Below, piece by piece: positions 1-64,000 of a stretch of 64,000 nucleotides of DNA. The notes below the pieces were generated by a model. That model ran no database searches. It was not told the DNA's origin and was given only the letters and a program-made list of their open reading frames with translations. This DNA is from Malacoraja senta. Lineage: Eukaryota. Numbering within the stretch: the first letter of the stretch is position 1; every line of letters starts with the position of its first letter. A program made the position numbers and the translations under genes. Where the stretch lies: NCBI GenBank assembly GCA_038087875.1, contig CM075991.1, forward strand, positions 13,766,001 to 13,830,000. Reading direction: 5' to 3'.

Positions 1-427
1 TAACTAAAAACCATCAGGAGGTTTAGTTTAATTTAGTTTCATGTTCATACCTCCTAGGAGCATAATTAGGCCATTCGGCCCATCACATCAACTCAGCCAT
101 TCAATCACGGCTGATCTATTTTTTCATCTTAGGGTTTAGAGATACCGCGCGGAAACAGGCCCTTCGGCCCACTGAGCCCGCGCCGACCAGCAATCCCCGC
201 ACATTAACACTATCCTACACACACAAGGGACAATTTTAACATTGATACCAAACCAATTTACCTGCAAACCTGTACATCTTTGGAGTGTGGGAGGAAACCG
301 AAGATCTCGGAGAAAATCCACGCAGGTCACGGGGAGAATGTACAAACTCCATGCAGACAGAATCAAACCTGGGTTGCTGGCGCTCTAAGCGCTGTAAGGC
401 AGCAACTCTACCGCTGCCCCACCATGC

Positions 428-525
428 GGTTCTATATCGCACATAAAGATTACAGGGGAGGGTGGGCAACCCTGTCTGACTCCAGACTTGATGGGGATTC
501 TATCCGTTTCTCACTCATTGATGTA
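428..525 (-). mobile_element. Old L1/Tx1-clade RT fragment
   Basis: Minus-strand translation IPIKSGVRQGCPPSPVIFMCDIEP (QGCPLSP motif). Confidence 0.6.
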
Positions 526-843
526 GAATGGAAGCCAGCAAGTTGTGCGGCATGGTGGCGCAGCATTAGAGTCACTGCCTTACAGCGCTTGCAGCGCCGT
601 AGACCCGGGTTCGATCCCGACTACGGGTGCTGTCTGTACGGAGTTTGTACGTTCTCCCCATGACCGTGTGGGTTTTCTCCGAGATCTTCAGGTCAGCCCA
701 CACTCTGAAAACGTGCAGGTTTGTAGGTTAATTAGCTTGGTATAAGTGTAAATTGTCCCTAGTGTGTAGGATAGCGTCAATGTGCGGGGATCGCTGGTGG
801 GTGCGGACTCGGTGGGCTGAAGTGCCTATTTCTGCGCAAAATT

Positions 844-895
844 GGGGTCAAGGAAAGAGCGTTCACGTCGCCGCCCTGTTTCCACCAATCTTTCC
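844..895 (+). ncRNA. Minimal HDV-like (CPEB3-type) self-cleaving ribozyme, predicted
   Basis: P1 GGGGUC/CGCCCU (G.U first pair, terminal mismatch); P2 GGAAAGA/UCUUUCC; P3 GCG/CGC; L3 UUCACGU; J4/2 CCAA. AGCGTTCACGTCGC is identical to the CPEB3 ribozyme core as I recall it. Confidence 0.75.
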
Positions 896-1020
896 ACCAC
901 CACGCACAAGAAGCACAAGAAGCACAAGCAGCGCAAGACGCCATTGTAAGCAGATGCCGAGAAGTGCGTTCAGCTCTGGCTGAACAATTTCTAATCTTGT
1001 GATGTGGACTCGATAAGAAG
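844..1020 (+). mobile_element. Short ribozyme-headed non-autonomous retroelement (Ingi/Vingi-like?) inserted in a V-SINE tail
   Basis: Starts at ribozyme G1 and ends ...ctcgataagaag; interrupts the SINE tail (...ttctgcgc | atctctctaaactaaa). Confidence 0.6.
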
Positions 1021-2066
1021 ATCTCTCTAAACTAAACCAAGTTAGAATGTAGAATAGGAGAGCACAACTGTTAGATAACACGTGGCCATGAACACTCTTC
1101 CACAGTCCCACCTCTGGATACATATCCACTAAATAGAGACACAAAATGCTGGAGTAACTCAACGGGACAGGCAGCATCTCTGGAGAGAGAGAATGGGTGA
1201 CGTTGTGGGGCCGAGCCCCTTCTTCAGACTGAGAGTCAGGGGAGAGGGAGACTAGGGATTCGTGAAAGGGTAAGGTTTGAAAACGATAGATCAAAGCAGA
1301 CGGTGTTCAAGGTTCAGAATGGTTCATTGTTGGCTGAGGGGAAGGTGAGAACGAGGCAAACAAACAGTAAAATGAATCAGGAGGCCAGTGAAACTAGTCG
1401 GAGAACGAGGGTGGGGAAGAGACGGAGAGAGAGGGAAAGTAAGGATTACATGGAGTTAGAGAAATCAATATTTATACCGCTGGGTTGCAGCAGAATATCC
1501 ACTAACTCCTCTTTTACACTAACCCAAGGGGCAATTTCCCGCACTGCCATCAGAGTTAATCCCAAACACTCTGTGAAGGGCCGCGGACGGCAACAGGATC
1601 ATCAGGAAGGCCGGCTCCATGCTCGGGGCGGAGTTGAATTCGCGGGAGTTTGTTTCACGGGAGGTTGGTCTTGGAGGGAAGGATGCTCCTCAAACTGCGG
1701 AGCATCCTGGACAATACAGCTCACCCCCTCCATGACGCACTGGTCAACCTGAGGAGCACCTTCAGCTACAGACTGGTTCCACCATGCAGCACGGAACGCC
1801 ACAGGAGATCCTTCTTCCCTGTGGCTATCAAACTGGACAACTCCTCCCCCTTCTGTTGTGGGGTAGACTGAGATTGACTCCCCTTCCCTCTCCCCACCCC
1901 CCCTCCCACCCCCCCACCCCCCCCCCCCTAATCTTTGCGCATCCCCAATCCTTTCCACTCGTCGCTTTAATTTCATGTTTCATGTGTTTTTATGACTGTT
2001 GCCGGGTCAATTTTCCTCCTGGGATAAATAAAGTTCTGTCTTATCATATCGTATCGTAGAACTCAC

Positions 2067-2134
2067 CGTTTCACATTTGAAGTAACTGAACGAATCTCGT
2101 CGAGTATGAAGTATCTCCTCTTCCAGCTTTTTCT
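2067..2134 (-). CDS. PLEKHA2: PLEKHA2 coding exon 7 (68 nt as written; apparent 1-nt deletion near 2094-2099)
   Basis: atgttgtag|RKSWKRRYFILDE, then SFSYFKCET in the shifted frame|gtgagt; homologous to human RKSWKRRFFALDDFTICYFKCEQ. Confidence 0.88.
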
Positions 2135-2903
2135 CTACAACATGAACAACCCACAGACAAGTCAGATGTCAGTAGTGTGAAGCTACAAGGCGCACTCTTA
2201 TACAGGAAGGAACATTGAATTGACCCCATCTGGAGACCTCCCGACTGTAGGAATGGAGATGGAGGCTGAGAAATAGGTTATGGACCAGGTGGGCACAGGG
2301 GTGGGGAGGGTGGGTAAGAAAGGGGGGTGTGGGAGTGGAGAAAGGAGAGGGGGTCAGGTCAGGACCCTTCTCCAGATTGATTTTGGTGGGGGGGGGGATG
2401 GGAGAAAGCTGGAAGAGAAGAGGGGCAGGATAAGCCTAGTAAGTGATAGTTGGGTACAGACTACGGGGGGGAGGGGATGGGGGTGGGGGGGGAGGGGTTT
2501 GGGGGAGAGGGGAGGAGGAGGGGAGGGGGGAGGGGGGAGGGGGGGAGGTGGTTGATAGGCAGATGGATCTACAAAGTCCAGAGTTCAAAAAATAGGATGG
2601 AAAAAATAAGGGTTGAGGTGCTGTGAATAGTGAAGCCAGAGGAAGGAATCTGTGAAATTCAATGCGGTGGTGGGAAGGTTGCGGGGGGAAGGCAGAGAAT
2701 GGAGTTGAGAGGAAAAGATAGATCAGCCATGATTGAATGGCGCAGTAGACTGGATGGGCCGAATGGCCTAATTCTGCTGCTATTTGTTGTGAATATGTTG
2801 TCAGACACCAGTGCAGCCCCATTTGAAGGCACCACAGTACACGGGAGGGGGTGGGGGTAGATTAGCTGGCTGTGGGACCAGCGATGCCCTCAGTGCCACT
2901 CAC

Positions 2904-3053
2904 CACGATGCCCTGCTTCACGCAGTAGCCGCTCTTGTACACTTGTGGCCCCCACGCCGGCTTGTTCCCCGACACGGGAATGCCGCTAACGGAACGTTTC
3001 AGGACGCTGTGCGCGGGCGGCTCGGTGCCCTCCTGACCTTCTCCTCCGTTCAC
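2904..3053 (-). CDS. PLEKHA2: PLEKHA2 coding exon 6 (150 nt), start of PH2
   Basis: ctttgcccccaag|VNGGEGQEGTEPPAHSVLKRS...VYKSGYCVKQGIV|gtgagt. Confidence 0.93.
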
Positions 3054-4049
3054 CTTGGGGGCAAAGCAGAACAACACTGAGCAAGACGGCGCCACCTGCC
3101 CACGGTGGGGGTGGGGGTGGGGGTGGGGGGAGTGAAGAGGGGGGGGGGTGCGAGGGAAGGATAGGGATAGGGGTGTGCAGGAAGGAATTGCAGATGCTGG
3201 TTTAAACCGAAGATAGATGCAAAATGCTGGAGTCACTCAGCGGGACAGGCAGCACCTCTGGAGAGCAGGAATGGGTGACGTTTCAGGGATTAGGCAAACG
3301 AGAGAGATAGACGGTGATGTAGAGAGATAAAGAACAATGAATGAAAGATATGCATGTATGGCTTTTCGGTTCGAGACCCTTCTTCAGTCTCAAGATCTCA
3401 GAACTCAGTCTGAAGAAGGGTCTCAACCCGAAGCGTCACCCATTCCTTCTCTCCAGGGATGCTGCCTGTCCCGCTGAGTTAGTCTGCCATTTTATGTCTA
3501 TAGTGATAGGGGTAGCGAGTGGGCTACACCAATGATAATCAGCTGGTACACTCTTTGTGTAGCTTTCAGTACGTCCCAAAAGCTGCTGGATGTAGGAGAC
3601 CCTGTTGCATATTTAAATTGTTTCATCAAGGGCAGCACAGCGGTAGAGTTGCTGCCTTACTGCGCTTCCAGCGCCAGACCCAGGTTCGATCCCTTAAAGG
3701 GCCAGCCCCACTTGCCGATTTTTTTGGCGACTGCCGGCGTCATATCAATGTCGCCAAAAGATTTTGAACATTTCAAAAATCCAGCGGCGTGTTGCGACAC
3801 TGGCCGTCATTCGTCGTCACGCCACAAAATTTTCCGTGACCTGACACATCAGTCAATGTTGCCGGCAGTCGCCGAAAAGAAATCGCCAAGTGGGACAGTA
3901 AACTGCACTGCACATCCCAGCTGTGAGTGAGTGCAGTCCCAGGGAGCAGTCTCTTCCCCTTATGGTCGGGGAGATGAGGAGGAGGAGGAGGTTGGAGAGA
4001 GGAACGATGGGGGGTGGGGGGATAGGCGATGGAGAGACGACGCGTTGAC

Positions 4050-4180
4050 ACCAGCTGTGATGACTGTTCCCCTCCGGTGTATTGTGGTTGGAACCAAACC
4101 ACAGGACACCAGGGGAAAGCATTCTGTTTCTACAAAGTGGGCCGTGATCCGTACTGAGGTGCCCGAAAGGGGAAGTGAAA
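4050..4180. promoter_or_regulatory. Candidate haematopoietic intronic enhancer (PU.1-IRF, two RUNX sites, E-box)
   Basis: AAAGGGGAAGTGAAA at 4166-4180; TGTGGTT at 4083-4089; AACCACA at 4097-4103; CAGCTG at 4052-4057. Confidence 0.4.
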
Positions 4181-7100
4181 ACAACAGCTTTTCACCGATC
4201 ACAACAGCTTTTCACCGATCACAGCGTTTAGAGTTGCTGCCTCACGGCGCCAGAGACCCGGTGTTCGATCCTGACCTCGGCTGCTATCTGTGCAGAGTTT
4301 GCACGTTCTCCCCGTGACCGCATGGGTTTGCTCCGGTTTCCTCCCACATTGTAGGGGATCGATGGTCGGCGCGGGCCCAGTGGGCCGAAGGGCCCGTTTC
4401 CATGCTGTATCTCGAGCGCGGCACGGTGGGGCAGCGGTAGAGTAGCTGCCTTGCAGCACCGGAGACCCGGGTTCGATCCTGATTACGGGTGCTGTCTGTA
4501 CGGAGTTTTACGTTCTCCCCGTGACCTGCGTGGGTTTTCTCCGGGTGCTCGGTTTCCTCCCGCACTCCAAAGACGTGTGGGTTTGTAGGCTAATTGGCTT
4601 GGTAAAATTGTAAATAGTCTCTAGCATGTAGGATAGTGTTAGTGCGCGGGGATCGCTGGTCGGCACGGACTCGGTGGGACAAAAATGGCCTGTTTCCGCA
4701 CCGTATCTCTAAACTAAACAAAATAACCTTCAAGATGGAGATATAAAATGCCAAAATAAATCAGCAGGTCAGGCAACATCTGGAGAAAAAGGATAAGTGA
4801 CGTTTCTGTTCAGTACTCCAAAACGTCACCCATCCATGTTCTCCAGAGATGCTGCCTGACCCACTGAGTTACTCCAGCACTTTATGTCTATCGTTGGCAT
4901 AAACCAGCATCTGCAGTTCTTTGTGGGAAGCAACTGCAGATGCTGGTTTAAACCGAAGATAGACACATAAAGCTGGAGTAACTCAGCGGGACAGGCAGCA
5001 TCTCTGGAGAGAAGAAATGGGTGACGTTTCGGGTTGAGACCTGAAGAAGGGTCTCGGCCTGAACCGTCACCTATTCCTTCTCTCCTGAGTTGCTCCCTGT
5101 CCCGCTGAGTTACTCCAGCTTTATGTGTCTATCTGCCGTTCTTTGTTTCTGCAACTTGAAGATAGTGTTGGTAACACACGTCACTCAACCATTGAAGTGC
5201 CCATCGTGATATGCCCTAGATATGCCCCTGCCACGTACCCGCTGGGCACCCCATGACTTGGCAGTGGGCAGATGTGCTGGTGTGGTACTAAAGTGCCCTG
5301 GCTGTCACTGCTCAGTGCTCAACCTTCATTTCAAAGTGCCTTTGCTGCCCTTGGTTAGGTGAGGGGGTGCGCTGTAGTCAGCGTGGGGGAGCGCATTGGG
5401 AGTGGGAGTTCCAAGCTTCAGCTGGAAAGGCCAGAGATATGCCTGTAATTCAGGATGGTGTGGAGCGGGTTCGATCCTGACCTCAGCTGATGTCTGTGCA
5501 GAGTTTGCACGTTCTCCCTATCACCGCGTGGGTTTGCTCCGGTTTCCAGAGACGTGCGGGTTTGTAGGTTAATTGCCCCTTTGTAAGTTGCCCCCTGCGT
5601 GTAGGGGGGGGATGCAAAAGTGGCATAACATGTGTGATCGATGGTCGGCGCGGGCCCGGTGGGCCGAAGGGCCCATTTCCATGCTGTATCTCTAGGGTGG
5701 CATAGCGGTAGAGATGCCGCCTTACAGCGCTTGCAGTGCCGGAGACCCCGGTTCGATCCCAACAACGGGTACTGTCTGTAGGGAGTTTATACGTTCCCCC
5801 CATGACCTGCGCGGGTTTTCTCCGAGATCTTCGGCTTCCTCCCACACTCCATAGAGGTACAGGTCTGTAGGTTAATTGGCTTGGTGTATGTAAAAATTGT
5901 CCCTAATGAGTATTGGATAGTGTTAGTGTGCGGGGATCACTGGTCGGCGCGGACTCGATGGGCCGAAGGGCCTGTTTCCGCACTGTCTCTCTGAACTAAA
6001 CTAAAACTCAACTAAATGTTCATTGAGACCAGCGCCACATAAGGACAGGACACTGAGCTCTTCCTGTGTTTGTGTAAAGAGGGTATTATGAAAGAGAAGT
6101 ACGTTGGAACAAAGTGAAGAAAGATAGAGTTGACGCAATAAAAGTTCACCTTTTGAGCACAGTCGCCAGTGTTGAGAAAACGGTAGTGGTTTCACTCTGA
6201 GCTGATAGAATCAGGTTAAGCAAGTCACAGGCCAAATAAGGCGAAGATTATTCACACGGCTGGTAAGCCTCTGATAGATTAAACCCAGACTTTCCATTAC
6301 ATCTTGCAGACCCGCCCTGTGCTGAACCATTTACCTTCTGGTACTGTGCTAACGGAATTAGAAAGATCCGTGAACTGTTTCAACTGAAGATAAGACACAA
6401 AATGCTGGAGTAACTCAGGCAGCCTCTCCATTCCTTCTCTCCAGAGATGCCGCCTGTCCCGCTGAGTTACTCCAGCATTTTGTGTCTATCTTCAGTCTAA
6501 ACCAACATCTCGACCCGAAACGTCACCTATCCCTTCGCTCCATAGATGCTGCCTCACCCGCTGAGTTCCTCCAGCATTTTTGTCTACCTTCGATTTTTCC
6601 GGCATCTGCAGTTCTTTCTTAAATGTTTCAACACCAAAGTTTGTTTGTGAAGGAAGGAACTGCAGATGCTGGTTTACACCGAAGGTTGACAAAATGCTGG
6701 AGCATCTCTGGAAGAGCAGCATCTCTGGATCTCTTAAGCGGTATTATCTTAAGTTTGTTTAAGAAAGAACTGCAGATGCTGGTAAATGGAAGGTGGACAC
6801 AAAATGCTGGAGAAACTCAGCGGGTGAGGCAGCATCTGTGGAGAGAAGGGATTGACGACGTTTCGGGTCGCGTTTCGGAGTAGACTTGACCAATTGAGTA
6901 GAATGGTCCAATTCTGCTCCTATCACTTATGACCTTATTTTGTTTTGCTACAAAAACATTTTTTTTTAATGGAATTGCTCTGGTCTCCAGCTGCCGGTGT
7001 CGGGTTTTGAACTCCCGTCTCTGGGATCGGAAGTCCAGAGTTCCGTCTAGCAGCCCTGTAGCCTGGCCACGGCAACCCGCATTCCTGTTTGAATCAGGGC

Positions 7101-10063
7101 ATTTCGAACAGACATTCGAACACCACATTTAGAATATTGTGTTTAGTTCTGGGCACCATGTTATAGGAAAGATATTGTCAAGCTTGAAAGGGTTCAGAAA
7201 GGATTTACGAGGATGTTGCCAGGACTAGAGGGTGTGAGCTATAGGGAGAGGTTAAGTAGGCTGGGTCTCTATTCCATGGAGTGCAGGAGGATGAAGGGAT
7301 ATCTTATAGAGATGTATAAAATCATGAGAGGAATAGATGCGCAGTCTTTTACCTAGAGTAGGGGAATCGAGGACCAGAGGACATAAGTTCAAGGTGATGG
7401 GGAAAAGATTAAATAGGAATCTGAGGGGTAACTTTTTTACACAAAGGTTGGTGGGTGTATGGAACAAGCTGCCAGAGGAGGTAGTTGACTATCCCATCGC
7501 TTAAGAAACAGTTGGACAGGTACATGGATAGGACAGGTTTGGAGGGTTATGGGCCAAGCGCAGGCAAGTGGGACTAGTGTAGCTGGGACATTGCTGGTCG
7601 GTGTGGGTGAGTTGGGCCAAAGGGCCTGTTTCCACACTGTATCACTCTATGACTCTATGACACGCTGGAGCCCAAACGGTTAACAGCCCATTTTTGAAAG
7701 CAAATGAGGAACGGCGTCAGTGAGGGTGACTGAATGCAAATGAAGTTTCTACATATGCGTTGTGGTTGACTGTGCTGATGAGATAACTAAACTGGAATCA
7801 GCCAGCGATGCCCAGCGTTCACAATGATTGGGCCACACATGTGTCTAACTGTACCATGAATCATAGATAATCAGTGCAGGAGTAGGCCGTTCGGCCCTTC
7901 GAGCCAGCACCTCCATTCAATATGATCATGGCTGATCATCCTAAATCAGTACCCCGTTCCTGCTTTCTCCCCATATCCCTTGATTCCGATAGCCCTAAGA
8001 GCTATGTGTCGGAAGGAACTGCAGATGCTGGTTTAAACCGACGATAGGCACAAAAAGCTGGAGTAACTCAGCGGGACAGGCAGCATCTCTGGAGAGAAGG
8101 AATGGCCAATGTTTCAGGTCGAGATGTCTGAAGATGGATCTCGACCCGAAATGTCACCCATTCCTTCTCTGCCCCAATGAGTTACTCCAGCATTTTGTGT
8201 CTATCTTCGCCCTAAGAGCTATATCGAACTAATTCTCTCTTGAAAACATCCTGTGAATTGGCCTCCACTGCCTTCAGCGGCAGAGAATTCCACAGATTCA
8301 CAACTCTCTGGGTGAAAAAGTTTTACCCCATCTCAGTCCTAAATGGCCTACCCCTTATTCTTACACTGTGATCCCCTGGTTCTGGACTCCCCCAACATCC
8401 GGAACATTCGGCGTGGACTCGGTGGGTCAAAGATCCCATTTCCACACTGTATCGCTAAACTTAATTCACTGGAAATCGGAGTGAAGTGTAAAGCCAGAGG
8501 GAGAGATGTCGGTACAATACGAGATGATAGAACTTTATTGAACCCAGGTGGGAAGTTGGTCTGCCAATCCGTCATAAAACACAACAAGATACATGAAACA
8601 TGAAATTAAAGTGACGAGTGGAAAGTCCAGGATTGGGGGTGTGCAAAGATTGGGGGGGCAGGGCGGGGATGGAAGGAAGAGGAATCAGTCTACCCCAAGA
8701 CAGAAGGGGAGGAGTGGGGAAGTGGAAGGGGATTGAGGGGTGGGGAGAAAAGGGGCGAGGTATTGGGAGAAATGGGTGTGCAGTTGGTCGGGGCAAGAGA
8801 GGGGGAAGAAAAATAAAAGAATTGGTCAGGTTGGTGATGAGGCCAAAATCAGATTTAGATTCAGGATGACGGAAGAGTTATACAGAGTCAGATAGAGAAT
8901 ATGTGCTCTGGTTAATTTAGGTTAGAGATACAGCACGGAAACAGGCCCTTCGGCCCACCAAGTCCACGCCAACCGGCGATCCCCGCATATTAACACTATC
9001 TTATACACCCTAGGGACACTTTACACTTATACCAAGCCATTTAACCAACAAAGCTGCACGTGTCCTTGGAGTGTGGGGGGAAACGGAAGATCTCGGAGAA
9101 AAACCACGCGGTCACGGGGAGAGCGTCCAAACTCCGGACAGACAGCACAGGCAGCGCAGTGGTTCTTCAAACCCGCAGCGCCAGAAGTGCATGCCTGCCC
9201 TCCTTGCAACTTGCGATGCTAATCCTGCAGATTTTTCCTGCGGTGACAAGTGTGGAACAGGTATCCCGGCCCTCGCTCTGAAGTTGATGCAAACTTTACT
9301 CAACTACCGTTGGCACATTCACTGCAACTCTCCCAAATAATGCATCTAATCATGGACGAACCAGGGTCTTAAACAAACCTACTCCAGAGTAACTCTGGAG
9401 CAGAGGGCCCTGCCCAGCTCCTGGAGTCACAGGGTCATCCTGCATGGAAACAGGCCCTTCGGCCCAACTCCTCCATTCCAGCCATGATGTCCCATCTACA
9501 CTGGCCCCATTTGCCTATGCATGACCCATATCCCTCTAAACATTGTCTATCCATGTACCCATCCAAGTGTCTTTGAGTGCCTTTGTCACGGGTGGACTCG
9601 GTGGGCTGAAGGGCCTGTTCCCACTGAAGGGACAACACAGGAGCAGACTGGACGGAGTGATGTTTTTAAACTGGTTTACCTCACGTGGCAATTATTCTCA
9701 CTGCGGTATCGGGCAACATTGCCTCTACCACCGCGTGCAGACACAAGGGACTATTTTAACTTAGCATACAGTGCGGAAACAGGCCCTTCGGCCCATCGAG
9801 TCCGCGCCAGCCAACGATAACCCCGTACACTAGCACTATCCTACACACACTAGGGACAATGCACAATTTACCGAAGCCGACTAACCTATAAACCCGCACG
9901 TCTTTGGAGTGTGGGAGGAAACCAGAGCACCCGGTGGAATCCCACGTGTTCATGGGGAGAACGTGCAAACTCGGTACAGTCAGTACCCATAGTTGGGATC
10001 GAACCCGGGTCTCCGGCACTGTAAGGCAGCAACTCTACCGCAGCGCCACCTTGTGGTTCTCAC

Positions 10064-10204
10064 CTGAGTGATGGGCGTCTGCACCACGACCCCACCGATG
10101 ATTTCGGTCTTGTACGGGATCTGTTTGCGTCCTGTCTGAGCCTCCGCTGGAGTGCTGGTGATCTCGGCGCTGGGCTGCAGGTCACTTGATTTGCCCTTTG
10201 GCAC
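10064..10204 (-). CDS. PLEKHA2: PLEKHA2 coding exon 5 (141 nt), inter-PH linker
   Basis: cttttgtcgctag|VPKGKSSDLQ...YKTEIIGGVVVQTPITQ|gtgaga. Confidence 0.93.
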
Positions 10205-10395
10205 CTAGCGACAAAAGAAGGGAAGTTCATCAGTTCTCTCCTCAGCTTTCGGAGGGGTTTCAGAGGACCTCAGAGCATCTCAGTCAAAGCCCACCCAGAG
10301 CTACTGATGTACAGTGCTGGGGCAGTGGAGACCGCAGTCACAAGGTCATAAGTGATAGGAGAAGAATCAGGCCACTCGGCCCATCGAGTCTACTC

Positions 10396-10967
10396 CCTTG
10401 CACGTCTCCAGTTGGTTCAGAATGCTGCTGCTCGCCTTTTAACTGGAACACGTAAGAGGGAGCACATAACGCCTATTCTGGCCTCCCTCCACTGTCTGCC
10501 TGTGTACTTTAGAGTTCATTTTAAGATTCTTTTATTTGCTTTTAAATCTTTAAATGGTCTCGCCCCGCCTTATCTCTCTGAGCTGCTTCATCCCTACGCT
10601 CCTGCTCGGTGCCTCAGGTCAGCTGATCAGCTGCTCCTGGAGGTACCGAGGTCTAAGCGGAAGCTCAGAGGGGATAGAGCCTTCTCTGTTGTTGCTCCGA
10701 CATTATGGAACACTCTACCTTTGAACATTAGACAGGCCCCTTCAGTGTCCATTTTCAAAACTAGCCTTAAAACCCTTTTCTATTCCTTGGCTTTTGACCC
10801 TGCATGAGACTTTGCTCCTGTTTTAGTGTTTTTTTTAATTGTTTTTACTGTCTTTTAATGTTTTTGTTGTTTTGTGTTATGTTTGTGATTGGTCATGTCC
10901 AGCACTTTGTTGCAACGGTGGTTGTTTTTAAAGTACTGTATAAATAAAATTATTATTATTATTATTA
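10396..10967 (+). mobile_element. L2-clade (Maui-like) LINE 3' end nested in a CR1 tail
   Basis: RLQLVQNAAARLLTGTRKREHITPILASLHCLPV...GDRAFSVVAPTLWN; (att)n tail; CR1 sequence tctactcc|gccattcaatc resumes afterwards. Confidence 0.85.
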
Positions 10968-13840
10968 CGCCGCCATTCAATCATGGCTGATCGATCTCTC
11001 CTTCTCAACCCCATTCTCCTGCCTTCTCCCCGTAACCCGTACTAATCAAAAACCTATCTATCTCCACCAAGCCAATCAAACTACAAACCTGTACGTCTTT
11101 GGAGTGCGGGAGGAAACCGGAGCTCTCAGGGAAAACCCACACAGGTCACGGGGAGAACGTACAAACTCCGTACAGACAAGCACCCGTAGTCGGGATCGAA
11201 CCCGGACTGTAAGTGCTGGAGGGCAGCGACTCTACCGCTGCGCCACCTTGCCACCCATTGTTGTATGAGTTGCTTTTTTGCATTAGTTAGCAATGCATTT
11301 AAACATTTAAAAACTCAAACAGTAAATGGTGGAAATACAAAATGTCACCTATCCAGGTGATGATACTGCCTGACCAGCTGAGTGACTGCAACTGCTGGCG
11401 GCCCACTTTTGCTGGAAATACTTAGCAGGTCAGGCAGCATATGTGGAGAAGCAACAGTCCAGCATTGCAAATCTTGATAGAGCTTCAATGCTTAAGGTTC
11501 ACTGCTGTAGCTCTCTCTCTGGGTGGCTGATATCGAGATCCCTTGTTGATGGAAAGGGTAGACTAGTTGGATCCAGAGGAAGTTATGGTCGTATCCAGAG
11601 GATTGAGGGAGGATTTCTTTGACGCAGAGTGTATATGATCATGAGGGGATCTCACCTTCCCTCCCACAGGTGGATGTGGAGAGAACGCTGAAGATGGACA
11701 CAGAAAGCTGGAGTAACTCAGCGGGACAGGCAGCAGCGTCTCTGGAGAGAAGTGCTTCTCCTCATGAGGGAGGAACTAGCGGCTACGGTTAAACATTAAG
11801 GGGTTGCTGCTAGTTCAAGGCGGAAATGAGTCAAACTTTCTGAGGCCCGTGAGCCGTTGAATATGTTTTAAGGTGGAGGTGGTTAGAGTCTTGGCGAGCA
11901 AGTGGGTGAAAGGTCAACATCACTAGACATGGTCACGGAGCTGTGGTAACGGGCAGGTCCCACTCAATGGGCGGCACGGTGGCACAGCAGTACAGTCGCT
12001 GCCTCACAGCGCTTACAGGTTCGATCCCGGGAGCTGTCTGTACGGAGTTCGCATGTTCTCCCCGTGACCTGCGTGGGTATTCCCCGAGACCTTCGGTTTC
12101 CTCCCACACTCCAAAGACGTCGAGGTTTGCAAGTTAATTGGCTTGGTATCAATGTAAAATTGTCCCTAGTGTGTGTAGGATAGTGTTAGCGTGCTGGGAT
12201 CGCTGGTCGGCATGGACTCAGTGGGCTGAAGGGCCTGTTTCTGCACTGTATCTCTAAACTAAACAAATGGCGCTGCATCTTTGAGAGGCCGCGTGGTTGA
12301 TTCCTGCTCCTAACTAGCCGGCCCATTCTGATCATCCCAATTAGCCAGTAGTCGTAGCTAGACTGAGGGACAACCACAGTTGACCTTGAGGCAGACACTT
12401 ACAGTGGTGAAGGGGAGGTGGGGGGGGGGCAGCTAAGCGAAAAGTTGGTACAAATCAGTGTTAGTCTCGAAGGGCCGAGTGGTCTCCTGTGCCCTTTGTA
12501 ATCTGTGGAATTCTCTGCCACAGAAGGCAGTGGAGGCCAATTCACTGGGTGTATTCAAGAGAGAGTTAGATTTAGCTCTTAGGGTTAACGGAATCAATGG
12601 ATATGGGGAGAAAGCAGGAACAGGGTACTGATTCTGGATGATCAGCCGTGATCATATTGAATGGTGGTGCTGACTCGAAGGGCTGAATGGCCTACTCCTG
12701 CACCTATTTTCCATGTTTCTATGTAAGGGGAACAGCCTGCTGTAAGCTCCATAACCTGGCTTGGTTTAGGACGCAGATGAGCGACTCTAAAGATAGGGTG
12801 CAACAATGCAGCCCCACACTAGGGGGCGTTGACCCACCTCCTCTCTCTGCCGCCATGGAGAAGCCCATCGGGTATGGGGACTTCAAAGTCCTGGAGTCAT
12901 GCAGAACTGAAACAGGCCCGTCGGCCCGATTCGTCCATGCCAACCAAGCTCGTCCCATCTTCCCCATGTTTGACCCACATCTCCCTTCCTATCCATTTAC
13001 CCGTCTAAATGTCTTTTAAGTGCTGATTTGTACCTGCCTCATCGACCTCCTCTGGCAGCTCGTTCCACATAACCACCACCTTCTGTGTGAAAAAAGGTCC
13101 TATTAAATCTTTTCCCTCGCACCTTAGACCATCAGTATCTCCTCTGGTTCTTGACTCTGTGCATTCACCCAATCTGGATTGCACAGTGGTGCATCAGTAG
13201 AGATATTGCCTTATTGCGTTCGATCCTGACTATGGATGCTGTCTGTACGAAGGTTGTACGTTCTCCATGTGACCACGTGGGTTTCCTCTGGATGCTCCGG
13301 TTTCCTCCCACACTCCAAAGATGTACAGGTTAGTAGGTTGATAAAAATGCTGGAGAAACTCAGCGGGTGAGGCAGCATCTATGGAGCGAAGGAATAGACG
13401 AAGTTTCGGGTCGAGACCCTTCTTCAGACCCGAAACGTCACCTATTCCTTTGCTCCATCGATGTTGCCTCACCCGCTGAGTTTCTCCAGCATTGTCTACC
13501 TTCGATTTTTCCAACATCTGAAGTTCCTTCTTAAACAAACGACTCCGAATGCGGCTTCACCAATGTCTTGTGCAACAGTAACACAATGTCCCAACTTCCA
13601 TGTGTAGGAAAGAACTGCAGATACTACTGTACACCAAAGATAGACACAGAAAGCTGCAGAAACTCAGCGGCTCAGGCAGCATCTCTGGAGAAAATGAGTA
13701 GGTGATGTTTTGGGTCGAGACCCTTCTTAAGTCTGAAGTCACCTATTCCTTTTCTCCAGTTGAGTTGCTCCAGCTTACTATGTCTATCTTAGGTCCAAAC
13801 TACTGTATTAAATATCCTGTCTAAATGCCAGCATGGCTTA

Positions 13841-14062
<222 letters not shown>

Positions 14063-17000
14063 CTAATGATTCATATGAAGAGCGTTTGTCGGCACTGGGC
14101 CTGAACTCGCTGGATTCCAGAAGGTTGAGGGGGGGACCTCATTGAAACTTACCGAACAGTGAAAGCCTTGGATGGAGTGGATGTGGAGAGGATGTTTCCA
14201 CTGGTGGGAGAGTCGAGGACAAGAGGTCATAGCCTCGGAATTAAAGGGCGTTCCTTTAGGAAAGAGATGAGGAGGAATTTCTTTAGTCAGAGGGTGGCCA
14301 AACTGTGTAATCCTTTGCCACAGAAGGCTGTGGAGGCCAATGGATATTTTTAAGGCAGAGATAGATAAGATTCTTGATTAGTACGGGTGTCAGTGGTTAT
14401 GGGGAAAGGGCAGGAGAAAGGGGTCAGGTGGGAGAGATAGATCAGCCATGATTGAATGGCGGAGTAGACCTGCTGGGCCAAATGGCCTAATTCTGCTCCT
14501 ATCACTTATGACCATATGACTGCGGTCTCCACTGCCCCAGCACTGTACATCAGAAGCACTGGGTGGGCTTTGACTGGTTTTACAGAGATGCTTTGAGCTC
14601 TGAGGTCCTCTGAAACGCCCAGCAAACTGAGGTGAGATGTTGTTGACACTGGTAGCCACAGAACATGGGACTCAGAACATAGAACAGTACAGCACAGACG
14701 TTAGACTTTAGAGATACATCCTGATGCTGCCTGACTTCCCGAGTATCTCCAGCATCTGCGGGCATTTGACTTTTATTTTATAATAAATACATTTTCAATA
14801 CCTAGCTTTTTTATACTTTTGACTTTAGATAAACAACGTGGAAACAGGCCCTTTAACCCACCGAATCTACGCCGAACAGCGATCACAACATACATTAATA
14901 CTATCCTACACACCAGGGGAAATTTGCAATTTACAGAAGCCAATGAACCTACAATTTGGAGTGTGGTGGGAAACCGGAGCACCCGGAGGAAACCCACATG
15001 GCCACAGGGAAAATGTGCAGACTCTGTGGAAACAGCACCCATAGTCAGGATCGAACCCAGGTCTCTGGCTCTGCGAGGCAGCAACTCTATGCTGTCCCAC
15101 AGGATTAGGACTTCAACCCACAATGTCTGTGCCGGACATGATGTGGAGATAACTAATCGCATCTGCCGGAACTTACTCAATCACCTGCTCACCAAGTTCC
15201 CAGCTTGGGTTTCAAGGCAGACTCTGTCACAGCCTTGCTCCAAGGAGTTGAATTCCACAGGAGAGGTGGCCATGTTGACAAAGCAACATCTGACCAAAGT
15301 CAATGGTCACCAATGGTTGGAGTCACACCTTGCAATGGGATGATCTTTGTAGCTGATGGGATTCAAAGGTCGGGGCATGGTGGGAGAGCTGGGGAAGTCC
15401 GAACATGGTGTTGGAGCAGGGGAGGTGAGACCACGGTGGTGGAGCAGAAGGTCAGACCATGTTGGACAGGTGGGGAGGTCAGGGCATGGTGCTTGAGCAG
15501 GAGAGGTCAGGCTTGGCCATAGATCAGGGGAGTTAGGGTCATGGCCGTCGAGCAGGAGAGGTCAGGGCATGGCTTGAGGCTGCCCTGTTAGATTGTCACA
15601 AGGCACGGTGTCCGGGAGATGCCAGGGCACCAGACCCAGACAAGGAGACGTCAGGCAGGACGGACCCCACCTGACAGAGACCGTCAGATACACAAGCAGG
15701 TGGCGGAGAAGGTGCTGCAGCTTGAAAACTCGCCCAGAACCCAACCCTGACCTTTGAAGCTCAGCGTAACCACCGCAAGAGGATGTCACAAGTCAATGCA
15801 ACACTCAGAACTTCCTTGTTCTTGGGCTGTCGAGGCCAGGAATGGATATTGACTCACAGTTGGTTTCTGTGCTGCATTTCCTCCCATCAGGCAAGAGGCA
15901 CAGAAGTGTGGAAACGCACACCTCCAGATTCACGAACAGTTTCTTCCCAGCTGTTATCAGGCAACTGAATCATCCTACCACAACTAGAGAGCAGTCCTGA
16001 ACTACTATCTATCTCATTAGTGATCCTCGGACTATCTTTGATCGGACTTTACTGGCTTTACCTTGCACTAAACGTTATTCCCTTATCGTGTCTCTATACA
16101 CTAAAGATTACATAGCCACGATCACATTGAATGGCGGTGCTGGCTCGAAGGTCCGAATGGCCTACTCCTGCACCTATTGTCTATTGTCTCTAAATGGCTC
16201 ATCTGTAATCACGTATTGTCTTTCCACTGACTAGTTCATATGCAACAAAAGATTTCGCCATTCCACACTACATTTAGAGTATAGTGTTCAGTTCTGGGCA
16301 CCGTGTTATTGGAAAGATGTTGTCAAGCTAGAAAGCGTACAGAGACGATTTACGAGGATGTTGCCAGGACTAGAGGGTCTGAGCTATAGACTAAGTAGGC
16401 TGGGACTCTATTCCTTGGAGCGCAGGAGGATGAGGGGTGATCTTACAGAGGTGTATAAGATCATGAGAGGAATAGATCGGGTAGTCTCTTGCCCAGAGTA
16501 GGTGAATCGAGGACCAGAGGACATACGTTTAAGGTGAAGGGGTAAAGATTTAATAGGAATCTGAGGAGTAACTTTTTCACGTAAAGAACAAGCTGCCAGA
16601 GGAGGTAGTTGAGACTATCCCAACATTTAAGAAACAGTTAGTCAGGTACATGGATAGGATGGGTTTGGAGGGATATGGACCAAATGCTGGCAGGTGGGAC
16701 TAGTGTAGCTGGGACATGTTGGCCGGTGTGGGCAAGTTGGGCCGAAGGTCCTGTTTCAACACTGTAGAAGTTTGTCACTGTACCTCAGTACAGGTCACAA
16801 TAAATTAAACTGAATTGGAACTGAAACTGAACTGGAGATCACATAAAACAAACCGCCAGAGACAGTTTGGTCGGCCTTACCAACCTGCCCATGAATTAAT
16901 TCACCCATTGCTTATTTTGTGACTGGTTCTTAACAACTAAGTTGTCTGCAGTAGCTATGTGCCACCATGCCGCCCTAATTGACCAACGAAGCCCAACAGA

Positions 17001-19328
17001 ATCTCACATTCATAGAAACAAAGAAAATAGGTGTTGGAGTTGGCCATTCGGCCCTTCGAGCCAGCACCGTCGTTCTATGTGATCATGGCTAGTCGTCCAA
17101 AATCAGTACCCCGTTCTGGATTTTTCCCCATATCCCTTGATTCCTTTAGCCCTAAGAGCTAAATCTAACTCTCTCTTGAATACATCCAGTGAATTGGCCT
17201 CCACTGCCTTCTGTGGCGGAGAATTCCACAGATTCACAACTCTCTGGGTGAAAAAGGTTTTCCTCATCTCAGTCCTAAATGGCTTACCCCTTATTCTGAA
17301 ACTGTGACCCCTGGTTCTGGACTCCCCCAACATGGGGAACATTTTTCCTGCATCTACCCTGTCCAATCCTCTAAGAATGTTATATGTTTCTATATCCTTC
17401 TAAATTCCTCTCATCCTTCAAAATTCCAGTGAATACAAGCCCAGTCGACCCATTCTTTCATCATATATCAGTCCCGCCATCTCGGGAATTAACCTGGTGA
17501 ACCTACGCTGCACTCCCTCAATAGCAATAATGTCCTTCCTCAAATTAGGACACCAAAATTGCACACAATACTCCAGGCGTGCCTCTTATTTTTCTAAACT
17601 AATTGTGTGGGTCCAATCAAACCATTCTTTTCTCAGAAGACAAAGGCACGGTGGCGCAGCGGTAAAGTTCTCGAAAAGGCCTGTTTCCATGCTGTATGAT
17701 TCTATAACTCCGTGAGATGTAGAGAGATACAGCATGGAAAGTGCCAAGTCTGTGCCAAGCAACGATTCCCCCCGTACGCTAGCCCCACCCTGGGGACAAT
17801 TTACAGAAGCCAATTTGCCGACAAACCTGCACGTCTTTGGGGTGTGGGAGGAGGCCGGAGCAAACCCACGCGGTCACAGGGAGGACGTGCAAACTGCGCA
17901 TAGACAGGATTGAACCCGGGTGGCTGGAGTTCTACTAGCTAGGCCTTTACGCCACCCTCATTGCTCTTGGATTCACCATCTAGTCCAGTCTTCACAGAGT
18001 GGAGACGAAAGACTCGACTGAGGACGTGGAATTACATTGGGGAAAGTTGCCAGGCTTCCTGAGTCAACCAACTGGTTTACTAACAATCCAGTGGTTATGT
18101 AGGCAATGTCACTGACACTAGATTTTTATTCCAGGTTTATTTATTCACTTGAACTTAAATTCACCAGTATCCCTGATGTAATCAAACTCCTGTTTCTTGA
18201 TCATTTCGCCAGACCTCTGGATACAAGTCCAATTATTCCAATTAAGGAGCAAGGATTTTTTTCTATTTTATCTTTCGCCAATTTGACTGGCTTCCATCCG
18301 CAAGATGCAAACTTTTGGATGTTGATTTTTCCAGGTTCTCCAACGTGTGTTCCAGTCCCGGGTGATGTCGGGGAAAATATACGTCGGCCACTCGATAACA
18401 GGAAAGACGGTACTCCGTGAAATACTGTGGAAACTGGGAATCTCATCTGCTCAGCAGACTCCGCAAAGTGGGATAAGTGAGAGGGGAAAACCTTCGCACT
18501 AAACCACTGGCATATCAACCACTTCACATCATGCAGCATGCTTGAGGTACCCTTTCCCAGCACAGTGGTGCAGCGGGTAGAGCTGCTGCCTTGCAGCACC
18601 AGAGACCCAGGTTTGATCCTGACCACGTGTGCTCTCTGTATGGAGTTTGCACGTTCTCCCCTTGACCGTGTGGTCTTCCAGTTGCTCCCATAATCTGGAT
18701 TGGAGCCCATAAAGGTCCATTGATGGCTGGGTAGGATGTGATAACAAGAAGGATACAAGGCCCCCCCCCCAAAACCACTAGCACCACCTCTACCTTTAGT
18801 CTGAAGAAGGGTTCCGACCCAAAACATCACCAGTGATTGGAGCGGAATTTGGCCATTCGGCCCATCAAGTCTACTCCACCATTCAATCATGGCCGATCTA
18901 TCTTTCCCTCTCAAACTCGTTCCCTTCTCCCCATAACTCCTGACACCCATACTAATCGAGAATCTATCAATCCCTGCCTTAAAAATATCCACTGACGGCC
19001 TCCACAGCCTTCTGTGGAAAATAATTCCACCCTCTGATTCACCACCCTCTGACGAAAGAAATTCCTCCTCATCTCCTTCCTTAATGACTGTCCTTTTATT
19101 CTGAGGCTATGGCCTCTGGTCCTACACACATGGGGTGACGCCTGTATGTTTGTGAGTAGTCGCCCAAAGAGTCGTACCTTTTTCTGGTTGCCGCTGGATT
19201 TTCAACATGTTGAACATTTTCGGTGACCTGCTGCGACTATGACGGGTGCCGGCAGTCGCCGAACAAAATCGCGTAAGTGGGACAGGCCCTTTAGCTTTGA
19301 ACTGTTGACATCAAACTTAAGTACTTAC

Positions 19329-19377
19329 CAAAACAAAATTCCACTTTTGGTTTCTGTTTTCCTGTTGCTTCACTGAT
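19329..19377 (-). CDS. PLEKHA2: PLEKHA2 coding exon 3 (49 nt, ends in phase 1)
   Basis: ccttggcttccag|ISEATGKQKPKVEFCF+G|gtaagt. Confidence 0.93.
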
Positions 19378-21991
19378 CTGGAAGCCAAGGAGAAGTCATA
19401 TTAGGAATATTTCATGAATCATTTCACAGCAAAGCCTCCACACAGCGTCAGAAACCTGAGTTCCCCCCGCCACGGGTACCATGTAACCCCGTGCTACCCG
19501 CTCCATGGTCGGATAGTCGGCGACTAAACCGTCTTCCCCCACCTGGTTTGCCAGGTGAGGAGGGGGGCTGTGGACCCCCAGCAGAACCAAAAACAAGACC
19601 TGTCAAAGGGCGGATGAGCTCCTAGCGAGCCAACGGCCATCCACACTTCAGTAGAAGTTGCGATCACTGTCGTACGTAGCATTGTAAGGCACCGTGCCCA
19701 TTGATGTTTTCAACGATGATGATGATGATGACAGTGGGGAATGTGGCAGAGTCACTGTGGTGGAAGTTTATGTAAATTTTTATGACGTTGTGTGTCTTGT
19801 TGCTTTTTTGTTATGACTGTATGGCAAACCAAATTCCTCGTATGTTGCAAAACATACTTGGCTAATAAATTGCGAATATGAATATGATTGCATGCAGTTC
19901 CGGTCGCCCCCATCACTGAAGGATGTGGAGGCTTTGGAGAGGGTGCAGAAGAGGTTTACCACAATGCTGCCTGCATTAGAGGGTATTAGCAAGCTATAGG
20001 GAGAGGTTGCATTGGAGTGTCAGAAGTTGAGGAGAGATCTGATAGATCTATATACAATTATGAGAGTGATCGACAGGGTAGATAGTCAGAACTGACTAGG
20101 GCGGCACGGTGGTGCAGCGTTAGAGTTGCTGCCTTACAGCGAATGCAGCGCTGGAGACCCGGGTTCAATCCCGACTATGGGTGCTATCTATACGGAGTTT
20201 GTACATTCTCCCCGTGGGTTTTCTCTGAGATCTCCCACACTCCAAAGACATACAGGTTTGTAGGTTAATTGGCTTGGTAAATGTAAAAAAAATTGTCCCT
20301 AGTGGGTGTAGGATAGTGTTAATGTGTGGGGATCGCTGGTCGGCACGGACCCGGTGGGCCGAAGGGCGTGTTTCCGCACTGTATCTCTAAACTGTAATAA
20401 ACAGAAAGTAGTCTCGGCCTGAAACGTCACCCATTCCTTCTCTCCAGAGATGCTGCCTGTCCCGCTGAGTTACTCCAGCATTGTGTGTCTATCTTTGATT
20501 TAAACCAGCGTCTGCAGTTCCTTCCTACACACAGAGAGTCAGAACCTCATCCCCACGATGGAAATGCCAAAGATTAGAGGGCGCAGAATGAAGGTGAGAG
20601 GGGCAAAGATTAAAGGAGATGTACGTGACAAGTCTTCAAACGTTCATAAGTCATAGAAGTAGCATTAGGCCATTCGGCCCATCAAGTCTACTCCGCCATT
20701 CAATCATGGCTGATCTATCTCTCCCTCTCAACCCCATTCTCCTGCCTTCTCTCCATAACCCCTGTCCACCCGTACTAATCAAGAATCCATCGATGCCTGA
20801 AAAATATCCACTGACTTGGCCTCCATGGCCTTCTGTCTTTTTACACAGAGGGTGGTGGGTGCCTGGAACGCACTGCCAGGGCTGGTGGTGGAGGCAGATA
20901 CGATGGCGGTGTTTAAGATGTTTTTGGATAGGCACATGGATATGCAGGGAATGGAGGGGTATGGATTACGTGCAGGCGGAGGAGATTGGTTTAACCTGGC
21001 ATGGTGTTCGGCTTGTGGGCTGAAGGGCCTGTTCCTGTGCTGTACCGTTCTACATTCCATGTCCACTACACTTCACGCCCACCCTGCCCACCTGCGCTGT
21101 GCCCACTGGCCCCTGTGCTCCCGCTCAACCTTTGTGAGACAGGACACTGGCAAATGCATGGGCTAACACAATCCAGCAGTGCCTTCAGACTCCGACTGAC
21201 GAAACCTTCCTCTTGTGAAACGGGCCGTGGTTTACAGCTGTGGGACAACTTCAGCCTCGGCCCTTGTGGGAGTGTCAAGGTACACACAAGCCCCCCCCAC
21301 CCCTGGTTGCGTGAAGCAAGTCCTTGACCCGAAACCTCACCTATCCATGTTCTCCTGAGATGTTGCCTGAGCCAGTGAGTTACCCCAGCACTTTGTGTCT
21401 TCCAATTTCCACAGCCTCTGTTTAACAACGAGCAACCCTTCTACTGCTAGAGAGGATGCCTGGTTCAATCCTGACCTCGGGTGCTGTCTGTGTGGAATTT
21501 GCAGGTCCAAGTGACCACGTGGGTTTTCTCTGGGTGTTCTGGTTTCCTCCCACATTCGCAAACTCGTGCGGGTTTGCAGGTTAATTGGGCCTCTGTAAAG
21601 TGCCCCTAGTGTGTAGGGAGTGGACGCGAGGGTGGGATCACGTAGAACGAGTGAGAACGGGGGTGATCGATGGTCGGCGTGACTTGGAGAACAGAAGGGC
21701 CTGTTTCCGTGCCGTCTCAGTCAATCGGTCAGTTTGGTGAGCCGCTCAAAGGCTCGTTGGTTGGCGTGACCGGGAGTGAGCTGGAGACGTCGGGCGCGAG
21801 GGGCGTGGGCCGGTGGAAGGTGAACTGGGGTAATGCCTCCAGCGCCTTCAAGGGACACAAAGATGGCGGGGCGAGGAGAGGAGACGGGCGTCGGTTCATG
21901 GGAACTGCTCCAGTACATCGAGCGCGTGGGTCGACCGGACTTTCGACTTTGAATAACAGCACCAAGACATGGCGGTGTCCGCATGTGTAGT

Positions 21992-22416
21992 TAGGGTTGC
22001 CAACTGTCCCGCATTAACCGAGACATCCCGTAGGGACTGTCGGGTCGGAACGCCGCGTCCGGCCCCGCCTCACCCGTCCCGACGTAGTGCAGCCCATGGA
22101 GCGCAGCAGCAGAGCCTCGCCCGTGGCCCCGTCGGTCGGCAGCCCGGCCAGCTGTCCGACCTTCGGACCCTTGCTTACCGCCGACACCACCACCCCTCCT
22201 TCTCATGGCCGATCATCGGTTCATGAGTTGGATAGGGTGCCGGGCCAAAACTCCTCAGCTGGCCCGCCGGCTGGGCTTTGTGTACAGTCCAGCACCCGGG
22301 GCCAACTCATCATTCACCCAGCCACGGCCAAGTCGGTCTACGAATTGCCATCAGGAATTTGTCCCTTATTTTGACCTTTTGTCCCTTATTCGGGAGTGAG
22401 AAAGTTGGCAACCCGA
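21992..22416. mobile_element. Non-autonomous hAT element (MITE), CpG-rich
   Basis: TIR tagggttgccaact...agttggcaacccga; 8-bp TSD tgtgtagt/ggtgtagt (7 of 8 match). Confidence 0.85.
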
Positions 22417-25400
22417 GGTGTAGTATATGCAAAAATAATGTTTTTGTGCAGTTGCATACGTGACAAATAAAGCTGCATTGAACCACTGAATCTCTAACAT
22501 CCCAGTAAGCCAGCCTCGCATCCTCTCTAGGGCCTCAGCTGCAGCATCAGAGGCCAAGCACGTGAATGAAGCAGAAATTGGAACAGGCTAGAGACTGCGT
22601 GTCTTTTCCCCCCTAACCGAGTTGAGAGCCTGTGGCCACAGGCCCTTCAGCCCACTGAGTCTACGCTGACCAGCAATCGCCCTGAACACTAGCACCATCC
22701 TACACACTAGAGGCCAATTTACAGAAGCCAATTAACCAACAAACCCGCACGTCTCTGGAGTGTGAGAGGGAATCGGAGCACCCGGAAAAAAACCTGTGCA
22801 GGTCACGGGGAGAACGTGCAAACTCCATACAGGCAGCACCCGTGAAACAGATCGAACCCTGGTCTCTGGCGCTGTGAGGCAGCAGCTCTACCCGCTGCGC
22901 GGCAGCACAACCTGGGACAACGCCTTCCACACCAGTCAGCGGAAGAGCAAGAAAACCGCTGACCTCGGGGAAAGACCCCGAGACAAACAGGTTGTTTCTT
23001 TCAATGGCCGCGTGCATGTTAGATGCTTGGTGAAGCCCAGCGGCCTGGAATTCAGTCGGTACCAGGGCGACCGTGGGGTGACTCAAGGCTCCAGCTCTCT
23101 TTGCAAAGACTCTCTCATTGTTTGGCCCTCTCAAAACACGGGCGTCAGCATCTGGCCGCCAAATCACAGCTGGCAGAACAATAAACCATTTACATCTGGC
23201 CTGCCAAGCAGTGCACATCAAAACTCTTCTTACACGGAATCACATTAGCACGCAATCTAACTTTATCTTAATCACTATCACCTGTCCTAATGCCTTCATC
23301 TACTGCTCCTTGCCAAACGTTCTCCAATTTAATTTCACTGGGAAGTTTGGGGCATTATATTATTTCTTTGTCGCCATACGAGGCGGCCATGTTGTCTATG
23401 CCGACTGCCAGAGACCAGCGGCACGGTGGCGCAGCGGTAGAGTTGCTGCCTCACAGCGCCAGAGACCCAGGTTCCATCCTGACTACTGGTGCTGTCTGTA
23501 CGGAGTTTGTACGTTCTCCCCGTGACTGTGTGGGTTTCCTCCGGGTGCTCCGGTTTCCCCCACATCCCAAAGACGCACGGGTTTGTCGGTTAAAATTGTC
23601 TTCTGTAAATTGGGCGGCACGTTGGCGCAACGGTAGAGTTGCTGCCTTACAGCGCCAGGGACAGGGGTTCGATCCCGACTACAGGTGCTGTCTGTACGGA
23701 GTTTGTACGTTCTCCCCATGACCTGCGTGGGCTTTCTCAGACATCTTCGGTTTCCTCCTACACTCCACAGACGAACAGGTTTGTAGGTACATTGGTTTGG
23801 TATCAATGTTAAAATTGTCCCTTGTGTGGGTAGGATAGTGTTATTGTGAGGGGATCGCTGGCAGGCGCGGACTTGGTGGGCCGAAGCGCCTTTTTCTAAA
23901 CTAAAAAATTGTCCCTAGTGTGTGGAATAGAACTAATATGCGGGGTGATCACTGATGGGTGTGAACTCGGAGGGCCAATTGGCCTGTTTCCATGCTGTAT
24001 CTCTATACGAAACGAAACTAAATTAAACTAATCTGCCCACTAATTTTCCTGTAACGTCTCTCTTCATGTCCACCCAGTTCCTTCCACAACCCACCAATAC
24101 GTCTACCACCTCCGTACATCAGGGATAACTTACAGTGGCCATGAATGTTGATTTATGAATGTGGGAGAAAACTAGAGCAGTCAGAGGAAGCGCATGCGGT
24201 GACAGGGAGAACGTGCAAACTCCACGCGGACAGCACCCAAGGTCAGATTTGAACCCTTCCCACTTGAGGTGTGAGGTAGCTGCTCTACCGCTGCACCAAG
24301 CCCGTCAGATGTCTCTGCATGAAGTGGTGAAGAGGTCCTGCGTCCGCCATCAGGCCGAGCCCAAATATCACCCTCTCCTCAAATCCATCATCTTATCAGT
24401 TCATAAGTTGTAGGAGCAGAGTTAGGCCATTTGGCCCATCAAGCGTACTCCACCATTCAATAATCATGGCTGATTTATCTTTCGCCCTCAACCCCATTCT
24501 CCTGCCTTCTCCCCATAACCCCTGACACCCGCACTAATCAAGAATCTATCCATCTCCACCATACAAATATCTATTGACGGCCTCCGCTGTCTTCTGATCA
24601 GGGAAAGAGCAGAAATAATTTTACTGCCCCAGTTAGTTTTCTCTCTCTTAGCAAGCAGTTATTTAGACTTTAGAGATACATCGCGGAAACAGGCCTTTCG
24701 GTCCACCTAGTCCTCTCCGACCAATGATCACTCCGTACACTAGCACTATCCGACACTCTAGTGATCATTTACAATTTACAGAAGCCAATTAACTCACAAA
24801 CCTGCACGTCTTTGGCATGTGGGAGGAAACTGGAGCCCCCGGAGAAAACCCACGCGGTCACAGGAAGAATGGACAAACTCCGTACAGACAGCACCCGTGC
24901 TCAGGATTGAACCCGGGTCTCCGGCGCTGTACGGCAGCAACTCCACCGCCGTGCCGCCCCTTATTGCGTGTTAAATGCAATACAGTGGATTTGTGAGATA
25001 TTTTGGGATTCTAAGGATTATGGGCGGCACGGTGGCGCAGCGGTAGAGTTGCTGCCTCACAGCGCCAGAGACCCGGGTTCCATCTTGACCACGGTTGCTT
25101 GTCTGCACAGAGTTTGTACGTTCTTCCCCGTGACCTGCGTGGGTTTTCTCCGGGTGCTCCGGTTTCCTCCCACACTCCAAAGACGTACAGGTTTGCAGGT
25201 TAATTGGCTTGGTGTCAATGTAAAATTATCCGGGGATCGCTGGTCAGTGTGGACTGGGTGGGCTGAAGGGCCTGTATCTCTGAACTAAACTAAAAACCAA
25301 TTCTGGAGTCAGTGCACACATGTGGGGCTGAGTAAAAAGACTGACCATGTTCTTATTCTACAGCACAGGAAGCAGGAGGGACCGAATGGCCTATTACTGC

Positions 25401-25436
25401 CCCTGTACTTTAGTTATAATCTGGCAGATTAAATAC

Positions 25437-25493
25437 CTTGGAGATGTATGGTAATTGTAGGCTGCCGACATACTGAGTTCCAGGTGGCAAGTT
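25437..25493 (-). CDS. PLEKHA2: PLEKHA2 coding exon 2 (57 nt)
   Basis: ttttctttcag|NLPPGTQYVGSLQLPYISK|gtattt. Confidence 0.93.
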
Positions 25494-28400
25494 CTGAAAG
25501 AAAACAAAGCACAAACGTAGATTGTTAGCCAGTTATTCCATTGTGGTTTCATGTGTTGAGTCCTTAACAAGTTGAAGTAGAACTCGTCCCACCCCCGTCA
25601 TTCCTTCTTCTCCCTGCACGAACAGCTTCTTCCCCTCTGTTATTTTACATTGATTGTATTTATAGACAATAGGTGCAGGAGTAGGCCATTCGGCCCTTCG
25701 AGCCAGCACCGCCATTCAATGTGATCATGGCTGATCATCCCCAATCAGTACCTCGTTCCTGCCTTCTCCCCTGACTCCGCTATTTTTAAGGGCCTTTAAG
25801 ATCTTTAAGTATTTATGTATATAGTATTATCTGATCTTATCGGATAACATGCAAAGCAAAGCTTTTCACTGTACCTCGTGACACCAGTGAACCTAAACCT
25901 TCGTTGTAAACCAGCATCTGCAGTTCCTTCTTACACATTAAACCTAAAGAGGCAGCTCTGTTGAGACCATAAATATCCATAGGATTAGTTTAGAGATACG
26001 GCGCAGAAACAGGCCCTTCGGCCCACCGAGTCTATGTCGACCAGCGATCTGCGCACATTAACACCATCCTACACACAGTAAGGCAATATACAGGGGGACA
26101 GGCAGCATCTCTGGAGAGAAGGAATGGGTCTCGGCCCGAAAACGTCACCCACTCCTTCTCTCCACAGATGCTGCCTGTCCCGCTGAGTTTCTCGAGCATT
26201 TTGTGTCTATCTTTGATTTAAACCAGCATCTGCAGTTCCTTCTACGCAGGGACAATTTACACTTATAACAAGCCTATTAACCTAGTTTAGGCAAACACTT
26301 CTTCGTCACCTCCTCAGGCAGCGCGTTCCAGATTCCACCCATTCTGTTGGCCGCGGAGCCCAAGCAGAGCAGCCAGTGCACGGCAGAGCTGGGGGAAGGA
26401 AGCCCAGGAAGGGGGACGCCTCTGCACACACTTCTGCCTGAGCCCCGGAGACCCAGTCAAGGCTAAATTGCCACAAGTGCTGACTGCATTAGTGAGACTT
26501 ATGGATAGTTTATTCCTTCTTTGCAAGGCCCACTGCAATTCTCAGCACCCATGTAGCAGTCGCATGTGCGGCAGTTCATTGAGAGACGGAATACATGCTA
26601 TCGCCATTCAAGATGCATTTAATGCGGTTATGTTGCTGCGCTGGTTATCCATAGGACTGGGCTCACAACCCAAGGTTTTGTATGGAACGAATTGCCGAAG
26701 GAGGTGGTTGAGGCAGTTACTACCACAACATTTAAAAAAAAACTAATTGGACAGGCGCATGGATAGGACAGTTTAGAGTGAGTTGGGCCAAAGTCAGGCA
26801 GGTGGGACTAGTGTTGATGGGGTATGCTGGTTGGTGTAGGTATGTTGGTCTGATGGGCCTGTTTCCACGCTGTATCACTCTTTGACTCAAATAGCAGAGG
26901 ACAAGAATGGGCCCTTTGGCCCATCACGTCCATGCCAGCCCCCTTTTGCCCATAGGACAAATTCAATGGGTAGCCACATACAGATTACTGAAAGGCTCAG
27001 ATTGAGTGGATGTGGAGAGGATGTTTCAACTAGTTGGAGAGTCTAGGACTAGAGGTCATAGCCTCAGAATTAAAGGACGTCTTTTAGGAAGGAGATGAGA
27101 GAAATTTCTTTACTCAGAGGGCGGTGAATCTGTGGAATTCTTTGCCACAGAAGTCAGTGGATATTTTTTAGGCTGAGATCGATAGATTCTTCATTAGTAC
27201 GGGTGTCAGGGGTTACGGGGAGAAGGCAGGAGAATGGGGTTGGGAGGGAGAGATAGGTCAGCCATGATTGAACGGCGGAGTAGACTTGATGGGCCGAATG
27301 GCCTAATTCTACTCCTATCACATGATCAGTTATGACTTCATGCCTTTATGGCAATCCATCAGTCCCAATGGGATTTAGTTGGCTGTGAAGTGCTCTCCGA
27401 CACGTCAATGTGGGGGCTCAGTAACAGATCGTAGAGTCATATAGTGGAGAAACAGGCCCTTCAGCCCAACTTGCCCAACACCGCCCAACATGTCCCAGCT
27501 ACACTCATCCCACTTGCCTGCGTTTGGTCCATGTCCCTCCAAACCTGTCCTATCCATGGTAGACAAAAGTACTGGAGAAACTCAGCGGGAGCAGCAGCAT
27601 CTATGGAGCGAAGGAAATAGGCAACGTTTTGGGCCGAAACCCTTTGGGGCTCCATAGATGCTGCTGCACCTGCTCAGTTTCTCCAGCACTTTTGTCTACC
27701 TTCGATTTGCCAGCATCTGCAGTTCCTTCTTAAACACTTTGTCTGTCCTATCCATGTACCTGTCTAACTGTTTCTGAAACATTGGGATAGTCCCAGCCTC
27801 AACTACCTCCTTTGGCTGCTCGTTCCATACACCCACCACCCTCTGTGTGAAAAAGTTACCCCTCGGATTCTTATTAATTCTTTTCCCCTTCACCTTGAAC
27901 CTATGTCCTCTGGTCCTCGATTCCCCTACTCTGGGCAAGAGACTACCCGATCTATTCCTCTCATGATTTTGTACACCTCGATAAGATCGTGTTTGGGTTC
28001 CGGGTGGGCACAAGGCGTGGCACTGAAACATGCCCACGGAGATCGCTGTCAGCTCAACCACCTCAAGATATTTGGCCTTCTCTTTTGCAACGACCATGAA
28101 CTTCAAAGAGAAGCAGCAGGGAAATGAACCACGGGCTGTGGGTTGTAGAACAAGCTGTGGGGAGAGTTTCCTGTGCTAACTACCCCACCCAGTTGGTGCT
28201 GAATGAAACATGCACCGTCACATGGTATTGACGTGGAGATGGCTATCTATTGGTGTCGACTTAAGCCTCATCTTTCTGGTCACAGAGTCATAGAGTGATA
28301 CAGTGTGGAAACAGGCCCTTCGACCCAACTCGCCCACGCCAGCCAACAATGTCCCAGCTACACTGGTCCCACTTGGCCTGCGCTTGGTCCATATCCCTCC

Positions 28401-29772
28401 AAACCTGTTCTATCCATGTACCTTAGTTTTAGAGATACAGCGCGGGAACAGGTCCTCCCACACTCTAAAGACAGACAGGTTTGTAGGTTAATTGGCTTGG
28501 CATAAATGTAAAATTGTCCTTTGTGTGTGTGTGTGTGTAGGGTAGTGTTAATGTGCGGGGATCGCTAGTCGGCGCGGACCCGGTGGGCCATAGGGCCTGT
28601 TTCCGTGCTGTATCACTAAACTAAACTATTTGTTTTTGCCATGACTGAGACAAACTGCTTTTTTTTGCTGCCAGATTTAATGAGTCACTTGAATGGAAAT
28701 CTCCGCGCTGCCATGGTGGGATATGAACCCGCGTCTCTGGATCCCAATGGACAGGCGTTCTGTTTGTCGTTTTAAACATGCAAGGGTCTAACGTTGTCCG
28801 AGCTTTGGCTTTTAAACGAGGCCGGTCTGTGGGATGTGGTTGCCGTGCAGACAGAATTCAAACCAGTCTTGGCAGGGGATGGTAGGAAGGGAGATAGAGG
28901 GGGGTTAAGGGAGAGAGTGAGGTGAGTGGGCTGTGGGTGGGGGAGGGGGAGGGGGGAGGGGGAGGGGGGAGGGGGAGGTCTCGTTGGGCTGCAGGGCCTG
29001 TTTCCACGCTGCATCTCAAATACCAAAAACTAGATCTGGAATTAAAAAGCTGGTCTCAGCGTTGACGACTTGAAATCTTGTCATAAATACACCCATCTGG
29101 TTTATTAATATCATTAATGAAGAAAATCTGTAGCTATGATGTCATCTACGCAGTGTGGTCGACCTGTCAATTCTCTATGAAATGGGCCAGTGAACCACCT
29201 TGTGTGGGAAGGAACTGCAGATGCTGGAGAAACTCAGCGGGTGAGGCAGCATCTATGGAGGAAGCAACTGCAGATGCTGGAGAAACTCAGCGGGTGAGGC
29301 AGCATCTATGGAGGAAGGAACTGCAGATGCTGGTTTACACCAAGGGTAGACACAAAATGCTGGAGTAACTCAGCGGGACAGGCAGCATCACTGGAGAAGC
29401 AACAGGCAACGTTTCAGTCCGAGTCTCGACCCGAAACGTCACCCATTCCTTCTCTCCAGAGATACTGCCTGTCCCGCTGAGTTGGTCCGCCAGTTTGTGT
29501 CTATCTTCGCAGCAAACCACCCTGTTGGACACAAACCACTATTAATAGCTCAAGGTGGAGGTTCACGCCAGCTTCTCGCGGGTGGCAAGGCCCTGTCATG
29601 CCCACACTGTGTGCCCACAAGCAAATAAAAACAAGAGTTAGGGCAAATCGGGGTTGTTTTATGCTAGAGCAGCCAACACACGAGTTTAGAACAGCACCTC
29701 ATATTTGGCTCGGGCAGCTTACAACCCAGTGATCTGAACATTTACTTCTCTAACTTCAAGTAACCCCTGCTT

Positions 29773-29810
<38 letters not shown>

Positions 29811-32156
29811 CCTCCCCTTTCCCAGTTCTCCGACCAGTCTGACTGTCTCCGCCTACATTTTACCTGTGTTTGATTTGTTGCTTTCCTCTCCCAGCTAACA
29901 ATGAGCTATTCTACATTTCCCTTCATCTTCTCCCATTCCTTCCCTCCAGAGAAGTCTCTGGCGCTGTAAGGCAGCAAATCTACCTCTGTCTCCCTGTAAA
30001 TCCAAATATTATAATTATGGTCTGAAGAAGGGTCTCGACCCGAAACGTCACCCATTCCTTGTCTCCAGAGATGCTGGCCTGTCCCGCTGAGTTACTCCAG
30101 CATTTTATGTCTACCTTCGATTTAAACCAGCATCTGCAGTTCTTTCTTACACAGGGACAATTTACACTTATAACAACTATTAACCTAGTTTAGGCAAACA
30201 CTTCTTGAATGATGCGAGTGTGCAGCACTCTCCGTCACCTTCTCAGGCAGCGTGTTCCAGATTCCACCCATTCTGTTGGCCACATGGAGCCCAAGCAGAG
30301 CAGCCAGTGCACTGCACAGCTGTGGGGAAGCCAAGGGAAGCGGGGACGCACACTGCGCACACTTCTGCCTGAGCCCGGATTAACCAATTCCACGGTGGCA
30401 CCACGCTGCCTCCTGCCGCAGCCAGTCAGGCCCAGGGCCAGCAGCAATGCAGCCACGTGCCTCCAATGCAAACAGCCGCTCAAAGCCAACACGCAGCGAC
30501 TGCCAGTGATGCCGCCCCGTGCATCAGCCAAGAGCCACATCTGGCACGCAGGCGGATCCAGATGTGCTTAACCGCACTGCTGATTATGTAAGGAAACGGC
30601 GTTTAAAGACCGGCGTTTACAGCGGTATAGTTGCTGCCTCAGAGCGCCAGAGACTCGGGTTCAATCCTGACCACGGGTGCTGTCTGTACGGAGTTTGCAC
30701 GTTCTCGCCCGTGACCGTGTGGGTTTTCTCCGGGTGCTCCGGTTTCCACACACATCCCAGATGCGTACAGGTTTGTAGGTTCATTGGCTTCTGTGAACTT
30801 GTAAATGGTCCCCAGTGTGAGGGATAGTGCTAGTGTACGAGAGGGGATCGCTGGTCGGCGTGGACCAGATGGGCCGAAGGGCCTGTTTCCACGCTGTATC
30901 TCTAAAGTCTAAAAGGATAAACCTTCGCTGTGCTTATGATCTGGACACCCATATTCACAGCAGGTTCCTACGTCAATCTTAACCTCGTTGCAGACGCAAA
31001 TTGCTGGAGTAACTCAGCGGGCCAGGCGGCATCTCTGGAGAAAGTTTGAAACATATAACATTAATAAGGGTTTGGACACGCTAGAAGCAGGAAACATGTT
31101 CCCGGTGTTGGGGGAGTTCAGAACCAGGGGCCACAGTTTAAGAATAAGGGGTAAGCCATTTAGAACGGAGATGAGGAAACACTTTTTCACACAGAGAGTT
31201 GTGAGTCTGTGGAATTCTCTGCCTCAGAGGGCGGTGGAGGCAGGTTCTCTGGATACTTTCAAGAGAGAGCTAGATAGGGCTCTTAAAAATAGCGGAGTCA
31301 GGGGATATGGGGAGAAGGCAGGAACGAGGTACTGTTTGGGGATGATCAGCCATGATCACATTGAATGGCGTGCTGGCTCAAAGGGCCAAATGGTCTACTC
31401 CTGCACCTATTGTCTATTGTCTATAAAGTGGGTAGGCGATGCTTCCGGTCGGGACACTTCTTCAGACTGCTCACGCCTTTGTTGGCAAGCCTGAAGAAGA
31501 AAGCAGGTGAGATTTTTGATGTCTGAAAGGGCTTTGCTTGCTTTGATAGCAGATGGCAGCTGCTGCGACGTGCATTCCACATCTGTGCTGTGCAGTAATG
31601 GCATGCTACCATACAACAGGAACTGGATCACGCCAGGCTTCAAGCCACACGTACTGACAGGTGGTTTCGCAAGGAATGAGGGAGAGGGTGTGCTGGGTTA
31701 TGAAAATTAAAACCGGCCCGGAGACAGAGACATTGGCAGAATTCCCAATCGGACATCAAACCCCCAGTCATCTTTGGAATTCCCATTTGGAAAAGCACCT
31801 CTTCAGATCCAGCGGAATCCCCCTACCTACCCCTCACCACCTGCCCGCGACACAGAGGCCTACATCAGAGAGCCAGGCTCCCAGTTTGGGTAATGTTCCT
31901 GTCCTTGTCTATATAGAACAGAAACAGGCCCTTCGGCCCAACTCGTCCATGCCGACCAAGATGCCCATCTAAGCTAGCCCCATTCCTTCCCGTCTAAAGA
32001 AGTGTCCCAGCCCCAAACGTTACCTATCCATGACCTCCAGAGATGGTGCCTGACCTGCTGAGTTACTCCAGCACTTTGTGTATATTTTTTGTAAACCAGC
32101 ATCTGCAGTCCCTTGTGTCTGAGGGACACAAAGTGAGAGAGAGACAGAGAGACAGA

Positions 32157-32188
<32 letters not shown>

Positions 32189-32289
32189 CAGAGAGAGAGA
32201 GAGACTGAGGGCGAGAGAGACTGAGGGCGAGAGAGACAGAGAGAGAGAGAGAGAGAGACAGACAGAGAGCGAGAGAGACAGAGAGAGGG

Positions 32290-33485
32290 AGGGTGAAGAG
32301 GAGGGGGAGGGAGTGCTGCGGGATGAGGGAGAATGAAGGAGGATGGGGTAAGGAAGAGGGAACGCATGGTAAAGGAGGAGGGGAGGGGGAGAGGGGAGGA
32401 GGGGAGGGAGGGGGTGAGGGGAGGGAGAGAGGGAGCAGTGGAGGTTGGCGGAGAGTGGGGGGAGGGAGGATAATGGAGGAGGAGAATAGGGGACTGAAGA
32501 GGGAGAATGAGAAGCGTCATATGGATCTGAATTTTACAAGTTTATTTGCCATTAACCTTAAAATGTCGCCAGCTCTGCCACAGTTGGAGGCTATGGGGTG
32601 AGGTGTGGAATATTGCATTGGGGGCCCGGGGCCCAAAGGATCCCACTTGGCCTAGTATATTACTAAAACTCTCATGTTGTTTGTTTCTACGTCTGTCTGT
32701 CCATCTGCCCCCCAGAACTATGCCAAAATGGTACACGATAGCGCTACAATTTTTGAACCACCTTACTCACCATTGTCATGTGGTGTGTTTTATCAAAGTT
32801 TCGTTCAGATTGATGGTATATTTTACAAGTTATTCATATTTTAAACATTACAAAATCCAGTGAGAAAAATCACTTTGTGATGTATGTAATATAATTAGCA
32901 TATGTTATGTCTTGTGCGAGGGGACACATGCGCTGGGGGAGACTCAAGGTGGCGTTCCTGGAATAAAGAAGCTTGTTAGTTTACTCCCGTATCTGATTGT
33001 TCTTTTAAGTCAGTTCCAAGCACCCAAATACACAACACACTTGAACTTGCACTAGCAGTTAGCAGCTATGACATCACAATGGGATTTCATTTACATAAAC
33101 TGCCCGTCAGCAGTGTTCCAATGTTCCAATGTTAACAAATACAGGACTGCCAGTGCTGGAGATGGAGGGAGTGGGCGGGGGACGAGGAGAGGATTGTTCT
33201 TTAATGTTATTTAAACAGATAGAGGGAGAGGAGGGGGGGTAGGAAGGGGAGAAGGGTTATGGAGGGAGGGAGGGACTGAGGGTAGGGGAAAGGAGAGGGA
33301 GGGAGAAGTGAGGGAGGGAGTGGGGGAGGGGAGGAGGACGGGAAAGAAGAGGGAGGGTGAAGAGGAGGGAGAGGGAGTGTTGGGGGATGAGGGGAAATGA
33401 GCCGCGCCTTCGCAGTTAGGGGCTATGGGTGAGTGGTGGAATATTGCGTTGGGGGAACGGAACCAACGGGTCCCACTTGGTCTAG
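32290..33485 (+). mobile_element. Head-to-tail pair of Helitron-like non-autonomous elements
   Basis: Two similar 3' ends ...ggaatattgc...cccacttgg(c/t)CTAG|t at 32655 and 33485 with GC-rich subterminal hairpins; shared purine-rich body; no TSD seen. Confidence 0.6.
32876..33037 (+). mobile_element. 162-bp solo LTR
   Basis: TGTGATGTAT...ATACACAACA termini, internal AATAAA, 5-bp TSD cactt (32871-32875 and 33038-33042). Confidence 0.8.
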
Positions 33486-34603
33486 TATCCCCCTAAAACT
33501 TTCCCTGTCCATGCACCTGGCCAAATGTGTTTTATATGTTGACATGTTAAAGTCATCCGCAGCTCCCTGTCGGTTCCCCTGATGGGAATCGTAGCCTGCC
33601 GCTCCAAACCCACTACTAATCTGCAGTGCTGGAGTATGCTACACAGTTTTGGTCGCCCCAATTTGGGCAGCACAGTGGTGCAGCGGGGAGAGCAGCTGCC
33701 TCACAGCTCCAGAGACCCAGGTTCAATCCCGACCTCGGGAGCTGTCTGTACGTGGAGTTTGCACATTCTCCCTGTGACCACGTGGGTTTCCTCCGGGTGC
33801 TCCGGTTTCCTCCCACATCCCAAAGACATAAACATTTGTAGTATAATTGGCCCCCTTGTAAGCTACCCCTAGTGTGTGGGGCGCGGAAGAGAAAGAAGGA
33901 TAACGTAGAATCAGCGTGAATGGGTGATCGATGGTCGCCATGGGCAAGGAGGTCCACAACGTGATCACTAGATGCAGTAGATGAGGTCTGAGGAGCTACT
34001 TGCAAACCTGTGTCTAACCTTAAAGGACTGCCGGGGTCCATAGATTGAGTCGAGGGAGAAGGTATAAGGACAGGTGTTGCATCTCCTGCGGTTGCAGGGG
34101 AAAGTACCTGCACTATTCTTGTTTGTTTTTTGTGTGTACATATATAAACTATATATATGTGTATATGTACCATGTTTCCATATTCTGTTGTGCTGCTGCA
34201 AGGAAGAATTTAATTGCTCTATCTGGGACATATGACAATAAAACACTCTGGACTCTCTTGACTCCCTGGAGGCGGTAGTTTGGATGGGAAGGGGAGTTGC
34301 GGAGGGAGAGATCCCTGCGGGAAGAGGAAAGGGGACGGGAAGATTTGTTTAATGATGGGATCTCTTGGAAGGTGACAAAAATGTCAGAGGATAATGTGTT
34401 AGATGTGGAGGCCGGTGGGGTGAAGGGTGAGGACCCGAGGAATTCTTTCCAATAGGTTTCCTTTCCGCTTGGGACCCTTCTTCAGACTGACAGGACCCCA
34501 TCTTCCTCAGCCTGTCCTTGTTCTCCAGAGGTGCTGCCTGGCCCGCTGAGATAATCCAGCTCCCAGCTTGGCTGGCGTTGTGGAGAATGTGGATTGCTTC
34601 ATT

Positions 34604-34936
34604 ATAGCTCTGTCCCACAGTACGAGTTCATTCCAAGAGCTCTCCCGAGTTAAAAAAAAAATCAAACTCGTGGTAAGCATGGAGAATGAATGTAGCGGGT
34701 ACGTCGGAGCTCGGGGACGTCTCTTAGCGGCTCGTAACGCTAACGGCAGGTACTCGGGAAGACTCGCTAACGGCAGGTAAGCTCGGGAAGACTCGTGAAG
34801 ATTTTCCAACATGAGGAAAAATGTCCACGAGAGCCCCGAGTACCGACGAGTGGCCATTACCGTAAATCTCCGAGTTCGAATCAGGGCAAACTCGGGAGAG
34901 CTCTCGGAATGAACTCGTACCGTGGGACAGGGCTTT
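34604..34936. mobile_element. MITE with long TIRs (ctgtcccac family, possibly PIF/Harbinger-like); relatives near 3694-3900 and 19133-19293
   Basis: 42-bp arms ctgtcccacagtacgagttcattccaagagctctcccgagtt with 2 mismatches. Confidence 0.8.
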
Positions 34937-35383
34937 GACACTTCCAGCGCACATAACCTAAGATGGTTTCCTGCCCCAACTAATCTTTGCAAAACCATCT
35001 CAATGTCGTTCTGAATTCTGAATTCTGCCTGGGCGGAACTCAGATAAAATAGTAGACGTCACTGTCCAAGGCAGTGTCTGACACCTCGCTCAGATAGATG
35101 TAATCAGACAGAGTGTCTACGCTCACACATAGAGCTTTTGAAAACTGTGACCTGCACTCAGTTTTGTTCTCTTTTTGCACTACCTGATCTACTCATGCTT
35201 GAGATGATTTGCATGGAGAGGACGCAAAACAAAATATCCCGCAGTATCTAGACCTGCGATCTAATAAACCACAAAGGTCACAAAGTATAGAGACCCAGGC
35301 TTCATGAGGCAGCTCTTGTAAACCTCTGCCCCTTTGTTTAGTGTCGTCTATTATTGTTGCCACATGTACCGAGGTACAGTGAA

Positions 35384-35561
35384 GTGTTTAAGAAAGAACT
35401 GCAGATGCTGGAAAAGACTGAAGGTAGACAAAAATGCTGGAGAAACTCAGCGGGTGAGGCAGCATCTATGGAGCGAAGGAATAGGTGACGTCACCTATTC
35501 CTTCGCTCCATAGATGCTGCCTCACCCGCTGAGTTTCTCCAGCATTTTTGTCTACCTTCGT
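35384..35561. mobile_element. Palindromic Penelope-derived mini-element with 11-bp target duplication
   Basis: Perfect 70+70 bp inverted repeat (35420-35559); ggtacagtgaa at 35373-35383 and 35562-35572. Confidence 0.8.
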
Positions 35562-36104
35562 GGTACAGTGAAAATATTTTTTGTTACGTACTATCCAGTT
35601 AGCGAAAAGATTATACGTAATTACAATCAAGCCGTCCACAATGTACATTTACCACACAAAGGGTGTAACGTTTAGTGCAAGATAAAGGCTGGTGAAAGAT
35701 TGTCCGAGGGTCTCCAATGAGGTAGATGGGAGGTCAGGACCGCCCTCTAGTTGGAGTTTGGATGGTTCAGTTGCCTGATAACAGCTGGGAAGAAGCTGTC
35801 CCTGAATCTGGTGGGTGTGCGTTTTTTTCACGCTTCTGTAGCTCCTGCCTGATGGGAGAGGGGAGAAGAGGTGACCGGGGTGAGACTGGTCCTTGATGAT
35901 GCTGCTGGCCTTGCCGAGGCTGTATGAAGTGTAGATGGAGTCAATGGAAGAGAGGTTGGTTTGGGTGATGGTCTGGGCTGCGTCCATAATTTCCTGCAGA
36001 AATGTAGGAACAAGGCATTGCAGGAGCTAGTCCTTGATGATGAGACTAGTCCTTGGCTGTACCGAGGCAGCGTGAAGTGTCGGAGACGTTCACCAACATA
36101 TTAT

Positions 36105-37002
<898 letters not shown>

Positions 37003-37167
37003 TCATCACACTGAGAGAGCATAAGGCAGTACAAGGAATTACAAGGGCTACCAATGCCTTTGGGCACAGATAGATCACAAGCCTCTTTTACAAATGTGAA
37101 TGGCCATGTTTTTGAAACACGGGGGTGGGGGAAGAAGCAGTCAATCTTTGCTTTTAAAAGCCAGGTA

Positions 37168-37168
<1 letters not shown>

Positions 37169-37215
<47 letters not shown>

Positions 37216-37460
37216 GTCTGTCTCTCTTTCTTTCTCTCTCTCTCTCTGTTTCCGTGTCTCTCTCTGTGTCTCTGTCTCTCTCTGTCTCCCTCTCTCTCTG
37301 TCTCTCTCTGTGTTTCTCTCTCTCTCTGTCACCCTCGCTCTCTCTCTCTCTCCCTCTATCTGTCTCTCTCTGTCTCTCTGTCTCTCTCCCTCTCCCTCTG
37401 TCTGTCTGTCTCTGTCTCTCTCTCTGTCTCTCTCTGTCTCTCTTTGTCTCCCTCTGTCAA

Positions 37461-37515
<55 letters not shown>

Positions 37516-37525
37516 CACTCTCTCC
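37169..37525. repeat. (CT)n/(CTGT) compound microsatellite
   Basis: Direct inspection. Confidence 0.95.
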
Positions 37526-40500
37526 ACCAACAAAGATACCCATCAAATTAGTTCACCATGATTTGCCTTTGACAAACCTCTGCTGCCATTCTTTACACAT
37601 TTGACCCTAGTCACCAGCAATTCTGTCGACAAATATTTATTCAACTTTCCCCAACACTGAATTGAACTTTTTATTTTATATAAAATAAACCGCCAGCAGG
37701 ATTATTGGTGCTCCACTCCCTTTCCTGCTGGACATATACAGGAAGAGATGTATCAGCAGAGCCATCTCCATCATCAAAGACCCCTACCACCCATGGCATC
37801 ACATATTCTCCATCCTGCCATCTGGGAAGAGGTACCGGAGCATTAGGTGCAAAACCAGCAGGATGCTCCTCAGCTTCTTCCCGCAGGTTATAAGACTGAT
37901 AAACGGACTTTGCCCCCTGCCAAAGTATCGTGCACCAACCACCAACCTGGACACACTGCAGCAGAGCCACTGTCGTGCCGCTGCCGATCGGAACGCCTGT
38001 TGATGTTTAGTAGAGTAGAGTGTTCATTTGTTCATGATATATGTATTTTCACTTCTATTTATTTTTTACTGCACACTGAAATGGACACTGGTTGAGGAAC
38101 GTTGTTTTGTTTCCTCTGGGTATGCGAATACTCAGGATATGACAATAAAGATATACAATACAATACAATACAATATGTATGGGCTGCCTTTGATTTGAAA
38201 TGGTAATAAAGTGAGGAAAGATGAAAAATATTTGGCGACAAGAGCTTTGTTAATGAATTGAAAACTCCGTGAAGATTTAACCTTGTATTTTATAAACAGA
38301 TTGATCCAACCCACACATTAGGTCAAAGGTCCAGAATGCAATCTCCCATCCACTGTAACTGCACTTGAGTTGATGTTTAATGTATTCCTCTACTGGGCAG
38401 CACAGGTTCGATCCTGACTACGGGTGCTGTCTGTACGGAGTTTGTACGTTCTCCCCGTGACCGCGTGGGTTTTACCGGGTGTTCCGGTTTCCATCCCATT
38501 CCAACTCCAGGTTAATTGACCTCCGTATATTTGCCCCGAGAGTGTAGGATAGAACTGGTGTATGGGTGATCGATGGTCGAAGTGGACTCGGTGGGCCGAA
38601 GGACCGGTTTCCGCGCTGTATCTCTAAACTAAATTAAAGCTGCCTGGACAATCACCTCTGGTGACCCCAAAGTACAACATTTGTAAGGCGATTACATTTT
38701 GGGGCATGGAAGTCCAATGCAGTACCACACCCAGAGAATGCAAAGCTTCTTAAAAAATGATAATATCTTTGGTGATATGTAGCACTCCATACACATTAGG
38801 GGGAATTTTACTAAACTTTCCAGTGGAATTCAGTGCCAACAATAGTGACGAAATATTGATTGATTGAGAGATACAGCTTCAAAACAGGCTCTTCAGCCCA
38901 TCGAGTCCATGCCGACCATCGATCACCCATTCACACTCGTTCTATGTTATCCCACCTTCTCATCCACTAGGGGGCAATTTACAGAGCGTCAATTAACCAA
39001 CAAACCCACACGTCTTTGGGATGTGGGAGGAAACCGGGGGCACCCGGAGGAAACCCACGCAGGTCGCGGGGAGAACGTGCAAACTCCGTACGGACAGCAC
39101 CTGAGGTCAGGATCGCACCCGGGTATCTGGTGCTGTGAGGCTGGAGCGCTAGCTGTTGTAAGCCTGTCTTTCTATTAAACGGATAGAACGAGTGTACGTG
39201 TGATTGTTGGTCACGGTAGACTTGGTGGGCGATAGGCCTGCTTCTATATAGGGTCATTGTCTTTAACTGAACTAAAGGAAGCTGGCCATTCAGTCCATCG
39301 GATCCACACTATCCCTGCATTGCAGTACCTAGATGATCAAGATGACCACACGTACCTACCTGAAGCCCTGGATTTGCTGAGAGCGCTTGTAATTGATTAT
39401 GGTGGGAAGAGCTGGGAACATTTATACACACTGTTAGAATTTAGTTTTGCCCATTTAGAAAAAAAATCGGCCCACAATTTCTGTGCCGAACATGTTGCCA
39501 AATGAAACCTTTCTCCTCAGTCTGCATGTGATGTGCATCCCTCCATTCCCTGCATAATCGTGTTAGTCCTCTAATATCCTGGAATGCGTGGACAGAGTCA
39601 GAAGATTTGCTCAAAGTCCTTATCAATGTGGAAAGCTGAGGGAATAAGAGACACAAAGTGCTGGAGTAACTCAGTGGGTCAGCAGCATCTCTGGAGAATA
39701 TGATTAGTTGATGTTTTGGGTCGGGACCCCTTCTTCAGACTAATTGGGGGCGGGCGAGGGGGGAGAGAAAGCTGGATGAAAGGAGGGGCAGGACAAAGAG
39801 TGGAAGGGAATAGTTGAACACAAGTAAGTGTGGGGGGAGGGGGGGGGGTGCTGGGCAGATGGTTGGACAAAGGCCAGAGGGAAGAAAGCAGAAGGTGTGA
39901 GACAAAAGGATTGAAGAGTTGCGAATAGTGAAGCCAGAGGAAGGAATGTAGGGGGAGGGGAGAAATAGGTGTGGGTCCAGGTGGGGGGTGTGGGAGAGGG
40001 GGTGGGGGGGGAGATGGAGGGGGGTTATGAGAAGTTACCTAAAATTGGAGAAAGTTGGGGATGTGTACTTGTCCTTATCAAAGCTTTTTTGAGGCATTTT
40101 ATGGGCTGGGCTTGTTGCTCCTTTACACCTGCCCTTCCCAACCCCAGGTAGAGAGGAGCTATGTGGCATCTCTCTGCCAAGCCTCACTGTTGATGGATAA
40201 GAACTAGTTCTCCAGAGATGCTCCCTGTCCCGCTGAGTCCTTCCAGCACTTGCGGCACGGTGGCGCAGCGGTAGAGTTGCTGTCTCACAGCGCCAAAGGC
40301 CCGGGTTTGAGCCAGATTATGGGTGCTGTCCGTACGGAGTTTGCACGCTCTCCCTGTCACCGCGTGGGCTTTCCCTGAGTGCTCCGGTTTCCTCCCACAT
40401 TCTAAAGACATAGGGGTTTGCAGGTTGATTTGGTAAAAATTGTTCATTGTCCCCAGTGTGAAGAATTATGCTAGTTTATGGGGGATCGCTGGTCGGTGTG

Positions 40501-40599
40501 GACTCGCTGGGCCGAAGGGCCTTTTCACGCTGTATCTCTAAAGTCTAAAGTGTCTTCAGAATGGACTCTGTTCAGGCTGCATGGTTTTACTGACTGTCA

Positions 40600-41710
40600 A
40601 GTCAAGTCAAGCGTGTTTATTGTCATGTGTCCCAGATAGGACAATGACATTTTTGCTTTGCATCAGCACAACAGAACATAGTAGGCACAAATACAGATCA
40701 TATCATATCAGTGAGTCCATACACCATTATATAAATATATACGCACATCAATAAATAAGCAGATAACGTGCCAATAAACAGATAATGGTCTATTAATGAT
40801 CAGAGATTTGTTTGAGTTGAGTTTAATAGCCTGATGGCTGTGGGGAAGCAGCTGTTTCTGCACCTGGACGTTGCAGTCTTCAGGCTCCTGTACCTTCTAC
40901 CTGAAGGTAGCGGGGAGATGAGTGTGTGGCCAGGATGGTGTGGGTCCTTGATGATGCTGCCAGCCTTTTTGAGGCAGCGACTGCGATAGATCCCCTCGAT
41001 GGTAGGGAGGTCAGAGCCGATGATGGACTGGGCAGTGTTTACTACTTTTTGTAGTCTTTTCCGCTCCTGGGCTCTTAAGTTGCCGAACCAAGCGGTCAGC
41101 ATGCTCTCTACTGTGCACCTGTAGAAGTTAGAGAGAGTCCTCCTTGACAAACCGACTCTCCGTAATCTTCTCAGGAAGTAGAGGTGCTGATGTGCTTTCT
41201 TAATAATGGCATCAGTGTTCTCGGACCAGGAGAGATCTTCAGAAATATGCACGCCCAGGAATTTGAAGCTCTTGACCCTCTCCACCATCGACCCATTGAT
41301 ATAAACGGGACTGTGGGTCCCCATCCTACTCCTTCCAAAGTCCACAATCAGTTCCTTGGTTTTGCTGGTGTTGAGGGCCAGGTTATTGTGCTGGCACCAT
41401 TTGGTCAGTCGGTCAATCTCACTTGTATACTCTGACTCTTCCCCATGAGTGATATGTCCCACAACAGTGATGTCGTCAGCGAACTTGATGATGCAGTTCG
41501 CACTATTACCGGCTACGCAGTCATGAGTATAGAGTGAGTACAGCAGGGGGCTGAGCACGCAGCCTTGAGGTGCTCCCGTGCTGATTGTTATCGAGGATGA
41601 CACATTTCCACCAATACGGACAGTCTGTGGACTGTGAATGAGGAAGTCGAGGATCCAATTGCAGAAGGATGCGCAGAGACCCAGATCTGAGAGCTTGGAG
41701 GGGATGATTC
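40600..41710 (-). mobile_element. Rex1/Babar-clade LINE, 5'-truncated RT region and 3' UTR
   Basis: 307-aa ORF containing [21 protein letters not shown]...IKFADD...FKFLGVHI; (ttgac)n tail. Confidence 0.88.
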
Positions 41711-42686
41711 CCACTCTTCCCACTCTTCCTCCCTACCTGCTGAGACGTGCTCGCTGTTCCAACCAGGAGCACTTTCTCACTCCGTCTAAGCAACCACCCC
41801 ACCCCACCAATGACCAGCACTCGCCGGCAAGCAGCCACAAAGGAGGAGGAAGGAACTGCAAATGCTGGTTTACACCAAAGATAGACACAAAATGCTGGAG
41901 TAACTCAGCGGTTTTAGTGTTAGAGATACAGCCCGGAAACAGGCCCTTCGGCCAACCGGGTCCGCGCAGACTAACATTATCCTACACCCACTCAGGACAA
42001 TTTTTACCTTTACCAAGCCAATTAACCTAAACCTGTACGACTTTGGGTGCGGGAGGAAACCGAAGATCTCGGAGAAAACCCACGCAGGTCACGGGGAGAA
42101 CGTACAAACTCCGTACAGTGAGCGCCCATAGTCGGGATCGAACCCGGGTCATTTCAGGTGACGTTTCAGGTCGGGACCCCTCTTCAGACTGACTCTCATT
42201 CTGAAGAAGGGTCTCAACCTGAAACGTCATCTATTCCTTTTCTCCAGAGATACTGTCTGACCCGCTGAGTTACTTCAGCTTTTTGTGCCTAGCTTCAGTT
42301 TAAACCAGCATCTGCAGTTCCTTCCTAAATATTATATATCACATATTATATATCACTGTAAATTCTATAGACTATTATATTTTGGCAAGACCAAGTGCAA
42401 ACTGGCCGCTCGTTTCGCTGGACACCTTCGCTCAGTCTGTCTTGGTCTGTGCGATCTCCCGGTTGCCAAACACTTTAATCCCCCTCCCATTCCCACTCCA
42501 ACTTTTCTGTCCTGGGCCTCCTCCATTGCCATACGTAAATTGGAGGAACAGCACCTCATATTTCGCTTGGGCAGCTTACACTTCAGCGGTGTGAACATTG
42601 ACTTCTCTAACTTCAAGTAACCCTTGCGTTCTCTCTCTCTCCGCCCCCCCCCCCCTCCACCACCCTAGTCATCATACTAGTTTGAC

Positions 42687-43776
42687 TGGAGAAACTCAGC
42701 GGGTGAGGCTGCATCTATGGAGCGACGGAAATGGGCAACGTTTCGGGCCGAAATCCTTCTTCAGACTGATGTGAGGGGGGGGCAGGAAGAAGAAAGGAAG
42801 AGGTGGAGCCAGTGGGCTAGGGAGAGCTGAGAAGGGGAAGAGAATTAGAGAAGTCAATGTTCATACCGCTGGGGTACAAACTACCCAAGCGAAATATGAG
42901 GCGCTGCTCCTCCAATTTCCGGTGGTCCTCACTCTGGCCATGGAGGAGACCCAGGACAGAAAGATCGGATTCGGAATGGGAGGGGGAGTTGAAGTGCTGA
43001 GCCACCGGGAGATCAGGTTGGTTAATGCGAACCGAGCGGAGGTGTTCGGCGAAGTAATCGCCAAGTCTACGCTTGGTCTCACCGATGTAGATCAGCTGAC
43101 ATCTAGAGCAGCGGATGCAATAGATGAGGTTGGAGGAGATGCAGGTGAACCTCTGTCGCACCTGGAAAGACTGTTTGGGTCCTTGAATGGAGTCAAGGGG
43201 GGAGGTAAAGCGACAAGTGTAGCATTTCTTGCGGTTGCAAGGGAAAGTGCCCGGAGAGGAGGTGGTTTCGTGTGGGAAGGGACGAATGGACCAGGGAGTT
43301 ACGGAGGGAGCGGTCTCTGCGGAAAGCAGACAGGGGAGGAGATGGGAAGATGTGGCAAGTGGTGGGGTCACATTGGAGGTGGCGAAAATGACGGAGGATT
43401 ATTTGTTGTAGGTGACGGCTGGTGGGGTGGAAGGTGAGGACAAGGGGGACTCTGCCCCTGTTACGAGTGGGGGGCTGGGGAGAGAGATCAGTCACGGGGT
43501 ATTGAAGAGACCCTGGTGAGAGCCTCATCTATGGTAGAAGAGGGGAACCCCCGTTCCCTGAAGAATGAGGACATCTGCGATGCCCTGGTGTGGAACACCT
43601 CATCCTGGGAGCAGATGCGGCGTAGAGAGAGGAAGTGTGAGTAGGGGATGGAGTCCCAACAGGAAGCAGGGTGGGAAGAAGTGTAGTCCAGATAGCCATG
43701 GGAGTCCGTGAGTTTATAGTGGATGTCGGTCAGAAGTCTATCACCTGCTACCATCACAGGTGATAGACTTCTGACC
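42687..43776 (-). mobile_element. Penelope-like retroelement, 5'-truncated: RT C-terminus, GIY-YIG endonuclease and 3' end
   Basis: DIHYKLTDSHGYLDYTSSHP...SIPYS; CNRKKCYTC; IYCIRCSRCQLIYIGETKRRLGDYFAEH; frameshifted; 20-bp inverted duplication at the 5' end. Confidence 0.9.
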
Positions 43777-43873
43777 AACACCACGGCCACGCTTGGCCAG
43801 GCCGACCCTGCAGCGCCGCCATGGCAACGGGCCTACATGGTCAGGTCAAGATCCCTGCACTTACAACAACTGG

Positions 43874-44912
43874 TAGATATGTTACAAAACTTACCTTCAG
43901 CGGCGCTGCAGTTCTGCCACTGGCCGTGTGCGCGACTTTGGCGCCTTTGAGGGGGGGGCGGGGTTAAAATGCGTTTTTTTCTCCTGCCTGTCCTGGATAT
44001 ATTTTCTCGGGCTGCTAGCTAATGCTGAAGAATTGTTCCGACTGCCGTTCTGTGAATTTTTTTTTTAAATCGTGGGCCAATTTCAGCTCTGGAGTAAAAT
44101 AAAAATCCGCTTCTAATGCCGTCAACGCTGATAACCGGGACGGATTTCACGTACGGGACAGCTAAAGGTAAGCCGTTTATTTTACATATAAACGTGCTTC
44201 TTAGGATTACCTTAATCCAAATTTTACGTCGTGAAACGGTGATTTAGGCCCCATACGAACCGGCAGAGTTTTTCCTGCCGATATGGAGTTTAAATTCACC
44301 GCAACCACAACAATCCAATCGATCGCGTTCCACAAAATCCCACTCGCAAGATGATTAAAATGGCTATTAATTTACAGGAATTAAACACTAAATTCCTTCC
44401 ATTTGGCCTATAAATTCATGACAATGAGATTTAAAAATTATGTTATATTGTGAATTCTTGTGTGAATGTTATTTGGACACAGACTATTTAAAAATGTTAA
44501 TCTTTTCTTAAGAAATGGATAGATGTTTAGATCTAGTAATTGAATTTTGTAATTAGCTACAATTATGTAACTAACTAATTATATGCTTTAATTTCAGGTC
44601 ATCCTAGTAAGATTGTTTCATATTTGTTTCAGAATGCTTCAATCTATAATAACTGGAAATTTATTTCAGTTCTCTTAATTTTTAAGAAAGTTATGGGCTT
44701 TTGACTGTCCTCGATCACAGCTTTTGTGTTGTCAATGGAAAAGCAATAGGGAACAAAATGCTAATTTCCGAGTATGAAAATGGCCATAACTTTTTTAATA
44801 CTGAAGATATGAAAGTGAATTAGGTGTCAAATTAAACTTCTAATTATGCTTTATCTGATGGGGTAAATTGCAGACTTGATTTTAAAAATCTCAAAATGTT
44901 GTAACATTGCTA
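43874..44912. mobile_element. Non-autonomous DNA transposon with TAG...CTA termini and 7-bp TSD (hAT-related?)
   Basis: tagatatgttacaa...ttgtaacattgcta; caactgg on both sides; AT-rich, no long ORF. Confidence 0.8.
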
Positions 44913-46332
44913 CAACTGGGACTTGAAAATGGTCCCAATGTAGCGACTCTGTACACCGTCTCAGTGCACGACTGCTGTACACTTGTACCGTGTATGAGAT
45001 GCTTACCCACGATGTATCTAAAGACTTATGTATAGTGATACTTGTACTGAACTGTGTACAAAAATGAATTTCACTGTACTTCTGTATATGTTACTAATAA
45101 AGTACAATTGTACCATAGATACCAAGTAGCTGAAAGGCTGTTGTGTTTCAGGAAGTGTTGAGACAGAGATACAAACGTCCTCAACTTCCTCCTTCCAGTT
45201 ACCGCTCCCAAAGATGCACACAGACTTCTGAAACACTTGTGCTCCGTTTCGCAGAACACCTCCGCACAGTCCACCTTGGCCTATGTGATCTCCCAGTTGC
45301 CAATCGTCTCAACTCCCCCTCCCATTCCCACACTGACCTTTCTGTCCTGGGCCTCCTCCATTGCCAGAGTTTGACCCAGTGCAAATTGGAGGAACAGCAC
45401 CTCATATTTCGCTTGGGCAGCTTACACCCCATTGACTTCTCAAATTTCAAGTATTCGCATTGCATTCGCTTCCCCCGCCCCCCCACCCCAAAAAAACCTC
45501 TTCACCCCCACAGAGATCGGAGTCACAAGCAGAGTTCTAGTTCCGGTTACAGTTAAGCAACTACAAGAGGCACTTATGAAATTATAACTAAGATCTACAA
45601 AAACCCATCAATATAAAGAGATACGGGCAGCACGAAGGCGCAGCGGTAGAACTACTACCTCACAGCGACAGAGACCCAGGTTGGATCCTGATTACGGGTG
45701 CTGCCCGTATGGAGTCTGCGCTTGCACGTTCTCCCCGTGACCGCGCGGGTTTTCTCCGGGTGCTCCGGTTTCCGCCCACATTCCGAAGATGAACAGCTTT
45801 GCCCGTTAATTGCCCTCAGTAAAAATTGTAAAACGTCACTAGTGTTGGAGATAGTGCTAGTGGACGGGGTGATCACTGATCAGCACGGACTCGGCGGGCC
45901 GAAAGGCCTGTTTCCGCCGTGTATCACTGAACTACATTTTTTTAAAGATGACCGAAGAATTATAATAGAGCTTCCTCTTTCTTCCCCGGTTGTACAGCTG
46001 GTAAAATGGGTCCACAGGCAATTGCTTTACAGCCTTGAGAGTGAATTCTAAAACTTGCCTAAAGTTAAACGACCATAAGATATAGTAGCAGGATTAGGCC
46101 ATTGCACACTTAGTTTTGATTGTGCTGATGAATAATATGATTTTTTGCAACACAAAGTATTTCACTGGATCTCGCTACATGTGACAATATAGTATAATTG
46201 AACTATGTGATAATAGGGAATAGGTAAACATTAGAATTTTACCCCCCACAGGTTACAAACCATAACCACCTCCTCCTACCCCTCTCATAACAACTTGAAC
46301 GCAAGTCCCGATCAACTCCAACGCCAGACTTC

Positions 46333-46475
46333 CTTATTCTTCTTCTTGCGTATGGCGTGCACAGCCTAAAGTTGGAGGACAACTTGTTCTCTTTGATCTT
46401 ATTTGATTGTGCACACCGGGTTGATTGCATTCGTCGAAACAGGGTGGACCACGTGAAGGTTGCAACTCCCACCCC
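46333..46475 (-). mobile_element. Short ribozyme-headed non-autonomous retroelement (Ingi/Vingi-like?) with (AAG)n tail
   Basis: About 143 nt from ribozyme G1 to ...gccatacgcaagaagaagaataag. Confidence 0.65.
46424..46475 (-). ncRNA. Minimal HDV-like (CPEB3-type) self-cleaving ribozyme, predicted
   Basis: Minus strand reads GGGGUGG GA GUUGCA ACC UUCACGU GGU CCACCCU G U-UUCG-A CGAA UGCAAU: fully paired 7-bp P1, P2, P3, UUCG mini-P4, catalytic C at 46433. Confidence 0.85.
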
Positions 46476-47394
46476 AGTTTCATATTGATGATAGACTTGA
46501 TAGAGATACAGCGTGGAAACAGGCCCTTCGGCCCACCGAGTCCACACTGACCAGCGAACCCTGCACATTAATACTATCCGGCCCACACTAGGGTCAAGTC
46601 CCAGGCCCCGACCACGGGTGAACATTGGGGAACATCAGCGAGGAGGTTGACTGGACTTTGGTTCCTTCCCTCACAGTGGGAACTTTGGTACCGCTGTGGG
46701 GATGTTTGTGTTGTGGACCACTGTGTTCTGTGTTTTGTGGGGTTTTTTATTTTATTTTTTGTATGACTGTAAGGGAAAAAAATGTTGTTGTCTCTTCATT
46801 GAAGAGAATGACAATAAATTAAATCAAATCAAATCAAACATACACCAAGCCAATTAACCGACATACCTGGGTAAGTAAGAACTGCAGATGCTGGTTTAAA
46901 TCGAAGGTAGACACAAAATGCTGGAGTAACTCCTCAGGTGAGGCAGCTGGAGAGAAGGAATGGCCGATGTTTCGGGGCTGAAGAAGGGTCTCGACCTGAA
47001 ACGTCGCCCATTCCTTCTCTCCAGAGATGCTGCCTGTCCTGCTGAGTTACTCCAGCATTGTGTGTCCAATTTAGCATCATGTTTAGCACGGACATTGTGG
47101 GCCGAAGGGCCTGTTGCTGGGTTATACTGTTCTATGGGGTGAATAAGCCCAATACCAGCTGAGCCTCAGACACTTCCCAAAACCATAGAGAAGTGAAGCC
47201 GGGTAGAGTGTGGGCGATGGAGTTGTGGGTCACGGTGCAGGGAAAGTCTTGCACCCAGGGACAACACCTGTTTAACAAACAGTCAATGGTACCCATGCAT
47301 CCTGAGGCCTAGCGTTGATCCAAGGAGCAGCACTTCTGGTGTGGCAGTCGTGCAGTGCAGCACTTTCCCCCAGTGCAGCCCCTCCAACAGCTTC

Positions 47395-47497
47395 CTCCCC
47401 GTGCAGCTCCCTCCAGTGCAGCCCCTTGCCCCAGTGCAGCCCCTTGCCCCAGTGCAGCCCCTTGCCCCAGTGCAGCCCCTTGCCCCAGTGCAGCCCC
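47395..47497. repeat. 18-bp minisatellite (cagtgcagccccttgccc)n with degenerate flanks at 47350-47670
   Basis: 4-5 near-perfect units visible. Confidence 0.9.
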
Positions 47498-48379
47498 CTC
47501 TCCCCGCTCACTGCAGCACCCCTTCCCCCAACGCAGTCCCCTACCCCCCCCAACACCACACCTGCCCCAGTGAAGCTCCCTTCTCCCCCACAATGCAGCT
47601 CCTCCCCCCCATCCATGAAGCTCCTTCCTTCTCCCCCATGTCACACGTGCCCCAGTGCAGCCCCCTTTCCCCAACTATTAACCAGCATATGCACTTCCTC
47701 GTTCCTGCAAGGGACTTCACTGTATTTGTTTAGTAAAGGCTATGTTTTCGCAGAAGAGAGCCCAGCCCAACTCTGCCCTCAACCCACATCAGACAGGGGA
47801 GGTCGGACTTACAATCGGACCCTTGTCTGACTGGAGCTGGGTTTCTCGTGATCCTCTCTCCTGCCAAAGGGTTTTTAACCTCAAAGATTACACATCCCTG
47901 CTGTTCCAACAAAGTAGGCCCAATGTAAATCTGCCCACCCGACTCCAAAAGCTCAGTGGGTTCCTGTGTCTGATGGGGAGGTTGAGATGGGGGCTGAAAG
48001 ATGATTGCGTATGGGCGGCCCGGTGGCGCAGCGGTAGAGTCGCTGCCTGACAGCGCTTGCTGCGCCAGAGACCCGGGTTCCATCTCGACTGTCTGTACCG
48101 AGTTTGTACGTTCTCCCCGTGACCTGGGTGGGTTTTCTCCGAGATCTTCGGTTTCTTCCCACACTTCAAAGACGTACAGGTTTGTAGGCTAATTGGCTTG
48201 GTGGATGTGTAACTTGTCCCTAGTGCGTGCAGGATAGTGTTGGTGTGCGGAGATCGCTGGTCGGTGCAGACGAGGTGGGCCAAAGGGCCTGTTTCCGTGC
48301 TGTATCTCTAAACTAAACTAAAAGGTAATTCTACAAGGCAACGGTATGGGCCAATTGACCCTGTTAACTGCGAAAGAGA

Positions 48380-48710
48380 GAAAGGCTTGCATTTTACTAT
48401 CGCCTTTCATCTCCCATTGAGAATGCCCGTATCCACTCCCTGCCAATTGGGGGGGGCTTCGAAGTATGACCATCGCCACAAGTTAGGAAGCGCGAGAGCG
48501 TGTTTTTTTTTTTAAGAGGCAACAGCCACGCAGCAATGAGACAAAGGCTCATCTACCACAGGTGCAGATCAGGGGAAGCACGACGCTGAACTACCAGGAA
48601 AAACACTCTGCTCCTCCACAAACTGCGACCAGCATCTCTGACCGCCACACTCCAGAGAAGACAGGGCCTCTGTTTAATGCTTCCGACAGAAGAGGGCATC
48701 TCTGAGTAGG
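48380..48710 (-). mobile_element. Ancient, degenerate Deu-domain SINE (SacSINE1/AmnSINE-like)
   Basis: acagggcctctgtttaatgcttccgacagaagagggcatctc and ttgcattttactatcgcctttca resemble the reverse of the Deu domain and tail as I recall them. Confidence 0.45.
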
Positions 48711-51700
48711 TTTACACCGAAGATAGACACAAAATGCTGGAGTAACACAGCGCGACAGGCAAGTAGAATTAGGCCATTCGAACCATCAAGTCTACTCCAC
48801 CATTCAATCATGGCTGATCTATCTCTCCCTCCTAACCCCATTCTCCTGCCTTCTCCCCATAATCCCTGACACCCTTACTAATCAAGAATCTATCTATCTC
48901 TGCCTTAAAAATATCCACTGACTTGGCCTCCACAGCCATCTGTGGCAAAGAATTCCACAGATTCACCACCCTCTGACTAAAGAAATTTCTCCTCATCTCC
49001 TTCCTAAAAGAACGTCCTTTAATTTTGTGGCTATGACCTCTAGATAGAAGGAATGGGTGACGTTTCGGGTCGAGACCCTTTTTCAGACTGAAGGAGTCTG
49101 ATGAAGGGTCTCGACCCGAAACGTCACATATTCCTTCGCTCCAGAGATGCTGCCTCACCCGCTGAGTTCCTCCAGCATTTTTGCCTACTCCAGCACTTTG
49201 TGTCCCTTTTGTGTAAACCAGCATCTGCAGTTCCTTGTGCCTACAAGAGTCAAGAGTGAGTGATTGTCGTATGTACTGAAAACGAAAGTGAAATTCTTCC
49301 ATGGATCAGCGTATCAGATCCATAAACTCAGTACTTATCAATAACATAATATAAACGATTATTTGGAAATCCCACGTATTAGTGCAGAAAGCCTGAAGTC
49401 CTTTGAACAATCAAGGCACTTCAAAGTTCACAGCTTAATTAGTCTTGTGTAATGTTTCAGAGTCTGATGATTAGAGTCATACAGTACGAAAAAAGTTCCA
49501 TCAGTACAATTCATTCACGTTGACCAAGATGTCCCATCTAAGCTTGTCCCATTTACCTGCATTCATACAATACCCTTCTAAACAGTACCTATCCATGTAC
49601 TTGTCCAAGGGTCTTTGAAATGCTATTTATGGTACCTGCCTCAACTACCTCTTCCGGCAGCTCGTTCCATACACCCACCACCCTCAAGTTCCTATTAAAT
49701 GTTTCCACTCTTACAATGTCTCCCGGTTCTGGATACCTCTACTCTAGGTAAAAGATTCTGTGAAGTCACCCTGCCCAAGCCCCTCGTGATTTTATACATC
49801 TTGAATGTGTCACCCTCAGCCTCCAGCGCTCCAAGGAATGATCTCCCAGCCTGCCTAACCTCTCCCAATCGCTCAGCCCCTCAAGTCCCGGCAACATCCT
49901 CGTAAATCATCTCCCCACTCATTCCGTGATTGTTGGGATGAAGCTGTTCTTGAAACGGGAGGTCTTGGTTTTCAGACTCCAGACTAGCTCCTTACCAACT
50001 GTAGGAGTGAAAAGTAAGCTTGGCCAGGGTGGTGTGGGCACTCGATGATGAGGATTCTCTTGAACCTCTACAGGTGCACAGTAGAGAGCATATTAGCTGG
50101 TTGCATCGTGGCCTGGTTCGGCAACTTGAACGTCCAGGAGCGGAAAGAACTTCAAAAAGTTGTGACCACTGCCCAGTCCATCCCCGGCTCTGACCTCCCA
50201 ACCATCAAAGGGATTTATCGGATTCGCTGCCTCAAAAAGGCAGCCAGCATCATCAAAGACCCACACCACCCAGGCCACACACTCATCTCACCATTGCCAT
50301 CAGGAAGAAGGTACAGGATCCTGAAACTGTAAAGACCAGGTTCAGGAACAGCTTCTTCCCCACAGCCATCAGGCTATTAAACACTAAAGCTTCATAAGCT
50401 ATGAACTACAATAGACTATTATTATTATTATTGCACTGTTATCAGTTTTTTAAAATAATTTTTGTTATATTATTCATTATGTTTACATATTGTGTTGTGC
50501 TGCAGCAAGTAAGAATGTCATTGTTCTATCTGGGACATATGACAATAAAACACTCTTGGCAATGGTTCTAAGCGACAGTAGCGCAGGCTCCAGGACTGAA
50601 TGGCCAACACCAGCTGGACTTGACCTTTATCTTGCACCAAATGTTATTCACTTTATGTGTTGGAATGAGCTGCTCGATGCTGGCTTTCACCGATGGTAGA
50701 CACAAAACTCTCCAGTAACTCGACGGGACAGGCAGCATCTCTGGAGAGAAGGAATGGGTGACGTTTCAGGTCGAGACCCTTCTTCAGAGTCAGGGGAGAG
50801 GGAAACTAAAGATATGGAACGGTAAGGTGTGAAAAAGACAGATCAAAGCAGACGCTGATCAAGGAAATGTAGAATGGTCCATTATTGACTGAGGGGAAGG
50901 GGACAACAAGGCATACAAACAGTTAAAAAAATATGTTCTGTCATAGAAACATAGACAATAGGTGCAGGAGCAGGCCATTCGGCCCTTCGAGCCAGCACCA
51001 CCATTCAATATGATCAGAGCTAATCATCTAAAATCAGTAACCAATTCCCGTTTTTTCCCCATATCCCTTGATTCCGTTAGCCCTAAGAGCTAAATCTAAC
51101 TCTCTCTTGAAGATATTCAGTGAATTGGCCTCCACTGCCATCTGTGGCAGAGAATTCCACAGAGTCACAACTCTCTGGGTGATATGTTTTTCCTCATCTC
51201 AGTCCTAAATGGCCGACCCCTTATTCTTAAACTGTGTGACCCCTGGTGCTGGGCTCCCCCACGATGGGGAACATTCTTCCCGCATCGAGCCTGTCCAATC
51301 CCTTGATGTCCTGGAATTTAAAGTGGGTTGGACTGCCACCAACCCTACTGGACTGTTAACGTTGAGAAGCATGACATACCTCAGAGGGGGGGGGGGGGTT
51401 ACATTCAGAATTTGTAAGAGTCACATCTATTGTCTGCAGACATGAGTTACAGCTTACAGCTGACCATGTAAAAGGAATCCTAGGAATGGGAGACGTTTTC
51501 AGGAACTTGGTGTCCGTCTGGGGTTTTTTTGCTGCACACTGTGTGCGGAACACCTGCCTGCTTAAGTCATGGCTTCCCAAAAGTTGTAAAGGTCAATAAA
51601 TATCTTTGCGTGGGGTTTTCCTTGGTTTTTGTAACTGGAACAGTGTAATCTCCCACACATTCCCCACTCAACCACTAGTGTGGAGTCAGAGGAGACCCCC

Positions 51701-52165
51701 TCCCCCCCCCCCTTCCACCCCCCACTTATCTCAGGGATAACATAACATAATAATAATAATTAGGCCATTCGACCCATCAAGTACAATTAGGCCGAGAATT
51801 ACAGGTGGAGAAAAGATTTAAAGAAGTAGAGAGATTGTATTGGATGATTCTTCTGCAGTTGCATAGGGCTCTGGTGAGACCACATCTGGAGTATTGTGTA
51901 CAGTTTTGGTCTCCCAATTTGAGGAAGGACATCCTTGTGATTGAGGCAGTGCAGCGTAGGTTCACGAGATTGATCCCTGGGATGGCGGGACTGTCATAGG
52001 AGGAAAGATTGAAAAGACTAGGCTTGTATTCACTGGAGTTTAGAAGGATGAGGGGGGATCTAAGAGAAACATATACAATTATAAAAGGACTGGACAAGCT
52101 AGATGCAGGAAAAATGTTCCCAATGTAGGGCGAGTCCAGAACCAGGGCCACAGTCTTAGAATAAA

Positions 52166-52365
52166 NNNNNNNNNNNNNNNNNNNNNNNNNNNNNNNNNNN
52201 NNNNNNNNNNNNNNNNNNNNNNNNNNNNNNNNNNNNNNNNNNNNNNNNNNNNNNNNNNNNNNNNNNNNNNNNNNNNNNNNNNNNNNNNNNNNNNNNNNNN
52301 NNNNNNNNNNNNNNNNNNNNNNNNNNNNNNNNNNNNNNNNNNNNNNNNNNNNNNNNNNNNNNNNN
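52166..52365. other. Assembly gap (200 N)
   Basis: N run between a CR1 fragment and a Rex-Babar fragment. Confidence 1.
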
Positions 52366-52385
52366 GACGGAGGGACCAGAGGAAT

Positions 52386-52850
52386 CTATCGGCGGGACTC
52401 TGAGTTCAGCAATGCGATGGTATAATTGTAGAAGCTGCTCCTCATCCTACTGGTACGAGACCTGAGGCTCCTGTACCGCCTCCCTGATGGGAGGAGGGCA
52501 AACAGTCCATGGTTGGGGTGGGAGGGGTCTTTAATGATCTTCCCAGCCCGTTTCAGACACCGTTTTCGGTGGAGGGCATCCATGGCAGGGAGCGGGGCAC
52601 CGATGATGTACTGCGCGGTTTTCACCACCCGTTGTAGTGCCTTCCTGTCCGCAACAGTGCAGCTGCTGTACCATGCCGTGAAGCAGGTGGTCAGGATGCT
52701 CTCGATGGTAAACCGGTAGAAGTTGGTCAGGATCTGGGGGGACAGGTGGGCTTTCTTGAGCCTCCTCAGGAAGTAAAGGCGCTGCTGTGCCTTTTTGATC
52801 AGCTTGGAGGTGTTGAGGGACCAGGACAAATCCTCCGAGATGTGTACCCC
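52386..52850 (-). mobile_element. Rex1/Babar-clade LINE fragment (others near 1602-2057+, 35700-35990-, 37688-37900+, 50047-50400+, 52857-53107+, 53955-54390+, 61090-61370-)
   Basis: [12 protein letters not shown]...KKAQQRLYFLRRL...[10 protein letters not shown]. Confidence 0.85.
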
Positions 52851-54878
52851 GAGGATCACCAGCAACAGACTGGTTCCAAGATGCAGCACAGAACGCCACA
52901 GGAGATCCTTCTTCCCTGTGGCTATCAAACTGTACAACTCCTCCCCCTTCTGTCATGGGGGAGACTGACTCCCCTCACCCCCAATCTTTGCACATTCCCA
53001 ATCCTTTCCACTCGTCACTTTAATTTCATGTGTCATGTATCTAGTGTTTTCATGACTGTTGGCAGATCAATTTCCCTCCTGGGATGAATAAAGTTCTTTC
53101 GTATCGAATCATGTCGTTATCATCCATTCTTTTCAGTGGGAAGAATGTGAAGATGGATGACGGTGCTGGGCCTGTACTCGCTGGAGTTTAGAAGGATGAG
53201 GGGGGGGGGGGGACCTCGTTGAAACTTATCGAATAATGGAAGGCCCGGATAGAGTGGATGTGGAGAGGATGTTTCCACTAGTGGGTGAGTCTAGGACCAG
53301 AGGCCATAGCCTCAGAATTAAAGGATGGACCTTGAGAAAGAAGAGGAGGAATTTCTTTAGTCAGAGGGTGGTGAATCTGTGGAATTCATTGCCACAGAAG
53401 GCTGTGGAGGCCAAGTCATTGATTATTTTTTTTAAATGGAGACTGATAGGTTCTAGATTATTACAGGTGACAGGGGTTATGGGGAGAAGGCAGGATAATG
53501 GGGTTAGGAGGGAGAGATAGATCAGCCATGATTGAATGGCGGAGTAGACTTGATGGGTTGAATGACTTATGAACATGAACTTTTTACTTGCATCACAGGA
53601 TGCTGGAATCTCCCTGGTCCCATTGGAGATACACAGCACTCTCCTCCTGGTATCGACCAATGTTTCATGATGATAAGAATATACAGAGCGCTGGAGTATC
53701 TCAGCGGGTCAGGCAGCATCTCTGGAGAACATGGATAGGTGACGTTTCGGGTTGGGGTCCTTGATCAGGTAATAGACTGATCCATGTGAGGAAGGTTTTA
53801 GTTAGGCAGAGATGGTTGAATACACAAGTGGCCCGACCTGAAACCTCACCAATCCATGTTCTCCAAAGATGCTGCCTGACTCGCTGGGTTACTCCAGCGC
53901 TTTGTGTCCTTTTTTGTAAGCCAGCTCCTGCAGTTCCTTGTTTCTACATTCCCCCAAGAAATTGCAGAGAGTCGTGGATGCAGCGCAGACCATCACACAA
54001 ACCAACCTCCCTTCCATTGACTCCATCTACACTTCACGCTGCCTCGGCAAGGCCAGCAGCATCATCAAGGACCAGTCTCACCCCAGTCACTCCCTCTTCT
54101 CCCCTCTCCCATCAGGCAAGAGGCACAGAAGTGTGAAAACGCACACCTCCAGATTCAGGGACAGTTTCTTCCCTGCTGTTATCAGGCAACTGAACCATCC
54201 TATCTCCAACTAGAGTGCGGTCCTGAGCTACTATCTACCTCATTGGAGACGCTCGGACTATCTTTAATCGGACGTTACTGGACTTTATCTTGCTCTCAAC
54301 ATTATTCCCTTTATCCTGTATCTGTACACTGTGGATGGCTCGATTGGAATCATGAATAGGTTTTCCACTGACTGGATAGCATGCAACATAAAGCTTATCA
54401 TAGAAACATAGAAAATAGTTGCAGGAGTAGGCCATTTGGCCCTTCGAGTCAGCACCGCCATTCAATATGATCATGGCTGATCATCCACAATCAGTACCCC
54501 GTTCCTGCTTTTTCCCCACACATCCCTTGATTCCTTTAGCATTAAGAGTTAAATCTAACTCTCTCTTCAATGTGTCACCCTCTCTTCAATGATCTCTGTA
54601 GCTCGGTACAGATGGGACAATAAATGGCACTAAAGCAAGCTGATGTGGTGCATTTTCAGCTCGAGCTCTGCTGCCTCCTGGGCCTGGGTTCCTTTGTGGT
54701 CACAAGCAACCCAGCATTTTATCAGACACAACGACGGGTGTGAAGCTGCGTTTTGGTCTCCTGTTTGACGTCAATGTGCTCTCTAGATCGGATGGCCTAG
54801 GTGTCTTCAGCAAGGCGGCCCGCTTCTCGACCCGCCTGAGAATCAGCCGCTGAGCTAATTGCGGTTAGACAATGGCAA

Positions 54879-55036
54879 AGCCTGCTCGCAGTATGTTACA
54901 GAGTAGCCTGAGAATCAGACGTAATGTCTGGTGCCGAGATGCCTTCACCTCTGCAGAGGTTCGGAACTGTAGGCATCTCGGCACCAGACATTACGTCTGA
55001 TTCTCAGGCTAATCTGTAACTTACTGTGAGCAGGCT
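54879..55036. repeat. Long hairpin or fold-back MITE
   Basis: 41-bp perfect arms (54904-54944 and 54971-55011), extending to about 66 bp with 3 mismatches; 26-nt loop. Confidence 0.85.
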
Positions 55037-55949
55037 AAGGTTGTGAGCTTGTATCGTGTAGGAAGGAACTGCAGATGCTGAGGAAAGACACAAAGTGCTG
55101 GAGTAACTCAGCGGGACAGGCGGCATCTCTGGAGAGAAGGAGTGGGTGACGTTTCAGGCCGAGACCCTTCTTCAGAAGAGCCAATGGGAGGGTGGTTGGT
55201 TAGTGTGATGGTCAGAAGGGTCTCGACCCGAAACGTCACCCATTCCTTCCCTCCAGAGATGCTGCCTGTCCCGCTGAGTTACTCCAGCTTTGTTGTGACT
55301 TTAAAAAAAAGTTTTTTAGAGATACAGTAATTCAAATTTCACTGTGCATTAATTGGTACATATGACAATAAACTGACCTTGATACCTTTGAACAGGCCCT
55401 TCGTCCCACCGAGTCTGCGCTGACCAGCGATCTCACACTAACTCTATCCTACACCCACTAGGGACAAGTTACATTTACCAAGCCAATTAACCTACAAACC
55501 TGCACCGCTTTGGAGTGTGGGAGGAAACCGAAGATCTCAGAGAAAAGCCACGCAGGTCACAGGGTGAATGTACAAACTCCATGCAGAGAGCACCCGTAGT
55601 CAGGAGCGAACCTGGGTCTCTGGCCCTGTAAGGCAGCAACTCTACCAGGCCATCTGTGTAAGGGTGTATCCATGCCTGATGGGAGAGGGGACAAGAGGGA
55701 GAGGAATAAACCTATGTGGTTAGTGGGAGAACGTGCAAACTCCACACACAGACAGCACCCACAGGTCAGAATCCAACCCGGAGCTCTGGCGCCATGAGGC
55801 AGCAGCTCTACCCGCTGCACCACCGTGATGCCCTACTTAGGTTGGGCTGGCTGTGATTTTCCTCTCTCTCCCCCGCCCATCCCCTACCCTACACAAACCA
55901 CAGCAACATGTCCAGGGCTCGCTGGCTCCTCACCCAGTGCAATAGAAAG

Positions 55950-56001
55950 TTAGAGAGAGGGGGGGAGAGAAGAAGACGAGAGAGAGAGAGAGGGAGGGTG
56001 G

Positions 56002-56064
<63 letters not shown>

Positions 56065-56187
56065 TGGGGCAGAGAGAGAGAGAGAGAGAGAAAGGGAGAG
56101 AGAGTGAGAGAAGGAGAGAGAGGGGGAGAGAAGAAGATGAGAGAGAGAGGGGGGTGTGGGGCAGAGAGAGAAAGGGAGAGAGAAAGG

Positions 56188-56242
<55 letters not shown>

Positions 56243-56447
56243 GAGAAGGAGAGAGAGAGAGAGAGAGAGAGAGGGGAGAAAGACAAGAGAGAGGGGGTGT
56301 GGGGCAGCGAGAGAAAGGGAGAGAGAGAGAGAGGAGAGAGAGGGGAGGGAGAGAGAGAGAGAGAGGGTGAGAGAGGGGGAAAGGAAGACAAGAGAGAGCA
56401 AATGATCTGTGTTATTGTGAAGGAGAGAGAGAGGGAGTGAGGAAGAC

Positions 56448-56478
<31 letters not shown>

Positions 56479-56500
56479 AGAGAGAGAGAGAGAGAGAATG
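55950..56500. repeat. (GA)n-rich compound repeat
   Basis: Direct inspection; a similar tract lies at 32135-32290. Confidence 0.95.
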
Positions 56501-58267
56501 GTGCAGAGAGAAAGAGCAAATGACAACAGTGTTATTGTGATGGTGTCTCTGGCTGGAAGGAACAACCTCTTCAGAGACACCCATTCACACAGGATGCTGA
56601 GATGAGAAAGCGAGGAAAATGAAACCAGAATGTTGTATTGATAAATGGAGCAGTCATGTGTTCCCAGGCTGCTGAGTGTTAGCTGGCTTTGAGTGGGGAG
56701 AGTCAGCAGGTCCTCATTCCTCAGTCAGCTGTCTACCCTCAATTCTCTGCTGTATGTCTACGTTCAGTCACATCCTCCTGACCTCAGGGCAAGTGGTTTT
56801 GGCATCTTTCCCCCCTCCCCCCCGTTCTTAACAAGGACTTTATTGAGTATTAGCATTTTACTGTGTACCAGAAGGCACAAAGACTTTCAAAAGTCACATT
56901 GCATCAGGCAATGATTAAAATGCAATATTGCCATCTTTATCAACACCACACTCGACCCCCCGCCGCTCGGCGACCAGCGATCACATAAGCCCTCTAGAGT
57001 CCCCATGGACACCTGTGTGTTCCCTCTCCATGGACACGTGAGCACAGACGCTTGCCCGGAAGAGGGGAAGACAACCGACTCTGGAGTGACCATCGACCAC
57101 CCGCTGCCTGGACCCGCGAACGGCCATCTTGTATTTTTGTTAAGACTAGGGAGGGTGAAAAGCCCGTTTGATCTTTCTGCTCCCTAATCACACTGCCCAT
57201 CCACACAAGCTTACTTTAGTTTAGTTCAGAGATACTGTGTGCGGAAACAGGCCCTTCGGCCCACCGAGTCCATGCTGACCAGCGATCCCCGCACACCAAC
57301 CCCGTCCACACACACTAGGGACAATTGTACATGTATAACCAAGCCAATTAACGTACAAACCGGCACGTCTTTGGAGTGCGAGGGGGAAAACTGAAGATCT
57401 CGGGGAAAACCCACGGGGAGAACGTACAAACTCCGTACGGACAGCACCTGTGGTCAGGATCGAACCCGGGTCTCTGGCGCTGTAGGGGAGTAGCTCAACG
57501 CTGCGCCACCGTGCCGCCCATGGTGATATTCCACTTTCTCAACGCCTTGGGATGATGAAGCGGTGAAATCTAGGATGGGGCAGAGACTTAAAAAATGATT
57601 CTAGTTTAGTTTGGAGATACAGCGCGGAAACAGGCCCGTCTGCCTATTATATGTACAGAAGCATAGAGATGTATAAGATCCTGAGGGGAATGGATAGGGT
57701 GAATGCACACAGTCTTTTACCCAGAATAGGGTGGAATCAAGAGCAAGAGCACATAGGTTTAAGGTGAGGGGAGGGGATGATTTAATAGGAACCTGAGGGG
57801 CAATTTTCTCACACAAAGGGTGGTGGGGATATGGAAAGAGCTGCCAGAGGAGGCAGTTGAGACAGGTTTAGATGGATATGGGCCAAACGCAGGCAGGTGG
57901 GACTAGTGTATATGGGGCATATTGGTCAGCATGGGCAAGTTGGGCTGAAGGGCCTGTTTCCAAGCTCTATGACTATGAGGCCCAGATCCATCAATCTCTC
58001 CTAATAGGTCCCTCACCCTCACCCTCACCCTCACGTTCTATGTTCTATGTTGTGTGACATCTGGTGGAACAGATAGCCCAATGCTCTCCACCCCACCCAT
58101 CACCCAGAGAGTTGTGAACCTGTGGAATTTTCTGCTGCAGAAGGCAGTGGTGGCCGATTCACTGAATGTTTTCAGGAGAGAGTTAAATTTTGGTCTTAGG
58201 GCTAAAGGAATCAGGGATATGGGGAGAAAGCAGGAACGGGGTACTGATTTTGGATGATCAGCCATGA

Positions 58268-58590
58268 ACATATTGAATGGCTGTGCTGGCTCGAAGGGCC
58301 AAATGGCCTACTCCTGCACCTATTGTCTATTGTCTATGATCATATTGAATGGCGGTGCTGGCTCGAAGGGCCGAATGGCCTACTGCACCTATTGTCTATT
58401 GTCTATGACCATATTCAATGGCGGTGCTGGCTCGAAGGGCCGAATGGCCTACTCCTGCACCTATTGTCTATTGTCTATGACCATATTCAATGGCGGTGCT
58501 GGCTCGAAGTGCCGAATGGCCTACTCCGGCACCTATTGTCTATTGTCTATGACCATATTCAATGGCGGTGCTGGCTCGAAGGGCCGAATA
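58268..58590 (+). repeat. Tandem array of about 4.5 x 70-bp CR1 3' termini, followed by an inverted CR1 tail
   Basis: Repeated catatt(g/c)aatggcggtgctggctcgaagggccgaatggcctactcctgcacctattgtctattgtctatga. Confidence 0.9.
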
Positions 58591-58859
58591 GACAATAGAC
58601 ACTAGGTGCAGGAGTAGGACATTTGGCCCTTCGAGCCAGCACCGCCATTCAATGTGATCATGGCTGATCATCCCCAATCAGTACCCCGTTCCTGTCTTCT
58701 CCCCATAATCCCCTGACTCCGCTATTTTTAAGAGCCCTATCTAGCTCTCTCTTGAAAGCATCCAGAGAACTGTCCTCCACCGCCCTCTGAATGGTCTATT
58801 TTCCGGCACCTATTTTCTAATTTTCAATGTTTCTATGATCAGTGTCCCTGGATGTGAAT

Positions 58860-59240
58860 TCTGCCCTCAGCGCTCGGTTCCGTTGCCATTGTGGGCTGAT
58901 GTTTAATTCTCCGGTGGTAGTTGGTGCTGACTCAGCAGCCAGCCAGCCTGCTGGCCTTTTGTGCAGCTTCCAACAGATCGTCTCGCTGAAAGAGCAGCGG
59001 CGTCTCCAGTGGCAACGGGCCGTCGCCCTCGAGCCGCGGGGCCCTGCTGATTGGGTCGGCTTCATTCCCGTCGCCCTGCATTCTTTCACTGACTCTCTCA
59101 GCTGCCTGAGTGCCTGTGAGCCAACTCCTTCACCTCTCTGACTTTACGTGGTGTGTCTGGCCTAACAAGCAGCTTGCCGTTGTTCCTGCTCCCCCCCCCT
59201 TCCTCAAACCCCTCCCCCGGCTCAGCTGAAGGCTTCACTG
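58860..59240. promoter_or_regulatory. Candidate promoter or enhancer: CpG-rich unique sequence with MARE, RFX-like and CCAAT motifs
   Basis: TGCTGACTCAGCA at 58925-58937; GTCTCCAGTGGCAAC at 59002-59016; CTGATTGG at 59047-59054. Confidence 0.4.
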
Positions 59241-62200
59241 TCTCCCACACTAACACCCGGACGCTGAGATTCCTGCAGATGCACACAAAAAGCTGAAGTC
59301 TGAAGAAGGCGTCTCAACCCGAAACGTCACCCATTCCTTCAGAGACGCTGCCTGTCCCGCCGAGTTACTCCAGCATTTTGTGATTTAAACCAGCATCTGC
59401 AGTTCTTTCCTGCACACAAAAAGCTGGACTGGATAGAGTGGATGTGGCGAGGATGTGTCCACTAGTGGGAGAGTCTAGGATCACAGGTTATAGCCTGAAA
59501 TTAAAGGACGTTCCTCTGGGAAGGAGATGAGGAGGAATTTCTTTAGTCAGAGGGTGGTGAATCTGTGGAATTCTTTGCCACAGAAGGCCGTGGAGGCCAA
59601 GTCAGTGGATATTTTTACGGCAGAGATAGATAGATTCTTGATTCGTACGGGTGTCAGGGGTTTTGGGGAAGAGGCAGGAGAATAGGCTTAGGAGACAGAG
59701 ATAGATCAGCCATGATTGAATGGTGAAGTAGACGATGGGCCGAATGGCCCAATTCTCCTCCTATCCCTTATGACCTTATGAGTAACTCAACGGGTCAGAC
59801 AGCATTTCTGGAGAAAAGGAATAGGTGACGTTTCGAGTCGAGAACTTTCTTCTCACTGAGAGTCGGAGGAATGGAATTCCCACCTCAATTCCCAGACTCT
59901 AGGCAGCTTTTGAGTGCCCCTAACCAGCTCAGCTGCACAGTGGCACAGCGGGTACAGCCACTGCCTCGCAGCGCCGGAGACCACGGTTCGATCCTGACCT
60001 CGAGTGCTGTCTGTGCGGAGTTTGCCCGTTCTCCCTGTGACGGCGTGGGTTACCTCCGGGTGCTCCGGTTTCCTCCCACACCCCCAAAGATGTGCGCGTT
60101 TGTAGATTGATTGTCCCTCTGTTAAATTGCCCTTGGTGTGTGGAGAGTGGGTGTGAAAGTGGGATAACGTGGAACTAGTGTGAAGGAGTGATCGATGGTC
60201 GGCGTGGACTTGGTGGGTCCTTGGGTCCTTGCTGCATCTCTAAGCTAAAAGTAAACACTAAAATCACATTGCATGGGAAAGGTTGCAGATGCTGATTTAA
60301 GGTTCGTGTACCAACACTGATTACCTTTCGTTGCAGCGGGGACAATTTACAGACGGCAATTAGCGTGCAAACTCCACACGGACAGCACCCGAGGTGAGGA
60401 TCGAACCCTGGGTCTCTGGCGCTGTGAGGCAGCAGCTCTACCGCTGCGCCACCGTGCCACCCACCCCCACTGTGAAGGCGAATGTACAATTGCCTTCTTT
60501 GCCACCCTGTCTACCACTCACTGTGTCGTGAGCCAAGACTGTTCTATTGTCATTGGATCCAAAACGGAACAATGAGATTCTTACTTGCAGCAGCCAAACA
60601 GGTTTGTAAACTCAGTACTTAATAAATAATATCATAATCAAACAAATAATAAGATCAATGGATAAAAAAACATAATATGGTGCAAAAATAAACAAAGAAA
60701 GTTCACAATTCAGAGATTAGTTGTAGGTTGCAGTGTTTAATAGCCTGATAGTTACATAGAAAATAGGTGCAGGAGGAGGCCATTCGGCCCTTCGAGCCAG
60801 CTCCGCCATTCATTGTGATCGTGGCTGATCGTCCCCAATCAATAACTCATGCCTGCCTTCTCCCCATATCCCTTGATTCCACTAGCCCCTAGAGCTCTAC
60901 CTAACTCTCTCTTAAATCCATCCAGTGATTTGGCCTCCACTGCCCTCTGTGGCAGGGAATTCCACAAATTCACAACTCTCTGGGTGAAAAAGTTTTTTCT
61001 CACCTCAGTCTTAAATGGCCTCCCCTTGATTCTCAGAACGTGGCCCCTGGTTCTGGACTCGCCCAACATTGGGAACATTTTTTCTGCATTGGGAAGAAAC
61101 TGCTCCTGAACCTGGACGTTACCCTTTTCAGGCTCCTGTACCTTCTTCCCGATGGCAGGGGTGAAGTGAATGTGTGGACACGATGGTGTGGGTCTCTGAT
61201 GATGCTGGCTGCCTTTTTGAGGCAGCGCCTCCTGTACATCCCTTCGATGGTGGGGAGGTCAGTACGCGCGATAGACTGGGCTGTGGTCACCGCTTTATGC
61301 AATCTTCTTCGATCCCGAGCGTTTGCGTTGCTGAACCAGGCCATGATGCAAGCAGTCAGTATGCTCTCTGTACCATCCAACTGTGCACCTGTACTCCAAG
61401 ACCCCTCTGCTCTACAACACTCCCTAGGCCCCCCCTACCTGTGGGTAAGCTTATGCAGCTGACCTTCAGAGCTATGGGTGTCAGGTGGTGATCTGCTGTT
61501 GTAACGGCCGCCATTGTCAGTAGAATGTTCTTCATTCTTCACAACACTTGCTTAGAAGGTCTATCCCTGTAAGTGACACTTGTACTGCACTTGTACTGGG
61601 ACTGCTTACCCCTGAGAGCAAATGTTACCGTGAAGTCCCACCTGGACAACATAGACCAGAACAACCCAACTGAAGTGAAAGTGAGAAGTGACACTGCTCC
61701 TCGTGGTCGGGTCAGAGGTGTACCAATCACCAGTCGCTCTGTTAGCACCACAATTGTGGGCGGCACAGTGGCGCAGCTGGTAGAGTTGCTGCATCACAGC
61801 GCCAGCTTCAGCCCTGACCTCAGATGCTGTCTGTGCGGAGTTCGCACGGAGTTCTCAATGGGACCACGTGGGCTTCCTCCTGGGTGCTCCGGTTTCCCCC
61901 ACCATCCCAAAGATTTGCGGGTTTGTAGGTTAATTGGCCCTCTGTAAATTGTCCCTCATGTGTAGGGAGTGGATGAGAAAGTGGGATAACGTAGAACTAG
62001 CTGGGTGGAGGATGGATGGTTGGCGTGGACTCAGTGGGCCAAAGGGCCTGTTCCTCGTTGTATCTCTAAACTAGGCTAAACTAAACTAAACTAAACTAAA
62101 CCAAGGAGAAGGAAGAAGGGTCCCAACCCGAAATGTCACCTCTCCATGTTCTCCTGGATTGCCAACTGACCCACTGAGTTACTCCAGCACTTTGTGTCTT

Positions 62201-64000
62201 TCCTTGGTAAACAAGCATCTGCAGTTCCTTGTCTCCTCCAGGACTATTGTGCGGATGTTGCTGGGACCCTTTGAGCTATCAGTGAGTTCTATGGTTGGTA
62301 CATGTGAACACGACCATGCAGACATGGTGGGCAGGTGTGAGGTGCACTGACCAACATCGAACATCGGAGGCGACCCTGAGCTTCAGGCAAGGACCGGGCG
62401 GGTGAAGATGGTCATGGCCACATAGTCTCCTTTATAGCCAAGTCACAAGCTCTCTTGATGGGTCAAAGGCAGAGGTGTTGCTCGCCCCATGGGTGGGGAA
62501 GGTGAGAGGCCTTGACATGGTTTTGATGGAAGCCACTGGGATTCAGAACATTTTACACGATGGCCAGATATTTTAAGCACCATTGAATGTGCGGGGATCT
62601 GTTCTAAATAAGGAGTAAGGCATTTAGAACGGAGACAAGGAAACACATTTTCTCACAGAGAGTGGCGAGTCTGTGGAATTCTCTGCCTCAGAGGGCGGTG
62701 GAGGCCGGTTCTCTGGATGCTTTCAAGAGAGAGCTAGATAGGGCTCTTAATGATAGCGGAGTCAGGGGATATGGGGAGAAGGCAGGAACGGGGTACTGAT
62801 TGTGGATGATCAGCCATGATCACATTGAATGGCGGTGCTGGCTCGAAGGGCCAAATGGCCTACTCCTGCACCTATTGTCTATTGTCTATTGTCTAAATGG
62901 AGCTGCTGATAAGGACAGTAACATCAATATGTTCAAAATACACCACGAACAAGCTGGAACAACCCATTGTGGTACCATGAGAATAGTGGGACTGAAGTGT
63001 AAAGAAGCGAGATTGACTGTACACTTGTAGAGTGTAATATTGATAATGAAATGAAAAACCACATAAGAACAGTTCAGTTTATTATCACGTGCACTGATGT
63101 ACATTGAAAAGCTTCTTTGTTATGTTCTATCCAGTCAGCGGAAAGACTATACAACATTACAATCCAGCCATTCACAGTGTATAGATACATGGTAAGGCAA
63201 TAACGTTTAGTGCAAGATAAAGTCCGGTAAATTCCCATTAAAGATAGTCTGAGGGTCTCCATTGAGGTAGATGGTAGCTCAATCTTGTTGGTATGTTGAC
63301 TGATACAAACTGCCTGGATGAGGGGATATTACCTACAAGGAAAGGTTGTGCAACTTGGATAGTTTTCTCTACAATGTCCAATGCCAAGGGAAGACCGGAT
63401 AGAATTATGTAAAATTATGAGTAGCGTTGATTTCTCTAACTTCAAGTAATCCTTGCTTTCCCTCTCTCTCCATCCCTCCCCCACCCTAGTTCTCCGACTA
63501 GTTTCACTGTCCTCCTCATTAGATTTTACAGATTTTATGCTTCGTTGTCACCTTCTCCTCAATTAACCATGAACCATTCTACATCTCCTCGATCATCATC
63601 GACTTTGATCTGTCGTTTTCACACCTCGCCCTTCCATATCTCTAGTTGCCTGCTCCCCCTCGAATCTCAGTCTCAACAAGGGTCTCGACCCAAAACGTCA
63701 CCCATTCCTTCTATCCGGAGATGCTGCCTGTCCCGCGGAGTTACTCCAGCATTTTGTGTCTATCTTCGGTGTAACCAGTTCATTCTTACACAGAGGAACG
63801 ATCAGGCCTGATGACTTCCCAACCTCTGTAAAAGGCCAGCAGGGAAACCATCCAGTGACAAGGAGAAGCCACAGACACAACGCCAGTCTGAAACAGACTG
63901 CATGCAAGAGCAGAAAAGTAGGAAGTATTCTGAAAAAAACATAATTAAGAACTATTTTCATTGGGTTTGTGGTATCTGGAACTTGTGATTAGTGTAGTCG

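What the first reader, a model, noticed from the sequence alone, without database searches (positions are those of the whole stretch)
46333..46475. SINE-like element headed by an intact 52-nt minimal HDV/CPEB3-type ribozyme, on the PLEKHA2 sense strand
Seen: the minus strand from 46475 reads GGGGUGG-GA-GUUGCA-ACC-UUCACGU-GGU-CCACCCU-G-U(UUCG)A-CGAA-UGCAAU. All helices of the nested double pseudoknot pair: a 7-bp P1 starting with G.U, plus P2 and P3. P4 is reduced to a UUCG loop and the catalytic C is at 46433. About 90 nt later the element ends in ...gccatacgc(aag)n. Established: HDV-like ribozymes define the 5' ends of R2, RTE and L1Tc/ingi retrotransposons, and UUCACGU and CGAA are the L3 and J4/2 of the mammalian CPEB3 intronic ribozyme. 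Inference: this is a non-autonomous retroelement with no Pol III promoter that cuts its own 5' end out of host transcripts and borrows an Ingi/Vingi-like RT. If it lies in PLEKHA2 intron 1 it could cleave the nascent pre-mRNA, as the CPEB3 ribozyme does.
Basis: partly seen in the sequence, partly recalled or inferred. Interest (0 to 1): 0.92.

Follow-up and report, generated by a model that had tools for sequence, protein, structure and literature searches.

The report
Ribozyme-headed short retroelement, Vingi family
This 143-base stretch is one of well over a thousand copies of a stripped-down LINE retrotransposon whose first 52 bases form a tiny self-cutting RNA motif of the hepatitis-delta/CPEB3 type, and it ties the well-known mammalian CPEB3 ribozyme to the Vingi family of LINEs.

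Summary
The minus strand 46475-46424 reads exactly as described, and every helix of an HDV-like double pseudoknot can pair. L3 and J4/2 are identical to the Rfam CPEB3 consensus.

It is a mobile element with at least 1,645 first-look candidates. 436 copies carry the exact majority ribozyme and 165 the exact older variant. Copies start at G1, end in (AAG)n and have target-site duplications in 25 of 33 cases.

I found the autonomous partner, a roughly 4-kb endonuclease plus reverse-transcriptase LINE. It has the same ribozyme at its 5' end and the same last ~22 bases. By eye its reverse transcriptase is Ingi/Vingi-like.

The genome also holds at least 39 matches to Rfam CPEB3_ribozyme above threshold. 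Four of them lie about 870 bases upstream of related reverse-transcriptase matches; one was read through and heads such a LINE. Across these families the three helices covary: 10 of 16 pairs change on both sides, and 0 of 500 shuffles reach this.

Self-cleavage is untested and no RNA data could be laid. Whether this copy lies in the PLEKHA-like gene's intron 1 is unresolved. It is a new member of a known kind, with an apparently unpublished link between CPEB3 and Vingi.

The parts
46424..46475 (-). 52-nt minimal HDV-like (CPEB3-type) ribozyme at the 5' end of the element. P1 46475-46469 pairs with 46447-46441. J1/2 46468-46467. P2 46466-46461 pairs with 46429-46424. P3 46460-46458 pairs with 46450-46448. 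L3 UUCACGU 46457-46451. J1/4 G 46440. 6-nt linker in place of P4 46439-46434. J4/2 CGAA 46433-46430, with the putative catalytic C at 46433.
   Evidence: Sequence; Rfam CPEB3_ribozyme alignment with no non-canonical pair flagged; descriptor hit; covariation with related families. Compared with the family majority, this copy lacks one A between J1/2 and P2 and has A instead of G at 46445; both variants still pair.
46348..46423 (-). Body of the non-autonomous element. The first ~25 nt match the LINE 5' UTR just after the ribozyme. The last ~22 nt (TTAGGCTGTGCACGCCATACGC) match the LINE's extreme 3' end, and CTACAACTTTA-like sequence matches its 3' UTR.
   Evidence: Comparison with L069 and with the deletion derivatives listed.
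46333..46347 (-). 3' microsatellite tail AAGAAGAAGAATAAG, i.e. (AAG)n.
   Evidence: The same tail type ends the partner LINE copy L069 and the related LINE L079.
46409..46417 (-). 5' strand (GGUGUGCAC) of a possible long-range stem that pairs with 46362-46354.
   Evidence: The MFE folds of A-, B- and C-type copies all contain this stem. It is short, and its core GTGCAC is a palindrome.
46354..46362 (-). 3' strand (GUGCACGCC) of the same possible long-range stem, directly before AUACGC(AAG)n.
36847..36987 (-). Context only: ATG-containing exon of a TAPP/PLEKHA-like gene ([47 protein letters not shown]), 9.4 kb downstream of the element on the same strand.
   Evidence: Six-frame motif scan. Further exons of the same gene lie near 13948 and 2119 on the minus strand.

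Best explanation
The 143 bases are one copy of a bipartite non-autonomous derivative of a Vingi-like LINE, that is, the LINE's 5' end joined to its 3' end with the ORF deleted. The element has no promoter-bearing small-RNA head. Its first 52-53 nt are a P4-less HDV-like ribozyme of the CPEB3 type.

Inferred mechanism: copies are transcribed as part of longer host or read-through transcripts. The ribozyme cuts just 5' of G1 and so releases an RNA with a defined, structured 5' end. The 3' terminal ~22 nt plus (AAG)n are recognised by the endonuclease/RT protein of a Vingi-like LINE, which copies the RNA into a new site by target-primed reverse transcription. This leaves 8-13-bp target-site duplications.

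Shown: the repeat family, its exact 5' and 3' limits, the duplications, the partner LINE sharing both ends, and the conserved, covarying fold.

Inferred: catalysis, co-transcription, and which LINE protein currently drives the young subfamily.

This particular copy is most likely a neutral insertion upstream of, or in the first intron of, a PLEKHA-like gene.
For: Fold and core:
- Searches give the sequence, the CPEB3 core identity and the single descriptor hit.

Family:
- 1,645 first-look candidates. All 40 scored are 95-100% identical and 36 of 40 start at base 1.
- 32 hits in 30 loci have unrelated flanks.
- 25 of 33 copies have a duplication of at least 7 nt that abuts G1 and the tail.
- There are 436 exact copies of the 53-nt majority ribozyme (CGAA) and 165 of the CUAA variant.

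Partner LINE:
- At least 10 of the 100 listed rows continue from the ribozyme into a long form.
- L069 has the ribozyme (5'-truncated by 10 nt), then an ATG about 54 nt downstream of it, then Exo_endo_phos_2 (E 2.6e-8) and RVT_1 (E 1.3e-25). It ends in ...TTAGGCTATGCACGCCATAAGC(AAG)3.
- Of the 8 long-form 5' ends fetched, only L074 begins with the full GGGGTGGGAG. L075, L076 and L077 are near-complete with changed first bases, and the other four are 5'-truncated.
- Subfamilies with different internal breakpoints all keep the ribozyme and the last ~22 nt.

Clade:
- By eye, 57 of 87 RT residues are identical to the RTclass1 reference 'Ingi-1_AAl hedgehog', with TSSRKFxYADD shared. Similarity to RTE-15_BF is far lower.
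- Repbase Vingi-2_Gav, Vingi-4_Crp, Vingi-2_SPur and Vingi-1_BF 5' ends carry the same L3 and CGAA core.

Relatives in this genome:
- 39 of 59 scored matches to Rfam CPEB3_ribozyme exceed 35 bits, the best at 64.2. 20 of 20 fetched matches were confirmed at 43.7-64.2 bits.
- Four of these matches lie about 870 nt upstream of related RT matches.
- L079 is a 3.15-kb element with a 12-bp duplication, a ribozyme at its 5' end, a 934-aa endonuclease+RT ORF and an (AAG)n tail. Its protein is 36% identical to the partner's RT (161 of 444).

Covariation over 15 sequences of 6 families:
- 92.5% of cells are paired.
- 10 of 16 pairs change on both sides.
- 0 of 500 shuffles reach any measure.
- Slid controls give 40-50% paired cells and 1-2 such pairs.

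The position after the catalytic C varies G/U between subfamilies. The same G/U variation occurs between the canonical families here (L083 has CUAA) and in Rfam's F. prausnitzii consensus.
Against: - No cleavage assay and no RNA data exist for this element.
- This element scores only 18.5 bits against Rfam CPEB3_ribozyme (gathering score 35), and nothing is found when 5 kb are searched.
- P4 is missing.
- MFE stability is no better than shuffles (z +0.52).
- A generic fold match occurs in 8 of 60 shuffled windows.
- A 5' end at G1 is equally expected if transcription starts there from an internal promoter, as reported for L1Tc Pr77 (abstracts listed).
- Copies of the partner LINE are few and decayed: the next best is 85% identical in protein, most have stops, and open frames are at most 598 aa. 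The driver of the young subfamily is therefore not identified.
- After insertion the ribozyme decays as fast as the body: 0.024 against 0.017 substitutions per site in 31 copies, a sample biased to the best matches. This is expected for neutral copies and gives no support.
- In the covariation set 5 of 15 rows have lost the G1.U pair through mutation of G1. In addition the structure was derived from these same sequences and the rows are related, and both inflate the controls.
- The window copy has no clear target-site duplication.
- The clade assignment rests on comparisons by eye, not on a phylogeny.
Confidence: 0.8

Rival explanations
1. The conserved 5' module is kept for a role other than cutting, and the P4-less fold no longer cleaves. 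Candidate roles are an internal promoter, a nuclease-resistant 5' structure, or a signal needed by the LINE protein for 5' junction formation or translation.
For: - In L1Tc the first 77 nt are reported to be both promoter and ribozyme (abstracts listed).
- A review passage says the R2 ribozyme fold gives cap-like protection against 5' exonucleases.
- P4 is absent here and the Rfam score is sub-threshold.
- Kojima 2018 notes that bipartite non-autonomous LINEs keep their 5' ends for reasons not yet known.
Against: - All residues of the CPEB3 catalytic core are kept unchanged, while P1, P2 and P3 have changed sequence with compensation. That pattern is what is expected if the fold and core are under selection.
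- A second P4-less variant (L098) still passes the Rfam threshold at 43.7 bits.
- These other roles do not exclude cleavage.
Confidence: 0.13
2. The copy in the window has been taken over by the host. It lies in intron 1 of the PLEKHA-like gene in sense orientation and cuts the nascent pre-mRNA, tuning expression as proposed for the CPEB3 ribozyme.
For: - The copy has the same strand as the gene and lies 9.4 kb upstream of its ATG exon.
- All helices of this copy can still pair.
- The Cpeb3 ribozyme is reported to affect its host gene's expression (abstract listed).
Against: - It is one of more than 1,600 near-identical young copies.
- It carries a 1-nt deletion relative to the family majority.
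- No upstream exon or clear CpG island was found; the only weak signal, at 43001-44000, would place a promoter downstream of the element.
- No conservation test is possible for so young an insertion.
Confidence: 0.05
3. The HDV-like fold is a chance arrangement within an ordinary repeat.
For: A generic descriptor matches 8 of 60 shuffled windows. MFE stability is unremarkable.
Against: - L3, J1/4 and J4/2 are identical to CPEB3.
- The cleavage site coincides with the element's 5' end.
- There are homologous ribozymes scoring up to 64 bits in this genome, four of them about 870 nt upstream of related RT matches and one (L079) shown to head a related LINE.
- The helices covary.
Confidence: 0.02

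Closest known systems
Mammalian CPEB3 ribozyme (Rfam RF00622)
   Same: The nested double-pseudoknot plan is the same. L3 UUCACGU, the CCCUGU junction and J4/2 CGAA are identical, and P1 opens with G1.U. Related LINE 5' ends in this genome pass the family's gathering score.
   Different: - P4 is replaced by a 6-nt linker.
- The P1 (positions 5-7), P2 and P3 sequences differ, with compensation.
- The score of 18.5 bits is below the 35-bit cut-off.
- It is a multi-copy retroelement head in a non-mammal, not a single conserved intronic locus.
Vingi LINEs and their internally deleted non-autonomous derivatives (Kojima et al. 2011, not held here; Kojima 2018, PMC5786205, passages and supplement passages read)
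   Same: - It is a single-ORF endonuclease+RT LINE. The ORF would be about 988 aa if read through, against 993 aa reported for Vingi (passage).
- Pfam finds no RNase H.
- Bipartite 5'+3' derivatives exist.
- The 5' end has the same core as Repbase Vingi-2_Gav, Vingi-4_Crp, Vingi-1_BF and Vingi-2_SPur.
   Different: - The passages and full-text searches I ran link no Vingi element to a ribozyme.
- The ribozyme here is P4-less.
- Clade membership was not tested by phylogeny.
NARTc/RIME with L1TcRz (Pr77) in trypanosomatids (PMC3185411, PMC4035085, PMC3383444; search listing and abstract starts only)
   Same: These are non-autonomous, ORF-less derivatives that share with their Ingi-clade LINE a 5' HDV-like ribozyme defining the RNA 5' end.
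   Different: They occur in protozoa and have a 77-nt module that also acts as a promoter, with a different core sequence and poly(A)-type tails. Promoter activity was not examined here.
R2 SIDEs (Eickbush and Eickbush 2012, PMC3414825; listing and abstract start only)
   Same: They arise by internal deletion and keep the 5' ribozyme and the 3' protein-binding end.
   Different: They are rDNA-specific and belong to a restriction-like endonuclease clade. The element here inserts genome-wide.
Minimal HDV-like ribozymes (drz-Mtgn, theta ribozymes; PMC10879173, passages read)
   Same: They lack the P4 domain and are about 50-60 nt long.
   Different: They are known from metagenomes and gut phages, next to tRNAs. 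Here the ribozyme sits at the 5' end of a vertebrate retrotransposon and clearly derives from a P4-bearing CPEB3-type ancestor.
RTE, R1, R4 and LOA LINEs with 5' HDV-like ribozymes (Ruminski et al. 2011; not held, known through citations)
   Same: The proposed role is the same: 5' processing of a co-transcript.
   Different: The LINE clade and the core sequence differ.

Membership tests
HDV-like self-cleaving ribozymes | Nested double pseudoknot: P1 (7 bp) enclosing P3, and P2 pairing the segment after P1 with the 3' end. | tested here: met
   All 16 pairs form in the window copy. It is the only descriptor hit in the window. 92.5% of cells pair across 15 related sequences, and 10 of 16 pairs change on both sides.
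HDV-like self-cleaving ribozymes | Cleavage site directly 5' of G1, with G1.U closing P1. | tested here: met
   G46475.U46441. G1 is the first base of the element in 36 of 40 alignments. Only the position is met; cleavage is not shown.
HDV-like self-cleaving ribozymes | Catalytic cytosine in J4/2, followed by N-A-A. | tested here: met
   C46433 lies in CGAA. The older subfamilies and the LINE have CUAA.
HDV-like self-cleaving ribozymes | Self-scission in vitro that depends on divalent metal and on the catalytic C. | not testable with these tools
   This needs a bench assay.
Rfam CPEB3_ribozyme (RF00622) | Score at or above the curated gathering score of 35 bits. | tested here: not met
   18.5 bits, E 0.0055. 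Related LINE 5' ends in the same genome do meet it: 39 of 59 scored and 20 of 20 fetched.
Rfam CPEB3_ribozyme (RF00622) | P4 helix present. | tested here: not met
   A 6-nt linker UUUCGA takes its place.
Bipartite non-autonomous LINE | The 5' end is identical to the 5' end of an autonomous LINE. | tested here: met
   L069 and L071-L078 continue from the same ribozyme into a 5' UTR and ORF.
Bipartite non-autonomous LINE | The 3' end is identical to the LINE's 3' end, tail included. | tested here: met
   L069 ends in TTAGGCTATGCACGCCATAAGC(AAG)3. The element ends in TTAGGCTGTGCACGCCATACGC(AAG)n.
Bipartite non-autonomous LINE | No ORF, dispersed copies, target-site duplications. | tested here: met
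   129 nt plus tail. 25 of 33 copies have duplications. Copies lie on many contigs.
SINE in the strict sense (Pol III head) | 5' head derived from tRNA, 7SL, 5S or snRNA with an internal promoter. | tested here: not met
   ARAGORN finds 0 genes in 46200-46600. Rfam finds no such family in 44000-49000 at E<=10.
Vingi clade of LINEs | The RT domain groups with Vingi in a phylogeny. | tested here: inconclusive
   The comparison was by eye only: 57 of 87 residues identical to RTclass1 'Ingi-1_AAl hedgehog'. Reference sequences from papers could not be given to the alignment tools.
Vingi clade of LINEs | Single long ORF with endonuclease and RT, and no RNase H. | tested here: met
   Pfam finds Exo_endo_phos_2 and RVT_1 only in L069 (a frameshifted copy) and in L079. 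The absence of RNase H in a decayed copy is weak evidence.

The most novel reading that the evidence does not exclude
CPEB3-type ribozymes are the ancestral 5'-processing module of the Vingi LINE clade across deuterostomes, and the mammalian CPEB3 intronic ribozyme is a domesticated Vingi 5' end.

Outside the P4 loop, the Repbase Vingi-2_Gav 5' end printed matches the Rfam CPEB3 consensus at 52 of 54 positions, by my own count by eye. Family III here also shares the CAGAUUC P4 stem.

This genome records the reduction of that module to a 52-nt P4-less core, at least twice (the flagged family and L098). It also records its amplification to more than 1,600 copies, about 600 of them with an exact ribozyme. 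Sense-strand copies inside genes could therefore form a genome-wide set of co-transcriptional RNA cutters.
Probability: 0.4. Interest if true: 0.8.

Novelty: new member of a known kind. Interest (0 to 1): 0.55.

Why it matters
1. It adds a LINE clade to those with 5' HDV-like ribozymes. [quoted passage not shown]

2. It suggests a concrete source for the CPEB3 ribozyme, whose origin is not addressed in the passages I read. No paper in the searched library holds both 'CPEB3' and 'Vingi'. The human genome is reported to hold ancient Vingi traces.

3. It shows a natural route from a P4-bearing to a P4-less HDV-like ribozyme inside a vertebrate.

4. Vingi 5' and 3' UTRs are being used in RNA-delivered gene-insertion platforms (passages). 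If the 5' UTR is a self-cleaving ribozyme, that bears on how such RNAs are built and capped.

5. For annotation, Rfam's 'Mammalian CPEB3 ribozyme' model hits LINE 5' ends in a non-mammal above threshold. The P4-less family escapes it.

Tried and rejected
- Rfam at E<=10 over 44000-49000 gave no ribozyme hit. Only the 101-base search did.
- The 17-mer search in the window is uninformative: 1 match, but 21 of 100 shuffles also reach one at up to 3 mismatches.
- I tried to find the partner with 'not-this-base' IUPAC patterns placed next to the ribozyme or the tail. These returned only deletion variants and copies with nested insertions. L032 has unrelated sequence after the ribozyme. L033 and L034 carry insertions, L034 a short element with inverted ends. 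L035 carries a CR1-like LINE fragment.
- A Pfam RVT_1 search of the genome gave 159,857 candidates.
- L070, a related 886-aa ORF with 46% identity to the partner's RT, shows no ribozyme, L3 motif or (AAG)n tail in the 5 kb fetched.
- The names of RT homologues in the large protein collection say nothing about the clade.
- A 2A-like motif was considered: the LINE's N-terminus has NPNGP, not the NPGP motif.
- RNA evidence: no RNA holder is listed.
- The CpG-island scan for a promoter found no clear island.
- Covariation within the family is uninformative: the copies differ mostly by CpG transitions.
- Earlier notes of this scan held nothing on this genome or sequence.
- Ruminski 2011 and Kojima 2011 are not held.
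- I could not give the RTclass1 or Repbase sequences printed in supplements to the alignment tools, so the clade and the CPEB3/Vingi identity rest on counts by eye.

Full report
**Observation.**
Read on the minus strand from 46475, the window gives GGGGTGG GA GTTGCA ACC TTCACGT GGT CCACCCT G TTTCGA CGAA TGCAAT. About 70 nt of body follow, then GCCATACGC and AAGAAGAAGAATAAG, ending at 46333. All pairs of P1 (7 bp, opening with G.U), P2 (6 bp) and P3 (3 bp) form, and the putative catalytic C is at 46433.

A generic descriptor of my own, with no demand on L3 sequence, finds this site and no other in the window. It also finds one site in 8 of 60 dinucleotide shuffles. The fold by itself is therefore weak evidence. 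RNAfold gives P1+P3 as the minimum-energy structure, but with z = +0.52.

Rfam finds nothing when 5 kb are searched at E<=10. On 101 bases it reports CPEB3_ribozyme at 18.5 bits (gathering score 35), E 0.0055. That alignment shows UUCACGU, CCCUGU and CGAAU identical to the consensus, and no non-canonical pair is flagged.

**It is a mobile element whose first base is G1.**
The window's own genome (G000, 1.94 Gb) gives 1,645 first-look candidates. The 40 that were scored are 95-100% identical, and 36 of the 40 alignments begin at query base 1. In the 30 loci fetched the flanks are unrelated.

A direct repeat of at least 7 nt (at most 1 mismatch) ends at the base before G1 and resumes right after the (AAG)n tail in 25 of 33 copies. 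The window copy is one of the eight without a clear one.

The 53-nt majority ribozyme occurs 436 times exactly. The variant with CCACCCT and CUAA occurs 165 times exactly.

The 31 best copies differ from their majority sequence by 2.0% on average. This sample is biased towards the youngest copies. The ribozyme and the body decay alike, as expected after insertion.

No tRNA-like or other Pol III-type head is detectable. The window copy lacks one A at the J1/2-P2 border and has A for G at 46445. Both changes keep the pairing.

**Subfamilies and the partner LINE.**
A pattern anchored on the tail listed several subfamilies:
- the young 'A' type, with CGAA;
- 'B' and several shorter types, with CUAA and different internal breakpoints;
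- 5'-truncated copies.

All of them keep the ribozyme and the last ~22 nt. At least 10 of the 100 rows listed continue from the ribozyme into a longer sequence.

One such locus, L069, has these parts in order:
- the ribozyme, 5'-truncated by 10 nt;
- an in-frame ATG about 54 nt downstream of it;
- an apurinic-type endonuclease (Exo_endo_phos_2, E 2.6e-8);
- a reverse transcriptase (RVT_1, E 1.3e-25);
- a 3' UTR containing CTACAACTTTA;
- the end ...TTAGGCTATGCACGCCATAAGC(AAG)3.

This copy is frameshifted. Of the 8 other long-form 5' ends fetched, only L074 begins with the full GGGGTGGGAG. L075, L076 and L077 are near-complete but their first bases differ, and the other four are 5'-truncated.

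The short element is thus the LINE's 5' end joined to its 3' end. Kojima (2018, PMC5786205, passages read) calls this a bipartite non-autonomous LINE and reports it only for RTE, Ingi, Vingi and R2.

Copies of this LINE are few and decayed. The protein that moved the young A subfamily is therefore not identified.

**Which clade.**
The tools could not take reference sequences from papers, so I compared by eye.
- The RTclass1 reference set is printed in the supplement of PMC3708506. In it, 'Ingi-1_AAl (hedgehog)' matches the L069 RT at 57 of 87 positions from SYRPISLL to GLLxK and shares TSSRKFxYADD. RTE-15_BF is far less similar.
- The supplement of PMC5786205 prints the 5' ends of Repbase Vingi-2_Gav, Vingi-4_Crp, Vingi-1_BF and Vingi-2_SPur. 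All carry GCG-TTCACGT-CGC ... CCCTGTCAG ... CTG-CGAA or close variants.
- Vingi is described as single-ORF and without RNase H. Pfam finds no RNase H here.

A phylogeny is still needed.

**Relatives in the same genome, and covariation.**
Searching G000 with Rfam CPEB3_ribozyme gave 59 scored matches, 39 of them above the gathering score, the best at 64.2 bits. All 20 that I fetched were confirmed at 43.7-64.2 bits.

Four of them lie about 870 nt upstream of RT matches. L079 is one such element, read through from end to end:
- a 12-bp duplication, GACAGAACAAAA;
- the ribozyme at the very 5' end, with its first two bases mutated;
- an ATG 29 nt after the ribozyme;
- a 934-aa endonuclease+RT ORF;
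- an (AAG)n tail;
- a total length of about 3.15 kb.

Its protein is 36% identical to the L069 RT (161 of 444).

The 20 sequences fall into five families. One of them (L098) is also P4-less.

For the covariation test I aligned 17 sequences: the window copy, 2 of the 41 minimal-family copies, and 14 of the 20 canonical ones. I left out L079, L082 and L089 as redundant or mutated at G1, and L094, L095 and L097 as 5'-truncated. I then dropped the window copy and L093, because MAFFT shifted them by one column.

On the remaining 15 sequences the three helices gave these results:
- 92.5% of cells paired;
- 10 of 16 pairs with changes on both sides, in 33 cells;
- 0 of 500 shuffles reaching any measure;
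- 40-50% pairing and 1-2 such pairs when the partners are slid by 1-3 columns.

L3, the G after P1, and C-N-A-A stay constant. Three caveats apply: the rows are related, the structure was drawn from these sequences, and 5 of 15 rows have lost G1.

**Mechanism.**
By analogy with R2, RTE and L1Tc, the ribozyme would cut the element's RNA out of a longer transcript just 5' of G1. This analogy rests on the literature as cited; Ruminski 2011 itself is not held. The structured 5' end would then stay on the RNA, and the LINE protein would start reverse transcription at the (AAG)n tail.

The exact coincidence of G1 with the DNA 5' boundary fits this reading. It would equally fit transcription starting at G1. 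Catalysis is not shown.

**Gene context.**
Minus-strand exons of a TAPP/PLEKHA-like gene lie at about 36987 (ATG exon), 13948 and 2119. The motifs used to find them were recalled from memory. The element lies 9.4 kb upstream on the same strand.

I could not map an upstream exon. Whether the gene is PLEKHA2 rather than PLEKHA1 was not tested.

**Novelty.**
Ribozyme-headed LINEs and their ORF-less derivatives are known: NARTc/RIME and R2 SIDEs (listing). P4-less HDV-like ribozymes are also known.

New, as far as my searches reach:
- the Vingi-like clade as a carrier of such a ribozyme;
- a P4-less form in a vertebrate retroelement;
- the near-identity of Vingi 5' ends with the CPEB3 ribozyme.

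The searches behind this claim are as follows. 'Vingi'+'ribozyme' found 6 papers, and none makes the link in the passages I read from the two relevant ones. 'CPEB3'+'Vingi' found 0 papers. 'CPEB3-like'+'ribozyme' found 1, which is unrelated. The library lacks most subscription journals, and Repbase or Dfam notes were not searchable.

Noticed in passing
G000 loci L079-L098 (for example L080:17-100 minus, L079:106-189 plus): The genome holds at least 39 matches to Rfam 'Mammalian CPEB3 ribozyme' above the gathering score, in at least five sequence families. Four lie about 870 nt upstream of RT matches of endonuclease+RT LINEs, and the one read through (L079) sits at the 5' end of a LINE with an (AAG)n tail.
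   Followed up: partly
Supplement of PMC5786205 compared with the Rfam consensus: The Repbase Vingi-2_Gav 5' end (positions 2-74) matches the CPEB3 ribozyme consensus at 52 of 54 positions outside the P4 loop, by my count by eye. This suggests that the CPEB3 ribozyme is a domesticated Vingi 5' end. No paper in the searched library holds both words.
   Followed up: partly
L098:21-74 minus: A second, independent-looking P4-less CPEB3-type ribozyme of 54 nt, with the linker TTTTCA and then CCAA. It still scores 43.7 bits.
   Followed up: no
window 46409-46417 and 46354-46362 (minus strand); the same segments in L067, L068 and L069: The segment just after the ribozyme (GGYGUGCAC) is complementary to the segment just before the tail (GUGCACGCC). 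In the full LINE this would pair the 5' UTR with the extreme 3' end. It is short, has a palindromic core, and has one mismatch in the older subfamilies.
   Followed up: partly
Rows on many small contigs (for example C50:240320, C147:144716, C207:19915): About 27 of the 100 listed rows share the same copy and the same 3' flank (…GCAAGACCTGTCTAATTGTTT). Five rows on C2 near 100.4-100.7 Mb also share one flank. These copies were multiplied as part of larger duplicated or tandem units, not by retrotransposition.
   Followed up: no
Rows: C1:5789193, C1:219422666, C1:257680478: The end of a different abundant repeat (…GCTGAGTTTCTCCAGCATTTTTGTCTACCTTCGATTTTCCAGCATCTGCAGTTC…) is joined, at slightly different points, to the 3' part of the element. 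This could be 5'-truncated insertions next to that repeat or template-switch chimeras.
   Followed up: no
L034:1160-1500 and L035 (minus strand, about 430-1500 of the reverse complement): There are nested insertions inside copies of the element. L034 carries a ~330-bp element with terminal inverted repeats (AAGATCCTACAGCGGAGCAAGATA…). L035 carries a 5'-truncated CR1-like LINE that ends in (ATCTATGT)n.
   Followed up: no
L069:141-190: The LINE ORF appears to start MPRVTRNPNGPSQ. NPNGP resembles the NPGP 2A motif reported for Ingi and L1Tc, but is not the same.
   Followed up: partly
L079:3040-3140: After the stop of the 934-aa ORF, another frame encodes a Cys/His-rich stretch (CECGEEDHTMQHCLVC). 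The C-terminus of this copy may be cut short by a frameshift.
   Followed up: no
window 52166-52365: A run of 200 N, which is an assembly gap or a masked stretch.
   Followed up: no
window 36847-36987, about 13948 and about 2119 (minus strand): Exons of a TAPP/PLEKHA1/2-like gene with two PH-domain-type motifs. The paralogue was not determined.
   Followed up: partly
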